Source of the DNA: a virus
Taxonomy: Duplodnaviria; Caudoviricetes
Direction: 5' to 3' (one strand)
IMG/VR virus record: IMGVR_UViG_2531839534_000003
DNA length: 64,000 bases
Both the position numbers and the translations under genes were made by a program. Numbering within the stretch: position 1 is the first letter of the stretch; each line of letters starts with the position of its first letter. The notes under the pieces are model-generated. The model did no database searches. It had not been told where the DNA came from and worked only from the letters and a program-made list of their open reading frames with translations. Below, piece by piece: positions 1 through 64,000 of this stretch.

Positions 1-675
1 ATGTCAGATTTTCCTTCAGTAATGTCTAATTTACGTAAAGAAATAGTAAGAGTACCAGAGGCAATTAAACAATGTACTGGAATTTCGATTTATGGTCGTT
101 TAATTCGCTCAGTTATCTTTTCGACAGATGTTTCTATAATTGCAAATAATAATGCGGATGCAGTTTTGGCAGTTTACCCATTTACACCAAATCCAGCTAT
201 ATTAAAAAGTATCATGTTAGTTTCTTCGGTACCCGTTTTTGCAGGAGTTGGAGGTGGTCTGACAAAAGGTTTTCGTTCTGCAAATATGAGCCTTTTTTCA
301 GAATCAGAAGGTGCATTTGCTGTTGTTTTGAATAGTCCAACAGATGTTAAAACAATAAAACAAGTCAATCAACTCATTGATATTCCTATTATTTATACAG
401 TTACTTCAGCTGATGTGGATTTAAAAAGTAGAATAGAAGCTGGTGTAGATATCTTTAATGTTAGTGGTGGATCTGAAACAGTTGCTTTTGTATCTAAAAT
501 AAGAACTGAATTTCCAGATTTTCCCATCTTAGCTACTGGCGGACCAAGTGAGTCAAGTATAGAGGCAACTATAGCTGCTGGAGCAAATGCGATTTCGTAC
601 ACACCTCCTACAAATAGTGAATTATTTAAAAAGAAAATGGAAAGTTATCGTAAGCAACTTTCTAAGAAAAAATAA
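1..675 (+). CDS. Host conserved TIM-barrel protein (often annotated 'hydrolase'; function unknown)
   Basis: 224-aa ORF with beta/alpha repeats, GVGGG and phosphate-binding-like ATGG/AGANAIS motifs; lies outside the prophage boundary. Confidence 0.55.
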   Translation: MSDFPSVMSNLRKEIVRVPEAIKQCTGISIYGRLIRSVIFSTDVSIIANNNADAVLAVYPFTPNPAILKSIMLVSSVPVFAGVGGGLTKGFRSANMSLFSESEGAFAVVLNSPTDVKTIKQVNQLIDIPIIYTVTSADVDLKSRIEAGVDIFNVSGGSETVAFVSKIRTEFPDFPILATGGPSESSIEATIAAGANAISYTPPTNSELFKKKMESYRKQLSKKK

Positions 676-677
676 AC

Positions 678-706
678 TTGCAAAGCCTCTCTATCTAATG
701 TAAAAT
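678..706 (+). promoter_or_regulatory. sigmaA promoter for tRNA-Arg
   Basis: TTGCAA-17 nt-TAAAAT ending 13 nt before the tRNA. Confidence 0.6.
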
Positions 707-719
707 AGAATAGCTGAGT

Positions 720-791
720 GTCCCCTTAGTTCAATGGATATAACACCTCCCTCCTAAGGAGTAGTTGCTGGTTCGATTCCGGCAGGGGACA
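720..791 (+). tRNA. tRNA-Arg(CCT), host; prophage integration target
   Basis: GTCCCCT/AGGGGAC acceptor stem, anticodon loop CT-CCT-AA, T arm GCTGG-TTCGATT-CCGGC; no encoded CCA. Confidence 0.95.
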
Positions 792-804
792 TATAAATAA
801 TGTT

Positions 805-830
805 AAAAGCCTTTATTTAAAAGGCTTTTT
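805..830. terminator. Bidirectional terminator between tRNA-Arg and int
   Basis: AAAAGCCTTT...AAAGGCTTTTT inverted repeat. Confidence 0.75.
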
Positions 831-833
831 GTT

Positions 834-1913
834 TTATTCAATTAAATTTAGGGGCACAAAAGGGGCAGTTTGATTATTTATCAATTCTTTCATATTAACA
901 GTAGTGTGACTGTAAATAGATAATGTTGTCTTAGGGTCTGAGTGTCCTACTCTATCCATAATTGCGTTTAGAGGTATACCTTTTTCTGCCAAAAACGAAA
1001 TGTGCGAATGCCTGAATAAATGTGTGTGGTAATCACCGTAAATTTTTAGGCGCTTATTGATATACGCATTTAAAATTGGCAAACCTTTTGAGTTTGGGAA
1101 AACAAATTCACTCATTTTATTTTGTCGATTAATGATTTCTATAATGTTATCAGATACCGAAATTTTCCGAGTTGATTTTTTGGTCTTTGTTGTCGTGATT
1201 TCTCTAGTGTGGAAATCGTAAGTCGCATTAATCAAAATTTCTTTATTTTCAAAATCAATCTTGTCATAAGTCAAGCAAGCTAATTCACCGTACCTCATTC
1301 CAGTCAAAAACATTAATAAAACGATATCTGAGAGTTTTTGTTCATCATTGGCTATCATTCTACCGCAGAGGTCGTAAACCTCGTTAGAAGTTAAATAAAG
1401 TACCTTTTCAGGCATATATTCTTCTTTTGGTTTAGGGACTAAAACATTGTCGGTTGGATTGCTTGTCAAGTAGTCCATTTGTATAGCATAAGCAAAGATA
1501 GCATGTAGTCTTTTTCTGCATTTGTGCGTAACATGATAAGAATTGTTTTTTAATAGTTTTTCAATAAGCAGTCTGACATCACGTTTAGTTAGCTTGCTAA
1601 TAATCGTTTCATCTGGCAACACGGTTGCTATATGACTGTCAGACACTAAATAACCACGTTTTGTGGAATCTTTGACCGTCGGAATCCATTGATTTAAATA
1701 CTCACGCTTTAATTCACCATATGTCATTTCGGAATGATCTCGTGTAGCAAGCTTATCTTCAATTTTTTCTTGCAAGATAAGATTAGCTTTTTTCTGCGCT
1801 TGGCTCGAATTTTTATCTAATGTGACAGACACTTTTTTGTATTTTTTGGTCAATGGGTCAGTATAACGTTCAATATATTTAAACTTTCCATTTGATAATT
1901 CTTCAATCCACAT
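834..1913 (-). CDS. int: Tyrosine integrase
   Basis: TGMRYGE (R), HLFRHSH (HxxR), GHSD and YSH catalytic motifs; N-terminal arm-binding domain. Confidence 0.97.
   Translation of the reverse strand: MWIEELSNGKFKYIERYTDPLTKKYKKVSVTLDKNSSQAQKKANLILQEKIEDKLATRDHSEMTYGELKREYLNQWIPTVKDSTKRGYLVSDSHIATVLPDETIISKLTKRDVRLLIEKLLKNNSYHVTHKCRKRLHAIFAYAIQMDYLTSNPTDNVLVPKPKEEYMPEKVLYLTSNEVYDLCGRMIANDEQKLSDIVLLMFLTGMRYGELACLTYDKIDFENKEILINATYDFHTREITTTKTKKSTRKISVSDNIIEIINRQNKMSEFVFPNSKGLPILNAYINKRLKIYGDYHTHLFRHSHISFLAEKGIPLNAIMDRVGHSDPKTTLSIYSHTTVNMKELINNQTAPFVPLNLIE
850..868 (+). repeat. Putative integrase arm-type site, left
   Basis: AGGGGCACAAAAGGGGCAG, nearly repeated at 41862-41881; within the int 3' end as is usual for attL arms. 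Confidence 0.65.
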
Positions 1914-2065
1914 TGATAAAACCTTTCATTTTTGCTAAAATAGAGTACAAGAAAAGCATCTAAACTAGTCGAATTCGACCGGTTTAAACATCTTTTCTAA
2001 ACGTAATTGCCTTACACTCAAAGATTGCCGTCTGGAGAGTGTAGGGTGTTTTTTGTTATAAATAT

Positions 2066-2149
2066 AAAAAATAAAAGCCACACTCTTTTGAGTATGGCTT
2101 ACTGTCTGCTAGAGACAACGTCTTCTTTACTGCTCGCTAGGAGCTATGT
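2066..2149 (-). ncRNA. Candidate ~85-nt small RNA with two stem-CUAGC-stem-AGUAA repeats and an intrinsic terminator
   Basis: Own promoter at 2156-2184; repeats GCTC-CTAGC-GAGC-AGTAA and GTCT-CTAGC-AGAC-AGTAA; terminator AAGCCATACTC-AAAA-GAGTGTGGCTT-TTATTTTT; no ORF. Confidence 0.65.
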
Positions 2150-2155
2150 AATTGT

Positions 2156-2184
2156 AGTATAAGCCATTATTTTTAAAAAGTCAA
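2156..2184 (-). promoter_or_regulatory. Near-consensus sigmaA promoter driving the small RNA
   Basis: TTGACT-17 nt-TATACT on the minus strand. Confidence 0.75.
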
Positions 2185-2192
2185 TAAAAGCC

Positions 2193-2969
2193 TTATTTTC
2201 CTAAGTTAACTTGCAATTGTTGCTTATCTGAAAAATTAAGGACCTCGATATTATATTCTTTCAAAGCAATTAAATGATCGTCTTTAATATTTTGATATCC
2301 TTCATCGCTTACAATAATGTAAAGTTGTTCTTTATCACCATATTCATTTTTTCTAAACTCTGATGTATCGAGCCAACTTGAAAGAATTGTATCTACTTGT
2401 TGTTTTGTTATATTATTATGAACCCTAGCAATTTTTGATATCCCTTTACTCATGAATACAAAATTAAATCTATGTTCTAATCTAGACTTTCCAGCTATAG
2501 AGAAAGCAGGAAAAACATTATAGGAATCATTTTTCATAAAGTAATTTTTTACGTCATCTAAAAATTGAGATTTTACGTTATTTGGGTGTAGTTGTATAAA
2601 ATCATAAACATTGATTAAAAGTTGAGTCATATCATGGATAGTTTGTCCAAGGTTTTTTTTACTAGTGTTTCTTTCGATAGATTCTCCGACAAGTTCAAAA
2701 CCATTGTACTGTAGAAGAGAAGAAAATAAGTCTTTTCTTCTACCTTTGTTTGACATATCTATACCGTTGATAGAAAGGTTCCATAAAGTATAAGAATTAT
2801 CTGTAATCGTTAGTATTCTTCCGTTTGTTTTAACTGAAAAGCTAATAGATTCTCCAAAAGGATCAACGAAAGGAGTAATAACTTCTGTATGGTCAGCCGA
2901 GATTTCGTTAAAAACAGCATTTTCATACACGAAATCCAAATATTCTTTTTTTATTTCATTTGCATTCAT
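2193..2969 (-). CDS. DUF1828 (N-terminal) / DUF1829 (C-terminal, restriction-endonuclease-like) protein
   Basis: VITPFVDPFGESI...ITDNSYTL N-terminal pattern and FSIAGKSRLEHRFNF C-terminal pattern recognised by eye; lysogeny-module position. Confidence 0.7.
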   Translation of the reverse strand: MNANEIKKEYLDFVYENAVFNEISADHTEVITPFVDPFGESISFSVKTNGRILTITDNSYTLWNLSINGIDMSNKGRRKDLFSSLLQYNGFELVGESIERNTSKKNLGQTIHDMTQLLINVYDFIQLHPNNVKSQFLDDVKNYFMKNDSYNVFPAFSIAGKSRLEHRFNFVFMSKGISKIARVHNNITKQQVDTILSSWLDTSEFRKNEYGDKEQLYIIVSDEGYQNIKDDHLIALKEYNIEVLNFSDKQQLQVNLGK

Positions 2970-2993
2970 TACAGACTCCTTTCTTTTTATTGA

Positions 2994-3464
2994 TTATAAC
3001 AAATCTTGTTGAATTTTGATAGAAGCAGATTCTGGATTGTTTACATTCGTAAACTCTAAGAGGTTTGACAAATTTTCTAAAAAGTCATCACTGTTTTTTA
3101 TGGATTCATATGGTAAGGGGTAAGTTTTATAGTGAGTAGTTTCATCACCTTTCAAGTAATACTCTTTTTCAGAAAAAATATTAATTCTATTCCCCCAGAC
3201 CCGTTCTCCGTTTGCGTTCTTATGAAATTTATTGTTTAAATTAATTCTTAAAAGAGTATAATTGTGTTCTGTTTCTCTCAAATGAAAAACTTTACTATTA
3301 TCACTATAGAAATAGTTTAAAATAAATCTGGTATTATTTATACCGACAATATCTATTTCTCCTTTACTATTATTAGTAATAACAACATTATGATTTTTTG
3401 CTATTGTTTTTATCATCTTGATTAGTTGGTAGGCTTGATCATCATTAATCAAAAGTTCCTTCAT
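2994..3464 (-). CDS. DUF6978-like hypothetical protein
   Basis: LLRINLNNKFHKNANG motif resembles the LxRLD..G..H.NPDG pattern; directly upstream of the DUF1828 gene. Confidence 0.5.
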   Translation of the reverse strand: MKELLINDDQAYQLIKMIKTIAKNHNVVITNNSKGEIDIVGINNTRFILNYFYSDNSKVFHLRETEHNYTLLRINLNNKFHKNANGERVWGNRINIFSEKEYYLKGDETTHYKTYPLPYESIKNSDDFLENLSNLLEFTNVNNPESASIKIQQDLL

Positions 3465-3525
3465 TTTTTCTCCTAAATTAAATTCCTAAATTCTTCAACA
3501 ACCATCTGCTCATCACAGATGGTTT

Positions 3526-4308
3526 TTAAACTGGGTATTTCCCAGTAACTCTACCAATAATCCTAAAGTCGCTATTAGCATCAATCGGAATATCCTCGTA
3601 CTTGCTGTTTAGACTATGTAGAAACGCTCCGTTTTCGTTAATAAGCAACTGTTTAATATAAGCATCTCCATAGTATTCAAATACACCAATATTGCTATCT
3701 GAAAGTTCCACAGATAATTTTACAAATACGTAGTCACCAGAATAATACTCTGGTTCCATAGAATCGCCATAAACCGGTATGACAAAATCAGCGTCATAAT
3801 CGACTGGCAATTCAATCTGTTCAACTTGTACATCATTTAGATACTGCCCTGTACCAGCAGAAACGGGGTGGTCGTAATAATTATAGGTATAGTATATAAT
3901 TTGAGGTTCGTTTACTGTATTCTTACTGTTTTCTACTGTATTTTGTTCAGATAAAAGATTTTCACCGTAACTTATCCAATCACTATGACGAGGTTCTTTG
4001 AGCTCTTCATCTAGTAGAGCGACTTTGTTGTTGATATTAGGAGCAGTAGAAGTTTTGCTTGATTTAAAACGAGGGTCGATATCTGATTTTAATACTCCGA
4101 AAAAATCAGCTATTTTTTGAACGTTACCAGGTATTGGCAAGGATGTTCCTTTTATATATCCTGTCAAGGTGCTAGGCGGAATGCCCGTTCCTCTAGACAC
4201 ATCAATCTGCTTCCTGTTTTGAGTAATCAAGAAGTGATTTATGTTGTTAGAAATTATTTTCATATACTCTAAATCTTGAGGAGTTAACTTTCCTCTGCCT
4301 CTAGCCAT
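3526..4308 (-). CDS. cI: CI-like repressor (XRE HTH + S24 autopeptidase)
   Basis: HTH QIDVSRGTGIPPSTLTGY; SAGTG cleavage region; GDSMEP serine and YIKQL lysine. Confidence 0.93.
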   Translation of the reverse strand: MARGRGKLTPQDLEYMKIISNNINHFLITQNRKQIDVSRGTGIPPSTLTGYIKGTSLPIPGNVQKIADFFGVLKSDIDPRFKSSKTSTAPNINNKVALLDEELKEPRHSDWISYGENLLSEQNTVENSKNTVNEPQIIYYTYNYYDHPVSAGTGQYLNDVQVEQIELPVDYDADFVIPVYGDSMEPEYYSGDYVFVKLSVELSDSNIGVFEYYGDAYIKQLLINENGAFLHSLNSKYEDIPIDANSDFRIIGRVTGKYPV

Positions 4309-4344
4309 TAATTTATCCTCCTGTTGAACATCTACCTTAATTAT

Positions 4345-4437
4345 AGCGTATTAAATCGTATTTTGAAATAAAAAAATATAAAAAATTACGATTTTTTTCG
4401 AAAAACAGTTGACTTTCGAATTAATTCGTATTATAAT
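4345..4437. promoter_or_regulatory. Lysis-lysogeny switch: rightward promoter and three imperfect palindromic operators
   Basis: TTGACT(4409)-17-TATAAT(4432); AGCGTATTAAATCGTA (4345-4360), TACGATTTTTTTCGAA (4387-4402), TTCGAATTAATTCGTA (4415-4430, in the promoter spacer). Confidence 0.8.
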
Positions 4438-4483
4438 TAAATCAAGCTTAAGGAATTAAGCAAAACGAAAGGAGGTACAGCTA

Positions 4484-4585
4484 ATGAAATCTAGGCTAAA
4501 CAAAAAGCCTAAACACAAAGAACTAGAAGTCGAAATCAAGATTCTTTGGTTTAAGCTTAGGATTCACTACTCAATAGAGTGGTGA
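4484..4585 (+). CDS. 33-aa basic peptide MKSRLNKKPKHKELEVEIKILWFKLRIHYSIEW (not in ORF track)
   Basis: GAAAGGAGG RBS; first ORF after the lytic promoter. Confidence 0.6.
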   Translation: MKSRLNKKPKHKELEVEIKILWFKLRIHYSIEW

Positions 4586-4678
4586 CAATACCAAGAGGGC
4601 TAAGAAGCCCTCTCCCCTAACGGGGTAAGTTTAGTTTAGCACATTGGCTGTATCTCCGCAAGAATGAAAGGAGAGTAA

Positions 4679-4972
4679 ATGGATTTATTGAAAGTAGGTG
4701 GCATGACCTATAACGTTGTTATTCAGGAGCATTTCAAAGCTTATGATGATGATAGAAATCTCTGGGGGTATTGTGATTACGAACAACAAATCATATATAT
4801 TCGTGAGTCATTATCAGAGCAAAAGAAAAAGCAAGTGCTAGTCCACGAACTAACACATGCTATTCTACATGAAGTTGGCTACAAAGAACAAGATGAAGAA
4901 CTTGTTAGTCGTTTTTCAATCGGTCTACATCAGGTTCTTAAAGATAATCCAACGCTTACTTTTCAGTCCTAA
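4679..4972 (+). CDS. Standalone ImmA/IrrE-like zinc metallopeptidase
   Basis: LWGYCDYEQQIIYI...VLVHELTHAILHE (HEXXH); GAAAGGAG RBS. Confidence 0.85.
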   Translation: MDLLKVGGMTYNVVIQEHFKAYDDDRNLWGYCDYEQQIIYIRESLSEQKKKQVLVHELTHAILHEVGYKEQDEELVSRFSIGLHQVLKDNPTLTFQS

Positions 4973-5126
4973 CACCTTTGAACTTTCCACCAGTAGTTTT
5001 CGTGTCCATAAACTTGCCAGTAGATGTGTCACGCTTGGTATAAAGTCCAGTTTTAGGGTTATGAGACTGAGAGCGACCTTTGACGGCTCCGATACGACCG
5101 CCGCCTTTAGGGCCATTTTTCGCCAT
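4956..5126 (-). CDS. 56-aa Gly/Lys-rich protein MAKNGPKGGGRIGAVKGRSQSHNPKTGLYTKRDTSTGKFMDTKTTGGKFKGVRTEK (not in ORF track)
   Basis: AAGGAGG RBS; convergent with the peptidase with 17-bp 3' overlap; resembles a small protein family I recall from prophages (unverified). Confidence 0.8.
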   Translation of the reverse strand: MAKNGPKGGGRIGAVKGRSQSHNPKTGLYTKRDTSTGKFMDTKTTGGKFKGVRTEK

Positions 5127-5183
5127 GACTTATCCTCCTTTCCACTAGGATAAGTTGATTATAACATTTTTAGGAGGTACAAA

Positions 5184-5342
5184 ATGAATTGGAAAAAACT
5201 AATGTTTGGCGATCTAGAACACACGTTTACTAGTCGTGATGGTAAGGAAAAAACAAGTATTGAATTTGAAGGCGGCGTATTGCCAGCACTGTTAGTGTTA
5301 GGCGGTATCGCTTGGCTGATTGCTTGGTTTATTACAAAATAA
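5184..5342 (+). CDS. 52-aa phage membrane peptide (MNWKKLMFGDLE...WLIAWFITK)
   Basis: AGGAGG RBS; C-terminal hydrophobic segment. Confidence 0.7.
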   Translation: MNWKKLMFGDLEHTFTSRDGKEKTSIEFEGGVLPALLVLGGIAWLIAWFITK

Positions 5343-5373
5343 AAAGCCCGTTAGGGCGGAAAGGAGGGAGGAT

Positions 5374-5616
5374 ATGACAGTTGTTGATAAAATTTTTCGT
5401 GGTGATAAATGGTTTATACCTAAACCTAAAATTAGCTATACAAAACCTATGAATATTATAGTTTTTAGTAAACAAGAAAGATTTGATTTGTTTTTATTTG
5501 AAGCTCATAACTTTGATGAGGTATTTAAACAATTTGAAGAAGAGAAATTCAAGCCTTATAAATACACAGCTTGGGCATCAATAGACGAAACAATAATAAA
5601 GCTATTTAATTTTTAA
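5374..5616 (+). CDS. Hypothetical phage protein (80 aa; start revised to ATG 5374)
   Basis: AAGGAGGGAGG RBS before MTVVDK. Confidence 0.6.
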   Translation: MTVVDKIFRGDKWFIPKPKISYTKPMNIIVFSKQERFDLFLFEAHNFDEVFKQFEEEKFKPYKYTAWASIDETIIKLFNF

Positions 5617-6168
5617 ATAATCAATTAATTTATAAATTTTATTTATTTGATTTCTGAAATTATCTTGTTTCCAAAATGTATTTTCTTCTCTAACTCGCCC
5701 ATTGATTTCTCTGTAACAGTTAGTTGTTACGTGTGGTGAGGGATTGAATGGAAAAACATAGAACTTTTTAGAAGTTTGCACCTCTAAAAAATAATTTGAC
5801 TTTACAGTATTAGGGAATCTAAACACAAAATTATTAGCGTAAGTCGAATATGGGGGAATGATAAAAGGTACATAGCCATATTTGAAATTTGATGACTTTA
5901 CCTCGTGACTTTTTAATAATTCTCCATAATTTGATGCTTCGAATTGAAGTTTTTTCTCAGTGATAGTTAACCCTTCAATTGTAATTGGGCTGGAAGATTC
6001 ATTAATAAATGTGATTTTAACAATCATTTCCAATTCTTCAAGATTGAATTCCGCTTTCTGATTTGAAACTCCGAGTCTGAATGTAGATTTATATAATGGA
6101 ACAATAAATGAAAAAAACGAAATCAAAATCGATATTAAAGATATTACTAACGCCAACAATCGCTTCAC
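5602..6168 (-). CDS. Membrane-anchored accessory protein (moron; possible superinfection exclusion)
   Basis: N-terminal TM helix LLALVISLISILISFFSFIVPL; very AT-rich; antisense to the early operon. Confidence 0.55.
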   Translation of the reverse strand: MKRLLALVISLISILISFFSFIVPLYKSTFRLGVSNQKAEFNLEELEMIVKITFINESSSPITIEGLTITEKKLQFEASNYGELLKSHEVKSSNFKYGYVPFIIPPYSTYANNFVFRFPNTVKSNYFLEVQTSKKFYVFPFNPSPHVTTNCYREINGRVREENTFWKQDNFRNQINKIYKLIDYLKIK

Positions 6169-6213
6169 CTCGACATTTTTATTTCAATTATACCACAGAA
6201 AGGAGGTGGGGGA

Positions 6214-6429
6214 ATGCAACAAATTTCGCTAAGAGCACTACGAGTAAATTATAATTTATCAGCTAAAGAAGTTGCCAAAACTTTAGAAATTCATTATCAA
6301 ACTTTGTTGAAATATGAAAATGATAGCAGTAAAATTCCTCATGATTTGTTAAAAAAATTAGCTGATTTTTATAACGTTGATACGAATTATATTTTTTTAG
6401 GCAAAAAATACGAATTAATTCAAAACTAA
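6214..6429 (+). CDS. cro: Cro-like XRE regulator
   Basis: LRALRVNYNLSAKEVAKTLEIHYQTLLKYEN HTH. Confidence 0.85.
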   Translation: MQQISLRALRVNYNLSAKEVAKTLEIHYQTLLKYENDSSKIPHDLLKKLADFYNVDTNYIFLGKKYELIQN

Positions 6430-6450
6430 CACAACACTAGAAAGGACAAT

Positions 6451-7362
6451 ATGAATGAAGTAACTTTATCAAACAACTTGCAACAAATTGAATTAGAGAT
6501 CAACCACCATAAAAACATCGCTGGTCAGTCCATTTGGGAAATTGGTCGCAGGTTGAAACATGTTAAAGAGAACGACTTAGCGCATGGGCAATTTATGGAA
6601 TGGCTTGGAAAACTCGGAATAAATCAACCCGAAGCTAATCGCATGATGAAAGTGGCGAATGAACTTCCAAATTCTTCAACGTTGAGTAATTTAGGTAGCA
6701 CAGCCCTCTATCTCATCGCCACTCTTCCAGACGAAGCTAAGCAAGAACAGATTGAACGGATTGAAAGTGGCGATAACCCAACTGTCAGAGAGTTGCAAGA
6801 AATCAAGCGAGAGAACAACCGACTAAAAGCTGAAAATGCCCGTTTGGAGCAACAAAAAGAGAATTTAGCAGAGCAAACCTTGAGTGCTAAAATCGTTGAA
6901 AAAGAAGTTATCAAAGAAGTTATTCCTGATGATTATGAATCAACGAAGTCACTTAATTCAGACTTACTGAAAAAGAATAAACAACTTTCCAAAACGCTTG
7001 AAGAAACTGAATGGGAACTCGATAGCAAAAAACTGGAATTAGCGACAATAAAATTGGAGTCACAACGAGCTATTGAAGTAACAGACCAAATTCGTCATCT
7101 CGAGGGCAAAAAAGAAAAACTTGAGAACCTTGTCACTTCAATAAGTGAGCTATCTTCAATTATCAGTGATGTGCAAAACTTCTTTGATACGAAAATGGCA
7201 CCGCTTCGTTTTAAGCCGATTATCAACAATGTTAATGCGCATTATTCAGTTACAGAAGTGACCAAGATGGTTAACACAGTCCAGTCTTGGTGTGATGAAA
7301 TGTACAAAATCATTCCATCCGGGAATAGAAAAATTATAGAAGAGGTAATAATCAATGAGTAA
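6451..7362 (+). CDS. DUF3102-like phage protein with coiled coil
   Basis: IWEIGRRLKHVKENDLAHGQFMEWL motif. Confidence 0.7.
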   Translation: MNEVTLSNNLQQIELEINHHKNIAGQSIWEIGRRLKHVKENDLAHGQFMEWLGKLGINQPEANRMMKVANELPNSSTLSNLGSTALYLIATLPDEAKQEQIERIESGDNPTVRELQEIKRENNRLKAENARLEQQKENLAEQTLSAKIVEKEVIKEVIPDDYESTKSLNSDLLKKNKQLSKTLEETEWELDSKKLELATIKLESQRAIEVTDQIRHLEGKKEKLENLVTSISELSSIISDVQNFFDTKMAPLRFKPIINNVNAHYSVTEVTKMVNTVQSWCDEMYKIIPSGNRKIIEEVIINE

Positions 7363-7864
7363 AGAATTATCAAAAATGAACGAAAAAGACGCTCTTGAAG
7401 TCGTCAAAGGAATGACGCTTGAAGATATGATGATTGAGGTTTTATCTTCTCAAAAGCAAGTAAAAGCTTCCCAAGAAGCCATTAAAAAAGATGTTGAAGA
7501 AGTTCGGTCTTTAGCAATTGAAATTGATAAAAAAGTCCACATCGACGATGTAGAAGCTAGTGAAATCAAAAGTATTATCAGCAAACAAGCTTATGGTTTT
7601 GCTAAAGAATATTTTGAGGCATCAGGTAAAATCGCTAGTCAAAACCTATTTGCATCTAAAAAAGGTCAGTTCATCCGTTTGCAACATTCACATTTGAAAC
7701 ATCACTTCAACGTTACGAAATATACGCATATTAAGCATACTGATGCAGAAAAAGCGTTCTCTTATTTAAAATCACTAACATTTGACAGTTTCTCATTGTT
7801 TGAAATTCGTGAAACACCAAAACAAAAAGAAATTATCGCTTTAGAAAAAGGCGATGTAGCTTAG
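7355..7864 (+). CDS. ORF6C-domain-like phage regulatory protein
   Basis: LKHHFNVTKYTHIKHTDAEKAFSYL C-terminal pattern. Confidence 0.55.
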   Translation: MSKELSKMNEKDALEVVKGMTLEDMMIEVLSSQKQVKASQEAIKKDVEEVRSLAIEIDKKVHIDDVEASEIKSIISKQAYGFAKEYFEASGKIASQNLFASKKGQFIRLQHSHLKHHFNVTKYTHIKHTDAEKAFSYLKSLTFDSFSLFEIRETPKQKEIIALEKGDVA

Positions 7865-7875
7865 AAAGGAATCAC

Positions 7876-8049
7876 ATGGAACTAACAATCGCACAAAGTC
7901 TGACTGTAATAGCAATATTATTCCCTTTGCTGATTATGCTACTTAAGTCAGACAACACTTACACAATTGAGGTAGTGGAAGAAGAAGAAGAAATTGAACG
8001 TAATCCATACTATGGAGCGTATATGCAAAATCAAAGTGTATATCACTAA
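7876..8049 (+). CDS. 57-aa membrane peptide (MELTIAQSLTVIAILFPLLIMLL...)
   Basis: GAAAGGA RBS; N-terminal TM segment; not in ORF track. Confidence 0.6.
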   Translation: MELTIAQSLTVIAILFPLLIMLLKSDNTYTIEVVEEEEEIERNPYYGAYMQNQSVYH

Positions 8050-8059
8050 GGAGAATAAA

Positions 8060-8239
8060 ATGACAAAACTTTTAAAAGAAATTAGAGATTTACTAAAAGA
8101 AATCCTAGATGAATTAAAAGAACCTATCGATTTAAAGATAGATTCCGATGAATTTGCTAAACATCTTAGAACTAATATTCCAAAGGATAAAGTAATAACA
8201 ATTGATGAATTACCTAAAAGATATCCAGAAATTGATTAG
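8060..8239 (+). CDS. Hypothetical protein (59 aa; start revised)
   Basis: AAGGAG RBS before MTKLLKE. Confidence 0.55.
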   Translation: MTKLLKEIRDLLKEILDELKEPIDLKIDSDEFAKHLRTNIPKDKVITIDELPKRYPEID

Positions 8240-8774
8240 AAATATTTTCAATAAACTTTATCTTAGGAGAAACAAGTAATTCTTTTCTAGGGTTATCTGT
8301 CATACTACCTTTCCAATATTTATTTGCCGCAAATGAAGTGAGAACTGGAGAAAATGCCTGAAGCCCAAAAACATCTCCGCCTGCCAGATAATTTGAGTCA
8401 AGTTCAATGACACTTGAATCTAAAGTATCAATTTTCCAAATAAAAAAAGGAATATTCCTAGCTTGAAAAGTAGGTAGCCATATTTTTAAATCTTCAATAG
8501 ATTTTGTAGCAAATATAGACTGAAAACGAGATGGCAAATCCGGGAAATTTAATCTTCGTTCATATTCATAAATTGTTTCATAGACTATCATGCCAGCATT
8601 TTGTGTATTTGAACGTTGTGGATACAAATAATTACCCCAACGAGATAACCCTTCTGGATAGATATCAGTAATAATGTGTTTCATATCATCTCGAATAATT
8701 GATAAATCAGGATCTAATAGTTCATAAATCTGATTAATTTCAACAGTATCATGAGTGATGTGATAAGCAATCAT
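8214..8774 (-). CDS. DUF2441-like ADP-ribosyltransferase-fold protein (start revised to ATG 8774)
   Basis: AYH (strand 1), FPDLPSRFQSIFA, terminal ELLV; GAAAGAAGG RBS. Confidence 0.6.
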   Translation of the reverse strand: MIAYHITHDTVEINQIYELLDPDLSIIRDDMKHIITDIYPEGLSRWGNYLYPQRSNTQNAGMIVYETIYEYERRLNFPDLPSRFQSIFATKSIEDLKIWLPTFQARNIPFFIWKIDTLDSSVIELDSNYLAGGDVFGLQAFSPVLTSFAANKYWKGSMTDNPRKELLVSPKIKFIENISNQFLDIF

Positions 8775-8876
8775 ATAATCACCTTCTTTCGAGATGATTA
8801 TACCAAAAAAAGCCACTGCGGGAACAGTGACTTACCAAAATTAAATTACTTAAATTATACCATGAAAGGAGACGTC

Positions 8877-9107
8877 GTGCTAGCAAAATTAAAAAGTGGC
8901 ATTGAAGTGCCTTATGAAGAGTTGTGGTTGAACGATAATGATCTAGCTGAATTTATCGGCAAGTCAGTTGACCAAACGCAAAGAATGCTAAGAAAAATGA
9001 GGAGAGACCGCAAGTATCGAAAATATGTCGATAAGGTCGGTGGCAGGTCAACCAAGGTTAAAAAATTTGAAGAATGGAGACAAACACAAAATGAAAAAAT
9101 TATTTAA
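8877..9107 (+). CDS. Excisionase-like/DNA-binding protein (GTG start)
   Basis: GAAAGGAG RBS; WLNDNDLAEFIGKS...VKKFEEW winged-helix-like pattern. Confidence 0.55.
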   Translation: MLAKLKSGIEVPYEELWLNDNDLAEFIGKSVDQTQRMLRKMRRDRKYRKYVDKVGGRSTKVKKFEEWRQTQNEKII

Positions 9108-9264
9108 TTGGATATTTGCAAAACCAAAAGAAGAGCCAGAAGTTATTACATATCGAATTGTAAAGCCTGAAAATTATGAATTTAAATTTGAACAAGAAAA
9201 CTCAAGACCTTATGAAGAATATCACAAATATATGGTCGGCGTAATGATGCGAGGTGCTAAATGA
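9091..9264 (+). CDS. Small hypothetical phage protein (MKKLFNWIFAK)
   Basis: Overlapping-operon spacing; GGAG RBS. Confidence 0.55.
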   Translation: MKKLFNWIFAKPKEEPEVITYRIVKPENYEFKFEQENSRPYEEYHKYMVGVMMRGAK

Positions 9265-9692
9265 ACAGGCTTAAGCAACTGCGTGAGGAAAAGCACTTAA
9301 ACACATTCGAGTTAGTCGAAAGCATTCGACATATCGCACCAACTATGACAGCTAAAGATTGGATAGATTACGAAAACAACGGACTTCCAAACAAGCGTAA
9401 CGACGAGTTTTGGCAAAAGGTTGCTGATTATTTCGGTGTTGAATTAGGTTACTTATACGGTTATACAAAAATTCCAAACGAAGATTACATTGTTGAATTG
9501 CAAGAAGTCTTGCATCATGAGTATGAGTTGAAGTTAGAAAATAAAAAACTTGAAAAGAATTTTAAAGAAGCGTTAGCTGAGAATGACGCAAAAGATAAGC
9601 GAATTGCTGAACTTGAAAATAGTCTTAATTGTGTAATTGATGAACTAAAAGGTCTGATCACTAGAAATGGAGCAAATGCAAATGAAAGATGA
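9261..9692 (+). CDS. XRE-HTH protein with C-terminal coiled coil
   Basis: MNRLKQLREEK...WQKVADYFGVELGYL. Confidence 0.7.
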   Translation: MNRLKQLREEKHLNTFELVESIRHIAPTMTAKDWIDYENNGLPNKRNDEFWQKVADYFGVELGYLYGYTKIPNEDYIVELQEVLHHEYELKLENKKLEKNFKEALAENDAKDKRIAELENSLNCVIDELKGLITRNGANANER

Positions 9693-9825
9693 GTTAATTT
9701 TGGAATTAAAAAAATCTGTTAGAGCTATTGATGTATTGTTCAGAGAAAACAAAACAAAGGCGCTAACAGAATATGGACATGGTGTTTATGATATGGCTAA
9801 AAGGATTATAGTTACTTGGAAATAG
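9682..9825 (+). CDS. 47-aa hypothetical protein
   Basis: ATG overlapping previous stop region; GGAG RBS; not in ORF track. Confidence 0.4.
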   Translation: MKDELILELKKSVRAIDVLFRENKTKALTEYGHGVYDMAKRIIVTWK

Positions 9826-9863
9826 AGCTTTTATGCTTACAAGAGCAATTAGAAAGGATTTAA

Positions 9864-10619
9864 ATGTACATAGACGAAGTAGAAAACAATTTGTTTTATC
9901 AGTTTCCGCAATGGTTATTAGAAGAACCATACAACACTTTAAGTGATAAAGCAAAATTAGTATATATGCTTTTATTCGATAGACGATCATTATCAGTACA
10001 AAATAAATGGTTTGATGAAAATGGAAAAGTATATATGTATTTCACAAACGAGCAATTCATGGAAATACTTAAATGCTCAAATAAAACAATAGTAAAAGCA
10101 AAAAAAGAATTGCACGATTTAAAATTATTGAATGAAGTTAGGCAAGGTATAAATAAGCCTAATCGCTTGTATATCAATGGAAGTGTAGAAAGTACACGTC
10201 AAGAAGTGTATAAAGTACACACAATCAATACTAATAATATCAATACTAATATATCTAATTATGATGATAAAGAGAATAGATTTTTTGAACAACTAGAGAA
10301 TCTTTGGGGAAAACAATTCAATGGTTACGAAGTGCAAAAAATGAACTATTACTTATTAGAAGAAAAAATTTCTAATGATTTACTGAAAAAAGCTATTGAA
10401 GTGTCATTAGCTAATGGTGCTAGAAATATGAATTATATTTCAGCTGTATTAGATAACTGGATTGATAATAATATCACGACTATTGAACAAGTTGAATCAG
10501 ACCAAAAACTTAGAAAGTCTAATAAAGAAAAAGGCTATTACCAAAAAGCAAAAGGTCAACGCTTCTCACAAGCTGAACTAGACGAACTTAAAAAACCCGA
10601 TCCAAAATATGGTTTTTAG
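9864..10619 (+). CDS. Phage replication initiator (RepA_N + DnaD-like C-terminal domain)
   Basis: FYQFPQWL...AKLVYMLLFDR...WFDENGKVY; RNMNYISAVLDNW. Confidence 0.9.
   Translation: MYIDEVENNLFYQFPQWLLEEPYNTLSDKAKLVYMLLFDRRSLSVQNKWFDENGKVYMYFTNEQFMEILKCSNKTIVKAKKELHDLKLLNEVRQGINKPNRLYINGSVESTRQEVYKVHTINTNNINTNISNYDDKENRFFEQLENLWGKQFNGYEVQKMNYYLLEEKISNDLLKKAIEVSLANGARNMNYISAVLDNWIDNNITTIEQVESDQKLRKSNKEKGYYQKAKGQRFSQAELDELKKPDPKYGF
10181..10262 (+). repeat. Iteron-like repeats in rep, probable phage origin
   Basis: AAGTGTA(G/T)AAAGTACAC at 10181 and 10204; ATCAATACTAATA at 10224 and 10239; AT-rich flank. Confidence 0.7.
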
Positions 10620-10630
10620 GGGGTGATTAG

Positions 10631-11479
10631 TTGGTATTACAACAAATGATGAGAGCTATTGGTGATGGAACAAGAAAAGGCATGTTAGTAAGTGGCTATC
10701 TAGTAGATACTGGAAAAATATGCGAAATACATAATACACCTATTTATTTACGAACTAGACCCAGAGGAACTGAAAGCGAGTTTTGTTGGGATTGTCAACA
10801 AAAAGCAATAGATAATAAAAAGAATGCGGTTGATATTGCTTATCAGAATCAAGCTATCTTAGCTGGAGGTTATGCAGTTTTTAAACGTGAAAGCATTTTA
10901 TCAGCAGAAATCGCAAAAGCGAATTTTCAAAATTTCAAGGTTGAAAATGAAACAGATGAAAAAGCACTAAACTATGCTGAAAGGCTAGTCAGAGATTACT
11001 CAAAAGATATGGTAGGCAATGCAGTTATCAAGGGTAATGCTGGAGTTGGTAAAAGTCATCTAAGTATGTCAATAGCTAAACAATTGAATGAAACTTTTAA
11101 ATCATATAACGAAAAGAAAAGTGTGCTATTCATATCAGTTTCTAGGCTAGTCCAGTTAGTCCAAGACTCATTTAATCAAAAAGATTCTAAATACACACAA
11201 GAGAGAATGACAAAGTTACTGACTGAATGTGATTATCTTGTTTTAGATGATTTAGGAAAAGAGTCAACAACTGGCAATAATGTCAAGCCAGCTAGTGACT
11301 GGACATATAGATTCTTATTCAACATCTTAGACAGTCGAGAAACAACCATTATCAATACAAATTTTTCCGTTAAGGAATTGCAGCGTATATATGATAAACC
11401 TTTCACCGATAGAATTTTAAAAGGTGCTAAAAATAATATCTTCTCATATCCCGAAAATGCAGAAAGTAAGAGGTACTAA
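10631..11479 (+). CDS. DnaC/IstB-like helicase loader ATPase
   Basis: C..H/C..C zinc motif, GNAGVGKS Walker A, LVLDDLG Walker B. Confidence 0.9.
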   Translation: MVLQQMMRAIGDGTRKGMLVSGYLVDTGKICEIHNTPIYLRTRPRGTESEFCWDCQQKAIDNKKNAVDIAYQNQAILAGGYAVFKRESILSAEIAKANFQNFKVENETDEKALNYAERLVRDYSKDMVGNAVIKGNAGVGKSHLSMSIAKQLNETFKSYNEKKSVLFISVSRLVQLVQDSFNQKDSKYTQERMTKLLTECDYLVLDDLGKESTTGNNVKPASDWTYRFLFNILDSRETTIINTNFSVKELQRIYDKPFTDRILKGAKNNIFSYPENAESKRY

Positions 11480-11632
11480 GTGATTAATGAATTAATAAAT
11501 ACTTATGGAATTAACAAAGAACACGCTCAAAAGATTATGCAATTAGACGAGCATAGCAGAAAAGCTAAGCTAGCAGAATTAAGTGACTGGCTAAAAAGTC
11601 CAGTAATAAAATTTGAGGTCAAAAATGGATAG
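11480..11632 (+). CDS. 50-aa hypothetical protein (GTG start)
   Basis: AAGAGG RBS; fills the gap between dnaC-like gene and next ORF. Confidence 0.45.
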   Translation: MINELINTYGINKEHAQKIMQLDEHSRKAKLAELSDWLKSPVIKFEVKNG

Positions 11633-11864
11633 TAATAGAGAGAAAAACATCAGAGAAAGATCAAAAAAAGAAATTGAACTATTTGACATCTATCTTGATG
11701 AAACAACGTTACAACTTAGTAATAGGCTAGAACCTAATGAAATTTTAGAAGTAGCAAGTGCAGCTTTTTTAGGAGCGAGCTTAACAGATTTAAACAATAC
11801 ATTAGAGTTGCTTTATGATGAATTACCAAAAGAAAGGGAAAAACAACATGTCATTACTATATGA
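11625..11864 (+). CDS. Hypothetical protein
   Basis: GAGG RBS before MDSNREK. Confidence 0.5.
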   Translation: MDSNREKNIRERSKKEIELFDIYLDETTLQLSNRLEPNEILEVASAAFLGASLTDLNNTLELLYDELPKEREKQHVITI

Positions 11865-12330
11865 ATTAAAAGGTATCTATGAACAATTAGAGTTAATGGA
11901 GCTAGATGAAGAAACATTTCAAAACACACTTGACAGCATTGATTTTCAAGAAGATTTAGAGGATAACTTAGACTATTTTGCAAAACTTTTAGCAAACATT
12001 GAAGCAAAAATTGATGCTTATAAGAAGGCTAAAAATGATTTTTATAATAAACAAAAATCAGAAGAAGTCAGAAAAGAAAAAATTAAAGAAAAAATCAATA
12101 GCATCATGAGAATGTCAAACAAAAAGAAAATTGAAACAGAACTTTTTAAAATATCAACTCGTGACACAAAAGTAGTCAACATTATTGATGAAACTAAAAT
12201 ACCTCTAAAATTCATGAACGAAACAATCAAATATACACCTATCAAAAAAGCTATTAAAGAAGCTATTGAGAATGGTGAAGTGATTGAAGGAGCTGAACTC
12301 GGACAGAATGAAAGCGTGGTAATCAAATGA
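11848..12330 (+). CDS. Siphovirus Gp157 family protein
   Basis: MSLLYEL start; TPIKKAIKEAIENGEVIEGAELGQNESVVIK C-terminus. Confidence 0.85.
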   Translation: MSLLYELKGIYEQLELMELDEETFQNTLDSIDFQEDLEDNLDYFAKLLANIEAKIDAYKKAKNDFYNKQKSEEVRKEKIKEKINSIMRMSNKKKIETELFKISTRDTKVVNIIDETKIPLKFMNETIKYTPIKKAIKEAIENGEVIEGAELGQNESVVIK

Positions 12331-12971
12331 TAAATAAATCTGAAAGCATTAGTGCATTAAGCAAAGCACTAGTAAAAACACAAAAGGAAATGAAACAACC
12401 ACTTAAAGATGCAAACAACCCATTTTTTAAGAGTAAATATGTACCGCTTGAAAATGTTGTAGAAAGTGTCATAGAAAGTGCATCTAAAAACGGGCTAGCA
12501 TTTACTCAATATCCATCACAAGATGAAAACGGGCTTGTTACAGTAGGGACTATTATGCTGCATGACAGTGGGGAATATATGGAATTCCCGCCTATTAAAG
12601 TCAAGCCAGTTAAGAACGACCCGCAAGCTATTGGCTCAGCGATTACATATTCTAAACGATACGCATTAAGTGCAATCTTTGGAATCACAAGTGATCAAGA
12701 TGATGACGGAAATGAGGCATCTAAACCAGTAAAAAAGCAACAAAGTAGTCAACAGCAAAATCAAAGAATAAGCAAAGAACTAGTAAAAGCTTATGAAGAT
12801 AATATTCAAAAAGTAGTTGAAATTATTGGAAAACACGATGGAAGCATAATGAGATGGTTTTTAGAAAATCTAAAAGTAGCAAAAATTGAACAAATAACAG
12901 TAAACCAACAACAAGAAGCTGACAAATTAATAAATGATTTAATAAAAGGAGCAAATAAAAATGGACATTAA
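12327..12971 (+). CDS. erf: Erf-family single-strand annealing recombinase
   Basis: NPFFKSKYVPLE and QAIGSAITYSKRYALSAIFGITSDQDDDG. Confidence 0.9.
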   Translation: MINKSESISALSKALVKTQKEMKQPLKDANNPFFKSKYVPLENVVESVIESASKNGLAFTQYPSQDENGLVTVGTIMLHDSGEYMEFPPIKVKPVKNDPQAIGSAITYSKRYALSAIFGITSDQDDDGNEASKPVKKQQSSQQQNQRISKELVKAYEDNIQKVVEIIGKHDGSIMRWFLENLKVAKIEQITVNQQQEADKLINDLIKGANKNGH

Positions 12972-13305
12972 AAATAAAGGCTATATTAACTTCAATGAAA
13001 AAATCAACAAAAAAACTGACAAATTTATGACGGCATCAATGAGTTTTGCAAATGGGAAAGATGACGCTGGTAATTGGAAAAATGACTATATTCAAGCTAT
13101 GGTTTTTGCAGATAAAATCAGCGAACTTGAAGCACATATTGGACAATTATCAGAAGTCGAAGGATATTTCAGACTAAACGAATACAATGATAAAAAATAT
13201 CCACAATTAATCATTACCGAATTTACTGACGGAATTGAAGCACAACCATCAGTATTTGAAAATGTTAAACAAATAGAAGTGGATGAATTAGACCTGCCAT
13301 TTTAA
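12961..13305 (+). CDS. ssb: Phage single-stranded DNA-binding protein
   Basis: Short OB-fold-like pattern, acidic tail ending DLPF; follows erf. Confidence 0.75.
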   Translation: MDIKNKGYINFNEKINKKTDKFMTASMSFANGKDDAGNWKNDYIQAMVFADKISELEAHIGQLSEVEGYFRLNEYNDKKYPQLIITEFTDGIEAQPSVFENVKQIEVDELDLPF

Positions 13306-13316
13306 GAGGTGATGGC

Positions 13317-13511
13317 ATGGCTGATAGATATAGACAAAGATTATATGCCATATATGATGATGAAGTTTTTATCGATGTAGGTACTAAAAAAGAATTATCT
13401 GAAAGGCTTGGAATTAAAGAAAAGACAATAACTTTTCTAAGCAGCCCAACATACAAAAAAAGAAATCATAAAAGAGAAGCAGTTTTCATAGGATATGAGG
13501 ATGAAATTTGA
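13317..13511 (+). CDS. Small phage protein (possible HTH)
   Basis: YAIY..EVFIDVGTKKELSERLGIK pattern common in phage early genes. Confidence 0.55.
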   Translation: MADRYRQRLYAIYDDEVFIDVGTKKELSERLGIKEKTITFLSSPTYKKRNHKREAVFIGYEDEI

Positions 13512-13954
13512 GTAAATTGAATATACCAATAGAGCCTAAGCCACAGATGAGACCACGATTTAGTAAGTTTGGAACATATGAAAACCCAGATATGGCAAAG
13601 TGGCGAAAAAGAGTCACACAATACATTATAGAAAACTATGATGGGGACTATTTTGATGGTGCAACTAGTGTAGAAGTTACTTTCTACATGAAAGCACCTA
13701 AAACGGTCTCTAAAGAGCCTACACAACGTTCCAGAAGTAAGGCTAGACAAATATATCAGAATTTCATAAGCGAGCGTATATGGCACGATAAAAAAATTGA
13801 CATAGATAATCTAATTAAAGCAGTTTTTGACTCAATTAGTAAGTCAGAAATTGTATGGAAAGATGACAATTTAGTATGCGAATTACACGCAAAAAAACTG
13901 TATAGTCCAAACCCAAGAATAGAAATGGAGATAACACAAATTGACATTAATTGA
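13508..13954 (+). CDS. rusA: RusA-family Holliday junction resolvase
   Basis: PKPQMRPRF; KIDIDNLIKAVFDS; WKDDNLV. Confidence 0.9.
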   Translation: MSKLNIPIEPKPQMRPRFSKFGTYENPDMAKWRKRVTQYIIENYDGDYFDGATSVEVTFYMKAPKTVSKEPTQRSRSKARQIYQNFISERIWHDKKIDIDNLIKAVFDSISKSEIVWKDDNLVCELHAKKLYSPNPRIEMEITQIDIN

Positions 13955-14294
13955 TGAATTTTGTAGTGAATTTGATGGTCATTATGTTAAACGATTAAGG
14001 GAACATTTTGACGATGAAAAAGATGTGCAGCGTTTAAAGCTATCTATAAATAATTGTCGATATAACAGATATATCGCAACACCGAAAGTTTTATGGCAAT
14101 TGAGACCACTTATAAATGCAGATAAGTTTGATGAGTACATGCAATATTCAATTAACAACGCTAAATATGACCTAGATCAAAATAGTCATGTTATTGAAGA
14201 ATGGGAAGCATTAAAACAGGGCATAGATAGAAAAATTTATCGTAAAGAATTAAGAAAAAAATATCTTGCTAGAGCAATAGAAATGGGATTGTAA
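13941..14294 (+). CDS. Hypothetical phage protein
   Basis: 117-aa ORF in operon. Confidence 0.55.
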   Translation: MTLIDEFCSEFDGHYVKRLREHFDDEKDVQRLKLSINNCRYNRYIATPKVLWQLRPLINADKFDEYMQYSINNAKYDLDQNSHVIEEWEALKQGIDRKIYRKELRKKYLARAIEMGL

Positions 14295-14335
14295 ATGTTT
14301 TTAGATGTTATTGAGTGGATAGAAGAGGTGGTTGA

Positions 14336-14602
14336 ATGACTGAAGAACTAATAAAACCGCTGCTAGATACGATAAAGAGACAAGATGACAGGCTGTATAA
14401 ACAGGCTGACGTAATCGTCATCTTAATGACAGCGGTTCTTATGTTACTGATGATAAGTATAGCCTTACAAAACCACTATGAACCGCAAATTACAGGATTG
14501 CGGACACAGCTAAGTAGGACACAAAAGCAGCTTAAACGCGCTAGCGAGGATAGAGATAGACAGACAAAAAGAATTGCAGAATTAACAGGTAATGGGGGAT
14601 AA
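14336..14602 (+). CDS. Hypothetical phage protein with TM segment and coiled coil
   Basis: GAGGTGG RBS; hydrophobic VIVILMTAVLMLLMISIAL. Confidence 0.6.
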   Translation: MTEELIKPLLDTIKRQDDRLYKQADVIVILMTAVLMLLMISIALQNHYEPQITGLRTQLSRTQKQLKRASEDRDRQTKRIAELTGNGG

Positions 14603-14605
14603 AAA

Positions 14606-14827
14606 ATGAATTGGAAACATACTTATTTAAAACCAAACAAAAATGGATTTTTTCAATGGTGCGGAGATTTACCTGATTATGATGTCCCACTATTAGTTTA
14701 TGCAGATGGATACTTTCATATTGATACTTTTATTTATGGAGATGGCGAGGCAGAGCTAGAAGAAAGTTTTGCAAATGATTTTTACTGGTGCGAGCTAGAA
14801 GTACCAGATACTGGAAATGGGGGATAG
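14606..14827 (+). CDS. Hypothetical phage protein
   Basis: 73-aa ORF in operon. Confidence 0.55.
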   Translation: MNWKHTYLKPNKNGFFQWCGDLPDYDVPLLVYADGYFHIDTFIYGDGEAELEESFANDFYWCELEVPDTGNGG

Positions 14828-14830
14828 GTT

Positions 14831-15130
14831 ATGACTAGAGAAGAAGTTATAGAAAAGTACAAATCAGGTTTTGTAGTATACCACAATAAACATCACATGT
14901 GTGATGAGGAGTGGCTTTTAGACGAAGGAACTTCTACTGAGGACACCCTAGTGTTTTTAGGATATGACGCAAACCTTTTCCCTTTCCCCGATTGGAAAGA
15001 ATTTGATGAAGCTAATGAATGGCATAGAAAACGGAAAGAAGCGTGTAACAAAAGAACAGTTGGTTTCAGAGGTGTAGTTTATATGGATAAAGTAAGTGTT
15101 ACAGAAATCAACGAAAGAGGTAGCAAATGA
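14831..15130 (+). CDS. Hypothetical phage protein
   Basis: 99-aa ORF in operon. Confidence 0.55.
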   Translation: MTREEVIEKYKSGFVVYHNKHHMCDEEWLLDEGTSTEDTLVFLGYDANLFPFPDWKEFDEANEWHRKRKEACNKRTVGFRGVVYMDKVSVTEINERGSK

Positions 15131-15663
15131 ATATTGAAGAAGCGAAACAAGCGATTAAAAGAGATTTAGCAGATGTTGTCATTAAACAGTCAGGAATTTT
15201 TAATATTCTCGACCAAATCGAACTAGACCAACCAAAAACAGTCTTAAAAAAAGAACATGCAGAATGGTTGGAGGAATTGAAGAATGAATTTCCTTACAAT
15301 TTACCTAACCAACTTTACCACATAACGAGACAAGGTTGGGGTTATGGATTAGTATTTGAATCTAATACAGGACAAAAAATAAAAATCAGTAACCTTGATG
15401 ATGGAAAACTAAAGAAAGATTTAGTTAACGCTCTTATTTACGGATACACAGTCCAAAAAGAGAAGTTGTATGTTGTTGAGATTCCAAATCCGAACGTAAA
15501 AGGTGACAATAAAATATTTTTGTGCAAGGATGATAACGCTGGGAAAATATTAATTTGCAAAGGAAAATTCAATCCATATAAAAATAAATGTTTATGGCTC
15601 ACAGAAACAGAAATCCGCAAAGATTTCGACTGGGCTTGGCAGTTTAGAGAAGAGGTAGAATAG
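15127..15663 (+). CDS. DUF1642-like phage protein
   Basis: ALIYGYTVQKEKLYVVEIP...LTETEIRKDFDWAWQFREEVE. Confidence 0.75.
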   Translation: MNIEEAKQAIKRDLADVVIKQSGIFNILDQIELDQPKTVLKKEHAEWLEELKNEFPYNLPNQLYHITRQGWGYGLVFESNTGQKIKISNLDDGKLKKDLVNALIYGYTVQKEKLYVVEIPNPNVKGDNKIFLCKDDNAGKILICKGKFNPYKNKCLWLTETEIRKDFDWAWQFREEVE

Positions 15664-15664
15664 A

Positions 15665-15862
15665 ATGACAGTTGAATTTAAAATAGTTATAGATAAGCTT
15701 ACGTTTATAAGTAGTTACAATAGCTCAAGGGAAGAACTAGAATACCTCGTTGCTAACTCTGTAAAACGTAAAAAAATGTTTTCTGTAAACACAAAAAACG
15801 GGAAAATACTGATAAACCCAAACAAGATAAATTATGTTGAAATTAATGAGGTTACGGAATGA
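15665..15862 (+). CDS. Hypothetical phage protein
   Basis: 65-aa ORF with INPNKINYVEI tail. Confidence 0.5.
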   Translation: MTVEFKIVIDKLTFISSYNSSREELEYLVANSVKRKKMFSVNTKNGKILINPNKINYVEINEVTE

Positions 15863-15972
15863 TTTTTTTAGCTGGCTTACTAGCCGCAATAGTAGTCGCG
15901 TTTTTGTTTTTAACAATAATGGTGTGGTATGTTTTAGTGGCAAAAATTATTGAGTATCTAATGGATTTATAA
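15859..15972 (+). CDS. 37-aa hydrophobic peptide (MIFLAGLLAAIVVAFLFLTIMVWYVLVAKIIEYLMDL)
   Basis: ATGA overlap with previous stop; GAGG RBS; not in ORF track. Confidence 0.5.
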   Translation: MIFLAGLLAAIVVAFLFLTIMVWYVLVAKIIEYLMDL

Positions 15973-16336
15973 CCCACGCAAGCGCTCAAGAGCCTGCAAT
16001 GGCTCTGTGGGGTTAGGACCTGGAATCGTCCCTAAACTTACCCTAGAAGCCTTCAACCTTTTATCAGCTTTGTGGATTGTGAAAGGTCCACGAGGCATAG
16101 ACCGAAATTAAAAAATAGAAACGAGCACCTCCTTACACCAAAAAAAAATCTAACGCAGATTATCGGCCATCTGTCATTATTCAAGGCGCTACTAATGCTT
16201 TAACACTGACATCGTGCGCCTGTGTCAAAATAAAAAACGGAAGAGAGGGCTTTTCTCCACAAAACAAAAAGACGTCCACACGGAACGCCTTCAGAAATAT
16301 TATCAACACTAATATTATACCATACTGGGGGCTTTC

Positions 16337-16771
16337 ATGACGTTTTTTCCAGAGATTGATATCCAAAAAACAAAATCCAATGCCAAGCGTAAATTGAGAG
16401 AGTATCCACGCTGGCGGAGGATAGCTAATGACGTAGATACTCAAAAAGTTACAGCTACTTACTCATTTGAGCCAAGGCAACCACATGGAGTCCCTAGCAA
16501 GCCTGTTGAGAGACTAGCGCTTAATCGTGTATCAGCAGAACAGGAATTGGATGCGATTGAGCAGGCTGTCAGTATGATACTAGAGCCAGAGAGACGCAGG
16601 ATTTTGTATGACAAATACTTAGCGCCTTATAAAAAAGCGGACAAGGTTATTTATACAGAATTGTGTATGTCAGAAAGCTTTTACTATGACACGCTTGACA
16701 TTGCTTTGCTAGCTTTTGCAGAGCTATATAGAGAGGGATCGTTGATTGTTGAGCAAGGAGTTTTTAGCTAG
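16337..16771 (+). CDS. ArpU/RinA-family late transcription activator
   Basis: ILYDKYL...VIYTELCMSESFYYDTLDIALLAFAE. Confidence 0.9.
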   Translation: MTFFPEIDIQKTKSNAKRKLREYPRWRRIANDVDTQKVTATYSFEPRQPHGVPSKPVERLALNRVSAEQELDAIEQAVSMILEPERRRILYDKYLAPYKKADKVIYTELCMSESFYYDTLDIALLAFAELYREGSLIVEQGVFS

Positions 16772-16996
16772 TTTTTATACAGTAAAAAGATAGTTGATAC
16801 ATATTTTTACATGTTATTATGGTACTATCAAAATAACAAGAAGAGATAACCATTTTACCCACTGACTATTTATTTAGTCGCCAACTTTAACTACAATCAA
16901 ACTTGTTATTTTACTAAAGCTTAGTAGCTTTGCGTTAAAGGTGTTAAATTACTCGGTTGAACCGGTCGGGTAAGTCGCAAATGTGAAGAGAGTTGT

Positions 16997-17063
16997 TGAG
17001 ACGTAAGGAAATGTCATATGCACGCATCTTATGATATTGCAGGTTCGAATCCTGCTATCTCAA
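16997..17063 (+). pseudogene. D-arm-less tRNA-like element (degenerate tRNA)
   Basis: Perfect T arm GCAGG-TTCGAAT-CCTGC; acceptor TGAGACG/TATCTCA with one C-A mismatch; 8-bp central hairpin with 11-nt loop; no D arm. Confidence 0.55.
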
Positions 17064-17070
17064 TTAAATT

Positions 17071-17096
17071 AGTCATCACTTATGTGGTGGCTTTTT
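17071..17096 (+). terminator. Intrinsic terminator after the tRNA-like element
   Basis: AGTCATCAC-TTAT-GTGGTGGCT-TTTT. Confidence 0.7.
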
Positions 17097-17127
17097 ATTA
17101 TGGAAAAAAAGAACCACAATGTGGCTC

Positions 17128-17505
17128 TTATGCTTGTAATTTTAATTCAAGTGCTTCAGTAAGGACTTGAGAAAAGTTGAGGTTTTTATCTTCGGCTGCG
17201 TTGTTCAACCACTCAGGAATAGTCACGTTTTTGCGTACCTTCTTAGAGTGATATTTTTTCATGTAGGCAATCATATCAATGCCAATTAAAGCAATATCAG
17301 AACCAAGATACTGTTCTTTTAAATCAGAAACGGAGCTCGCCTTTGGATAGTCAGTATAATCCTCAAGGGCAAAACCTAAGACTTCGACAGCCATTTCGTA
17401 AGCTTCTTGAAAGTCTTCACCTTGAGTGATTGCTTCAGGGACATCTGGAAATGTAACCATGATATAATCTGAGTCTTGTGTGAATATAGCTGGATAAACT
17501 AACAT
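17128..17505 (-). CDS. hicB: HicB antitoxin (start revised to ATG 17505)
   Basis: YPAIF...VTFPDVPEAITQGED; KKVRKNVTIPEWL RHH. Confidence 0.92.
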   Translation of the reverse strand: MLVYPAIFTQDSDYIMVTFPDVPEAITQGEDFQEAYEMAVEVLGFALEDYTDYPKASSVSDLKEQYLGSDIALIGIDMIAYMKKYHSKKVRKNVTIPEWLNNAAEDKNLNFSQVLTEALELKLQA

Positions 17506-17557
17506 AATAATTCTCCTTTGATTATTGTGAGATAAGCAAGCCATCTTGTTAAGCGGA

Positions 17558-17743
17558 TTATTTCAAACCCGCTTGTTTTAAGATAGTATCTTCAAGACCC
17601 TTACCAAGGTCTTTATTGTGCATTGGAACGATTGTTTGGTGTCCTAAGTCATCACGAAGTTTTTTATGACTACCGTTTTGACTAATTTCATAAAACCCGT
17701 TCTTTTTAAGCAATTTAATCATTTGCTTAGGGGTCATTGGCAT
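17558..17743 (-). CDS. hicA: HicA mRNase toxin (start revised to ATG 17743)
   Basis: LKKNGF...GSHKKL...TIVPMH. Confidence 0.92.
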   Translation of the reverse strand: MPMTPKQMIKLLKKNGFYEISQNGSHKKLRDDLGHQTIVPMHNKDLGKGLEDTILKQAGLK

Positions 17744-17770
17744 ATTGCTTACCTCACTTTCTATACTTAT

Positions 17771-17799
17771 ATTATACACATAAAAGATATATTTGTCAA
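17771..17799 (-). promoter_or_regulatory. hicAB promoter
   Basis: Perfect TTGACA-17-TATAAT on the minus strand. Confidence 0.85.
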
Positions 17800-17840
17800 G
17801 CAAAATGCGCATAAAATACTTACTTTATTGAGGAGGAATT

Positions 17841-17963
17841 ATGAGACCTAATAAATATCCATATGTTAAATCCCAATGGGATAAGAAAGTAAATACGGTG
17901 TATAAGGATGGCAAACCTTATGCGACTTTAGTTAGCTATTGGAGGAAGCATGCCACAGGTTAG
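17841..17963 (+). CDS. 40-aa phage peptide (MRPNKYPY...)
   Basis: GAGGAGG RBS; MRPxKYPY start is common in streptococcal phages. Confidence 0.5.
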   Translation: MRPNKYPYVKSQWDKKVNTVYKDGKPYATLVSYWRKHATG

Positions 17964-18468
17964 GCGATGTAAAGCAGATAGATGTCACACATTAGTAGAT
18001 CAGTCACATTATTTTTGTGATAGACATAGAGGTCAAGAAGAACGTTATATAGCTAAGCAAAATGAACGTGCTAGTCGTAGTAGATATAATAAGTATACAC
18101 GCAATCGAAACAATCATAAGATAGAACAATATAAGTTCTATAGGTCTAAAGCTTGGGTTGATATGAGACAAGCAATACTAAATGAGCAATATTATTTATG
18201 CCAATACTGTATGGCTAATAGGAGAGTGACACCTAATAGTAAGACGGTGGACCACGTTACGCCTATAGAGATAGCGCCAGAACTAAGATTACATAAGGAT
18301 AACTTAGTAGTAACTTGTAGAGCTTGCCATAACATTAAAACGAAACTAGAGCAGGAAATATATGGTACGGGTCAGAATAATGAACATAAAAATACTGCTA
18401 TTAGACTTTCTGTTAATCAATGGGCCAAATTAATAGCCCGAAATCAAGACGTTCGAGAAGGCATCTAA
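17950..18468 (+). CDS. Packaging-associated HNH endonuclease
   Basis: CQYC...VDHVTP...NLVVTCRACHNIKT; directly before cos/terminase. Confidence 0.9.
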   Translation: MPQVRRCKADRCHTLVDQSHYFCDRHRGQEERYIAKQNERASRSRYNKYTRNRNNHKIEQYKFYRSKAWVDMRQAILNEQYYLCQYCMANRRVTPNSKTVDHVTPIEIAPELRLHKDNLVVTCRACHNIKTKLEQEIYGTGQNNEHKNTAIRLSVNQWAKLIARNQDVREGI

Positions 18469-18561
18469 AATGCCCGTAGCGACGTTTTAAATGTTTCGTG
18501 TATAATAACATTCGAGACGGTTTAAAATTAACCCCCGGGCTACTTTTTTGGGCAAGGAGAG

Positions 18562-18574
18562 CCACGACAAGGTG
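18562..18574 (+). other. Probable cos site
   Basis: CCACGACAAGGTG between HNH and terS, similar to the Sfi21/DT1-type cohesive end (CCGCCACAAGGTG, from memory). Confidence 0.6.
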
Positions 18575-18648
18575 TTTTCTTGTATCGCAGACCAATTTTT
18601 CAGATTTTTAAGGGGTGTCATGGGGGACGGATTAGGAGGTGAAGTTGC

Positions 18649-19110
18649 TTGGTTAAAAATCCTTATTATCGGCAGAACAAAGGGCGTTTACCCAGCGACC
18701 CTCCAAACTATTTAGGGACGGTTGCCAAGGAGGTTTGGCGCAAAATCGTTCCTTTTTTAGAAAGCACAGAGAAGGTCCAGCGCATTGATGTCTTTCTAGT
18801 GGAAACGTACTGCACGAACTACGAAATATACAAGGCAGCTTATGAAGACATCAAAGTAAACGGTATTCAGCAGGAAATAACAAAGCCTATCCAGGCGCAA
18901 GGTTCGGGCGAAATCTTGGGGGAACAGTCGCTTGGTTTTAGAAAGAATCCAGCCGTTGCTACAATGAAAGATGCAGTTGATACCCTAAACAGAATCGGTG
19001 TGCAACTGGGTCTAACGCCTAAAGGCCGTCAGGAGCTCATGGAAATCGCTGGGGAAGACACGAACAAGGTTTCAACCGCAGAAATGCTGAAAGAATTTTT
19101 AGGGAAATAA
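18649..19110 (+). CDS. terS: Terminase small subunit (P27 family)
   Basis: PPNYLGTVAKEVW; KNPAV...LGLTPKGR. Confidence 0.92.
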   Translation: MVKNPYYRQNKGRLPSDPPNYLGTVAKEVWRKIVPFLESTEKVQRIDVFLVETYCTNYEIYKAAYEDIKVNGIQQEITKPIQAQGSGEILGEQSLGFRKNPAVATMKDAVDTLNRIGVQLGLTPKGRQELMEIAGEDTNKVSTAEMLKEFLGK

Positions 19111-19126
19111 GTACCTTGGTTGGGTT

Positions 19127-19253
19127 GGTTGCACAGTCTACAACCTAAAATAGACAGGAAGAGATTAAGCGTCTTGCAACTGGCGTCTCAAAAAACGATA
19201 GGCGATAGAGGTTGAGCCTATCCTGCTAGCAAGTATCCTTTTAGCACTAGCAA
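19127..19253 (+). ncRNA. Candidate structured RNA leader of the phage tRNA (pseudoknot + three hairpins)
   Basis: GGTTG/CAACC crossed with GTCTA/TAGAC; GAGA..TCTC; GATAGGC/GCCTATC; TGCTAG/CTAGCA. Confidence 0.4.
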
Positions 19254-19260
19254 TTTCAGA

Positions 19261-19332
19261 TGGTTTGAAGTGAGTGAGGGGGCACGCTGGACTTTTAATC
19301 CAGAAGCGCGGGTTCGAATCCCGCCGAACCAT
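19261..19332 (+). tRNA. Phage tRNA-Lys(TTT), non-canonical D loop
   Basis: Acceptor TGGTTTG/CGAACCA; anticodon arm CTGGA-CTTTTAA-TCCAG; T arm GCGGG-TTCGAAT-CCCGC; D stem GTG/CAC; no CCA. Confidence 0.8.
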
Positions 19333-19392
19333 TTTAAAAGTGATGTTTAAAATTTTATCTTTAGGAGGTGAGGGAACATAACTAAAATTGAT

Positions 19393-21255
19393 TTGACAAA
19401 AACAAAAGACGTAATCGGTGCTTATAAAAGTATTGATTTTTCTTTTGTCCAAAAAAAATACAAAGACGCAGGGACGCAATATTGTTTTGATGTATTAGAC
19501 GAAAGAATAGTGACTGGATACTATATCAAGTTAGCTTGTTTCCGACACCTCCGAGACTTACAAAGGCAAGGTCAAGAGGATTTCCCTTATGTGTATTCTA
19601 TTGACGCATTCAATCGCTTTTTAAAATTCTTGTCGTTGGTGCCTAACGTTGATGATTTAAGCCAAAAGCTAAAACCTATGAATTGGCAGTTGTTTATATT
19701 CAGCCAGCTCTTCGCATGGTTAGACTTAGACGGGTTGCCTAGATACGTAAACATCATTCTTTCAATGGCGCGCGCACAAGGTAAAACAATGATAGCGGGG
19801 ATTAGCCTTAACTATTCTTTCTTGATTGAGACTATTGGGCTAAGTAACCAAGATTTCTTGGTGAGTTCCTTGAACTTTGAACAGACAATGAAGCTCTATA
19901 CGTATGTTAAGTCTATGATGTCTCGCATTATTGAAAATGAACCATTTAAGTCGTTGGCTACCGAAATAGGCTTACAGCTTTATACTAGAGAAATAAAAGC
20001 AACCGCAGACAGCAATAGCATTCAAACCATTTCTTTTGAATCTGGGAAATTCGATAGTAAGCACTTTAAACTTGCGGTGGCTGATGAGGTCGGAGAGCTT
20101 CGCAGCGATGAGGGAATATCCAAAATAACTTCTGGGCAAGTCAATACAGAGGGGTCACGCTTTATTGAAATATCTACAGCGTATCAAGTGCCTAACGTAC
20201 CTTTCCACAAAGAGCAGAAGAAACTCATTGAAATTATGGAGCGGGACTTTGACCGCGCAGGAGACGACCAGCTTTGCTTGATTTGGTCGCAGGATAGTCT
20301 AGAAGAAACATTCCAACCTGAAACTTGGTCGAAAAGCAATCCGCTTTTGAATCACCCAGAATTAAAAGACAGCCTTATGAAAGGATTACTTTCTGAACGT
20401 GACAAGAAAATGCTTATGAGTAAATTAGCAGATTTCCAAGTCAAGAATATGAATTGCTGGTTAAATGCTGATTCTAATAGCTTCTTAGATTTGAAAGATA
20501 TAGAAAATGCGGTTATCCCTGAATTTGATATACGTGGTAAACGTGTCTATGTTGGTCTTGACGCTTCAATGTTTAGCGATAACACGGCAATTGGCTTTGT
20601 ATATCCATATTTAGGAGAAGATGGTAGCCAAAAATGGCATATTGAGCAACACAGTTTCATTCCTTGGCAACAAGCGGGGTCGCTTGAAGCTAAAATGGAG
20701 CAGGATGGAGTGAATTACCGTGATTTAGAACAGAAAGGTTACTGTACCATCACAAGCCATCCGCAGGGGCTTATCAATCCCGAGGAAGTTTATAGCTGGT
20801 TTTTAGATTATGTTGAAGACAATGCACTTGACGTTGTCTTTTTTGGTTATGACGCTATGGGGGTATCTAAAATAATCAAAGCGTTAGAATCTAATACAAG
20901 TTTCCCTTTGATGCCAATTAGACAGCGTACCAGTGAATTAAAAGACCCTACTAAATTCCTTCAAACGCTATTTATCGAAGGCAATATTACACGCCTTGAT
21001 GACGAAATCATGCGTAAAGCCTTGATAAATGCCGTTATCAAAGAGGACAACATCGGTATTCAAGTAGATAAAATGAAGTCAACGTATAAAATTGATGTAG
21101 TAGATGCGCTTATAGATGGTTTTTACGATGGGATGTATGCATTTGAAGACTATGCAATTACGAATAATCCCACATGGAAAGTAGAACATATGTCACAGGA
21201 AGCTGTTTTAAACTGGCTACAAAATCCTGATAGTGGCATGCTAGATGAATATTAG
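19393..21255 (+). CDS. terL: Terminase large subunit
   Basis: MARAQGKT Walker A, AVADEVG Walker B, YVGLDAS nuclease, KIDVVDA. Confidence 0.95.
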   Translation: MTKTKDVIGAYKSIDFSFVQKKYKDAGTQYCFDVLDERIVTGYYIKLACFRHLRDLQRQGQEDFPYVYSIDAFNRFLKFLSLVPNVDDLSQKLKPMNWQLFIFSQLFAWLDLDGLPRYVNIILSMARAQGKTMIAGISLNYSFLIETIGLSNQDFLVSSLNFEQTMKLYTYVKSMMSRIIENEPFKSLATEIGLQLYTREIKATADSNSIQTISFESGKFDSKHFKLAVADEVGELRSDEGISKITSGQVNTEGSRFIEISTAYQVPNVPFHKEQKKLIEIMERDFDRAGDDQLCLIWSQDSLEETFQPETWSKSNPLLNHPELKDSLMKGLLSERDKKMLMSKLADFQVKNMNCWLNADSNSFLDLKDIENAVIPEFDIRGKRVYVGLDASMFSDNTAIGFVYPYLGEDGSQKWHIEQHSFIPWQQAGSLEAKMEQDGVNYRDLEQKGYCTITSHPQGLINPEEVYSWFLDYVEDNALDVVFFGYDAMGVSKIIKALESNTSFPLMPIRQRTSELKDPTKFLQTLFIEGNITRLDDEIMRKALINAVIKEDNIGIQVDKMKSTYKIDVVDALIDGFYDGMYAFEDYAITNNPTWKVEHMSQEAVLNWLQNPDSGMLDEY

Positions 21256-21466
21256 AGGTATAAAAGATATGATTGTAAAATTTTTTAAAGTAATTTGGGC
21301 AATTTTTGACATTATTATGTTTGTTTTGGCAGCAGTTACAGTTAATTTAACCACATATTATCAACAGCATATTGCATTTGGTATTAGTATGACAATTACT
21401 TTTATTTTAGCTGGTTTAATTAGTGAATTATTATCTGGGAAAAATATTAATAAATTGCCTGAATAG
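21245..21466 (+). CDS. Small two-TM protein (DUF1056-like)
   Basis: Two hydrophobic helices; terL-portal position typical of Sfi21-like phages. Confidence 0.6.
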   Translation: MNIRGIKDMIVKFFKVIWAIFDIIMFVLAAVTVNLTTYYQQHIAFGISMTITFILAGLISELLSGKNINKLPE

Positions 21467-21480
21467 AAGGGGGAAATAGT

Positions 21481-22650
21481 GTGCCAGTTTTTAGTTTTAT
21501 AAATCAAATAACTGAAGATCCACCAAAATTAGATGGAGAATTCTTTAATATAGATGACTATAACTTTCTAAAGCCTAATCTTAGTGGGAATGAGTGGGTG
21601 TCTGCTAGTGCAGCCTTAAAAAACTCTGATTTATTTTCGATTATTAATCAGTTATCAAATGATTTAGCAACAGTTAAGTTAACTGCATCGAAAAAGCAAT
21701 TTCAAGGAATTATTGATAATCCTACTAATACGGCAAATCAATTTGGTTTCTATCAGTCAATATTTGCACAGCTATTATTAGGTGGAGAAGCCTTTGCCTA
21801 TCGATGGAGAAATAACAATGGTCGAGACATTAAATGGGAATATTTACGACCATCACAAATATCATTTAATCCACTAGATTATGAAAATGGGCTTTATTAC
21901 AATATTTCGTTTGATAATCCAAAAACAAAGCCAAAGATTCATGTCCCACAAAATGATGTATTACATTTCCGATTACTTTCTGTTGATGGTGGTAAATCTA
22001 GCGTTAGTCCGCTGATGTCACTAAGTCGTGAGCTTAATATTCAAAAGGCAAGTGATCACCTAACACTAAATTCACTAAAAAATGCATTAAATGCAAATGG
22101 TATCTTGAAAATAAAGGGTGGAGGACTATTAGATTTTAGAACTAAACAATCACGTGCTAGACAAGCCATGAAGCAAATGAATGGTGGCCCTCTAGTTTTA
22201 GATGATTTAGAGGACTTTAAACCTTTAGAAATTAAATCTAACGTGGCACAGCTACTTAATCAAGCAGATTGGACCACAGGACAATTTGCAAAAGTCTATG
22301 GTATTCCAGAGAATGTAGTAGGAGGACAAGGAGATCAACAATCATCACTTGAAATGAGTTCTAATATTTATGCTAAGGCTGTCGCAAGGTACTTACGGCC
22401 AGTTATCAGCGAATTGTTACATAAATTAAATTGTGATATTGATACTGATTTATTTCCAGCTGTAGATCCTACAGGTTCAAATTACATAAAGCGAGTTAAT
22501 GAACTTGTTAAGAATGGTGTTGTTGCGCAAAATCAAGGTCTATACATGCTACAACAAGCAGAAATTGTTCCAAAAGAATTACCACAAGGCAGAAATGATA
22601 ATAATCATAATAAGTTTATGAAAGGAGGTGATGATAATGGGAAAGATTGA
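21481..22650 (+). CDS. HK97-type portal protein
   Basis: ALKNSDLFSIINQLSNDLA; LLLGGEAFAY; position. Confidence 0.93.
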   Translation: MPVFSFINQITEDPPKLDGEFFNIDDYNFLKPNLSGNEWVSASAALKNSDLFSIINQLSNDLATVKLTASKKQFQGIIDNPTNTANQFGFYQSIFAQLLLGGEAFAYRWRNNNGRDIKWEYLRPSQISFNPLDYENGLYYNISFDNPKTKPKIHVPQNDVLHFRLLSVDGGKSSVSPLMSLSRELNIQKASDHLTLNSLKNALNANGILKIKGGGLLDFRTKQSRARQAMKQMNGGPLVLDDLEDFKPLEIKSNVAQLLNQADWTTGQFAKVYGIPENVVGGQGDQQSSLEMSSNIYAKAVARYLRPVISELLHKLNCDIDTDLFPAVDPTGSNYIKRVNELVKNGVVAQNQGLYMLQQAEIVPKELPQGRNDNNHNKFMKGGDDNGKD

Positions 22651-23329
22651 TGTGAAAGGTGATATTGTCTCAAATGATGTTGGTGAATTTTATGATTGGT
22701 TTGGGATGTCTAGTACTTATCCTAAAAAGATTCAGCAAGCAATTGAAAATGATGAAGATGATGAAATCATATTAGATGTAGCGTCAAATGGCGGAGATGT
22801 GTTTGCTGCTAGTGAAATCTATACAATGCTGAAAAGCTCTAAGAAAAATATTGTTGTTAATATTCAAGGTTTAGCAGCTTCAGCAGCTAGTGTTATTTCT
22901 ATGGCTGGTAATACGGTTAGAATGAGTCCTACTGCCCATATCATGATTCATAAAGCTTCAACTATTTCCGCTGGGAATAGTGATAATTTTGAACATGAAT
23001 CAATGATTTTAAATAGTATTGATGAATCAATTGCTAGTGCATATGAAATGAAAACTGGAATGGCACAAACAGATCTATTACATTTAATGTCTCAAGAAAC
23101 ATGGTTAAATGCTAAGAATGCATTAGATAAAGGCTTTATAGATGAAATTATGTTTCTAGATGAGAAAGATAGTACTCATACTTTTGAGAATACTACGCAT
23201 GTTTTACCAACTAAAGCAGCACTTAATAAATTTAAAAATATAATCGCAAAAGATAAATTAAATAAACATTCAAGCCAGCCTACTAACTCATTAAGAGATC
23301 GTAAACTGGCTATTTTACTTGAAAAATAA
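22628..23329 (+). CDS. ClpP-type prohead protease
   Basis: SNGGDVF, GLAASAAS, IMIHKAS, ETWLNA. Confidence 0.93.
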   Translation: MMIMGKIDVKGDIVSNDVGEFYDWFGMSSTYPKKIQQAIENDEDDEIILDVASNGGDVFAASEIYTMLKSSKKNIVVNIQGLAASAASVISMAGNTVRMSPTAHIMIHKASTISAGNSDNFEHESMILNSIDESIASAYEMKTGMAQTDLLHLMSQETWLNAKNALDKGFIDEIMFLDEKDSTHTFENTTHVLPTKAALNKFKNIIAKDKLNKHSSQPTNSLRDRKLAILLEK

Positions 23330-23341
23330 GAGAGGATTAAT

Positions 23342-24562
23342 ATGAAAACATCAAATGAACTACATGACCTTTGGATTGCTGAAGGAGATAAAGTAGAAAA
23401 TATGAATGAAAAGTTGAATGCAGCTCTTCTAGACGATTCTGTATCTGCTGAAGAATTGCAAGAAATTAAAAATGCGCGTGATACAGCAAAAACTCGTCGT
23501 GATATGTTTAAGGAGCAATATGTAGAGGCTCGAGCTTCAGAAGTTGTAGAAATGAAAGAAAAACCAACTCTAACAGAAGAAGAAACAACTTTAAAAAATA
23601 CCTTTATTTCTAATTTTAAAAATATGATTAAAGGGAAACCTTTTTCAAATGCTTCAAGTCCAGCAACACCACATCTTGTATCATCAGGTGAAGCAGATGA
23701 TACAGAAGGAAATGGAGGACTTACAATTCCTAAAGATATCCGTACTGCTATTATGGAATTGACACGTCAGTTTGAAAATCTTCAAAGCTTAGTAACTGTT
23801 GAAAATACATCAGTCAAAGAAGGTTCTCGTAATATTAATTCTATTACAACAATTACACCTCTTGTTAAACTAAATGATGAAGACACAGATATTACAGAAT
23901 TAGAAGGTCCTAAACTTCATATTGTTAAATATCTTATTGCTGACTACGCGGGTATCTTAACAGTGACAAATAATCTATTGTCTGACTCTGCTGAAAACAT
24001 TTTAGCCTGGTTAACTAATGAAATTGCTAAAAAGGTAGTTGTCACTCGTAATACAGCTATTTTAGCATCTTTTGGAAAAACTCCAAGAAAGCCAAATGTG
24101 ACAAAATTTGATGATATTAAAGATGTTTTTTATAGTCTTGATCCAGCGCTTCGACCAAATGGAATGTGGATTACAAATACTTCAGGAATTAGAATTCTTG
24201 CAAAAGTAAAAAATGCTAATGGTGATTATTTACTTCAAAAAGATGTTACACGTCCAGATACATACTTAATGGAAGGTAAAATTATTAAAGAAATTAATGA
24301 TGTACAATTACCAGATACAGCAACTAGCACTCATCCATTATACTTTGGTGATACAAAAGCTTATGCAACTTTATTCGATCGTCAAAATATGTCACTTGCA
24401 ACTTCTACTGAAGCTGGTAATGCTTTCTATCGTAATCAAACAAAACTTCGTGTTATTGATCGCTTTGATGTTCAAGTAGTAGATAAAGATGCTTTAGTTG
24501 CTGCATCATTTAAAGCTGTAGCAGATCAAGAAGGTAACGTAAAAGCAACTACAGCTGGATAA
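23342..24562 (+). CDS. HK97-fold major capsid protein
   Basis: N-terminal coiled-coil delta domain; GGLTIP; RVIDRFDVQ. Confidence 0.93.
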   Translation: MKTSNELHDLWIAEGDKVENMNEKLNAALLDDSVSAEELQEIKNARDTAKTRRDMFKEQYVEARASEVVEMKEKPTLTEEETTLKNTFISNFKNMIKGKPFSNASSPATPHLVSSGEADDTEGNGGLTIPKDIRTAIMELTRQFENLQSLVTVENTSVKEGSRNINSITTITPLVKLNDEDTDITELEGPKLHIVKYLIADYAGILTVTNNLLSDSAENILAWLTNEIAKKVVVTRNTAILASFGKTPRKPNVTKFDDIKDVFYSLDPALRPNGMWITNTSGIRILAKVKNANGDYLLQKDVTRPDTYLMEGKIIKEINDVQLPDTATSTHPLYFGDTKAYATLFDRQNMSLATSTEAGNAFYRNQTKLRVIDRFDVQVVDKDALVAASFKAVADQEGNVKATTAG

Positions 24563-24579
24563 AAAAAGGGGGGTAAATA

Positions 24580-24894
24580 ATGACCGTTGAAAAGGATGAT
24601 GTCATATTGACTTTAAATTTGGATGAAAGTGATGATATTGAGCTAATCCCAAACTATATTAAATCTGCAGAAATTTTTATAAAAAATGCTGTTGGAGGGG
24701 ATGATAAGTTTTATAGTAAAGAAAATGTGACTTACCTTTATGATACGGCTGTACTATCCTTAGCAAGCACATACTATACCTATAGGATTGCTTTGTCAGA
24801 TACAACTACTTATCCTATTGATCTGACTGTAAACAGTATTATTGGTCAATTACGAGGATTGTATTCTATATATAGTGAAGGGGAGATTAATTAA
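24580..24894 (+). CDS. Head-tail connector (gp6-like)
   Basis: LNLDESDD..LI; AVLSLASTYYTYR; position. Confidence 0.85.
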   Translation: MTVEKDDVILTLNLDESDDIELIPNYIKSAEIFIKNAVGGDDKFYSKENVTYLYDTAVLSLASTYYTYRIALSDTTTYPIDLTVNSIIGQLRGLYSIYSEGEIN

Positions 24895-25247
24895 TGACAA
24901 AGAGATATTCTCCAACAGATTTCAGACTAAAGGCAGACTTTGGTTCTTATGAATCATCAACTAATCCTTACACAGGAATTAGCATGCCAAGTTTCTTAAA
25001 GCAGTTTACTCTACACTATAAACCACATACACGAACTTTAAATCAGGAATATCTAGCCATTTCAGCTGGTGAGATTGAAACAAGAGTAATTGTAATTAGA
25101 CATAATGTAAAAGTCATAGAAGGGCAAGTTGTTGATTTAAACGGGACATTATACGATATTATTAAGATTAGTCCAAATGAGAATTTTGGTTTTAATAAAT
25201 ACGACTTTTTAACTTTGAAAAGATCGAAGAAAGTAGGCCATAGCTAA
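24894..25247 (+). CDS. Head closure/adaptor protein
   Basis: Size, position, IRHN...YDIIKISP pattern. Confidence 0.75.
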   Translation: MTKRYSPTDFRLKADFGSYESSTNPYTGISMPSFLKQFTLHYKPHTRTLNQEYLAISAGEIETRVIVIRHNVKVIEGQVVDLNGTLYDIIKISPNENFGFNKYDFLTLKRSKKVGHS

Positions 25248-25669
25248 TGGTTGGTTTAGATGAAGCCTTAAAAGAATGGCTTGAATCAGTATCAAATTTT
25301 AGTAGTTTATCTATTACTGAACAATCTAAAATCACAAAGGCTGGAGCTGAAGTTTTTAAAAATGAGCTTGCAAAAGTGACTAAAGAAAAGCACTATTCAA
25401 GTCATAAAGATCCGATTTACGGCCATATGGCTGATAGTCTGGCTATCCAGAAAACAAGTGTGGATGGTACTAAAAATGGGAAATCAACTGTTGGTTGGGA
25501 AAATAAATACCATGCTCAAAATGCAAGAAGATTAAACGATGGTACTAAAAAATATACAGCTGATCATTTTGTTACAAATGTTCAAAATGATAAATCGGTC
25601 CAAAAAAAGGTAGTTTTAGCTGAAAAAGAAGAATATGAAAAAATTTTGAGAAAGAAAGGTGCTGAATAA
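25247..25669 (+). CDS. HK97 gp10-like tail component
   Basis: KAGAEVF...GHMADS...VGW...ARRLNDGTKK. Confidence 0.8.
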   Translation: MVGLDEALKEWLESVSNFSSLSITEQSKITKAGAEVFKNELAKVTKEKHYSSHKDPIYGHMADSLAIQKTSVDGTKNGKSTVGWENKYHAQNARRLNDGTKKYTADHFVTNVQNDKSVQKKVVLAEKEEYEKILRKKGAE

Positions 25670-26040
25670 TGTTAGCAACAATAGCATTGAAGAATTTACT
25701 TTTAGGTAAAGAATTTAGTGAAATAAGCGAAGTTTATGTAAACAACTTACCAAAAGAAATTCAAGAAAATACAGATAAGACAGTAATGTTGCTAAGAGAA
25801 GCGGACACCTCTATTGATTTATTTGGAAATGATACTTTTTTTGGAAAAAATTATCAAATTGAAGTTCAGATTTTTTATAAATTGAATATTAATTTTGATT
25901 TAGAAGACTTTGAGACAAAACTGATGAAATTTCTTGTTTCGGAACACTATAACATCACAGATATAAGAGAACACTCAATAGACCCCGATACATTACAGAT
26001 GACGGCGGTCTTTTATGTTGCATATAAAAAAATAATTTAA
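25669..26040 (+). CDS. Tail terminator (DUF806-like)
   Basis: Position before MTP; QIEVQIFY. Confidence 0.7.
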   Translation: MLATIALKNLLLGKEFSEISEVYVNNLPKEIQENTDKTVMLLREADTSIDLFGNDTFFGKNYQIEVQIFYKLNINFDLEDFETKLMKFLVSEHYNITDIREHSIDPDTLQMTAVFYVAYKKII

Positions 26041-26051
26041 AGGAGAAAAAT

Positions 26052-26663
26052 ATGGCAATTGTTGGTCTAAAAATGGTTACACTAGCATTAGTTGACCCTA
26101 AAACACAGAAATTACTTAAAGGAGAAGAAGGTTTATCCACTGGTGGAATTATTGAAGTTGATAGTACAATGTTAGGTACTAAAACAGCAAATATTTCAAA
26201 TTTGGAAGGAACAGCTACAAAAATATCAGGAAATAATGTTGTTCAAGATGTTATAGTTGCACCAGGTTCTCCTGCTGTAGCTCTTGATTTTAATAACCTT
26301 GATTTTGAAATCAAGCAAAAATTATTAGGCTTTAGTTCTGATAAAAAAGGCGGATACGTATTGACTAAAGACAAGCCACATGTTGCAATGCTTGTAGAGT
26401 CAGAGACATTAGATCGTAAGAATTCTGTTTATTTTGGTTTTGCGAATGGTATTATGCAAGAGTCAACACAAAATGTAGGTACTGATACAGATACTGCTCA
26501 AACTCGTCAAGATGATAATATTACCTACAATGCATTATCATCAATTTCCTTTGGTGGAGAACCTATTAAGAAATACTTTTCAGGGGCTAATTCTTTTGAT
26601 AAATCAAGTATGCTTAAAGAAGTATTTGGTGGTTATGCAGCAACTGCAAATCAAGCTCAATAA
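26052..26663 (+). CDS. Major tail protein
   Basis: MAIVGLK start, VYFGFANG; Sfi21-type MTP pattern. Confidence 0.9.
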   Translation: MAIVGLKMVTLALVDPKTQKLLKGEEGLSTGGIIEVDSTMLGTKTANISNLEGTATKISGNNVVQDVIVAPGSPAVALDFNNLDFEIKQKLLGFSSDKKGGYVLTKDKPHVAMLVESETLDRKNSVYFGFANGIMQESTQNVGTDTDTAQTRQDDNITYNALSSISFGGEPIKKYFSGANSFDKSSMLKEVFGGYAATANQAQ

Positions 26664-26724
26664 CTTTTTGGTCGCATTTAATGTGGCCTTTTTATTTTTA
26701 TATTTAGTATAAGGAGAATGAATA

Positions 26725-27093
26725 GTGGAAATCAAAACAATTAAAATTCCTGAAATAGATAAGAAACCCTTTCAAGTATTGACAAGTAATCGTAATGTCA
26801 TGAGAATGCATAAATATCAATTAGCTGTTTTAAAAGCAAGTGATGGTATTGATGAAGAAGATACTATTGCACAAGCTGATGCTAGTTATCATGTTTTAAA
26901 TGAAATGCTTAGTTTTATCAGATCAATTTTAAATTTAGATGATAAAGCATATGAAAAGTTACTTGATATTGATTATTCAAGAACACAAGAAATTTCAGAA
27001 AAACTTGTTGGTTATATGTATGGTTTAACAGATAAGCAATTAGAAGAGGCATCAGGTATTGATGACCCAAAAAAAGAAGTAAAAGAAGCATAG
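26725..27093 (+). CDS. Tail assembly chaperone (gpG-like)
   Basis: Between MTP and TMP; slippery sequence near the 3' end. Confidence 0.85.
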   Translation: MEIKTIKIPEIDKKPFQVLTSNRNVMRMHKYQLAVLKASDGIDEEDTIAQADASYHVLNEMLSFIRSILNLDDKAYEKLLDIDYSRTQEISEKLVGYMYGLTDKQLEEASGIDDPKKEVKEA

Positions 27094-27275
27094 GCGAGCA
27101 AATTTTTGATATTGAAAATAGAATTGAGGATCTAAAAATTATTGCTAAGCAATCTTTGATTAATTTTGGTTGGACATTAGATGAATATAATAATACAGAT
27201 TATTATGAACTGTTGACAATATTAAAAGCTAAGGAAGTGGACGAAAGAGAAAGCGATCCAATGTCTCTTCTGTAA
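27066..27275 (+). CDS. -1 frameshift extension of the tail chaperone (gpGT-like)
   Basis: C CCA AAA AAA slippery site at 27066; the -1 frame is open for 69 codons (..FGWTLDEYNNTDYYEL..) to TAA 27273-27275. Confidence 0.8.
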   Translation, partial: PKKRSKRSIGEQIFDIENRIEDLKIIAKQSLINFGWTLDEYNNTDYYELLTILKAKEVDERESDPMSLL

Positions 27276-27299
27276 TTTCAAGGAAAGGAGGAAATTATT

Positions 27300-30200
27300 A
27301 TGGTGAAAGTAAATGCTACGATGTCAACTGAAATAGCTCTTAATACGATACAGGCATCTGATTCCCTTAAACGGATTACTCAATTAGTTAATAGTGCAAC
27401 AAGTGCCTGGAAAGCTCAGGAAAGTCAGTTACGTACTACTGGTGACTATCTAGGTGCTGCCCAAGCTAAATATGATGGTTTAGGAAACGCTATTCAACAT
27501 CAACAGGAAAAAATTGAAAAACTTAGAAAAGAGCAATCTGAACTAAAAGGAAATACAGTTGAAACAGCTGAACAATATTTAAAATATCAGCAACAAATCG
27601 ACCAAGCTACAACTAAACTATCTTCTTTGGAAGTACAGCAACAAAAAGCTAAGTCAAGCATGGATTATTATAAATCTGGTCTTGGTGACTTGCAAAAAGA
27701 ATATAAGCAACAGGTAGATTTATCTGAAACTTATATAAATCGTTTAAAAGCTGAAGGAAAGCAATCGGAAGCTAAGCAAGAAAAACTGAAACTTTTAAAA
27801 AGTTCTATTAATAACTTGAATAAGCAATATGAAGTTCAAGAAAATATGCTTAAAAAGGTTGCTAAAAATTCAGGTAATACTAGCAATGAGTATAAGCTAC
27901 AAAAGAAACGGTTAGATGAAACAGCAACAAGTATTGCAAAAGCTAAGTCAAGCATGGACAAGCTAAATGCTGAAATTAAAGAGAGTCATAAGTCTTCAAG
28001 TTTAGTGGGACAACTTAAAAACAGTTTTACAAAGCTTAATAATAAAGTCGATGAAACTGAACATAAGACCTCACGTTTAAAAGGCATTTTCAGTGCTACT
28101 TTTGCAGCAAATATTATTAGTAATGGTTTTCAAAACATTTTAGGTAGTATAAGAGGAAAAATTGATGACTTGATAAGCTCAAGTAGTGAATATGTTAAAT
28201 ATCAACAAACAATGAACGCTACATGGCTTACCTTAACTGGGAATGTTAAAGAAGGCCAAAAGATGGTTGATATTACAAACCAAATGGCACAAGCAGCAGC
28301 TAATTCTACTGAAATGGTTGATGGCATGAATCAAAAATTTTATGCTGTTACTCATAATGTTGAACTTACAAAGCAACAAACACAAGCCATTTTGACACTC
28401 CAAGATGCGTTTGGGCAAACAGATGCTGCAGTTGAAAATTTTAGTACTCAGTGGGCTCAAATGATTGCTAATGGTAAAGTTCAAGGACAAGATATGATGT
28501 CCATTATCAACGTCTTCCCTGAAATGAAGAATCAGTTGAAAGAAGTTGCTGGGCAAGAGTTGGGCATTGCTAACATAACCCAAGAGCAATATGCCAAATT
28601 GCAAAGCGATGGTAAGATTACCGCTGAAATGGCACAGAAAGCCTTGTTTGAGTTGCAAGACAAGTACAAGGATGCCACTGCTAACTTCTCAACTACCATT
28701 GGTGGCCTTGAAAGAACTATTCAGTCTCGTATGCCAGCGGTAGTTGCTGCTTTCCGTGGGCCAATCGATAAAATGAAGAATCCGTTCTTACAACAGATTG
28801 GGAACTGGGTTGCTGATCCTAACACTGAAGGCAAATTCAAAGAGCTTGGAGAGCACGTTTCCAAGGGTCTGGGTACTATCATGGATGCCTTTTCTAAGGT
28901 GTTTAACCTCGGAAATGGTACAGATAAGCTTAACGGCTTCATGGACAGTCTTAATAAACTTGTCGATAAACTAAGCAAGAGCATTGCTAAAAACGCACCT
29001 AAAATTGTAGCTTTTTTCAAGGAAGCAAAAGATAGTCTAATTGCACTTTTCAGCATTGGCAAAGACTTTGCTGGAGGTGTTTGGGAAACAGCAGTAGCCA
29101 TGATTAAAGGTGTTGCTGGTGCGTTAGGAACGATGGCCGGGAACGGGAAAAAAGCTAAAGTCCCAGTCACATCACTATCCAAGGCATTGGGTAGCATTGC
29201 TCAACATAAAACAGCTATTAAAACAGTTGGTTCTTTGTTTGCGATGTACTTCGTTGGTTCTAAAGTGGCTTCAGGGGTAATGAAAGTTGCTCAAGCCATC
29301 AACTTTATGAAAAAATCTACGTTGGCTATGACTGTTGCACAAAAAGCAGCTGCAGCAGCTCAAAAAGTTGCAATGGGAGTACAATGGGCATTGAATGCAG
29401 CAATGTCTGCTAACCCAATCGGAGCTACTGTAGTAGCAATTGCAGCGCTTATCGCAGGTTTCGTGATGCTTTATAAGCATAATAAGAAATTCAAGAAGTT
29501 TGTAGATGGGATCGCAAAATCTGTCAAAAATGGTATCGGCGTTGCTATTAAATGGCTTAAAAATAAGTTTAGTGGCTTATCTAAAGGCTGGAAGAACTTC
29601 ATTAAAGCTATCAAAAATGGGGCTAAGAAAGTCGTCGGGTTCTTCGTGAATGTTGGAAAAATCATTAAAAAAGTCATGACAACTATCGGTAAAATTCTAA
29701 TCTTTACTAATCCAGTTGTTTTAGGATTTGCATTAATGTATAAACAAAGTCCTAAATTCCGTAAGTTTATTAAAAATATTGTTGGTTTCGTTGGAGATAT
29801 GAAAAATGGTATTTCCAAGAAAACAAAACAAATAGGTAAAGATTGGAGTAAGCATTGGACTGATGTGAAAAAATCTGCCTCAAAAACTTGGAATAAGATC
29901 AATAATAATACTAAGAAAAGTACTGATAAACTTGCTAAAGAAATTAGAAAGAAGCAAGAGGATATTCATAACAAATGGAATAAGTCATGGAAAAGCTTAA
30001 GAGATTATTTATCTGATAGATGGGATGATATGAATGAGCTTACTAAAAAGAAATTTGGTAAGGACATTAAAGGATTACTATTTGAAAATCTTGACAAAAT
30101 AGGTAATAAATTTCAGGATACTTGGAATAAAATTAAAAAAGGTTTCTCTGAACTTTGGTCTGGATTGAAGAGACTAGCTGGAGATGGTATTAATGCTGTG

Positions 30201-32096
30201 ATTAAAATTCCTAATGCTGGAATTGATGGTATTAATAGTTTGATTTCTGATTTTGGCGGGTCTAATAATGCAATTAAGCATATCCCAAAAGTTAAGTTTG
30301 CTAGTGGTACTGGATTTACAGATTCCATTAGACGCCCTATTACTAGGCCTACTTTGGCATTATTAAATGATGGTAATGATAGTCCTGAAACGGACAATAG
30401 AGAAGCCTTAATACATCCTAACGGACAGTTAGAAGTATTAAATGGTCGTAATATCAATCGAATATTGATGCCAGGTACTGAAGTGTTAAATGCTACTGAA
30501 TTGAAAATGTTGGCTTCCATGCAATCTATCCCATTTGCAAAAGGGACAGGATTTTGGTCTAGATTATGGGATAGCACGACATCAGTAGCTGGAAATGTTT
30601 GGGATGGTATTAAAGATACAGCTGAAAAATTTACTAAAATGCTGTCATTTATTGGCGATGCAGTTAAGGACCCTGTAGGAACATTATCTAAAAAGTTTAA
30701 TCCAAATGCTAATAAATTAGCAGCGGTATTTAATCCACTTGGAAATGCACTCTTTAAAACTCCAATTAAAGAATCTAAAAATTGGTGGAAAGAACTTTGG
30801 TCTATGGCACAATCTGCCACTGATGAAGGAACAGTTGCGATGGGAGCAGTTGGAGATGATTACAGATTTAAAAATATGGCAAAGGATGCTGGTGCTGATC
30901 CGTGGGGCTATTATTTCAGAGAATGTGTTTCGTTTGTAGCCAGTCGCTTAGCAAATTTAGGCGTTAATCCTGCCTTATTTAGCCATCTTGGTAATGGTAA
31001 CCAGTGGGTAAATGCTAGAGTTCCACATTTAAGTACTCCTAAGCCAGGAACAGTAGCAGTATATACTGGTAGTCCGACATCTAGTAATCACGTTGACTTT
31101 GTTACAGCTGTACATGGTAATACATACGATGGAGAAGAATATAACTTTAATAATAATGGGTTATATCATCAATATAGTAGAAGACCAGTTTCTCATGCCG
31201 CGACATTCCTTGATTTTGGCGTTAGAGCTGGGAATAGTGAAGATAGTAAGCCATTAAAGGATAAAAATTCACCACTTCAAAAATTAATTAAAGGTCAAGT
31301 TGGTGGTATGTTCGATTGGATTAAGAAAAATTTAGGACCATTATTAAATCCAGCTGGCGGTGAAGAAAGTAATATTCAGGGTACAGGTGCGGCAAGATGG
31401 CGAAATACGGTTATTAAAGCTTTAAAAGCTAATGGAATAGAGCCAACTGATTTTAGAATTTCTAAAATTTTAGCTACTATTCAACGGGAGTCAAATGGAG
31501 ATCCAAATGCTCAAAACAATTGGGATAGTAATGCCATGGCAGGACATCCATCAATAGGTTTAATGCAGACCATAGGGCCAACTTTTGAAGCTTACAAATT
31601 ATCAGGACATAATAACATTCGAAACGGCTATGACAACCTTTTAGCGGCGATTAACTATATCAAACATCGTTATGGAACTTCAGATGCTGCTTTTAATAGA
31701 GTGGCTTCATATGGTTATGCAAATGGCGGACTAGTATCTAAACATGGTGTCTATGAATTAGCCGAAGGTAACATGCCTGAATATGTTATTCCTACTGATA
31801 CTGCAAAACGTGGCAGAGCTTGGACCTTACTTGCTGAAGTAGTCGGTCAATTTGTTGGTGAAGAAAAATCAAAAATAAAAGGAACATCAAGCTCAGAAAG
31901 TGAGTCTGTGTTAGCTAAAAAATTAGATACAGTCATTTCTATTTTAGGACAATTACTAGTGGGCCAAGACAAACAAGAAGTTATTCAAAATATCATAGAT
32001 GGGAAATCATTTGCGACTGGTTTAGCACCGTATCAAACAGTAGCTAATGAATTTCATACAAAACGGCAAGCACTATTAGAAGGGAGAATTCGTTAA
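27300..32096 (+). CDS. Tape measure protein with C-terminal CHAP and lytic transglycosylase domains
   Basis: 1598 aa helical; YYFRECVSFVA + NHVDFV (CHAP); IQRESNGDP...SIGLMQ (SLT). Confidence 0.95.
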   Translation: MVKVNATMSTEIALNTIQASDSLKRITQLVNSATSAWKAQESQLRTTGDYLGAAQAKYDGLGNAIQHQQEKIEKLRKEQSELKGNTVETAEQYLKYQQQIDQATTKLSSLEVQQQKAKSSMDYYKSGLGDLQKEYKQQVDLSETYINRLKAEGKQSEAKQEKLKLLKSSINNLNKQYEVQENMLKKVAKNSGNTSNEYKLQKKRLDETATSIAKAKSSMDKLNAEIKESHKSSSLVGQLKNSFTKLNNKVDETEHKTSRLKGIFSATFAANIISNGFQNILGSIRGKIDDLISSSSEYVKYQQTMNATWLTLTGNVKEGQKMVDITNQMAQAAANSTEMVDGMNQKFYAVTHNVELTKQQTQAILTLQDAFGQTDAAVENFSTQWAQMIANGKVQGQDMMSIINVFPEMKNQLKEVAGQELGIANITQEQYAKLQSDGKITAEMAQKALFELQDKYKDATANFSTTIGGLERTIQSRMPAVVAAFRGPIDKMKNPFLQQIGNWVADPNTEGKFKELGEHVSKGLGTIMDAFSKVFNLGNGTDKLNGFMDSLNKLVDKLSKSIAKNAPKIVAFFKEAKDSLIALFSIGKDFAGGVWETAVAMIKGVAGALGTMAGNGKKAKVPVTSLSKALGSIAQHKTAIKTVGSLFAMYFVGSKVASGVMKVAQAINFMKKSTLAMTVAQKAAAAAQKVAMGVQWALNAAMSANPIGATVVAIAALIAGFVMLYKHNKKFKKFVDGIAKSVKNGIGVAIKWLKNKFSGLSKGWKNFIKAIKNGAKKVVGFFVNVGKIIKKVMTTIGKILIFTNPVVLGFALMYKQSPKFRKFIKNIVGFVGDMKNGISKKTKQIGKDWSKHWTDVKKSASKTWNKINNNTKKSTDKLAKEIRKKQEDIHNKWNKSWKSLRDYLSDRWDDMNELTKKKFGKDIKGLLFENLDKIGNKFQDTWNKIKKGFSELWSGLKRLAGDGINAVIKIPNAGIDGINSLISDFGGSNNAIKHIPKVKFASGTGFTDSIRRPITRPTLALLNDGNDSPETDNREALIHPNGQLEVLNGRNINRILMPGTEVLNATELKMLASMQSIPFAKGTGFWSRLWDSTTSVAGNVWDGIKDTAEKFTKMLSFIGDAVKDPVGTLSKKFNPNANKLAAVFNPLGNALFKTPIKESKNWWKELWSMAQSATDEGTVAMGAVGDDYRFKNMAKDAGADPWGYYFRECVSFVASRLANLGVNPALFSHLGNGNQWVNARVPHLSTPKPGTVAVYTGSPTSSNHVDFVTAVHGNTYDGEEYNFNNNGLYHQYSRRPVSHAATFLDFGVRAGNSEDSKPLKDKNSPLQKLIKGQVGGMFDWIKKNLGPLLNPAGGEESNIQGTGAARWRNTVIKALKANGIEPTDFRISKILATIQRESNGDPNAQNNWDSNAMAGHPSIGLMQTIGPTFEAYKLSGHNNIRNGYDNLLAAINYIKHRYGTSDAAFNRVASYGYANGGLVSKHGVYELAEGNMPEYVIPTDTAKRGRAWTLLAEVVGQFVGEEKSKIKGTSSSESESVLAKKLDTVISILGQLLVGQDKQEVIQNIIDGKSFATGLAPYQTVANEFHTKRQALLEGRIR

Positions 32097-33664
32097 TGGG
32101 AATTGAATTAACATATGATGGGATAAACATCAATGATGAAATCGATAAAATTCCAGGAGGAAGATTCTACATTAACGATGTTCCTCCAGTTAATAATTCA
32201 ACTATTTCCAATACTTATTTAGATCAAGGTATAAATAGATATGGGCAACAGTTACTTTATAGCAATTATAATATTGCTACATTGTCAGTTTCTTTTAAAA
32301 TGACTGGAACGATAGATTACTTCTATCAAGTTTCAAATACAATAAACAGTTTATTATCTACTAGAAATGCTAAGAAATTAACTTTTAGCCATTTTTCTAA
32401 TATCAGTTGGGAAGCTATTCAAAATAGTAAAGTATCTCCGATTATTGATTATTCAACTTCGCCATTTACAGCCTCTGGTACTATTTCATTCGAAATTCCA
32501 AAGATATACGGAGAGAGGGATGATTATTCAGAAGTCACTACGGAACAAAATGGTAAATTTGGAGAAATTGTTCAGATTTCTCCAAATCATTTTAAAGCTA
32601 CTCTAAATAATTATGGTTCAGCAGAAACTAATCCAATAGTGACAATTACGCATCATTCAGAGAATGGTTATATTGGATTAGTAGGAGCTGATAGCATTGT
32701 TGAAATTGGTAATAAAGGGGAACAGGATGTGACACCCGATCAAAAATCAGAACGACTTTTAGATTTTAGAGGAAACGATGGATTTAAAGCTGGGTTTGAG
32801 AAAGCTACTTTTAATCAAGGTACTAATGTATCAATGAATGAAAGTAATTTCAATGGTAATATAGGAATCCAAAATTGGAATGGTAGACAAAGTATTACTA
32901 TTGACAGGTCGACAACCGCGTTTGGTGGTTCAGATTTAAGAGGTTCTTTAACTTGGGATATTCCTGCAGATACAGAAGGGAACAAAGGATCACTACATGA
33001 TTATATATGGTGGCGTCAGATATATGTCCTTGGCTTAATGAGTCAAGCAGGCGGTCTGAAAGTAGTGGTTACTGATGAAAATGATAAATTTTTATATGGT
33101 GTTGAGACATTGAAACTAGGTGATGGGATGTCTGTTAATTACAATTGCTTTGGTTCATATGCTGATGGTAGTTATAAATTATTAAAATCATTTAAATTTG
33201 AAGCTAATGAAAGTGATTATCATAATCCTTTTAACTCATCAAGAGGTTGGTCAGATATCGTTAGAGAGGATGAAAATCTAAGCTTTTATTGGTTTGGTTC
33301 ACGTTATGAGAGAGTATGTCCTGAGATAAAAGGAAGAAAGTCGGCTAAGGTTCATCTTATTATTGAGGCAAGAGGAAATAGGCCACGAGCAACTTTGATG
33401 TTTTTCCAAGAATTTTTATATCAAAAGAATAAAGTTGAATTCATGAGAGATATTCCAAATAGATTTGGAACTGGAAGTCAAGTAATTATTGATAATGAAA
33501 AAGGAAAAATAGTTATTAGCAATATAGAAGATTTTTCTCCCCTTGTTCCAGGTTCGGAATTCTTTTCAATACCAACGGGAACGAGTGAAATACATTTCTT
33601 TACCTCAGATTGGGTAACATCTCCTCCAACCATATCTTTTAAGTGGAAGGAGAGGATAATATAG
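32096..33664 (+). CDS. Distal tail protein (evolved Dit, probable carbohydrate-binding insertion)
   Basis: Follows TMP; NYGSAETNPIVTI; FFSIPTGTSEI; 522 aa. Confidence 0.8.
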   Translation: MGIELTYDGININDEIDKIPGGRFYINDVPPVNNSTISNTYLDQGINRYGQQLLYSNYNIATLSVSFKMTGTIDYFYQVSNTINSLLSTRNAKKLTFSHFSNISWEAIQNSKVSPIIDYSTSPFTASGTISFEIPKIYGERDDYSEVTTEQNGKFGEIVQISPNHFKATLNNYGSAETNPIVTITHHSENGYIGLVGADSIVEIGNKGEQDVTPDQKSERLLDFRGNDGFKAGFEKATFNQGTNVSMNESNFNGNIGIQNWNGRQSITIDRSTTAFGGSDLRGSLTWDIPADTEGNKGSLHDYIWWRQIYVLGLMSQAGGLKVVVTDENDKFLYGVETLKLGDGMSVNYNCFGSYADGSYKLLKSFKFEANESDYHNPFNSSRGWSDIVREDENLSFYWFGSRYERVCPEIKGRKSAKVHLIIEARGNRPRATLMFFQEFLYQKNKVEFMRDIPNRFGTGSQVIIDNEKGKIVISNIEDFSPLVPGSEFFSIPTGTSEIHFFTSDWVTSPPTISFKWKERII

Positions 33665-35919
33665 TGCAAATTGCTATACATAATTCTAACGGAGTTAAAG
33701 TAGCATCTATGAATAATGATATTTATGATATGCTACACTATTCAAATGATATTTGGCATAGATATTTAAGTTCTGGTGGTTCTACATTTGATTTTACCGT
33801 ATCAAAAGTAACTAATGGGATGTTACATCCAGATGTAAAGTATCTTAATGATTCTTGTTACTTTAGCTTTGTCTACCAGGGAAAAACATTTAAATTCTAT
33901 GTTATGACTATGACAGAAGACAGCCTTACAATGACCTTTAATTGTAACAGTTTAAATTTAGAATTAAATAATGAATTCGCTCAACCCTATACAGCTACCG
34001 AAGCTATGACTATTGAAGAATACTGTCAAAAAATGGATCTTTTATCTTTTGCTAATGCATACATTGGATTGAATGAGATTTCTGATAGGAAACGAACTCT
34101 AACTTTTGATAGCACAGAAGAAACAAAACTTGCTAGATTACTTTCTCTAGTTAGTCAATTTGATGCTGAAATTGAATTTGACCTTAAAACCTTTTCAGAT
34201 GGTAGAACTGAAAAACATATTTACAATTTTTATCATGCCCATGATGATAGTCATAACGGAGTAGGAAGAACAAGAAATGATATTTTATTAAGGTTTCCTG
34301 AAAACTTAAATAGTATTCAAGTTGTTTCTGATAGGACTCAGCAATATACAATGGGAGTTTTCAAAGGGACCAGAACGGTAAAAAAGGGTGATGGAGATTC
34401 TGCAACTGAAGAAAGTGAAAATTTTGATTTAACTAATTTAGAGCGAAGTGATAAAAATAATGACGGTATAGAAGAATTTTACACACGTAAGGGAAATCCA
34501 GCTATTTATGCTCCACTTGCTGCGAAACGATATCCAACTGCTGAAGGTAGTTCTGATTTATGGACTAAACGTGAATTTGTTACGGAATACTCAACCGAAG
34601 AAGATTTAGCTAGCTATGGCTTTAGACAAATGAAACAATTCTCATATCCTCAATATACGTATACAGCAATTGTAAATGCCTTAGCTATAAATTCTTATAG
34701 TGACTTATCGTTAGGGGATGTTATTAGATTACAAGATATTAGATATTTTACAGATGGTTTGGTCTTAAATGCTCGTATTTTAGAACAAATTAAATCATTT
34801 TCTAATCCACAATCAGATAGTATTATTTTCAGTAACTATCTAAGATTATCAAATGGCATTGATTCAACTCTAGCTGAAGAAATACAAAAGCTGATTGATA
34901 ATAGATTGCCATATACTATTGATTTATCCACAAATAATGGAACTACTTTTAAAAATGGTAATGGATTATCTCGTATCACACCAACCCTAAAAAGAGGAAA
35001 TAAAGTAATAAGCTGTGATTGGAGATGGATTGTTGGCAATGAAATTAAATCAGTAAGTCCATCATATGTAGTTGATGGCTCAACAATTACTGCTGAGACA
35101 CCTCTAACTGTTACAGTTGATGCTTATATCGATAATAAACTAGTCGCAACCCGTGAAATAACGTTTACCAATATGACTGATGGTTCTGACGGTAAATCAT
35201 CTTACTTACATGTCGCTTATGCTAATAGTTTAGATGGAAAGCAAGACTTTAGTTTGACTGAAAGTAATGGCCGTTCTTATCGTGGTGAATACTCCGATTT
35301 TTTACCGATTTCATCTGATGACCCAACTAAATACACTTGGGCTAGATTTAAAGGCGAAAAAGGTGATACAGGGCTATTAGATGATGCAAAACTTAAAAAA
35401 TTAACAGATACAATTAACACTAAGGCAGATAACCAATTAACACAGGCACAACTTGACGCCTTATCAGAACAAGCAGAACTTGCAAAAGCTGAATTGAATG
35501 CAAAAGTTAGTGCTGACACGCTTAATCAAATTGTCCTCGCTTATAATGAATATGTTAGAGCAAACGAAAATGACAAGCAAGAGGCTGAACAAAGTCTTAT
35601 TGAATGGTCTCAACGTGTTGAGGTATTAGGTACACAATTAGGCGATGTTAAATCAACTGTCAACTATCTCGATACCTATATCAGTCAATCAGCTAAAGGT
35701 ATTAGTATTGGTAAAAGTGGCAGTAACTCATCAATGTTAATTAGTAATGATAGAATCTCAATGTTTTCTGCTGGTAATGAAGTAATGTATATTTCACAAG
35801 GGATTATTCATATCGAAAATGGTATCTTCTCAAAAACTATCCAGATTGGGCGTTATCGTGAAGAACAATACGTGATTAATCCAGACATGAATGTCATGAG
35901 ATATGTAGGAGGAAGTTAA
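33643..35919 (+). CDS. Tail-associated (Tal)/host-specificity protein
   Basis: Follows Dit; YLHVAYANSLDG..DFS and DDPTKYTWARFKGEKGD motifs; C-terminal coiled coil and conserved QIGRY tail. Confidence 0.8.
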   Translation: MEGEDNIVQIAIHNSNGVKVASMNNDIYDMLHYSNDIWHRYLSSGGSTFDFTVSKVTNGMLHPDVKYLNDSCYFSFVYQGKTFKFYVMTMTEDSLTMTFNCNSLNLELNNEFAQPYTATEAMTIEEYCQKMDLLSFANAYIGLNEISDRKRTLTFDSTEETKLARLLSLVSQFDAEIEFDLKTFSDGRTEKHIYNFYHAHDDSHNGVGRTRNDILLRFPENLNSIQVVSDRTQQYTMGVFKGTRTVKKGDGDSATEESENFDLTNLERSDKNNDGIEEFYTRKGNPAIYAPLAAKRYPTAEGSSDLWTKREFVTEYSTEEDLASYGFRQMKQFSYPQYTYTAIVNALAINSYSDLSLGDVIRLQDIRYFTDGLVLNARILEQIKSFSNPQSDSIIFSNYLRLSNGIDSTLAEEIQKLIDNRLPYTIDLSTNNGTTFKNGNGLSRITPTLKRGNKVISCDWRWIVGNEIKSVSPSYVVDGSTITAETPLTVTVDAYIDNKLVATREITFTNMTDGSDGKSSYLHVAYANSLDGKQDFSLTESNGRSYRGEYSDFLPISSDDPTKYTWARFKGEKGDTGLLDDAKLKKLTDTINTKADNQLTQAQLDALSEQAELAKAELNAKVSADTLNQIVLAYNEYVRANENDKQEAEQSLIEWSQRVEVLGTQLGDVKSTVNYLDTYISQSAKGISIGKSGSNSSMLISNDRISMFSAGNEVMYISQGIIHIENGIFSKTIQIGRYREEQYVINPDMNVMRYVGGS

Positions 35920-37817
35920 TGGCAACGAGTAATTTTAACGGCACTTATGGTAAACTTTTAAAACTCGAAGGTCTCTACGGGGTTGTCTCGCAGGATAAAG
36001 TTAAAAACCAGTCAAAAATTCGTGTTTGGACCAATCTAATCATGGGTAATGGAGGTAATATTTCAGGAGGATCAGGAAACGTTACTATTCATCTTAATGG
36101 TGGTGGGGCTATCAATAATGTAACTGTTAACATAGGCAGTAATTCAAAAATTTTACTTTGGTATCAAGAATATACGATTAATCACGATTCACAAGGAAAT
36201 GCGAAAGTTGATATTTCTTTAACTGTTTATAGTGGTTTCTCAAACTATGGAAGTGCGACTGTTAAATTAAGTGGGGACTTACCTCAAATAAAAAGAGCTT
36301 CAACAGTTTCAGCACCGACCACCGATTTAGGAAGCAATGCTACGATTACGATTACCCCGTCAGACAGCTCTTATACTCATACGGTGAGATACGAGTTTAA
36401 TGGCAAAACAGGAGTAATTGCTCAAAATGTTACGACATCTACAAATTGGCAAGTGCCTCTAAGCTTTGCGAATGACTTGCCTAATTCGATAAGTGGTATT
36501 GTTACGATATATGTTGATACATATGCAGGAAATACACCGCTTGGGACTAATTCTACATCTATGAATGTTAATGTCCCGAGTACGTTAATTCCGACCATTA
36601 GTAGTTTTACACTTACTGAAACTAATGCAACAGTTTCTAAGTTAATAACAGATTCAAATTATTTTGTACAAATATACTCACAAATTAAAGCCAATCTTGG
36701 AAGTGCTAGCGGTGTCAATAAATCAACAATAAGTAGTTTTAAAGCTGAAATAGTTGGTAAGGACATGTCAGTCAGTTCAGACGGTGGCGTATTTGGATTA
36801 ATTAATTTTTCCGGTACTTTTACAGTTAGGGCGACGGTAACAGATTCAAGAGGTCGTGAGAGTAAGCCACTTGATAAAACGATAACCATTCTTGAATATA
36901 AGCCACCTCAATTAAATTATTCGGTTTTAAGAACTGGAAGTACATCAAGCACATTAACTGTTACTAGAAATGCCCAAATATCGCCTTTAACAGTAAACGG
37001 CGCACAAAAAAACATAATGACACTTACTTTTAAGGTATCACCCTATAATAAGGAAGCATACACAACAGATAACGGCCAAGCTTCTGGACAATGGTCGGCA
37101 ATAAGTAGTTTAACCAACTCGCAAGCAAATCTTGCTGGAACTTATGTAGCGAATTCCTCATGGGATATTATAGGAGTGTTGACTGATAGTTTAGGTGGAT
37201 TAGTAACCTTTAAAACAACAGTAACGTCTGAAAAGGTAGTATTTTCTTATGATAAAAATGGTATGGGAATAGGAAAGCCACGCGAATTTGGTGTCTTAGA
37301 TGTTGCAAAAGGTGGTATCTATCATGATGGTAAGCTCATTCAGTTAAAACAATTGACAGATGATAAAGGGAAATGGTTGCCTGATATTAAAGTTGTCACT
37401 CCAGATTCAAGTCCTCGTTTCAAAGATGTATCTGTCACAAGTATAGATGCAACATCAGCAGTAACTGCATCTAAAATATTAATGACTGATACTAAACGGA
37501 CCACTTTTGGTTTTCCTTTTGGCTTGTCAGCTCAAGCTTTGCGCAAGGGAAATATGGTTACACTTGTTATTAGTCGTTCAGGTGCAAATGTTGGATCATA
37601 TGAATATAGTTTAATGAATGAAACCATTCCTTTAGGATATCGACCAGCTATTGAAACCCCTTTTCCTATAGTCGCAAATAGTGGGGCTAGTGTTCAAGGC
37701 ACAGCAGTTTTACACTTGTTGAATAATGGACAAGTTAAATTAACAAATAACTTAACAAGTACAAAAATTTGGAATGGAACGATCACTTATATCACAAATG
37801 ATACTTATCCATCTTAG
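35919..37817 (+). CDS. DUF859-like minor structural/receptor-binding protein
   Basis: QDKVKNQSKI; LPQIKRAS; C-terminal LRKGNMVTL...IPLGYRP head domain. Confidence 0.75.
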   Translation: MATSNFNGTYGKLLKLEGLYGVVSQDKVKNQSKIRVWTNLIMGNGGNISGGSGNVTIHLNGGGAINNVTVNIGSNSKILLWYQEYTINHDSQGNAKVDISLTVYSGFSNYGSATVKLSGDLPQIKRASTVSAPTTDLGSNATITITPSDSSYTHTVRYEFNGKTGVIAQNVTTSTNWQVPLSFANDLPNSISGIVTIYVDTYAGNTPLGTNSTSMNVNVPSTLIPTISSFTLTETNATVSKLITDSNYFVQIYSQIKANLGSASGVNKSTISSFKAEIVGKDMSVSSDGGVFGLINFSGTFTVRATVTDSRGRESKPLDKTITILEYKPPQLNYSVLRTGSTSSTLTVTRNAQISPLTVNGAQKNIMTLTFKVSPYNKEAYTTDNGQASGQWSAISSLTNSQANLAGTYVANSSWDIIGVLTDSLGGLVTFKTTVTSEKVVFSYDKNGMGIGKPREFGVLDVAKGGIYHDGKLIQLKQLTDDKGKWLPDIKVVTPDSSPRFKDVSVTSIDATSAVTASKILMTDTKRTTFGFPFGLSAQALRKGNMVTLVISRSGANVGSYEYSLMNETIPLGYRPAIETPFPIVANSGASVQGTAVLHLLNNGQVKLTNNLTSTKIWNGTITYITNDTYPS

Positions 37818-37828
37818 AAAGGACAACT

Positions 37829-38239
37829 ATGAAACTTACATTCATAAGGAAATTACAAGAATTTGATGAAACGGGACAACCTAGTTCCACTAAAGTTATT
37901 TTAGGAAACACAGACGGCGCATTGTTCCCCGTCTTTTTAAATGCCGAAAAAATCAATTTAAGTAACACTAAGCTACTAAATTTAGCACTTGAAAAAATTT
38001 ATGAAGAGAATTTTCCACAACGTGCTGAAAATGAAAAATTTAATTTATTTGGTTCTAAGATCGCAGAAGTTGATGCAACTATTGAAAAAGCAAATAAAAA
38101 AATTGAAGAAATGACAACTCAAATGACAAGTCAAAGAACGCAATCTGCAGTTGCTCAAAAAACGATTTTGGATTTACTTACCTTACTCTATACGAAAGGT
38201 CTCATCAATGATGAAGATTTTACAAAACTTACACAATAA
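37829..38239 (+). CDS. DUF1366-like protein
   Basis: LALEKIYEENFPQRAENEKF motif. Confidence 0.7.
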   Translation: MKLTFIRKLQEFDETGQPSSTKVILGNTDGALFPVFLNAEKINLSNTKLLNLALEKIYEENFPQRAENEKFNLFGSKIAEVDATIEKANKKIEEMTTQMTSQRTQSAVAQKTILDLLTLLYTKGLINDEDFTKLTQ

Positions 38240-38261
38240 ACTAGAAAGAGGAAAATTAATT

Positions 38262-38414
38262 ATGATTATGTTATTTGCTTTAAATGTCGTTTATAATAAC
38301 TACCCTTGGAAACCAATCCCAGCAATTCTAAAACCAAAAATTAAAGAACAAATTATTCTTATTGTTGGTGCTGATAATATGGAATTGGTTAATCAACTAA
38401 CCAAAGAAGATTAG
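38262..38414 (+). CDS. Small conserved phage peptide before the lysis cassette (start approximate)
   Basis: MIMLFALNVV..YPWKPIPAILKPKIKEQI pattern; GAGG RBS. Confidence 0.5.
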   Translation: MIMLFALNVVYNNYPWKPIPAILKPKIKEQIILIVGADNMELVNQLTKED

Positions 38415-38426
38415 AAAGGCTTACTT

Positions 38427-38846
38427 ATGAAGCAACATAAGAAAAGCAAAATAATGAATTATATTGTTAAAGACTGGTATGCTTTAACAATGATAATCAT
38501 TTCTTATGCTTTTGCTATTATCATGTTATTGCAGCCGTTCATTTTTCACAAATTGTCATTAGAGCGTATACACAGTTTACCAAGTCAATTATTTGATCCA
38601 GTTATTACTGGTTTGTGTTTAATCATTTTTGCTTCTGTGAAATTATTAGGTCAAATCTTAAAAAATAAAAGTATTCGCTTACTAGGATTGATGGCTCTAA
38701 ATATCGTTTGGGCAATAACAGCAGTATCTTTGTTTTATCGTTTTTTACATGGGTCACAATCAGCAACTTTTCTATTATCTTTTGCAATGGTTTTAATTGG
38801 CTTTGGACAAGCATTAAGGGGTGACTATGGACAAAGACTTCATTAG
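38427..38846 (+). CDS. Four-TM membrane protein in lysis region
   Basis: Four hydrophobic segments. Confidence 0.6.
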   Translation: MKQHKKSKIMNYIVKDWYALTMIIISYAFAIIMLLQPFIFHKLSLERIHSLPSQLFDPVITGLCLIIFASVKLLGQILKNKSIRLLGLMALNIVWAITAVSLFYRFLHGSQSATFLLSFAMVLIGFGQALRGDYGQRLH

Positions 38847-39165
38847 ACAAGTAGTCACAGCTTTAATTACTGGAGTTGGCACAATCGCTGGTGCATTCTG
38901 GACATTTAGAGGAAAACACGAAGAAGTCCAAAGTGGAACTGAAAAGATTTATATTGACGGAAATCAATTGCTATTTGATAACATGCAAAAAGAAATAACG
39001 AGATTGACTCAAGATGTCGCTATTTTAAAAAACGATATGAAAGAAATGAAAGAAGACTACGAAGCAAAAATTGAGAGACTGGAAAAAGAAAATGACGACT
39101 TAAGAAATAAATTGAGAGATTCAATAGCAGAAGTGAAATACTTGAAGGAGAAATTAAAACAATGA
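38821..39165 (+). CDS. N-terminal-anchored coiled-coil protein in lysis region
   Basis: One TM segment plus heptad C-terminus. Confidence 0.6.
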   Translation: MTMDKDFIRQVVTALITGVGTIAGAFWTFRGKHEEVQSGTEKIYIDGNQLLFDNMQKEITRLTQDVAILKNDMKEMKEDYEAKIERLEKENDDLRNKLRDSIAEVKYLKEKLKQ

Positions 39166-39587
39166 ATAGTATTATTGAGAACATTATTGACTTAGCTGTA
39201 ATCGTAGGAATGCTTGCACCTATCATTATTCAAGGAATAAAATTATTACAAGCACATACGACAGATAAACGTATAAAAGTTTTAGAAAGTTACGCTTTAC
39301 GTGTTGTACAAACACTTGAACAAAATGCAAATTTAGCTGGTGGAGATAAAAAGAAATTGGCTTTAGAAAAACTAGCTAGTTACATTAATAAAAGCCCGCT
39401 TAATTTAAAAGTAACTGATACACAATTAAGTGACTTGATTGAATCTGCAGTTAGCAAGTTAGATAAAACTTCAAAAGCAGAAAAAATTAAGTCAGTAGAA
39501 GTTGAAGAAGAAGTTAAAACAACAGAACTATCAGCAGAACAACAAGCAAAATTAGAAAGCATTTTAGCAACTGCACCATCTAATTAG
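39162..39587 (+). CDS. Holin (LL-H-like)
   Basis: One N-terminal TM; GGDKKKLA; LIESAV; directly before lysin. Confidence 0.8.
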   Translation: MNSIIENIIDLAVIVGMLAPIIIQGIKLLQAHTTDKRIKVLESYALRVVQTLEQNANLAGGDKKKLALEKLASYINKSPLNLKVTDTQLSDLIESAVSKLDKTSKAEKIKSVEVEEEVKTTELSAEQQAKLESILATAPSN

Positions 39588-39601
39588 TGGAGGTGAATTA
39601 A

Positions 39602-40474
39602 TTGAAAGCTAATGAATATTTTATTGATGTGTCAGCTTATCAACCAGCTGATTTAGGCTATACAACACAAGCTTCGGGAACATCAAACACAATTATCAAA
39701 GTAACAGAGGGAACTGGCTGGGTATCACCATATAAAGATGCCCAAGCTAGCACTTCAAATCCTATTGGGTATTATCACTTCGCACGTTTTGGCGGTAATG
39801 TAAATCAAGCAATCGCAGAAGCTACACATTGCCTTAACAATGTTGGAAATAAAAAAGTTAACTACATTGTATGTGATTATGAAGATAGTGCCAGTGCTAA
39901 CATGCAAGCTAATACAAATGCTATTATAGCTTTTATGGATACGTGTAAATCTTATGGCTATCAACCTATTTACTATTCTTATAAGCCTTACACACTAGCT
40001 AACGTAGCTTATCAACAAATACTAACTAAATATCCAGATAGTTTATGGATGGCTGCATATCCAAGCTATAATGTCACCCCAGATCCTGTTTGGTCAATTT
40101 TTCCAGCTCTTGACGGGATAAGATGGTGGCAATTCACATCAACTGGCATTAGTGGTGGACTTGATAAAAATGTAGTTTTAATTGATGATAATGTGCATAC
40201 AGCACCAAAAACAACAGTAAAAATTGAAGATTATACGGAGGATGAAGATATGTTTGTATTTACAGCAAATAGTGATTTAGGTTCAGTCAATAACGACTTT
40301 AAAAAATTTGGAAAAGGAGCGACATTCCTAATCATTCCATCACGAGCAAAAATTCGTTATGTTGGTACATCAGATGAACGCAACTGGTTATTAAAAACTA
40401 AGAAAATAGAAGAATTTAAAGGTGGACCAGCGGATATGTTTAGATGCTTAACACTTTTTGATTTAAAATTTTAA
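39602..40474 (+). CDS. GH25 (Cpl-1-like) endolysin
   Basis: FIDVSAYQ, IIKVTEG, GYYHFA, VCDYE, WQFTS, GGLDKN. Confidence 0.93.
   Translation: MKANEYFIDVSAYQPADLGYTTQASGTSNTIIKVTEGTGWVSPYKDAQASTSNPIGYYHFARFGGNVNQAIAEATHCLNNVGNKKVNYIVCDYEDSASANMQANTNAIIAFMDTCKSYGYQPIYYSYKPYTLANVAYQQILTKYPDSLWMAAYPSYNVTPDPVWSIFPALDGIRWWQFTSTGISGGLDKNVVLIDDNVHTAPKTTVKIEDYTEDEDMFVFTANSDLGSVNNDFKKFGKGATFLIIPSRAKIRYVGTSDERNWLLKTKKIEEFKGGPADMFRCLTLFDLKF
40250..40474 (+). CDS. Probable internally translated 74-aa C-terminal lysin subunit (MFVFTANS...)
   Basis: GGAGG at 40237-40241, 8 nt before in-frame ATG (Met217), just after the linker. Confidence 0.6.
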   Translation: MFVFTANSDLGSVNNDFKKFGKGATFLIIPSRAKIRYVGTSDERNWLLKTKKIEEFKGGPADMFRCLTLFDLKF

Positions 40475-40479
40475 TTAAT

Positions 40480-40509
40480 AAAACCCCGCTTAATTGTGGG
40501 GCTTTTTTT
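40480..40509 (+). terminator. Terminator after lysin
   Basis: AAAACCCCGC-TTAATT-GTGGGGCTTTTTT. Confidence 0.75.
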
Positions 40510-40562
40510 AGTATAGGAGGATAAAGAGTGGTTCAGTAAAATTATAAAAAAACAAAAAACTC

Positions 40563-40591
40563 TTGACAAAAAGTAAATAATAACATAAGAT
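40563..40591 (+). promoter_or_regulatory. Promoter of putative antitoxin RNA
   Basis: TTGACA-17-TAAGAT. Confidence 0.65.
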
Positions 40592-40597
40592 AAAGAT

Positions 40598-40750
40598 ACA
40601 AATAACGATAAAAAAACTGTTACTATTGTTTATTTCTCCGTTGTTTGTATGACTTCCGTCTGTCTTATTTAGACAGAAAAAACTAGATTATTTTATGAAG
40701 GATTCAGTATCCTACTTTTAAAAGCGTAATTTGCAGATTACGCTTTTTTT
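40598..40750 (+). ncRNA. Putative type I antitoxin RNA (~150 nt)
   Basis: Between the promoter and the AAAAGCGTAAT/ATTACGCTTTT terminator; carries three segments complementary to the toxin mRNA. Confidence 0.6.
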
Positions 40751-40810
40751 GTATATAAAAAAGGAGTTAGGCTTGCAGACCTAACTCAAACTAGATTATT
40801 TAGCGTTATT

Positions 40811-40894
40811 TCATTTTTTTAAATGAGATAGCACTACGCCTGCTAAAACAGCAACTATAAACTGTCCTAAAAGCGTAAGAAGGTATTCGACCAT
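40811..40894 (-). CDS. 27-aa hydrophobic type I toxin (Fst/holin-like): MVEYLLTLLGQFIVAVLAGVVLSHLKK
   Basis: AAAGGAGG RBS; single TM helix with basic C-terminus; convergent sRNA; not in ORF track. Confidence 0.7.
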   Translation of the reverse strand: MVEYLLTLLGQFIVAVLAGVVLSHLKK

Positions 40895-41155
40895 TCAGTA
40901 CCCTCCTTTTTTATTTTTTTGCTATTTAACTAGTTAGCTCTAGAGCATGAAATCCATCGGACTTAATGTTAATGTATATTATATATGAATATTAGAAATA
41001 AATAAAGTTAATTTAAACTATTATAAAACCCCTCACTTAATTGTGGGGGTATTTTTTATTGTCCGTTAAAATAGACTTTTTCAATATTTTCCATTTAAAC
41101 GGACTTTGAAAAAATAGCAAATCTATTGTATTATAAATAAAGTGAGGAAATAACT

Positions 41156-41347
41156 ATGAGAAATAAAAAAATACAGGATTCATGTACAACGATACTAGAA
41201 GCAAAGGATCCTATTGCTTTTTGGAATGCAGGCGTTAAACACATTCAGGTGTCAACAAAAACATTCGACGCATTTCAAGGCAAAAAACAAGCATCAACAT
41301 TAGATGATGCAACTGTCAATAAATTAATTGATGGCTTACGTAGATAA
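41156..41347 (+). CDS. 63-aa hypothetical moron protein
   Basis: GAGG RBS, upstream promoter-like AT tract, own terminator at ~41348-41388. Confidence 0.55.
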   Translation: MRNKKIQDSCTTILEAKDPIAFWNAGVKHIQVSTKTFDAFQGKKQASTLDDATVNKLIDGLRR

Positions 41348-41442
41348 AAAATCACCGCTTGGGATAATACCCGAGCGGTCATTTTTATTTGCATTAGGTA
41401 TATATATGTGCTATCATAAATAAAAAACAGGAGGTCATCAAG

Positions 41443-41643
41443 ATGTCAGAAGAAAAATTTGAAGCAAAAGCAGATCAATTAAAAGGTAGTGTCAAAGAAG
41501 GCGTTGGCAAATTAACTGGCGATAAAGAATTAGAAGCTGAAGGAACAGCTGGTAAAGTTATTGGAAAAGGTAAAGAGTTAGTTGACGATGCTAAAGAAAT
41601 CGTAGAAGGTGCTATTGATAGCATAAAGGATAAAATGAAATAA
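41443..41643 (+). CDS. CsbD-family stress protein
   Basis: [21 protein letters not shown]. Confidence 0.9.
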
Positions 41644-41685
41644 AAGAAAATCGCTCTCTTGATTGAGGGTGGTTTTTTTCTGTTT

Positions 41686-41847
41686 TTAAAGTCTATTTTC
41701 TATCAATTGTTTTAATTCTAATAAGTCTTCATGTGTAGCATTATTGTTAATAAAACTTCGGGCACTAGACCTCTTAGTTAAATAATTACGATGTTCTCTA
41801 TTTTTAGCATTCCAATTTTTACATGCTTTTTGTGATTGGTCGGTTAT
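41686..41847 (-). pseudogene. 5'-truncated small conserved protein (..KNWNAKNREHRNYLTKRSSARSFINNNATHEDLLELKQLIENRL)
   Basis: Open 53-codon frame with a familiar W..KNREHRNYL.KRSSARSFI pattern; no ATG or RBS; 5' end abuts the arm-type repeat. Confidence 0.55.
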
Positions 41848-41861
41848 AATGGAAAATAAAA

Positions 41862-41881
41862 AGGGTGCAAAAAAGGGGCAG
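41862..41881 (+). repeat. Putative integrase arm-type site, right
   Basis: AGGGTGCAAAAAAGGGGCAG matches 850-868. Confidence 0.65.
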
Positions 41882-42037
41882 AATGGATTAAAAATGAAAC
41901 TATTTTGAACTTTCTACTATATGAATAACGTTTAAAAGTAAGTGGTAAGAGTTTTTAGAATAGAAAAGTACATTAAGGAGAACAGAGAAATCTGTTCTCT
42001 TTTTGTTCGCTTAAAAACTTAGAAAGGTAAAGTGAAC

Positions 42038-42160
42038 ATGGAAAATATTGAAATTGTATTGGACATCGATACCCTTGAAATTTTTCAAGTAATCAGACAT
42101 GATTGTACTCCAGTTGATGAAATCGTTAATGAACAATTAACATTGTTTGAAACTATTTAA
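42038..42160 (+). CDS. 40-aa acidic peptide ending EQLTLFETI (not in ORF track)
   Basis: AGAAAGG RBS; ATG 42038 to TAA 42160. Confidence 0.55.
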   Translation: MENIEIVLDIDTLEIFQVIRHDCTPVDEIVNEQLTLFETI

Positions 42161-42190
42161 TTTCATTTCTTTTCAAAAATGGTATTAGCT

Positions 42191-42691
42191 ATGAAGAAAA
42201 ATAATTTATATGAACAATTGATTAATAGTGAACCAATGGGATTTATTGATCCTCTAACAGATCTTGGAGAGTTTGATATCTATCAGATGAAATTTAAAGA
42301 GCCTGTTAGGCACTTGAAAAACAAATATTCTGACCAACCCTATTCACTGCATTGGCAGAATAAAATTGAGGAAATGCGTAGCTTATTTATTGAGTATCAA
42401 AAAAGTTTGAGGGAAGAAGTAGAAGAGGAGATCATTATTAGCTCCAGAGCAAGAAGAGCAGAAAATAAAGAGTATCTCAATGAAATCGTACATACCTATT
42501 TGAAGCTTGGCTTTAAATTTCCTGAAATTGAAAAACGTGTATCACTATCTGTGAAGCGTTTAAGAAATCAGTGGAACAGAAGGGATCATATTTCAAGCCA
42601 TAAGATAGTTGTATTATTCAAAGATGACTTAAAGAATGGTTACTATGATTCTAAGGATTATTTACCAAAAAATTCGGGATTGAAGCTATAA
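42191..42691 (+). CDS. Conserved hypothetical protein upstream of rep (possible DNA-binding/replication control)
   Basis: EPMGFIDPLTDLGEFD motif; C-terminal HTH-like YLKLGFKFPEIEKRV; abuts rep. Confidence 0.6.
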   Translation: MKKNNLYEQLINSEPMGFIDPLTDLGEFDIYQMKFKEPVRHLKNKYSDQPYSLHWQNKIEEMRSLFIEYQKSLREEVEEEIIISSRARRAENKEYLNEIVHTYLKLGFKFPEIEKRVSLSVKRLRNQWNRRDHISSHKIVVLFKDDLKNGYYDSKDYLPKNSGLKL

Positions 42692-44197
42692 ATGAAGAAA
42701 GAAAATATGAATCTAAATAAAATTTTTAGTCTAGTTATAAAAGATGGACTACGAGAATATAAATTTAAAAATAGTCATCTTAAACCTCTTGATTATCAAG
42801 AGGAAGGAAATAAAGGTTCTATTTTCGCCTATCGATCAAAAGAAAATATGATCAGTGCTAAAGGTGTTGTTATTACTTCAGTTGAAGCACTGAAAGAGAA
42901 CGACACTCAGTTTACTCACTGGACACCTAATGTTTATCGATACGGGACCTATAGTGATGCTCGACGTTTATATACTCGAGGTCATGCTGAGAAAAACCTT
43001 CGTCAGATTAATTGTTTCTACGTCGACTTTGATAATCCGCCTGAAGGCGAAAACATTAATTCGGGAGACATTTTAACTGCCTCAATTGATTTAGGCTTTA
43101 TGCCAACGATGATTTTAAGAACAGATAAAGGCTACCAGGCATACTTTGTACTTGAAACGGCAGTATATGTCTCATCTCACACACAGTTTAAAGCTATTTC
43201 AACGGCAAAACTTATTTCAGATAACTTGAGAAAGTATTTTAAAGAACAATTATTACCTGTCGATATGGGATGCAACCACTTTGGAATTGCTAGAATTCCG
43301 AGAACTGATAATATTGAGTTTTTTGAAGAGTCCTATTGTTATTCATTTTCAGACTGGATTGATTGGTCAAGCAGACAAGGTAATTATCCCAATAAAAAAG
43401 CTAACCTTTCAATCATTGCAGGTACTCAAGGAAAAAAACAAATTGATGAGCCCTGGTATAAACTATTGATGAATGAATCAAACATAAAAGGGGCTAAAGC
43501 ATTGATGGGAAGAAATAGTATTCTTTTCACTTTGGCTTTGGCCAATTATTCATCAGGGGTTAGTCAGATAGGCTGTGAGGATGCACTGAGTGATTTTAAT
43601 AATCATTTAGATGAGCCATTATCAAATCAAGAGTTTCAAAAGATAATCCAAAGTGCTTATTCAGAAAAATATGAAGCAGCTAGTAGAGAATATATAAAAC
43701 TATTATGTAAAGCATGGGTAGATAAAAACCTTACTAGCAATGATTTGTTTATTAGACAAGGTTGGACTAAATTCAAAAAACCAAGGTCAGTACGACAAAA
43801 TAGTCACCACCATGAATGGAAAGCTGATATTATGGCCTATCTTGAAGGTTTTGATCATGATGCTGATCCTTTTCTTCAGACGACAAAAAAGGCTCTTAGA
43901 GAGCAATTATCGATCCCTGAGAGATCGCTAGATCGAGTTTTAAAAGCACTTAAGACAGAACAAAAGATTTTCTTAACGACAAAAAGTGGGAGAAAAGGAG
44001 GCATAAGATTAGCTTCCGTAAAAGCAATATTTATCTCAATTATGCAGGTAAGAAAAAAGCGTCAAGAACAGTTTTTTAGTAATATGGCCACTTTTTTTGA
44101 AGAGCCTAAGTCTTATATCTATAAAGTAATAGAAAGGATGAAGAATGAAATTAAACAAAGGAAACAATTGTCATTATTTGAGAGCGATGTTGGATAA
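42692..44197 (+). CDS. Replication initiator with PriCT-1 domain (pAMbeta1/pIP501 RepE/RepR-like)
   Basis: THWTPNVYRYG, FYVDFD, TDKGYQAYF, GRNSILFTLALA...EPLSNQEFQKIIQSAYS; C-terminal QLSLF. Confidence 0.8.
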   Translation: MKKENMNLNKIFSLVIKDGLREYKFKNSHLKPLDYQEEGNKGSIFAYRSKENMISAKGVVITSVEALKENDTQFTHWTPNVYRYGTYSDARRLYTRGHAEKNLRQINCFYVDFDNPPEGENINSGDILTASIDLGFMPTMILRTDKGYQAYFVLETAVYVSSHTQFKAISTAKLISDNLRKYFKEQLLPVDMGCNHFGIARIPRTDNIEFFEESYCYSFSDWIDWSSRQGNYPNKKANLSIIAGTQGKKQIDEPWYKLLMNESNIKGAKALMGRNSILFTLALANYSSGVSQIGCEDALSDFNNHLDEPLSNQEFQKIIQSAYSEKYEAASREYIKLLCKAWVDKNLTSNDLFIRQGWTKFKKPRSVRQNSHHHEWKADIMAYLEGFDHDADPFLQTTKKALREQLSIPERSLDRVLKALKTEQKIFLTTKSGRKGGIRLASVKAIFISIMQVRKKRQEQFFSNMATFFEEPKSYIYKVIERMKNEIKQRKQLSLFESDVG

Positions 44198-44250
44198 AAT
44201 TAAAACCCGTCAACTGCCATTACATTATATCTATGATACTAGACTAGGTT
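44198..44250 (+). other. Probable vegetative origin directly downstream of rep
   Basis: TGCCATTACATT at 44215-44226 resembles the pAMbeta1-family origin motif TGCCATTACATTTAT (from memory); same position relative to rep. Confidence 0.55.
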
Positions 44251-44292
44251 CTTAGTATTGTACTACTAAATATTTTAATAACAAAAGGAGTT

Positions 44293-44502
44293 TTGAAAAT
44301 GAAATATATTATTTTTAGCTTTGAAACAGGAGATTACCTAAGTGATGAAAATGGCCATTTAATTGTATTTGAGAGTCAAGGACTAGCCTGTCAATATTTG
44401 CAACGCCATTGTCACTTGGTTATGCCAGTTTCTAAAACAAAGAAGTATACAAATTATCCACCATACTATGCAGCACCTTATCGTTTTCATCAAGTGAGCT
44501 AG
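44293..44502 (+). CDS. Small hypothetical protein
   Basis: AAAGGAG RBS, TTG start. Confidence 0.55.
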   Translation: MKMKYIIFSFETGDYLSDENGHLIVFESQGLACQYLQRHCHLVMPVSKTKKYTNYPPYYAAPYRFHQVS

Positions 44503-44514
44503 GAGAAGAAGAAT

Positions 44515-44919
44515 ATGGGAAAACAATATTATATTATTAGAGGGTTTTACTTAACTGGGCTTGGCCAGGAACCTGAGGTTAACTATTTTAAAATTGATTC
44601 TGATCATCCTGATTTTGACTTAGTACTAGCAGGAGACGTGTGTTTAACGTTTTATCAGAATAACTCAGTTATAACAACACTTCCTGCATTAATTAGGATA
44701 GATGGTTTGATAAAAAATGATAAGGAAGTCCAGGAGTTTTTGAAAACAGAAAAAGAAGAGCATATTCCTTTTCTGCCAATTGTTCAAATTTATCCTTCAT
44801 TTGATCCTTTGATGTTTAGTAGGTTGATGTCGACGTGTAAGTTGATGACTGAAGAAGTGAAGAAGCAATCAGAAATTCATTTTGTTCAGAGTAGTATTTT
44901 TGATTTTATTGAGGAGTGA
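44515..44919 (+). CDS. Hypothetical protein ending QSSIFDFIEE
   Basis: AGGAG RBS; 134 aa. Confidence 0.6.
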   Translation: MGKQYYIIRGFYLTGLGQEPEVNYFKIDSDHPDFDLVLAGDVCLTFYQNNSVITTLPALIRIDGLIKNDKEVQEFLKTEKEEHIPFLPIVQIYPSFDPLMFSRLMSTCKLMTEEVKKQSEIHFVQSSIFDFIEE

Positions 44920-44923
44920 AAAA

Positions 44924-45352
44924 ATGAGACGTAAAATATTTGTTTTTGGAATAGGAGTCTTGCTGGTTATCCTAGGCTTTGTGAGTTATTTGAAACTGGG
45001 CCAAAATTATGATTATCAGCTGACACAAGATGATTATTTGAATGTGCTTATGTCAAAAAACTACAATATTGTGTGTTACAAGAAAGGCTGCCCATATTGT
45101 GAAAGTAGTAAAACATCTATTTTAAAGGCAAAGAAAAAGAGCCCTATTACAACATTCTTTGTTGATGTGGACTCAAAATCTGGTAAAAAAATAGTTGAAA
45201 AATACAGTATTGAAAAGGCTTTTTCAATCATTGTTGTCAGGGATAATTTTGCAAAAGTTTACCAGTATGCACATAAGGATGAGAACGGACATATTGGACC
45301 AAACCAAGCAAAGATTAAGGAGGCCTTCAATGACTCAAAAAAAGAAGATTAG
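44924..45352 (+). CDS. Membrane-anchored thioredoxin-fold protein
   Basis: N-terminal TM; GCPYC CxxC motif; FFVDVD. Confidence 0.75.
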   Translation: MRRKIFVFGIGVLLVILGFVSYLKLGQNYDYQLTQDDYLNVLMSKNYNIVCYKKGCPYCESSKTSILKAKKKSPITTFFVDVDSKSGKKIVEKYSIEKAFSIIVVRDNFAKVYQYAHKDENGHIGPNQAKIKEAFNDSKKED

Positions 45353-45560
45353 TAGGTGGGCAGAAACAGCTTTTCTATCTGACGATGAATTATGGCGTGC
45401 GGAAATAACTGAGGGAATGGTTGTCTTAGGTAAACTTCCTGATGGTACCTATACCTTGCACCGTTTTAACGATGAAGGGGGACATCTAAGTCATATTTCA
45501 GAAAATGAAGCTTTATGGTTAACGTTGGAACTCGCTCCAGAGAAGATGGATGCTCTTTAG
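45330..45560 (+). CDS. Hypothetical protein (76 aa; start revised)
   Basis: AAGGAGG RBS before MTQKKKI. Confidence 0.55.
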   Translation: MTQKKKISRWAETAFLSDDELWRAEITEGMVVLGKLPDGTYTLHRFNDEGGHLSHISENEALWLTLELAPEKMDAL

Positions 45561-45572
45561 GAGGATTTAAAA

Positions 45573-46163
45573 ATGGGAGAAAAACAAATGAGACAACATA
45601 TGCTGAAATGTTATCCTCAGTATTTTGAAGCGGTAAAAAGTGGTATCAAAAATTTTGAATGTCGCTATAACGATAGAGATTTTAAGGTTGGCGATGAATT
45701 ATTATTGAGAGAATATGATCCAAAACAAGGATATACGGATCGATGCATAGTTAGAAAAATAACCTATGTTTTATCGGACTTTACCGGTTTAAAAGATGGC
45801 TATGTGATTTTAGAGTTGGCTAAGAGAGAGTCAAGTGAAATTGAACGAGAAAGAGCCTTTGATATCCTTAAAAGAAAAAACAGAGTGTTATCAACAAAAA
45901 ATACAGAGTTAGAAGTTGATAATCTAGCTAAAGAATTTGAAATAAGGCTGTTAAAAACTGCTTTTGGAACTATTATAAAAGGTATTGCAAGTAAAGAAGT
46001 AGCAGTAAATTTGTTTGATTTATCTATGCAAAAGTTTAAGTTTAGATTGTCTGAGGTGTCAGTAGATAAAGCAAGCTCAGATAAAGTATACATAAAACAA
46101 ATCAAGCAAGACTTTGAGCAGATTGAAAGTGAATTAGAAAGAAGAATTAGAACGGAGCAATAA
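45573..46163 (+). CDS. ASCH/DUF3850 domain protein with C-terminal helical extension
   Basis: LKCYPQYFEAVKSGIKNFECRYNDRDFKVGDELLLREY...GYVIL. Confidence 0.85.
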   Translation: MGEKQMRQHMLKCYPQYFEAVKSGIKNFECRYNDRDFKVGDELLLREYDPKQGYTDRCIVRKITYVLSDFTGLKDGYVILELAKRESSEIERERAFDILKRKNRVLSTKNTELEVDNLAKEFEIRLLKTAFGTIIKGIASKEVAVNLFDLSMQKFKFRLSEVSVDKASSDKVYIKQIKQDFEQIESELERRIRTEQ

Positions 46164-46516
46164 TGGGAATAATAGAATTAGATGCAAAATACTTCGCAAA
46201 CTTCGGTAAAGTCCCCCCTTATAAAGCGACAGAAATAATTGGAAAAGGCTATCCAGATGATTTTATCACCCCAGGAGAGGAAAAGAACTTCCTTATTTTG
46301 AATCAAGAAAAAGCATGGATTGTCCATGCAGATTCATTAGTATCTGTAGCTGAAGAGTTAGAAGGATTCTTAGGGATGTCCGTGGATGATTTCATTATGG
46401 TTTCTCTTGGAACACCGTATCATAAGAGATTTATATTTAATGATGATTACGAGATTTGGGAAAGCTACTTTAAAAAATTAAGAGAGGCCTATTATTCGGA
46501 CCAATCTTTTAAATAG
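46163..46516 (+). CDS. Hypothetical protein
   Basis: 117-aa ORF coupled to the ASCH gene. Confidence 0.55.
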   Translation: MGIIELDAKYFANFGKVPPYKATEIIGKGYPDDFITPGEEKNFLILNQEKAWIVHADSLVSVAEELEGFLGMSVDDFIMVSLGTPYHKRFIFNDDYEIWESYFKKLREAYYSDQSFK

Positions 46517-47403
46517 AATTTATTTAAAAGATTACTGTCGGGGGTCTCTCCTTTTAAGAGACGGATTTTTAAATTTGAAGTGACGAAAAATTTTCCCCAA
46601 ATATAGAGATGGAAGGGCTCACCAGATTGACAATGTTTTAATAATTTTTGATGTTGCTGGATATTTTCTTTTAAAACATCCGCATTGATAAACACTGCAG
46701 GTTTCTCAAAATAGGCATCATCAAGTTGACATTTTTGTTCAAATTCTAACAAAATCAAAAGTTGACCATTTTTGTTTCTTACTTTTTTAGCACTAGCTTT
46801 ACCATGATGGATTTTCTCCTCAAAAGATAGCTTGTAATGTCCGTGACGCAATTCATAAAAGAAAGAATCTAGTGGTCCAGTTGTACCGTTGAAATTAACG
46901 ATATCTTTTGGATGTGAGAGAAAGTGGTTAACGGTTGACGATAATTTTGAAAGACGAGTAGAACGGTGTTTAACTGTTGGAAACTCAAAATCAGATTGAT
47001 ATGTCTGACTGTTTTTCCCAGTTGAATAGTTCTTCTGAGAAGTTCCAACTTCTTCATAAGATGTTGGGTTACTTGAAGATAAATTGATAATTAAGTCTTC
47101 AGAAGGTTTATAAGTATGCGTATTTTTTTTCTTAGTAGAGCGTTTTATAACTTTAGTTATTTTAGAAATATTTGGGCATGAGGTGGTGTGCTTGCCATCA
47201 TATCCACTCCGATATTTAAAGTATGGAGGAACCTTCCATTTATCTGGAGAGCTTCTTACATTGACTAAGGTTACGGGCACGTCACAGTTTTTATTACACC
47301 TGAATTCATCTGAATCAAGAGGACGCTTATGGAAGTAGGCATAGGCCTCTTGGGGTGATATGTCATCTTTGAAATGTTTCGAATATGCATGGTCGTGTTT
47401 CAT
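46492..47403 (-). CDS. Cargo protein with N-terminal CxxxC...HxxxC zinc finger (CoiA-N-like) and unknown C-terminal domain
   Basis: FRCNKNC...PYFKY...GKHTTSCP; only long minus-strand gene in the element. Confidence 0.55.
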   Translation of the reverse strand: MKHDHAYSKHFKDDISPQEAYAYFHKRPLDSDEFRCNKNCDVPVTLVNVRSSPDKWKVPPYFKYRSGYDGKHTTSCPNISKITKVIKRSTKKKNTHTYKPSEDLIINLSSSNPTSYEEVGTSQKNYSTGKNSQTYQSDFEFPTVKHRSTRLSKLSSTVNHFLSHPKDIVNFNGTTGPLDSFFYELRHGHYKLSFEEKIHHGKASAKKVRNKNGQLLILLEFEQKCQLDDAYFEKPAVFINADVLKENIQQHQKLLKHCQSGEPFHLYIWGKFFVTSNLKIRLLKGETPDSNLLNKFYLKDWSE

Positions 47404-47474
47404 ATATAGAACCTCTTCTTGTAGTTACTTTATTTTACCACTAATTTATTATTTATAGAAAGCGTGTAATTAAC

Positions 47475-48476
47475 ATGATAGAAAAAATAGAAAAGATTTT
47501 TTTGACCATAACAAATGGTCCACTTGGCCAATTCATTCAACGGATTGTTTCTTGGTTTCAAGAGAATGTTATAAAAAGAAAACTCATCATTTTTAGCCTT
47601 TTAATGACGGTGTGGATTGGTCTCTTACTTTCAGCGATATTATCTCCGGAAAGGAAAACTTATTCACCAGATCAATTAAAAACGAAGCAAATATTTTCAA
47701 ATGAATCTGGTGAAATTAATTTGATTAGTCAGCTCTATTCTCCAGAGACTGGAATTATTGTTCTTCAGTTTGAAACGAATGATGCTACTTCCAATATTGA
47801 TCGTGGAATTGATACTAATAGACTAGAATGGAAGCTCTACTCAAAACAGAAGTCACTAAACGCTACTATGGACGTCGTACCAATCATTGATAAAAAAATA
47901 TCGGTTATCATACATAATGTACCAAAAGATTTTGAAGCTTTTGCTATCGATATCAAAAATAAAACAGTAGTTGTTAAAGATGTTGATGTAGATTTAGATA
48001 CGACTCCATCCTCAGCTAGGAGTAACAAATCAGCTCAAAGTTCTCCAACTAGTACAGTTCAGTTTTTTATAGCTAAGGAGAATCCAGAATTAAAATCTAA
48101 AGTAATTAAGAATACCACACGAGAACAGTTTACTTTATCTGAGATTAAACAGGAACTCAAATTTCAAAAAAGTCAAAAAACCAAGCTAAACAATTCGATT
48201 ATTAAACTAAAAAATTCAATTGCTGATGATGAGAGCACAAAAATAAATCTTAATAATGAGGCTAAATATTTATCAGGTGATGACCTTGTTCAGAATCAAA
48301 ATGATATAGAGTCAATCAATTCTAATATGGAGTCAAAAAACCAATCCATTGATACTGCTAATCAGAATATAGAAAAAGTAAAAGAAAAAATTAAGTCTCT
48401 TAAAAAGAAAGAGGCTGCTGTTAAAAATGGTACTTTTGAATTCTCTAGTTCAATAGTAACCATTCAAAAGAATTAA
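47475..48476 (+). CDS. Membrane-anchored coiled-coil protein
   Basis: N-terminal TM, long C-terminal heptads. Confidence 0.65.
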   Translation: MIEKIEKIFLTITNGPLGQFIQRIVSWFQENVIKRKLIIFSLLMTVWIGLLLSAILSPERKTYSPDQLKTKQIFSNESGEINLISQLYSPETGIIVLQFETNDATSNIDRGIDTNRLEWKLYSKQKSLNATMDVVPIIDKKISVIIHNVPKDFEAFAIDIKNKTVVVKDVDVDLDTTPSSARSNKSAQSSPTSTVQFFIAKENPELKSKVIKNTTREQFTLSEIKQELKFQKSQKTKLNNSIIKLKNSIADDESTKINLNNEAKYLSGDDLVQNQNDIESINSNMESKNQSIDTANQNIEKVKEKIKSLKKKEAAVKNGTFEFSSSIVTIQKN

Positions 48477-48491
48477 GAGTTAAGTTAAATT

Positions 48492-48620
48492 ATGGAAAAC
48501 GTTTTATATGTTTTGCTTATCAAATTATTGGGAATACTTGGTCTAACTGTACTATATCTAATTGCTATTTTAATTATAATAATTATTACAATACATAGGA
48601 GAATTGAAAATGAAAACTAA
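48492..48620 (+). CDS. 42-aa hydrophobic peptide
   Basis: ATG 48492 to TAA 48620; one long TM; weak RBS. Confidence 0.35.
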   Translation: MENVLYVLLIKLLGILGLTVLYLIAILIIIIITIHRRIENEN

Positions 48621-49440
48621 ACTAAAAAAGATTATTCCTGAGGATAAAAAAGGAATTCAATTATCATTACTAATTTTTTTTAATTGGCTCATAAAATTTT
48701 TGTCTAGATGGACCTTTTTAATTCTATTAATGATTTGCATCGCTGGTCTTTGTGGTCGTGCTGCTCGGACGAGTGATTCAATTCATTTTATTCATGGAAT
48801 ATTTTTCATTCTTTTGGTAATAGAACTTTTAAAAATTAGACCAGGTAGAGAGTATAAATCATTAAAAAAAATATTTGAAATATTATTGTTAAATATTTTT
48901 TTTACCTCTGCATTAGAACAACAACTTACTGTCCCTTTGGTGAATAAAGCCCTTCAATTAACAAGTGTTTTTGCAATTATTTATATACTAGTCAGTTTCT
49001 TAAGTACAAAACTTTTACACCATTATCTTTATAAAAAAGTTCTAAATAAATCGTATTTAGGTATTCGCAAACCAAGTGATCCTCGAATGCCAGAAGATAA
49101 TGTCTATAATGATTTTAAGATTCAAGATGTTAATGAGCGCTTAAAAAAGATTAATCTAAATGCCGTTCAAAATACCTATCATGAGTTTGTTAGATTAGAT
49201 GAAGTACATTTAGAAGAAGTTTACTTTAATAAAATTCCTTTTGATATAACAAAAATAGAACGAGAAATAATTTACAATAGGAGTTATCAAAAAATAAATT
49301 TAGATTTTCAACTTTATCCTCTTGGTTTGCACTATTTTGGACATCGATTGATAAAACTTTCTACAAATTATTCTGATGCTACTTTTTATTATGCCTCTAA
49401 ACTTTCTCTTAAATTACGTAAAAAATTTAATATCAAATAA
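48604..49440 (+). CDS. Multi-pass membrane protein
   Basis: About four TM segments then a soluble domain. Confidence 0.65.
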   Translation: MKMKTKLKKIIPEDKKGIQLSLLIFFNWLIKFLSRWTFLILLMICIAGLCGRAARTSDSIHFIHGIFFILLVIELLKIRPGREYKSLKKIFEILLLNIFFTSALEQQLTVPLVNKALQLTSVFAIIYILVSFLSTKLLHHYLYKKVLNKSYLGIRKPSDPRMPEDNVYNDFKIQDVNERLKKINLNAVQNTYHEFVRLDEVHLEEVYFNKIPFDITKIEREIIYNRSYQKINLDFQLYPLGLHYFGHRLIKLSTNYSDATFYYASKLSLKLRKKFNIK

Positions 49441-49481
49441 AAAAATGAACTTCTAGAGAATACTACTAGAAGTTCATTTTT
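49441..49481. terminator. Long bidirectional terminator
   Basis: AAAAATGAACTTCTAG...CTAGAAGTTCATTTTT. Confidence 0.8.
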
Positions 49482-49567
49482 TACCGAAAAACTAAAGTTA
49501 CCCCTTAACACCAAATAAAAATTTATCACTTATAATGGTTCTATATTTTAGAAAAAGGAGAACACTA

Positions 49568-49834
49568 ATGGCAAGAAAAGATTTATCAAAAATTGATGCG
49601 GATCTTGAAACTGCAAAAGCAAAAGTAGCACTACTTGAAGAGGAAAGGAAAAAAGCTGAGGAAGAAAGCTTTCAAAAAATTGGTCAAGCATATTTTCAAC
49701 TCAAGCGAAAAATGAATAAGACAATTACCCATAAAGAAGTTTTATCTTCAATAAAACAAGAAATTGCTACACTAAAAAATGAGTCAAAAAATTTCCCAGC
49801 TGAAGTTCATTTGAGTGATAAAAGCGATCAATAA
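49568..49834 (+). CDS. Small coiled-coil protein next to oriT
   Basis: AAAAGGAG RBS before MARKDL. Confidence 0.6.
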   Translation: MARKDLSKIDADLETAKAKVALLEEERKKAEEESFQKIGQAYFQLKRKMNKTITHKEVLSSIKQEIATLKNESKNFPAEVHLSDKSDQ

Positions 49835-49884
49835 TATTTTGAATTGATCTTAAATTGATAAAAATTCCAACTTTTATCCTAAAA

Positions 49885-50080
49885 AATAGTGTGCTATAAA
49901 TCAATTAAAAGATGTGCTATATGAAAAGAGGGATAAAAAAAGTGTGCTCTAACCTCTTTTTAGGGGTGTGCTATACTGACACACCTTGTGTGTCATAGGT
50001 AGGCTATGCCGAGAAAATTGGGGACACTGGAAACGTTGATACTATCAACATATCCCGACTAGGGATATCGGTTTCCCTTA
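49885..50080. other. Probable oriT
   Basis: Four TGTGCT(A/C)T repeats (49890, 49913, 49943, 49967), TGACACAC/GTGTGTCA hairpin, GGAAAC..GTTTCC enclosing two palindromes; upstream of RHH and relaxase genes. Confidence 0.7.
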
Positions 50081-50292
50081 TGCTCTTTTTTGACTTTAAA
50101 CACAGATTAGACAATAGTCTATATCGATTAGTGTTTATGAGTTAAAAAAACCGCAAAAATAGAAAATTTATTTTCGTACTGTTGCGAGGTTTAGGTTTTA
50201 TTTTTTGCTTCTTTTTGCTTTTTCCTCGTGAAAAGAAAAAAGAAGGGTGCATTTTTATTGTGCTACATTTTAGAAAATGGAGAAATCTTCAA

Positions 50293-50628
50293 ATGGTAAA
50301 TATAAATAATAATGTGGAACTAAAAATTCGTGGTCTCGAAAAACAGGAAGTCGAATTTTTAAAATTACTTGCAAAGAAAAATAAGTTTTCTTCTCTAAAC
50401 CAATTCTTAGTTTCAATTTGTCGAGAAAAAATAGAGGTTGGAAAATTAAATAGAGCAGAACATTTATATATTACATACTTGGAAAATATAAATCAATCCT
50501 CGAACTTTATTTTAAAACAAACTGAAAAACAAGTTAGACAACTTCAAGAATTTGAAAAACAAATGGATAGCTATGCTGATAAAATCTCAATGTGGTTGGA
50601 GTATGAAGGAGAGATAGAAGATGAGTAA
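50293..50628 (+). CDS. Relaxosome auxiliary protein, RHH-like (start revised)
   Basis: ELKIRGLEKQEVEFLKLLAKKNKFSSLNQFL. Confidence 0.65.
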   Translation: MVNINNNVELKIRGLEKQEVEFLKLLAKKNKFSSLNQFLVSICREKIEVGKLNRAEHLYITYLENINQSSNFILKQTEKQVRQLQEFEKQMDSYADKISMWLEYEGEIEDE

Positions 50629-50971
50629 AAAAAACATCCTGATTCGAAATGTTCCTGAATCATCTTTCCATCAACTTCATATGAAATCAAATGATTACCA
50701 TTTTACAAGCTTTAATGAATTTATGCTTTCTCAAATAGAAAATATTGTTATTAATGACGGTTTAAACTTGTATCAAAATAAATTTGCTGAGACTTTAGAA
50801 AAAATAGTTGAACAACAAAAAGAAATATTAAATAATCAAAAGCGAATTGAAATAAATCAACTGGCTTTAAAAAATAAACAAATTATTGTTGAAGAATTGA
50901 CAACTAATTGGCTTCATTTTATGGATGATATCGATGCGTTAGCTGCAGAAAGAAATGCAGGAGAGCTATGA
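50621..50971 (+). CDS. Second RHH-like relaxosome auxiliary protein
   Basis: NILIRNVPE...FTSFNEFM; paralogous pattern to the previous ORF. Confidence 0.65.
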   Translation: MSKKNILIRNVPESSFHQLHMKSNDYHFTSFNEFMLSQIENIVINDGLNLYQNKFAETLEKIVEQQKEILNNQKRIEINQLALKNKQIIVEELTTNWLHFMDDIDALAAERNAGEL

Positions 50972-51759
50972 TGAAGAAAAATAAATTTTTTACTGTAATG
51001 ATTATTTTTTTGTCAATTATTTTTGTTCAACCAAGAAGTAGACAATTTCTTGTATCAGTATTTACACATAATGATTTTGCTAGTCAGATTGGTATAAGTA
51101 ATTCAACTGAAGAAAAAATAATAATACTCAGTCCAGAAAATAAAAAAATAAATCAAGAGTTGGTTAATAAAAAATTTGAAGGACAACAAGTTATTCAAGT
51201 AAATGACCATGCTCAATTTACACCAGAAGAACTGTCACTTAGTAAAAATTCATGGCAAAGTTTCTCACCTCTTGATTATTTAAATCGTGTACAGGTCGCA
51301 AATGCGATGTTGGGTAAAGAAATAATGCCGACTGTTCAGAGAGATGAAAGACTCACTGTAACACCTACAGGGTTTAGGAATAAAAAAATAATTATTAATG
51401 GAAAAGATGGCTATCTATTTAATAGATGTCATCTCATTGGTTATCAATTAACGGGAGAAAATTCTAATCCTAAAAATTTAATGACAGGAACTCAAAATTT
51501 AAACGCAAACTTTGAAGATGAAAAATCATCAATGGTCTACTATGAAAATATGGTGGCTCACTATATCAGATTGACAAATCATCATGTGAGATATCGTGTT
51601 TCACCACTATTTAAAAATGTTGAGATGGTTGCAAGAGGCATTCGTATCGAGGCCCAAAGTGTGGAAGATAATCAGATATCGTTTGATATTTATATTTTTA
51701 ATGTACAACCAGGATACAAAATAAATTATTTAACAGGACATTCCGTAAAGGAAAATTAA
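50968..51759 (+). CDS. Secreted/anchored DNA/RNA non-specific endonuclease (streptodornase/EndA-like)
   Basis: Signal/TM segment; LDYLNR; NRCHLIGYQL..NLMTGTQNLN..MVYYEN..VRYRVSP. Confidence 0.9.
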   Translation: MMKKNKFFTVMIIFLSIIFVQPRSRQFLVSVFTHNDFASQIGISNSTEEKIIILSPENKKINQELVNKKFEGQQVIQVNDHAQFTPEELSLSKNSWQSFSPLDYLNRVQVANAMLGKEIMPTVQRDERLTVTPTGFRNKKIIINGKDGYLFNRCHLIGYQLTGENSNPKNLMTGTQNLNANFEDEKSSMVYYENMVAHYIRLTNHHVRYRVSPLFKNVEMVARGIRIEAQSVEDNQISFDIYIFNVQPGYKINYLTGHSVKEN

Positions 51760-51769
51760 AGGAGAAAAA

Positions 51770-52237
51770 ATGGCCCAAGAAATTCGCAATAGAAGACATG
51801 TTTATTTAACTGATGAAACAATATATCAGTTAGCTGAGATTACAGAATTTTTAAAGTCAAGCCAAATGACATTTAAACAGGAACGTAATCATTCACAAAT
51901 TATTAATCTAATTATTTCTACTTTTTATGACCTATTTATCAAGGGAAATGAGTCGAAAAATTACTTTGAGTTACTTGGTCAATATCAAAAGGGACAATTT
52001 GATTATCTAAATAGAATGGAGTCAACACTTAAATCATTTCAAAAACAAATAGATTTACTTCAATATTTAGAGCTAACAAATTTCCATGCAATCTCAAAAG
52101 GAACACAATTTGACATTCAAGATTTAGAATCTATTCATTCAAAAATTGATCCTCAACAACATGAATTAATTGCTCGTATTGAAGATATTATTAAAGCAGA
52201 TATTGCAAGAGGTCAAACTCAAAAACATTATCATTAG
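51770..52237 (+). CDS. RHH-like protein upstream of the relaxase
   Basis: RRHVYLTDETIYQL...NHSQIINLII. Confidence 0.55.
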   Translation: MAQEIRNRRHVYLTDETIYQLAEITEFLKSSQMTFKQERNHSQIINLIISTFYDLFIKGNESKNYFELLGQYQKGQFDYLNRMESTLKSFQKQIDLLQYLELTNFHAISKGTQFDIQDLESIHSKIDPQQHELIARIEDIIKADIARGQTQKHYH

Positions 52238-52267
52238 TATTTAGTTATCAATTAGAAGGAGATAACA

Positions 52268-54628
52268 TTGAGTGAACAAACAAGTCCTGGAATAACTTTT
52301 ATGTTACAGTACACAGAAGCTAACAGCGGTTACGTGGATTATACCAATCGTTCAGAAGCTGTTTCAATTAATAATGAGTTAGCTTTAACGAAAGATCAAA
52401 AAACATTTGAGGATATCACTGAAGAACAACTCGTTTCAATTCAAGAAACGGTACCAGAACAAAAACTAAACTTCAAAGAATATATTGATTACATGAATAG
52501 ATCATATGCTACTGAAAAACAAAATGAAGATGTGACGGCGATCTTTAACCAAGAATCTAACTATCTTCAAAGAGGAAAGATTTCTGAATTAAAGCAGAAT
52601 TTAGAAGAAGCTTATAAGAATAATTCTCTTTTATGGCAGGGTGTTATTTCTTTTGATAATTCTTTTTTAGAAAGTCAAGGTCTGTATGATAAAGCTACTG
52701 GTCAAGTTGACCAACAAGCAATAAAAAATGTGATTAGAGATGCAATGCCAAAAATGATTGAGAAAGAAGGATTATCTGAATCAGCTTTCTGGTGGGGAAA
52801 CATTCATCTTAATACAGATAACATTCATGTTCATATTGGTTTGTCTGAAATTAAATCAGACAGAGAAAAAATATTTTACGCTCCTCGAGGACGGATGGAA
52901 TATAAGGGGAACTTCTCCCAAAAATCTATTCAAAAATTTAAAAGTGAAATATATAATGGTTTGATCAATGAAGAAACAAGATCAATTATTTTAAGGCAAG
53001 AACAAATTCTTTCAAATATAAAAACAGATCTCTTAAATAATGTGCTAGATCATAGTCAAACAATCACTTCAGCTGAAAAAAATTTTTTGGAACAGGCCTT
53101 CAATCATTTACCAAATCACCGAGTATCATATAAATCAAATGCGAAAGATTTTGCGGTTAGTAAATTCTTTATTAATAGATATATTGATTCTTATCTTATG
53201 AATGAGGGAAAAGCTGAATTTGATAACTATCTATCTGAAACAGTAACTTTTTTAAAAACATATGATGCAGCCTATTCAGGAATTAAAGGACAAAAATTTG
53301 ATAAGTTACGATATGTTAATGGCCAAGCTATACGTTCTGAAGAATCTTCCCAAGGATATGACTTAGATAAATTATTAAACAAACGTATTAATGAGTTGAG
53401 AGAGCGATTAGGAAATAAAATACTATCAAAGTTTAAAGAAGAGGGCCCGCATTTTCAATCAATTCAGCTGAAAAAAAATTTGGATCAGTTTTCTTTCAAA
53501 AATCAAGAAAAAATATTATCACAATGTCCAGATGCAAGCGTGATAAAGGATGCTTCGGGATGGCAAAAATTGGGCTTTAAAGTTTCAAAGGATATTAAGC
53601 CAATACTGATTTCTAAACCAGTGTATGAATCTTATGATAAATATGGAAATGGTATTGGAGAAGTTAGTTACACATTAAAACCATTCTATGATATTAGCCA
53701 GGTATATAATGATATAGCTAATAAGCAATTAAATTTAAAAGATTTATCAATACTCAGTACAAATGAACTACGTCAATTAGTGGATGCTGCAAAGAAGAAA
53801 GAAAATCCTAATCAAAAAGAGCGACAGGAATTAGGGACCTATCGCTTTGCTTTGAAATTAAGAGGTATTGAAGATGAACGTGCTATGCTATTAGTCACTT
53901 CCCAGTTACTAAATTCTGTCCAACCAATTGATAGTGATAAAGCTTTTCTAACTGTCAAAAAAGAAGAAGTGACAGAAAGACTAAAACTAACTGAATTACA
54001 GTTAAAGCCCAATTATCAATTGACCCAAGTAGAACTAAATGAGAAAAAAGAACTAAGTGATAAATATGTCAATTGTGTACAATATCCAATAAAAAAATCA
54101 GATGACATCAGTGTTCAAAAACCCATAAATCAATTATTAAAGGAAATGAAGTCATTAGAAAGCTTAAAGGATGAAACTATTTTGACATATGTAAAAGGTT
54201 TTGAAGTTTCTAAAAGTAACTATATTGAAGAACTGAGAAATCAAATTACTATTTTTAAATTAAAGAATACGATTTATCATAATAATCACTTAATTGAGCA
54301 ATCGTCTAATAATCAATCAGGTGAGTTGCTAAAACAGCAGAATGCAATTCACTTTAAAGAACTAAAAGAATTATATAAAAAGCTAAATCCTCCTGATAAA
54401 GAAAGTCAAAACCAGATAGCGCAAAGCGTATCTAAACAATTGTCACAGAATCGCCAACAAAAACAAATACTTCAGACTGAAAAAGTCCCATTTAAGCCCA
54501 GTAATGATTTTATGAAAGGGTTATCTAGTGTTCTAAGAGGCGCAGGAAGAAGCAATAAAAAAGCTCTTGAAGAACGTATTAGAAGCGATGAAAGAGCTGA
54601 GAGGGAGGAAAGAGGATTAGGACTATAG
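52268..54628 (+). CDS. MOBL-family relaxase
   Basis: GYVDYTNRSEA; YIDYMNR; WQGVISFD; WWGNIHLNTDNIHVHI (3H motif). Confidence 0.85.
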   Translation: MSEQTSPGITFMLQYTEANSGYVDYTNRSEAVSINNELALTKDQKTFEDITEEQLVSIQETVPEQKLNFKEYIDYMNRSYATEKQNEDVTAIFNQESNYLQRGKISELKQNLEEAYKNNSLLWQGVISFDNSFLESQGLYDKATGQVDQQAIKNVIRDAMPKMIEKEGLSESAFWWGNIHLNTDNIHVHIGLSEIKSDREKIFYAPRGRMEYKGNFSQKSIQKFKSEIYNGLINEETRSIILRQEQILSNIKTDLLNNVLDHSQTITSAEKNFLEQAFNHLPNHRVSYKSNAKDFAVSKFFINRYIDSYLMNEGKAEFDNYLSETVTFLKTYDAAYSGIKGQKFDKLRYVNGQAIRSEESSQGYDLDKLLNKRINELRERLGNKILSKFKEEGPHFQSIQLKKNLDQFSFKNQEKILSQCPDASVIKDASGWQKLGFKVSKDIKPILISKPVYESYDKYGNGIGEVSYTLKPFYDISQVYNDIANKQLNLKDLSILSTNELRQLVDAAKKKENPNQKERQELGTYRFALKLRGIEDERAMLLVTSQLLNSVQPIDSDKAFLTVKKEEVTERLKLTELQLKPNYQLTQVELNEKKELSDKYVNCVQYPIKKSDDISVQKPINQLLKEMKSLESLKDETILTYVKGFEVSKSNYIEELRNQITIFKLKNTIYHNNHLIEQSSNNQSGELLKQQNAIHFKELKELYKKLNPPDKESQNQIAQSVSKQLSQNRQQKQILQTEKVPFKPSNDFMKGLSSVLRGAGRSNKKALEERIRSDERAEREERGLGL

Positions 54629-54794
54629 TTTTAGGTAAGAAGAAAGCAAAAAACAAGAAGCTATATTTCACCTCAAAACCACACTAATTAAACATATTGA
54701 CTACAAAAAATTGTAGTCTTTTTTATTTGTCTTTTTTCCCCTTAATGCATGCTATTTATATATCTACTATTCTTAATATCAAGGAGGAAAACAA

Positions 54795-55055
54795 ATGAAA
54801 TTACTTTTTCCAGATTTTGAAATGCAAGACTTTGATTTTAATGAATTTTGGTTAATCAAAGCTATTAATGATGAGTCAAAAGACGTTTTATTTGAAGGAC
54901 GTGGAAAGAACGCTGATTTAGAGGTTGTTCTTAACTATGCATCAAATGAAGATGATTTTAAACTCTTATCTGTTGGAGAACTGATCGTTCTATCCTCTCA
55001 TCAATTTGTTGTTGATGACGAGGAAAATTATCAACCAATAATTGAACTCTTTTAA
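54795..55055 (+). CDS. Small acidic hypothetical protein
   Basis: AAGGAGG RBS. Confidence 0.6.
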   Translation: MKLLFPDFEMQDFDFNEFWLIKAINDESKDVLFEGRGKNADLEVVLNYASNEDDFKLLSVGELIVLSSHQFVVDDEENYQPIIELF

Positions 55056-55075
55056 AGAAAGGATAAAAAATTTAT

Positions 55076-58000
55076 ATGGAAGATCAGAATATATTGAGTC
55101 CAGAAGCTAGAAAACAATTCAGAAAAGAACGTGTTGAAAAGGCTAGAACAAGGTCCATTTTAGATGTTGCTGAAGCTTTAAAAATGGAACTAGTTAAATC
55201 TGGAAATGATTATCGTTGGAAAGAACATAATAGTCTAGTGATTACACCAAATAAAAATGTTTGGAAATGGTTTTCTCGTGACCAAGGTGGGGATGCTATT
55301 GCATTGGTTGAAATGATAAAAGAGGTCAATTTCAATCAGGCTGTAGACTTTTTAAATGATGGAACTTTTCAGGAATTTATTGGTAATAATGAAATAATCG
55401 AAAACTTTAGTTACTATTTAAAGCCTTATGAACAAGAGTTTCTTGAAGGAAGAGATTATCTAAAGAATCAACGTAACTTATCAGATGAAACGATATCTTT
55501 CTTTCATGATCAGGGAGTTTTAGCACAAGCAAATGCTAAGTTGAATAATAGTATTGAACCGGTTATTGTCTTTAAGACCTTATCTTCTTCAGGCGAGGTG
55601 GTCGGAGCAACACTTCAGGGAATCAATGAGAATAGAGAAAAATGGCCAGAACGTGGCTATGCAAAGTCTATTATTCGTAATTCTGAAGCTTATAATGGAA
55701 TGCACGTTGATATTGGTAAACCGAATCGATTAGTCTTTACAGAAAGCCCTATCGATTTAATGTCTTATTATGAAGTACATCAGAATGAGCTAAATGATGT
55801 GCGATTAGTTTCAATGAATGGTTTAAAAGAGTCGACTGTAGGACGTCATTTATCAGAATTAGAAGCAGAACTCTCTAATAGACCTTTAAATTGGTCAACT
55901 GAAGAACTTGGAAAAGGTTTAGATATTGCTTTAGAGAAAGGTTATTTTAACAATATTCAAAACGAAGGGAAAATTACCTTTGCGATTGATAATGATGGAG
56001 CAGGTATTGAATTCTTAAATAAGATGAAAGCTAAAGGGATTATCTTTATAGAGGATTTACCTCCCCTGCAACCAGGACAAAGTAAAACGGATTGGAATGA
56101 TTATTTAAGAACAAGTAGACAAAAAAAAGCACCTGAAATTCAGGCACAAAAAAAAGAGAGGACCAATGGTAGTTCGGGGTCTTTACAGGACAATCCTGAA
56201 GGCAGTCCCACACCTGCTTCACAAAGTGAAACCTTTGAACGCTCTGTTACCAGTCGTCCTACACTATCCTCTCATTTACTTCATTTTAGCATAAGAGAGG
56301 ACTTCAAGTCAAGTGGACGTGGTTCTTATAGGTATATTTCTCCAGCTGATTTAGATAAATTAAATAGACGGAGTGCGATTATTCAAGAAGGAGCTAATTT
56401 CTATTTGAAAGAACTGGCAAATTCAACTATAAGTTATATAACTTCTGAAGGGAAAATTGTTCAAGTACAATTCAAAGAAGAAAATTTTATGCATTTAACA
56501 GGGATAAAACCGTTAGGACATAATCAAACTGCGGAAAAAACATTACATGACTTTGCGAAAGGTAATGGTAATTTTGATAATATTATGCTTTCTCGAGGAG
56601 ATGGTGCGTTTTCAAAACTTAATGTTTTACCTGATTTGCCAGTAACCCTTAGTTTAGATGCTTTCTATTTTGATAATCTTAATGACATTAATCGTTATTC
56701 AGGACGGTTTGATAGCTTAATCAAGTCCGATGATAAAGATATTATGTTACTCTTTAGGGCTACTGAAAAAGATGGAATACTTCCAGTTTCTGTATGGGAA
56801 GCTAGAGAGATACATATAAATGAGCTTAATCAAGCTAAAAAAAATGAAATCATTGCTATTTATCGAGAACGTGAGGGACGATTAGAACAAATTGCAATTA
56901 ATGACTATTTCATACAAGACCAAGGAAAAGAACTACAAACAATCTTAGCTGAAAAACAATTTAACAATATTAATGCAACTGATAAAACAGAAAGCTTTAC
57001 AGCTATCAATGATTATCATGTAAAAGTTAGTCAAGCTCAAAAACTTGGAGTAAGACAATTTGAGAGTGGAGAAAGCATTTCATATCAAGAATTTGTTTCA
57101 AGTTTATATAAAATAAATCAAGAAAATGATAATGAGCATTTAAGGATAAGTTTCAATATTTATGATCCTGATGGTCAACTGATTAAAGACAACGTTAATT
57201 ATATTGTCGGCGAGGAGACAGAACCAGTTTCCAGACTATTAGGACTTGGTTTCGCTCGTCTAAAAGGACAACCAGAGCTTGCTGAAATTGATGAAAAAGT
57301 CTTATCACAACTAGAGGAATTAAAAGTCAATGAAGAACTGTCACTTGAAGCAAATGAATTATCAAAGAGGCAGTTAATTGCTGAAGAAGATAATTCAACT
57401 AGTGACATTAATCATTCATATAAGACAGCTAAACAGTCAGTTAAGGAGAGTCTAGCTCAAAAAGTAGAACAGATTGTAGAAAGGGAGAGTCAATCACAAG
57501 CTATTGAAGAATCACCTTTTGACTATAATACTGCTAGTGCTTACGATTTATCAGAAAAAGCACTTCAAAATATTAGAGATTTTACAGAGTCCCCTGAAAA
57601 ACTGGAAGAATATCTAAATTTCATGAGTCAGTTTCCTAAACTATCACCTCGAAATGTCGCACTTGTTCAGGCTCAATGGCCTGGCGCAAATGCTGTGGCA
57701 ACTTTTAATCAATGGAAGGAAATTGGAGATCAATTAGGTATCACATCAGATGATGTGACTATTTCAAAAAACACTTATACCAATAAAAAAACGGGTAAGA
57801 CTAAAGAAGTTATCAATGATAGTCTGTCAGTTGCTGCTGGAGAAAAATCAAGAATTCGGTTATTTAGACCCCAAATGGTAAAAATGATTCCAGTCCTTGA
57901 TAATGACGGAAATCAGTTGATAAATAGTAAAGGAAATCCAAAATTTAAACCACTTTCTGAGGCTACATCTGAAGAAAAAGAAAAAATCACCAATGGGGAG

Positions 58001-58678
58001 TTGCAGGTTAGACAATTTCAAGATAGAGATCTTAAAACTGGCCAAGGCAAGTTTACAACTTATAAAGTATTTGAACTCTCTCAAACTAATTTGAAACATG
58101 AAAGTTATCCTAAAGCAATGCCTAATAGACAATTTGACTTTAATATAGATAAGATAAAAGCTAAGAAAGTTTTTGACGGGCTCAGTCACTATGCTAAACA
58201 ATTAGGAGTTCCTATGGAATTAGACCACACAAACTCTTTAGGAAATGCAAAAGGTGCCTTTTCTCCAGCTGAACAACGTATTTTATTAAATTCTAAAAAT
58301 ACTCCTGGAGAACAAATTGCAACTGCTATTCATGAATTAGCTCACGCCTCCTTACATAATCCAAAGTTTATTAAGGGGAGTCAGTTGTTGCTAACTTCTA
58401 CTAAAGAATTTGAAGCCGAAATGTCTAGTTACCTAGTATCAAAACATTTTGGTTTAGATACATCAAAGGAAGCTATTTCTTATATGGCTAATTGGACTAA
58501 TAACCTCAAAAAATTGGATGACAAAGAACTTCAAAATGCAATGAAACGAGTTCATAAAACTGTTTCAACAATAGTAACTAGTGTTGAAAAGAAAGCTTTA
58601 CCAATAAAGTCTCCTAACTTGAAACAGAAAAAATCCGTAAATTTTTCTCAGCCTCTGAAGAGAGGTATTAAACTATAA
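55076..58678 (+). CDS. Polyvalent protein: CHC2/DUF3991-Toprim + PBECR4-like RNase fold + ArdC-like + zincin (MPTase)
   Basis: VFTESPIDLMSY/FAIDNDGAG/KTDWND; QFKEENFMHLTGIK; LSPRNVALVQAQWP..VATFNQWK; AIHELAHASLH...EFEAE. Confidence 0.8.
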   Translation: MEDQNILSPEARKQFRKERVEKARTRSILDVAEALKMELVKSGNDYRWKEHNSLVITPNKNVWKWFSRDQGGDAIALVEMIKEVNFNQAVDFLNDGTFQEFIGNNEIIENFSYYLKPYEQEFLEGRDYLKNQRNLSDETISFFHDQGVLAQANAKLNNSIEPVIVFKTLSSSGEVVGATLQGINENREKWPERGYAKSIIRNSEAYNGMHVDIGKPNRLVFTESPIDLMSYYEVHQNELNDVRLVSMNGLKESTVGRHLSELEAELSNRPLNWSTEELGKGLDIALEKGYFNNIQNEGKITFAIDNDGAGIEFLNKMKAKGIIFIEDLPPLQPGQSKTDWNDYLRTSRQKKAPEIQAQKKERTNGSSGSLQDNPEGSPTPASQSETFERSVTSRPTLSSHLLHFSIREDFKSSGRGSYRYISPADLDKLNRRSAIIQEGANFYLKELANSTISYITSEGKIVQVQFKEENFMHLTGIKPLGHNQTAEKTLHDFAKGNGNFDNIMLSRGDGAFSKLNVLPDLPVTLSLDAFYFDNLNDINRYSGRFDSLIKSDDKDIMLLFRATEKDGILPVSVWEAREIHINELNQAKKNEIIAIYREREGRLEQIAINDYFIQDQGKELQTILAEKQFNNINATDKTESFTAINDYHVKVSQAQKLGVRQFESGESISYQEFVSSLYKINQENDNEHLRISFNIYDPDGQLIKDNVNYIVGEETEPVSRLLGLGFARLKGQPELAEIDEKVLSQLEELKVNEELSLEANELSKRQLIAEEDNSTSDINHSYKTAKQSVKESLAQKVEQIVERESQSQAIEESPFDYNTASAYDLSEKALQNIRDFTESPEKLEEYLNFMSQFPKLSPRNVALVQAQWPGANAVATFNQWKEIGDQLGITSDDVTISKNTYTNKKTGKTKEVINDSLSVAAGEKSRIRLFRPQMVKMIPVLDNDGNQLINSKGNPKFKPLSEATSEEKEKITNGELQVRQFQDRDLKTGQGKFTTYKVFELSQTNLKHESYPKAMPNRQFDFNIDKIKAKKVFDGLSHYAKQLGVPMELDHTNSLGNAKGAFSPAEQRILLNSKNTPGEQIATAIHELAHASLHNPKFIKGSQLLLTSTKEFEAEMSSYLVSKHFGLDTSKEAISYMANWTNNLKKLDDKELQNAMKRVHKTVSTIVTSVEKKALPIKSPNLKQKKSVNFSQPLKRGIKL

Positions 58679-58775
58679 CGAAAAGGTCCATTCATTTATG
58701 AATGGGCCTTTCCCTTTAATGCAGTGATTAAATTTATTGATTAGACTACTAACAATAGTAAATAAGGAGAATATT

Positions 58776-60530
58776 ATGTTAACAGTTATTTTAGCAGAAA
58801 AAGATCAACAAGCTCAAGACTACGCTGAAGCTCTTGGTCAGTACGTGTGTAAGGATAAAGTCTTTATTGTTGAGCAAACAGATTATTTCGAAGGTCCAGT
58901 TCATATTGTAGCTTCTGAAGGTCATTTATTTGAGTATGAAGCTCCTCAGGATAATTGGAGTCTAGATAGTTTGCCACTTTTAGATGTATCTTTTAAACAA
59001 CATCTGAAAGAAGATAAAAAATCAAAAGAATATTTCAATCGTATTTATAAGGAAGTTATTAAGTGTGATCGTATCGTTATTGGTACTGATTCAGATCGTG
59101 AAGGAGAACGTATTGCTTATTCCATACTTTCGCATATTCCTAACGCAAAAAATAAAATAACAAATCGCTTATGGGTATCGTCTCTCAGCAAGAAAGGTTT
59201 AGAACAAGCTTTTAAAAACTTAAGGGATCCTCAAGAAACCTATGATTACTACTTAGAAGCTGAAGCACGTGCTCAAAGTGATTGGCTTGTAGGAATGAAT
59301 CTATCACCCTATACAACATTAGAATTACAAAGACAAGGCAAATTACCAAGAAAAAAAGGTAATACGTTATCAGTAGGTCGTGTTCAAACGAGTATTGTAC
59401 GTCTGATTTGTGAAAATGATGTTGCAATTAATAATTTTGAATCCACACTATTTTATAAAATCAAATTGGAAGATCAAAATACAAATATTATTTTTTCAAA
59501 CACTGAAAAGATTGAAAGTAGTGAAGAAGCCTTAACGATATCAAGAGAATTCCAGAGAATATCACTGGTTTCTAAAGTTGAAAAAACAATCAAACAAACA
59601 CCATCTCCAAAATTATTTAATTTGGCTCAAATACAGTCATTTGCTTCTAGTCGATGGAAGTTCTCAGCTGAAAAAACTTTGAATCTAATTGAGGCTTTAT
59701 ATTTAAAAAAATACATTACCTATCCCAGAACGGATTGTAATCATATAACAGAACACGAGTTTAACTATTTGAAGGATAACCTGGCCCGTTATCAACATAC
59801 TATTAATTGTCACTTTTCTCCTTACTACTTAGAGCCTAGAGAAAATTATGTTGATGGAGAAATAGTAGCTAAATTAAGCCACTATGCTTTAGTACCTACA
59901 GAAAACATTCCAAATCTCTTAAGTTTATCCTCAGATGAACGCCTTATCTATGAAGCAATTACCAGGAGAACACTTCTTATGTTTGCGGAAGATTGCAGTT
60001 ACCATTTAACAACTGTTTCAGTTGCCAATAACGGTTTAGTTTTTAAAACCACTGGTAGACAAATGATTACTAAAGGATGGACTGAATTATCAAATCAACC
60101 ACTAAAAAAAGATGTTATCTTACCAGATTATAAAGTTGATGACGAAATAGTGAGTAGAGTAACTATTGAAGAAGGACAAACACAAGCTCCTAAACGCATA
60201 ACTGAAGATCAGCTTATTGGAACGATTTTACCAAAATATGGACTTGGAACATCGGCTACTAGAGCAGAAATGTTAAACACAATTCAAAAGAAAGAATATG
60301 TGGTTAAAGATACAAAAACGTCACAATTTACGCCAACAAATAAAGCTTACTTATTAATTGATTTCTTATATGATAATGAATTTTCAAATCCTGAAACGAC
60401 AGCGGGTTGGGAGTTGTTCCTCAGCCAAATTGGAGAAGGGAAAATTAATCCAAGAGAGTTTGTTGATGCCATCAAGGAGAAGATTCAATCCCAAATGAAT
60501 TTAAAAAAGAATGGAGAAATAAGTGACTAA
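58776..60530 (+). CDS. topB: Type IA DNA topoisomerase (TopB-like)
   Basis: ILAEK, GHL, GTDSDREGE, SVGRVQT, YITYPRTD, LGTSATR. Confidence 0.93.
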   Translation: MLTVILAEKDQQAQDYAEALGQYVCKDKVFIVEQTDYFEGPVHIVASEGHLFEYEAPQDNWSLDSLPLLDVSFKQHLKEDKKSKEYFNRIYKEVIKCDRIVIGTDSDREGERIAYSILSHIPNAKNKITNRLWVSSLSKKGLEQAFKNLRDPQETYDYYLEAEARAQSDWLVGMNLSPYTTLELQRQGKLPRKKGNTLSVGRVQTSIVRLICENDVAINNFESTLFYKIKLEDQNTNIIFSNTEKIESSEEALTISREFQRISLVSKVEKTIKQTPSPKLFNLAQIQSFASSRWKFSAEKTLNLIEALYLKKYITYPRTDCNHITEHEFNYLKDNLARYQHTINCHFSPYYLEPRENYVDGEIVAKLSHYALVPTENIPNLLSLSSDERLIYEAITRRTLLMFAEDCSYHLTTVSVANNGLVFKTTGRQMITKGWTELSNQPLKKDVILPDYKVDDEIVSRVTIEEGQTQAPKRITEDQLIGTILPKYGLGTSATRAEMLNTIQKKEYVVKDTKTSQFTPTNKAYLLIDFLYDNEFSNPETTAGWELFLSQIGEGKINPREFVDAIKEKIQSQMNLKKNGEISD

Positions 60531-62367
60531 AGAAAATAGCAATACCCCGATGTTAGATCGCTATACGGATAATCTTTCTGCTGATGTTTCTTTAAGACCA
60601 GAAGACTTTCATGTATATGGTAGAGATAAAGAAATACAAATGGTTATTCGGTCTTTGAAACGTAGATCTAAGAATAATCCAGTTTTAGTCGGTGAGCCTG
60701 GAGTAGGTAAGACGGCAATAGTTGAAGGGATAGCTTTAGCAATCATACGTGATGAAGTACCTGCCCATCTAAAAGGTATGACAGTTAGATCTCTTGAATT
60801 ATCTAGTTTAATGAATAATGAAGAGGGTGGTAATTTCATTACTAAGTTTAAGGGAATCATCGAGGAGATGGTTGCTACTAGTGATGAGAATCTCTTATTT
60901 ATAGATGAGTTTCACACCATTATGGGTGCTGGTAAAGATGGACAATCATTAGATGCAGGAAATATTATTAAGTCGGTTTTAGCTCGAGGCAAACTAAAAA
61001 TTATTGGAGCAACAACTTTAGATGAATACCATGAATTTATCGAGGAGGATAGGGCTCTTGAACGTCGAACACAACCGATTATGATTAATGAGCCAAGTGC
61101 TAAAGAAGCCTTTCAAATCATTTCACAAGCTAAGTCTGTCTATGAAACGTTTCATCAGGTGACTATTTCTGATATCGCTGTTGAGCAAGCTATTCAACTT
61201 TCAGTACGATATGTTCCTGATCGATTCTTGCCAGATAAAGCATTTGATCTATTAGATGAAGCAGCAGCTTATTGTTCAAGTGAAGGTAAAAAGATTGTTA
61301 CTGAAGTAGAAATTGCTGAAATACTGAAGTTAAAAACCGGCATTCCTATTTCAACTATTTTAAAAGATGATAGCTTTCGTTTATCTGAACTAAGAAGTCG
61401 TTTGAAAGAAAAAATTAAAGGACAAGACCAAGCAATTGATGCTGTTGTTGATGCAATAGCCATTTCAAAAGCAGGTTTACAGGATGAAGATAAGCCAATT
61501 AGTTCATTCCTCTTTCTTGGGCCAACAGGTGTAGGAAAGACCGAATTGGCTAACACCCTTGCGACAGCTTTGTTTGATGATCCTGAAGCTTTACTTCGAT
61601 TTGATATGTCTGAGTATTCACAAAAAGAAGATGTCAGTCGTATGATTGGGGATCGAAAATCGAAATCTAAAGGGGCTTTAACCGAAGGTGTAAAGAGAAA
61701 ACCTTATTCTATTCTCTTAATCGATGAAATCGAAAAAGGGGTTCAAGAGGTTCACGATCTTCTACTTCAAGTTTTGGATGCAGGTCACCTCACAGATGCT
61801 ACTGGGAGAAAGATTAGCTTTAAAAATGTCATTGTCATTATGACTACAAATATAGGCGCCCAAAAGATAATCAATAAAGCTGAAATGAGAGGAAATATTA
61901 AAGACCTGACAGATAGAGATAGACAACAATTTGAAGCTAGTATGGATATAGAACTTCAAACAGAATTTAGACCCGAATTTCTAAATAGAATTGAAAATCA
62001 GGTTGTCTTTAATCTTTTAGATAGAGAAACAATCGGAGAAATAGCAGTAAGTAAGTTAGCAGAGTTTGAAAGCAAGTTAAATCAACAAGATATTGAACTC
62101 AGCTATGATCCTGAAGTGATTGACTATTTGATTGCTAACGGAACTAATGTCAAAAAGGGTGCAAGGCCATTGACACGTTTAATTAAGAAGAAAATTATCG
62201 CACCAATATCCTTTAAATTACTGACATTAAAACTAAATCATGAACCTCAGTTATTAAAAATTTCAGTTGAGGGGAATGCACCTGATGAAAATCATCGCAT
62301 CGATAGGAGAAAATTACTTTTTCAGTTAGAAGAAAAAACTCATTTTAGAAGTGAGCTTACCCCTTAA
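60523..62367 (+). CDS. ClpA/ClpB-like double AAA+ ATPase lacking the N-terminal domain
   Basis: KNNPVLVGEPGVGKT, LFIDEFH, GATTLDEY; FLGPTGVGKT, LIDEIEK, FRPEFLNR. Confidence 0.92.
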   Translation: MTKENSNTPMLDRYTDNLSADVSLRPEDFHVYGRDKEIQMVIRSLKRRSKNNPVLVGEPGVGKTAIVEGIALAIIRDEVPAHLKGMTVRSLELSSLMNNEEGGNFITKFKGIIEEMVATSDENLLFIDEFHTIMGAGKDGQSLDAGNIIKSVLARGKLKIIGATTLDEYHEFIEEDRALERRTQPIMINEPSAKEAFQIISQAKSVYETFHQVTISDIAVEQAIQLSVRYVPDRFLPDKAFDLLDEAAAYCSSEGKKIVTEVEIAEILKLKTGIPISTILKDDSFRLSELRSRLKEKIKGQDQAIDAVVDAIAISKAGLQDEDKPISSFLFLGPTGVGKTELANTLATALFDDPEALLRFDMSEYSQKEDVSRMIGDRKSKSKGALTEGVKRKPYSILLIDEIEKGVQEVHDLLLQVLDAGHLTDATGRKISFKNVIVIMTTNIGAQKIINKAEMRGNIKDLTDRDRQQFEASMDIELQTEFRPEFLNRIENQVVFNLLDRETIGEIAVSKLAEFESKLNQQDIELSYDPEVIDYLIANGTNVKKGARPLTRLIKKKIIAPISFKLLTLKLNHEPQLLKISVEGNAPDENHRIDRRKLLFQLEEKTHFRSELTP

Positions 62368-62427
62368 AGCTTATTTGTGTGTTATCTCTTACACTTAAAT
62401 AGTCAGATCAGTTCAAAGGAGGACAAA

Positions 62428-62778
62428 ATGAAAAAATATTTGGCAAAACAATTATTATTTGTGAGGAGTAAATCAAAACACTTTTTACTATCTCTTTCTC
62501 TATTTTTAGCAACGTTACAAACCCATGCGGTTTTCGCGGATGATCCATTTGCTAAAACAGAAAACTTAGCTAATCAAGGTATTTCAAAAGTACAAGGAAT
62601 TGGAATTGTTTGTTTTGGATTTGCTGCTGTAGTTACGGGGCTTGTCTATGGTTTTGGAGGACGTGAATTAAAAGCAAAAATTAAATCTCATTGGCTAGCA
62701 ATTGCTATAGCGATATTTGCTGTTTCAGCAGGACCAAGTATTGTTGAATGGTTTTTCAATTTTGTTAAAGGAGGATAA
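62428..62778 (+). CDS. VirB2/TrbC-like pilin precursor
   Basis: Signal peptide ending AVFA-D followed by two TM helices. Confidence 0.65.
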   Translation: MKKYLAKQLLFVRSKSKHFLLSLSLFLATLQTHAVFADDPFAKTENLANQGISKVQGIGIVCFGFAAVVTGLVYGFGGRELKAKIKSHWLAIAIAIFAVSAGPSIVEWFFNFVKGG

Positions 62779-62790
62779 AGATAAGACACT

Positions 62791-63885
62791 ATGATTTTAT
62801 TAAAGAAAAATCCAAGGTGTCTCATTACAGATGAACTATTTTTAGAAGTTGAATGGCAAGATGATATATCACCTATGAATGATCCATCATTATTTGAACT
62901 TATAGAAACAATTGATGATCATTTATTAAGAGAAAGTCATCAAACCATTGAGGCTACTCTTCCCTATTTATCTTTTTATCAAGCTGATTTGTTATTTTCA
63001 GCTCTCTCACAATCATACGGCTATTTTACATTTAAGAAAGTTAGCTTGTGTCATTTGGATAATAAAGGTAAAGGAGCAAGTTCAGAGGGGGAACTCTTTG
63101 CTTCTCCATATGTTGTTCCGGCAAATTATACTAATTTGTTAGAACCATTTTTTATAGCTATTACATTAGACAAACAGTTTAGCGATTTTTCTTATAACGA
63201 AAAAAGAGAATATTTTGTTGTAACGGTATTTCCGACTTATAAACGAAGCCTAAAGTTATCAGAAAGTGCTATGCCAGTCTTTCCAAGTGAAAGTGACTTA
63301 GCCAAAATAGCACACGAAGCAAAGGATTACAATCAGACATCATCTGTAAAGACACCAAATAATACTAAAGCTGATTCAAGAAAATCTAATCAAAATTCAT
63401 TGAAAATATGGTTAATTTTAGTGCTTATATCAAGTTTAGCGATTGTATCATTCTTTTTAAGTTTTTCTCTAATGGGTAGAACAAATGAAGCTAACAAAAA
63501 AGTTACTTACCTTAATGGAGAAATCCAAGTGTTAAAAGATAGCCAAAAAATAGAACATCAGATAGATGTTTTCAGCCGTTATTTTATTCCGGTTTATTTT
63601 TCGGGTGATAAGCAACGCTTGTTAAATTTTCTTGATGATGGAGATGCTAAGTACACAGAGCCCAAGAAAGAAGTTGTTCAATCAGTTATTTTAGAAAAAG
63701 TTTCAAAAAACAAAAGTAAAACTTTTAATGTTGTATATGTTTTATCCCTTAAAAACAAAGATGATACATATAGACAAATAAGAATATCATTTAATGTTAA
63801 AAAGTCAAAGGTAAAACCATATGGTTTTGTTCTAATTAGTGAGCCAGAAATAACAGATTATTTTAAAGATCTCAATAATAAATAA
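62791..63885 (+). CDS. Conjugation protein with central TM and VirB8/TcpC-like C-terminus
   Basis: IDVFSRYFIPVYFSG...VVYVL..; position after pilin. Confidence 0.55.
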   Translation: MILLKKNPRCLITDELFLEVEWQDDISPMNDPSLFELIETIDDHLLRESHQTIEATLPYLSFYQADLLFSALSQSYGYFTFKKVSLCHLDNKGKGASSEGELFASPYVVPANYTNLLEPFFIAITLDKQFSDFSYNEKREYFVVTVFPTYKRSLKLSESAMPVFPSESDLAKIAHEAKDYNQTSSVKTPNNTKADSRKSNQNSLKIWLILVLISSLAIVSFFLSFSLMGRTNEANKKVTYLNGEIQVLKDSQKIEHQIDVFSRYFIPVYFSGDKQRLLNFLDDGDAKYTEPKKEVVQSVILEKVSKNKSKTFNVVYVLSLKNKDDTYRQIRISFNVKKSKVKPYGFVLISEPEITDYFKDLNNK

Positions 63886-63926
63886 ATGTGATATCCCAAA
63901 ATATCGCAACAAGGAGAATAAATTAA

Positions 63927-64000
63927 ATGGATCAAGCAAAAATTATTATAGGTTTAGCAGTCGCTACTCTATCAACAGGTGCCGGAATTGTACACGCTGA
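63927..64000 (+). CDS. Secreted protein, 5' part only
   Basis: AAGGAG RBS; signal peptide ending GIVHA; runs off the window. Confidence 0.55.
   Translation, partial: MDQAKIIIGLAVATLSTGAGIVHA

What the first reader, a model, noticed from the sequence alone, without database searches (positions are those of the whole stretch)
2066..2184. Promoter-defined ~85-nt RNA made of two covarying CUAGC-loop hairpins, with no partner gene downstream
Seen: on the minus strand a near-consensus promoter (TTGACT-17-TATACT) precedes GCTC-CTAGC-GAGC-AGTAA and, 10 nt later, GTCT-CTAGC-AGAC-AGTAA, then a terminator. The stems differ in sequence but both pair, while the loop and AGTAA tail are identical, which points to selection on RNA structure and a protein-recognised repeat. 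Established: promoter, short repeat RNA, terminator is the layout of RNA antitoxins of type III-like/Abi RNase systems, where the toxin gene normally follows. Here the integrase leader follows instead. Inference: either an orphan/decoy antitoxin RNA that protects the phage from an Abi RNase, or an RNA partner of the upstream DUF6978/DUF1828 pair.
Basis: partly seen in the sequence, partly recalled or inferred. Interest (0 to 1): 0.72.

Follow-up and report, generated by a model that had tools for sequence, protein, structure and literature searches.

The report
Orphan partner RNA of MazF-like defence gene
The small two-hairpin RNA gene is real, and in related phages the same kind of RNA sits directly behind a MazF-like (Sma-type) anti-phage nuclease gene; this Streptococcus prophage keeps the RNA gene intact but has lost the nuclease gene.

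Summary
On the minus strand, TTGACT-17-TATACT (2184-2156) drives an ~80-nt RNA. It has two 4-bp hairpins with CUAGC loops, each followed by AGUAA, and a strong terminator (2100-2066).

The RNA matches no Rfam family. It is not a type III antitoxin by that family's defining features. It is not tied to the upstream DUF6978 + DUF1828/1829 pair, which matches the PADLOC candidate system PDC-M24.

The 125-bp cassette (2065-2189) is 96.8% identical to one in S. dysgalactiae phage Javan166. There, and in 13 of 13 further contigs, it directly follows a 232-aa MazF-fold gene homologous to Sma of SaPIpT1028.

Across 51 distinct Sma-homolog loci, 50 have a promoter at the stop codon, a small RNA (median ~82 nt) and a terminator. 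The control rates are 1.6% and 5.6%. An 8-sequence alignment shows full pairing and compensatory changes in both stems.

The 84-kb record holds no MazF-like gene, so this copy is an intact orphan. All five variable sites among its alleles avoid the functional parts.

My best reading is a protein-binding, antitoxin-like RNA, kept here as a decoy or as a leftover terminator. Whether it is an antitoxin is not shown.

This scan noted the Sma-plus-RNA pairing earlier on other DNA.

The parts
2156..2184 (-). Sigma-70-type promoter TTGACT-17-TATACT of the small RNA. The predicted transcription start is near A2149.
   Evidence: Both hexamers are identical in all alleles (window, L048, Javan166 type). 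An equivalent near-consensus promoter at the stop codon is present in 50 of 51 distinct Sma-homologue loci.
2127..2144 (-). Hairpin 1 (GCUC-CUAGC-GAGC) plus tail AGUAA.
   Evidence: Columns 9-12 pair with columns 18-21 of alignment A5. All cells pair, and 3 of 4 pairs show changes on both sides.
2117..2126 (-). Single-stranded purine-rich linker (AGAAGACGUU). The AGAAGA(C/U) part recurs in relatives L159, L160, L161, L167 and L173.
   Evidence: One allele (L048) has G to A at 2119.
2099..2116 (-). Hairpin 2 (GUCU-CUAGC-AGAC, extendable by U2117-A2103) plus tail AGUAA.
   Evidence: Columns 37-40 pair with columns 47-50 of A5. All cells pair, and 2 of 4 pairs show changes on both sides.
2066..2100 (-). 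Intrinsic terminator: an 11-pair stem with an AAAA loop, then UUAUUUUUU. It also ends the mRNA of the upstream cargo genes.
   Evidence: It is invariant in all copies.
2065..2189 (-). The whole mobile cassette (promoter, RNA, terminator). It is 96.8% identical to Javan166 and its relatives, while both flanks are unrelated.
1913..2057 (+). Neighbour, not part of the RNA. A convergent plus-strand unit holds promoter TTGATA-17-(TG)TAAAAT, which overlaps the int start codon. Its terminator hairpin is at 2010-2052, followed by a T run. It is a candidate antisense RNA to the int leader, of the Spy779816 type.
   Evidence: PMC4829319.
2193..3464 (-). Upstream cargo that sits where the MazF-like gene lies in other phages: the DUF6978 gene (2994-3464) and the DUF1828/DUF1829 gene (2193-2969). 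Together they match PADLOC candidate system PDC-M24 A/B.

Best explanation
**What it is.** The element is a real, separately transcribed gene for an ~80-nt RNA. It belongs to an uncatalogued class of small RNAs that, in prophages and satellites of Streptococcus and Staphylococcus and in further IMG/VR viral contigs whose hosts were not looked up, lie directly behind Sma-type MazF-fold anti-phage nuclease genes.

**Usual layout (shown).** A near-consensus promoter starts at the stop codon of the nuclease gene. The RNA carries two short hairpins, each followed by an A-rich tail, about 28 nt apart, and ends at a strong terminator. The nuclease mRNA would therefore carry the same sequence as its 3' end, and the extra promoter would add a surplus of free RNA.

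**How it most likely works (inferred).** The two hairpin-plus-tail modules are bound by the MazF-like protein; solved MazF proteins are dimers, by textbook knowledge. The RNA holds the protein inactive or tunes it, in the manner of a type III antitoxin but with a different fold family, the reverse gene order and its own promoter.

**In this prophage (shown).** The nuclease gene has been exchanged for a PDC-M24 pair. The junction lies within about 5 bp upstream of the -35 box, and the RNA gene is left complete.

**What the orphan does here (inferred).** Either it neutralises Javan166-type Sma nucleases carried by co-resident or competing elements (a decoy or immunity role), or it is a retained leftover whose terminator now closes the cargo operon.

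**My odds.**
- Member of the Sma-associated RNA class: 0.9.
- The RNA acts on the MazF-like protein: 0.5.
- The orphan is kept for a decoy role: 0.25.
For: **Portability.**
- The 125-bp cassette is 96.8% identical to Javan166, L004 and L006, with unrelated flanks.
- The integrases are only 27% identical, and the upstream genes differ.

**Link to the nuclease gene.**
- All 13 contigs that encode the Javan166-type 232-aa protein carry the cassette right after its stop.
- They show at least six different downstream contexts.

**What that protein is.**
- It matches PemK_toxin (E = 1e-9) and phrog_1412 / phrog_1936.
- The AlphaFold model (pLDDT 88.4) matches solved MazF structures at TM 0.65-0.77 by target.
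- It aligns at 29% identity, E = 2e-14, with PT1028 ORF005.
- ORF005 is the only PemK-like ORF in the SaPIpT1028 record.

**Class-wide association, protein to RNA.**
- 50 of 51 distinct homologue loci have a promoter plus a terminator just downstream.
- Controls: 4 of 255 shuffles, and 16 of 286 other ORFs in the same loci.
- The -35 box lies a median of 4 nt after the stop, and the median RNA length is 82 nt.
- 36 of 50 show the two-hairpin layout, against 58 of 1000 shuffles.

**Class-wide association, RNA to protein.**
- 13 of 14 type B hits and 25 of 38 type C hits lie behind a long Sma homologue.
- Another 12 type C hits lie behind a PemK-type ORF, of 144 aa in most copies (PF02452, 40.9 bits).
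- That leaves 2 orphans in 52, and both have damaged promoters.
- The SaPIpT1028 sma locus shows the same layout.

**Structure.**
- In alignment A5, 64 of 64 cells pair. Five of 8 pairs change on both sides, and none changes on one side only.
- Slid controls pair at 22-55%.
- Covariance model R1 finds one hit in the window. It also finds L161, which was not in the seed, at the expected place (E = 0.0012).

**Selection in the orphan.**
- The five variable sites among the window, L048 and Javan166 alleles all fall in the promoter spacer, the 5' leader or the linker.
- My estimate of that happening by chance is about 0.006.

**The RNA does not follow int.** In 17 of 49 loci no integrase lies within 1.3 kb downstream.
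Against: - No experiment shows the transcript in this strain, or any RNA-protein contact.
- Sma was published as a single-protein system that works from a plasmid clone. I could not read the original paper, so I do not know whether that clone included the RNA.
- The long Sma proteins have an N-terminal helical hairpin and a helical insertion that could inhibit the enzyme without any RNA.
- The 144-aa PemK relatives have a 50-codon ORF abutting their start (L260 2655-2807). It could be a protein antitoxin.
- The copies of this RNA type are almost identical, so their conservation may partly reflect recent transfer.
- The two hairpins are only 4 bp long.
- The window sequence was part of the seed of model R1.
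- Whether the host genome carries a Sma gene elsewhere could not be checked, because that genome is not held.
Confidence: 0.55

Rival explanations
1. Leftover with a housekeeping role. The RNA gene lost its partner when the cargo was swapped and has no target here. It persists because its terminator ends the cI / PDC-M24 operon and shields int from read-through.
For: - No MazF-like gene is present in the 84-kb record.
- Phages Javan411, Javan271 and Javan423 have the same int leader and manage without any cassette.
- The cassette may simply be young, since all copies are nearly identical.
Against: - A terminator alone would not need an intact near-consensus promoter or both hairpins.
- Two orphan alleles (window and L048) differ at three cassette sites, and none of these touches a hexamer, stem, loop, tail or terminator.
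- The two truly decayed orphans in other subfamilies have lost their promoters.
- The arrangement PDC-M24 plus RNA occurs with at least two downstream contexts.
Confidence: 0.25
2. Base-pairing regulatory RNA. It pairs with a phage or host mRNA, or with the sma mRNA in the native context, as in type I systems or the c4 RNA of phage P1.
For: - Prophage small RNAs between int and the repressor gene are expressed in S. pyogenes (PMC4829319).
- The linker is single-stranded and conserved.
Against: - No complement of 12 nt or more exists anywhere in the 64-kb window apart from U-tract matches.
- The best duplexes look like background.
- Across 16 loci the RNA does not pair better with its own sma start region than with non-cognate ones. 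The means are -18.1 and -15.9 +/- 4.8 kcal/mol, and the Javan166 type ranks 10th of 16.
- Stems vary while pairing is kept, which points to shape recognition rather than sequence recognition.
Confidence: 0.1
3. Cis-acting leader of int. The promoter, a protein- or polymerase-binding hairpin pair and a regulated terminator together set int expression (nut/put-like antitermination).
For: - In the window and in 32 of 49 relatives an integrase gene follows on the same strand.
- The hairpins resemble boxB in size.
Against: - In 17 of 49 loci no integrase lies within 1.3 kb.
- In L143-L149 two unrelated genes follow the cassette.
- The cassette boundary ends exactly at the U tract, while int leaders vary freely.
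- No alternative antiterminator pairing is visible.
- I found no shared candidate antiterminator gene between this phage and Javan166.
Confidence: 0.05
4. RNA partner of the upstream DUF6978 + DUF1828/1829 (PDC-M24) pair.
For: Adjacency in this phage and in nine other assemblies of the same prophage.
Against: - The identical RNA follows a MazF-fold gene instead in 13 of 13 other contexts.
- The one distinct PDC-M24B homologue locus fetched (34% identity, two records, L053 and L054) ends next to a tRNA gene with no such RNA.
Confidence: 0.03

Closest known systems
Type III toxin-antitoxin systems (ToxIN, AbiQ/antiQ, CptIN, TenpIN) and the orphan 'pseudo-ToxI' of phage PhiTE (Blower et al. 2012; cited from my own knowledge)
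   Same: - A short, promoter-driven, terminator-bounded RNA made of two repeated modules sits beside an endoribonuclease-type abortive-infection gene.
- The nuclease has no protein antitoxin annotated next to it in the long Sma-type loci examined.
- A phage can carry the RNA alone, which in PhiTE defeats ToxIN.
   Different: - The units here are hairpin-plus-tail modules that share only the loop and tail (about 13 of 28 nt), not near-identical tandem repeats.
- The nuclease gene lies upstream of the RNA.
- The RNA has its own promoter instead of a leaky terminator.
- The partner has the MazF/PemK fold with helical additions, and no ToxN domain is present in the record.
- Processing of the RNA and complex formation are untested.
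[quoted passage not shown] 2022, as cited in PMC12409344 and PMC13660305)
   Same: - The protein that normally precedes this RNA is a homologue of the only PemK-like ORF of SaPIpT1028.
- It sits in the same lysogeny-side cargo slot.
- The SaPIpT1028 locus has the same promoter, two-hairpin RNA and terminator behind the gene.
   Different: - Sma is described as a one-gene system. No RNA component is mentioned in the two papers I could read.
- The window has the RNA without any Sma gene.
Spy_sRNA779816 (Rfam RF02589), a Northern-verified small RNA between int3 and SPy_0938 of S. pyogenes prophage 370.3 (PMC4829319)
   Same: - Same intergenic region, between the cargo genes and int.
- It shows that small RNAs from this slot are expressed in lysogens.
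- Members lie immediately next to the cassette in Javan166 (76.1 bits) and other loci.
   Different: - It is on the opposite strand, convergent with the RNA studied here and antisense to the int leader.
- It has no sequence relation to that RNA.
- The window's own copy scores only 23.8 bits.
AbiF with its RNA RCd22 in the C. difficile phi027 prophage (title and abstract of PMC12373285, seen; paper not read)
   Same: A prophage abortive-infection protein controlled by an adjacent structured RNA.
   Different: A different protein family, and the RNA lies upstream of the gene. I did not test any relation.

Membership tests
Type III antitoxin RNA (ToxI / antiQ / CptI / TenpI) | Two or more near-identical tandem direct repeats of about 34-45 nt | tested here: not met
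   There are two 28-nt units that share only the CUAGC loop, the closing G-C pair and the AGUAA tail. Three stem pairs differ between them. No Rfam ToxI-type family matches, even at E <= 10.
Type III antitoxin RNA (ToxI / antiQ / CptI / TenpI) | The toxin gene lies directly downstream of the RNA's terminator | tested here: not met
   In the window the integrase gene follows. In native contexts the nuclease gene lies upstream of the RNA.
Type III antitoxin RNA (ToxI / antiQ / CptI / TenpI) | The partner toxin belongs to the ToxN/AbiQ, CptN or TenpN families | tested here: not met
   PF13958 (ToxN_toxin) is absent from the 84-kb record. The usual partner is PemK/MazF-fold. CptN and TenpN profiles were not searched.
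Type III antitoxin RNA (ToxI / antiQ / CptI / TenpI) | The toxin cleaves the RNA into units and stays bound in an inactive complex | not testable with these tools
   This needs biochemistry.
Sma-associated small RNA class (undescribed; defined here and in earlier notes of this scan) | An ~80-110-nt RNA with two short hairpins (the first starting 10-13 nt after the -10 box in most copies, period mostly 26-29 nt) and an intrinsic terminator | tested here: met
   Window: hairpin 1 starts 11 nt after the -10 box, the period is 28 nt, and a terminator follows. The same layout occurs in 36 of 50 class members.
Sma-associated small RNA class (undescribed; defined here and in earlier notes of this scan) | Sequence and structure homology to copies that follow Sma genes | tested here: met
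   96.8% identity to the Javan166-type copies. The window aligns without shifts to L159, L160, L162, L169-L175, with compensatory changes. Model R1 scores it at 57.9 bits, but the window was in the seed.
Sma-associated small RNA class (undescribed; defined here and in earlier notes of this scan) | The promoter starts at or near the stop codon of a MazF/PemK-fold gene | tested here: not met
   The upstream gene is the DUF1828/DUF1829 gene (PDC-M24B). No MazF-like gene is present in the record. This unmet feature is what makes the copy an orphan.
Rfam families (release 15) | A score at or above the gathering threshold of any family on the minus strand at 2066-2152 | tested here: not met
   The best match is STnc400 at 16.7 bits against a threshold of 80. 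Nothing matches the homologous RNAs in 23 other loci either.
Nut/put-like antitermination leader of int | Always lies in the leader of the regulated operon | tested here: not met
   In 17 of 49 related loci no integrase lies within 1.3 kb downstream. Other genes or tRNA genes follow instead.

The most novel reading that the evidence does not exclude
The 'single-protein' Sma-type MazF-like defence systems of Firmicute prophages and satellites are really protein-plus-RNA pairs. That would make them a new kind of RNA-antitoxin system with a MazF-fold toxin, the reverse gene order and a dedicated RNA promoter. This prophage would then carry the RNA alone as a ready-made antidote against the Sma nucleases of rival prophages.
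Probability: 0.25. Interest if true: 0.85.

Novelty: new variant of a known kind. Interest (0 to 1): 0.62.

Why it matters
**For Sma.** If the RNA controls the MazF-like nuclease, a published 'one-gene' defence system has an overlooked second component. Solo MazF-like genes in many prophages would then gain an explanation for how their toxicity is held in check.

**For this phage.** An intact orphan copy is a natural experiment. It separates the RNA from its protein, and it offers a simple test of RNA-based counter-defence between temperate phages of pyogenic streptococci.

**For annotation.** The RNA class is missing from Rfam, so these genes go unannotated.

Tried and rejected
- **Rfam** at permissive thresholds, on the window region and on 23 related loci: no family for this RNA.
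- **Two-unit motif scan** (CTAGC-N4-AGTAA twice):
  - IMG/VR gave only Javan166-type copies.
  - One genome per prokaryote species (185,579 genomes) gave 27 hits, none in a record titled Streptococcus. The eight I printed were unrelated tandem repeats.
  - JGI metagenomes gave 83 hits, none homologous by blastn.
- **Single-hairpin 18-mers** in IMG/VR: only chance hits beyond the known copies.
- **Antisense targets in the window:** no complement of 12 nt or more, and the duplex scan looked like background.
- **Pairing with the sma start region:** no preference for the cognate partner.
- **tRNA anticodon-arm mimicry, CRISPR-repeat or tracrRNA mimicry, and an attP or Xis site:** considered by eye and dropped, because the loop rules, repeat sequences and position do not fit.
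- **Small peptide in the RNA:** there is no ATG. Only a TTG frame with a poor ribosome-binding site exists.
- **Extended 5' pairing (UUAC with GUAA)** from the energy fold: not kept in Javan166.
- **Streptococcus species genomes:** I could not reach them. The window is a virus record and the host genome is not held.
- **MAFFT** could not put the IPP9-type RNAs in structural register, so the covariation count rests on eight sequences.
- **The original Sma paper** is not in the library.

Full report
**1. The observation**

The parts are:
- TTGACT (2184-2179), a 17-nt spacer, TATACT (2161-2156);
- GCTC-CTAGC-GAGC followed by AGTAA (2144-2127);
- a 10-nt linker;
- GTCT-CTAGC-AGAC followed by AGTAA (2116-2099);
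- an 11-pair terminator stem (2100-2075) and a T run.

The consensus scan lists both the promoter and the terminator. Promoter-like hits are as common here as in shuffled sequence (21 against 19.8), so the promoter needed comparative support. The 87-nt stretch folds into exactly three hairpins, with z = -4.33 against shuffles. The exact motif CTAGC-N4-AGTAA occurs only at these two places in the window.

The genes on the same strand are:
- the cI-like repressor (3526-4308);
- a DUF6978 gene (2994-3464);
- a DUF1828/DUF1829 gene (2193-2969);
- the integrase (834-1913).

The two DUF genes match the PADLOC candidate system PDC-M24 A and B.

**2. A portable cassette**

blastn found one phage with the element, Streptococcus phage Javan166 from S. 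dysgalactiae. The match is 96.8% identical and covers window 2065-2189, from about 5 bp before the -35 box to the end of the T run. Outside this stretch the two phages diverge:
- The integrases are 27% identical.
- The upstream genes are unrelated.
- Over the whole genomes only a few other short segments match, all at lower identity.

The same prophage as in the window, with an identical intergenic region, turns up in eight further assemblies. A ninth (L048) carries a variant allele. Phages with the same int leader (Javan411, Javan271, Javan423) have a 105-nt gap and no cassette.

**3. What normally stands in front of it**

In Javan166 the gene that ends just before the promoter encodes a 232-aa protein. 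Several results identify it as a MazF-fold, Sma-type protein:
- It has a PemK/MazF match and PHROG matches labelled MazE-like and MazF-like.
- All 13 contigs encoding exactly this protein, or its L006 variant, carry the cassette right after the stop codon.
- What follows the cassette differs: integrases of 359, 362, 374 or 388 aa, or two unknown genes and then int.
- Its AlphaFold model (pLDDT 88.4) is a MazF fold with an N-terminal helical hairpin and a helical insertion.
- The best solved matches are the MazF proteins of S. aureus, B. subtilis and M. tuberculosis.
- It is homologous to ORF005 of the SaPIpT1028 record (E = 2e-14).
- ORF005 is the only PemK-like ORF in that record.

**4. The pairing is general**

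Distant homologues (24-46% identical) in Javan178, Javan446, Javan132, IPP9 and 315.1 share one layout:
- a TTGAC-type promoter at the stop codon;
- a short RNA with two hairpins, each followed by the same short tail;
- a terminator.

A profile search of IMG/VR gave 80 loci. The counts are:

| Test | Result | Control |
|---|---|---|
| Promoter near the stop codon plus terminator within 170 nt, 51 distinct downstream regions | 50 | 4 of 255 shuffles; 16 of 286 other ORFs in the same loci |
| Two-hairpin layout | 36 of 50 | 58 of 1000 shuffles |
| RNA type B motif found behind a long Sma homologue | 13 of 14 | |
| RNA type C (IPP9 type) motif found behind a long Sma homologue | 25 of 38 | |
| Type C motif found behind a PemK-type ORF (144 aa in most copies) | another 12 | |

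The -35 box lies a median of 4 nt after the stop, and the median RNA length is 82 nt. The misses in the two-hairpin test have other hairpin arrangements. In the RNA-to-protein direction, two true orphans remain in 52, and both have damaged promoters.

The SaPIpT1028 sma locus has TTGACT-17-TATATT, then GGGU-CAAGC-ACCC, AGAGA-UUAAAU-UCUCU and a terminator.

In 17 of 49 loci no integrase lies within 1.3 kb downstream. The RNA therefore travels with the MazF-like gene, not with int.

**5. Structure**

The window RNA aligns without shifts to seven RNAs from Sma loci (alignment A5). For the two 4-bp stems:
- All 64 cells pair.
- Five of eight pairs change on both sides.
- None changes on one side only.
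- None fails to pair.

Sliding the partners by 1-3 columns gives 22-55% pairing.

A covariance model built from A5 gives one hit in the 64-kb window. It also finds L161, which was not in the seed, at the expected place (E = 0.0012).

The loops stay similar (CUAGC, CAAGC, CUUGC, CUWGA). The linker keeps AGAAGA(C/U) in several subfamilies.

No Rfam family covers any of these RNAs.

**6. The window copy is an intact orphan**

No MazF-like gene was found in the record by any of three searches:
- the profile of seven Sma homologues;
- Pfam PemK;
- tblastn, with Javan166 as a positive control.

Similarity to Javan166 stops about 5 bp upstream of the -35 box.

Among the window, L048 and Javan166 alleles five cassette sites vary:
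- one in the promoter spacer;
- three in the 5' leader;
- one in the linker.

None is in a hexamer, stem, loop, tail or terminator. About 45 of the 125 positions are non-critical by this count. On that basis the chance of such a spread is about 0.006 (my calculation).

**7. Mechanism**

Shown:
- the gene layout;
- the association with MazF-fold genes;
- the conserved structure.

Inferred:
- The two hairpin-plus-tail modules are protein-binding sites for the MazF-like protein.
- The RNA restrains or tunes it.
- Because the promoter sits at the stop codon, the nuclease mRNA would also end with the RNA sequence. The extra promoter would give an excess of free RNA, which type III systems achieve with a leaky terminator.

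Base pairing is not supported:
- There is no complement of 12 nt or more in the window.
- There is no preference for the cognate sma start region.

For the orphan, the two live options are a decoy against Javan166-type Sma or a leftover that still serves as the operon terminator.

**8. Comparison with known systems**

The RNA fails the defining features of type III systems that could be tested: repeat identity, gene order and toxin family. I therefore file it as working like them, not as a member. The closest described protein system is Sma. The phage PhiTE pseudo-ToxI (from my own knowledge) is the precedent for an orphan antitoxin RNA in a phage.

The convergent plus-strand unit next to the cassette belongs to the Spy779816 family in Javan166 (76.1 bits) and in other loci. 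That family was verified by Northern blot in S. pyogenes (PMC4829319). The window's own copy scores only 23.8 bits.

**9. Earlier notes of this scan**

After I had found the association, a look-up showed that follow-up agents had reported Sma-type genes followed by an unannotated RNA on other DNA. Those notes supplied the name Sma. I checked the homology and the SaPIpT1028 locus myself.

Noticed in passing
window 1913-2057 (+): A promoter TTGATA-17-(TG)TAAAAT overlaps the int start codon and faces away from int. A terminator hairpin lies at 2010-2052. Together they make a candidate ~105-nt antisense RNA to the int leader. Equivalent units in Javan166, Javan178, Javan446, L175 and L224 reach the gathering score of Rfam Spy779816, a Northern-verified S. 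pyogenes prophage RNA. The window copy scores only 23.8 bits.
   Followed up: partly
window 2193-3464 (-): The DUF6978 and DUF1828/DUF1829 genes match PADLOC candidate defence system PDC-M24 A and B (E = 1.6e-10 and 2.7e-48). They occupy the slot that holds the Sma-type gene in related phages.
   Followed up: partly
window 2182-2191 and 2070-2079 (-): The 10-mer GGCTTTTATT occurs just before the -35 box and again at the end of the terminator, so the cassette is bracketed by a short direct repeat. It may mark the recombination junction. Javan166 has only TTTTTATT at the left side.
   Followed up: no
L260 2655-3243 (+), and 11 similar IMG/VR loci: A PemK/MazF protein (144 aa in most copies) is followed by the same IPP9-type RNA that elsewhere follows 265-aa Sma-like proteins. 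A 50-codon ORF ends 1 nt before the start of the PemK gene and could be a small protein antitoxin.
   Followed up: partly
L143 3397-4271; L144 3313-4163 (+): In some Javan166-type prophages two genes of unknown function (phrog_10787 and phrog_6701) are inserted between the RNA cassette and int. The junction lies inside the Spy779816-type terminator hairpin, so this hairpin appears to be a recombination hot spot.
   Followed up: partly
L161 173-238 and 520-584 (-); L214 2494-2621 (-); L180 2541-2611 (+): Other structured RNAs lie near Sma-homologue loci: two type II hammerhead ribozymes, a DUF3800-I RNA and a skipping-rope RNA. All score above their Rfam gathering thresholds.
   Followed up: no
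window 4431-4675 (+): The leader of the early lytic transcript, with a 33-codon ORF and a hairpin, is 93% identical between this phage and Javan166. After the RNA cassette it is the most conserved shared segment.
   Followed up: no
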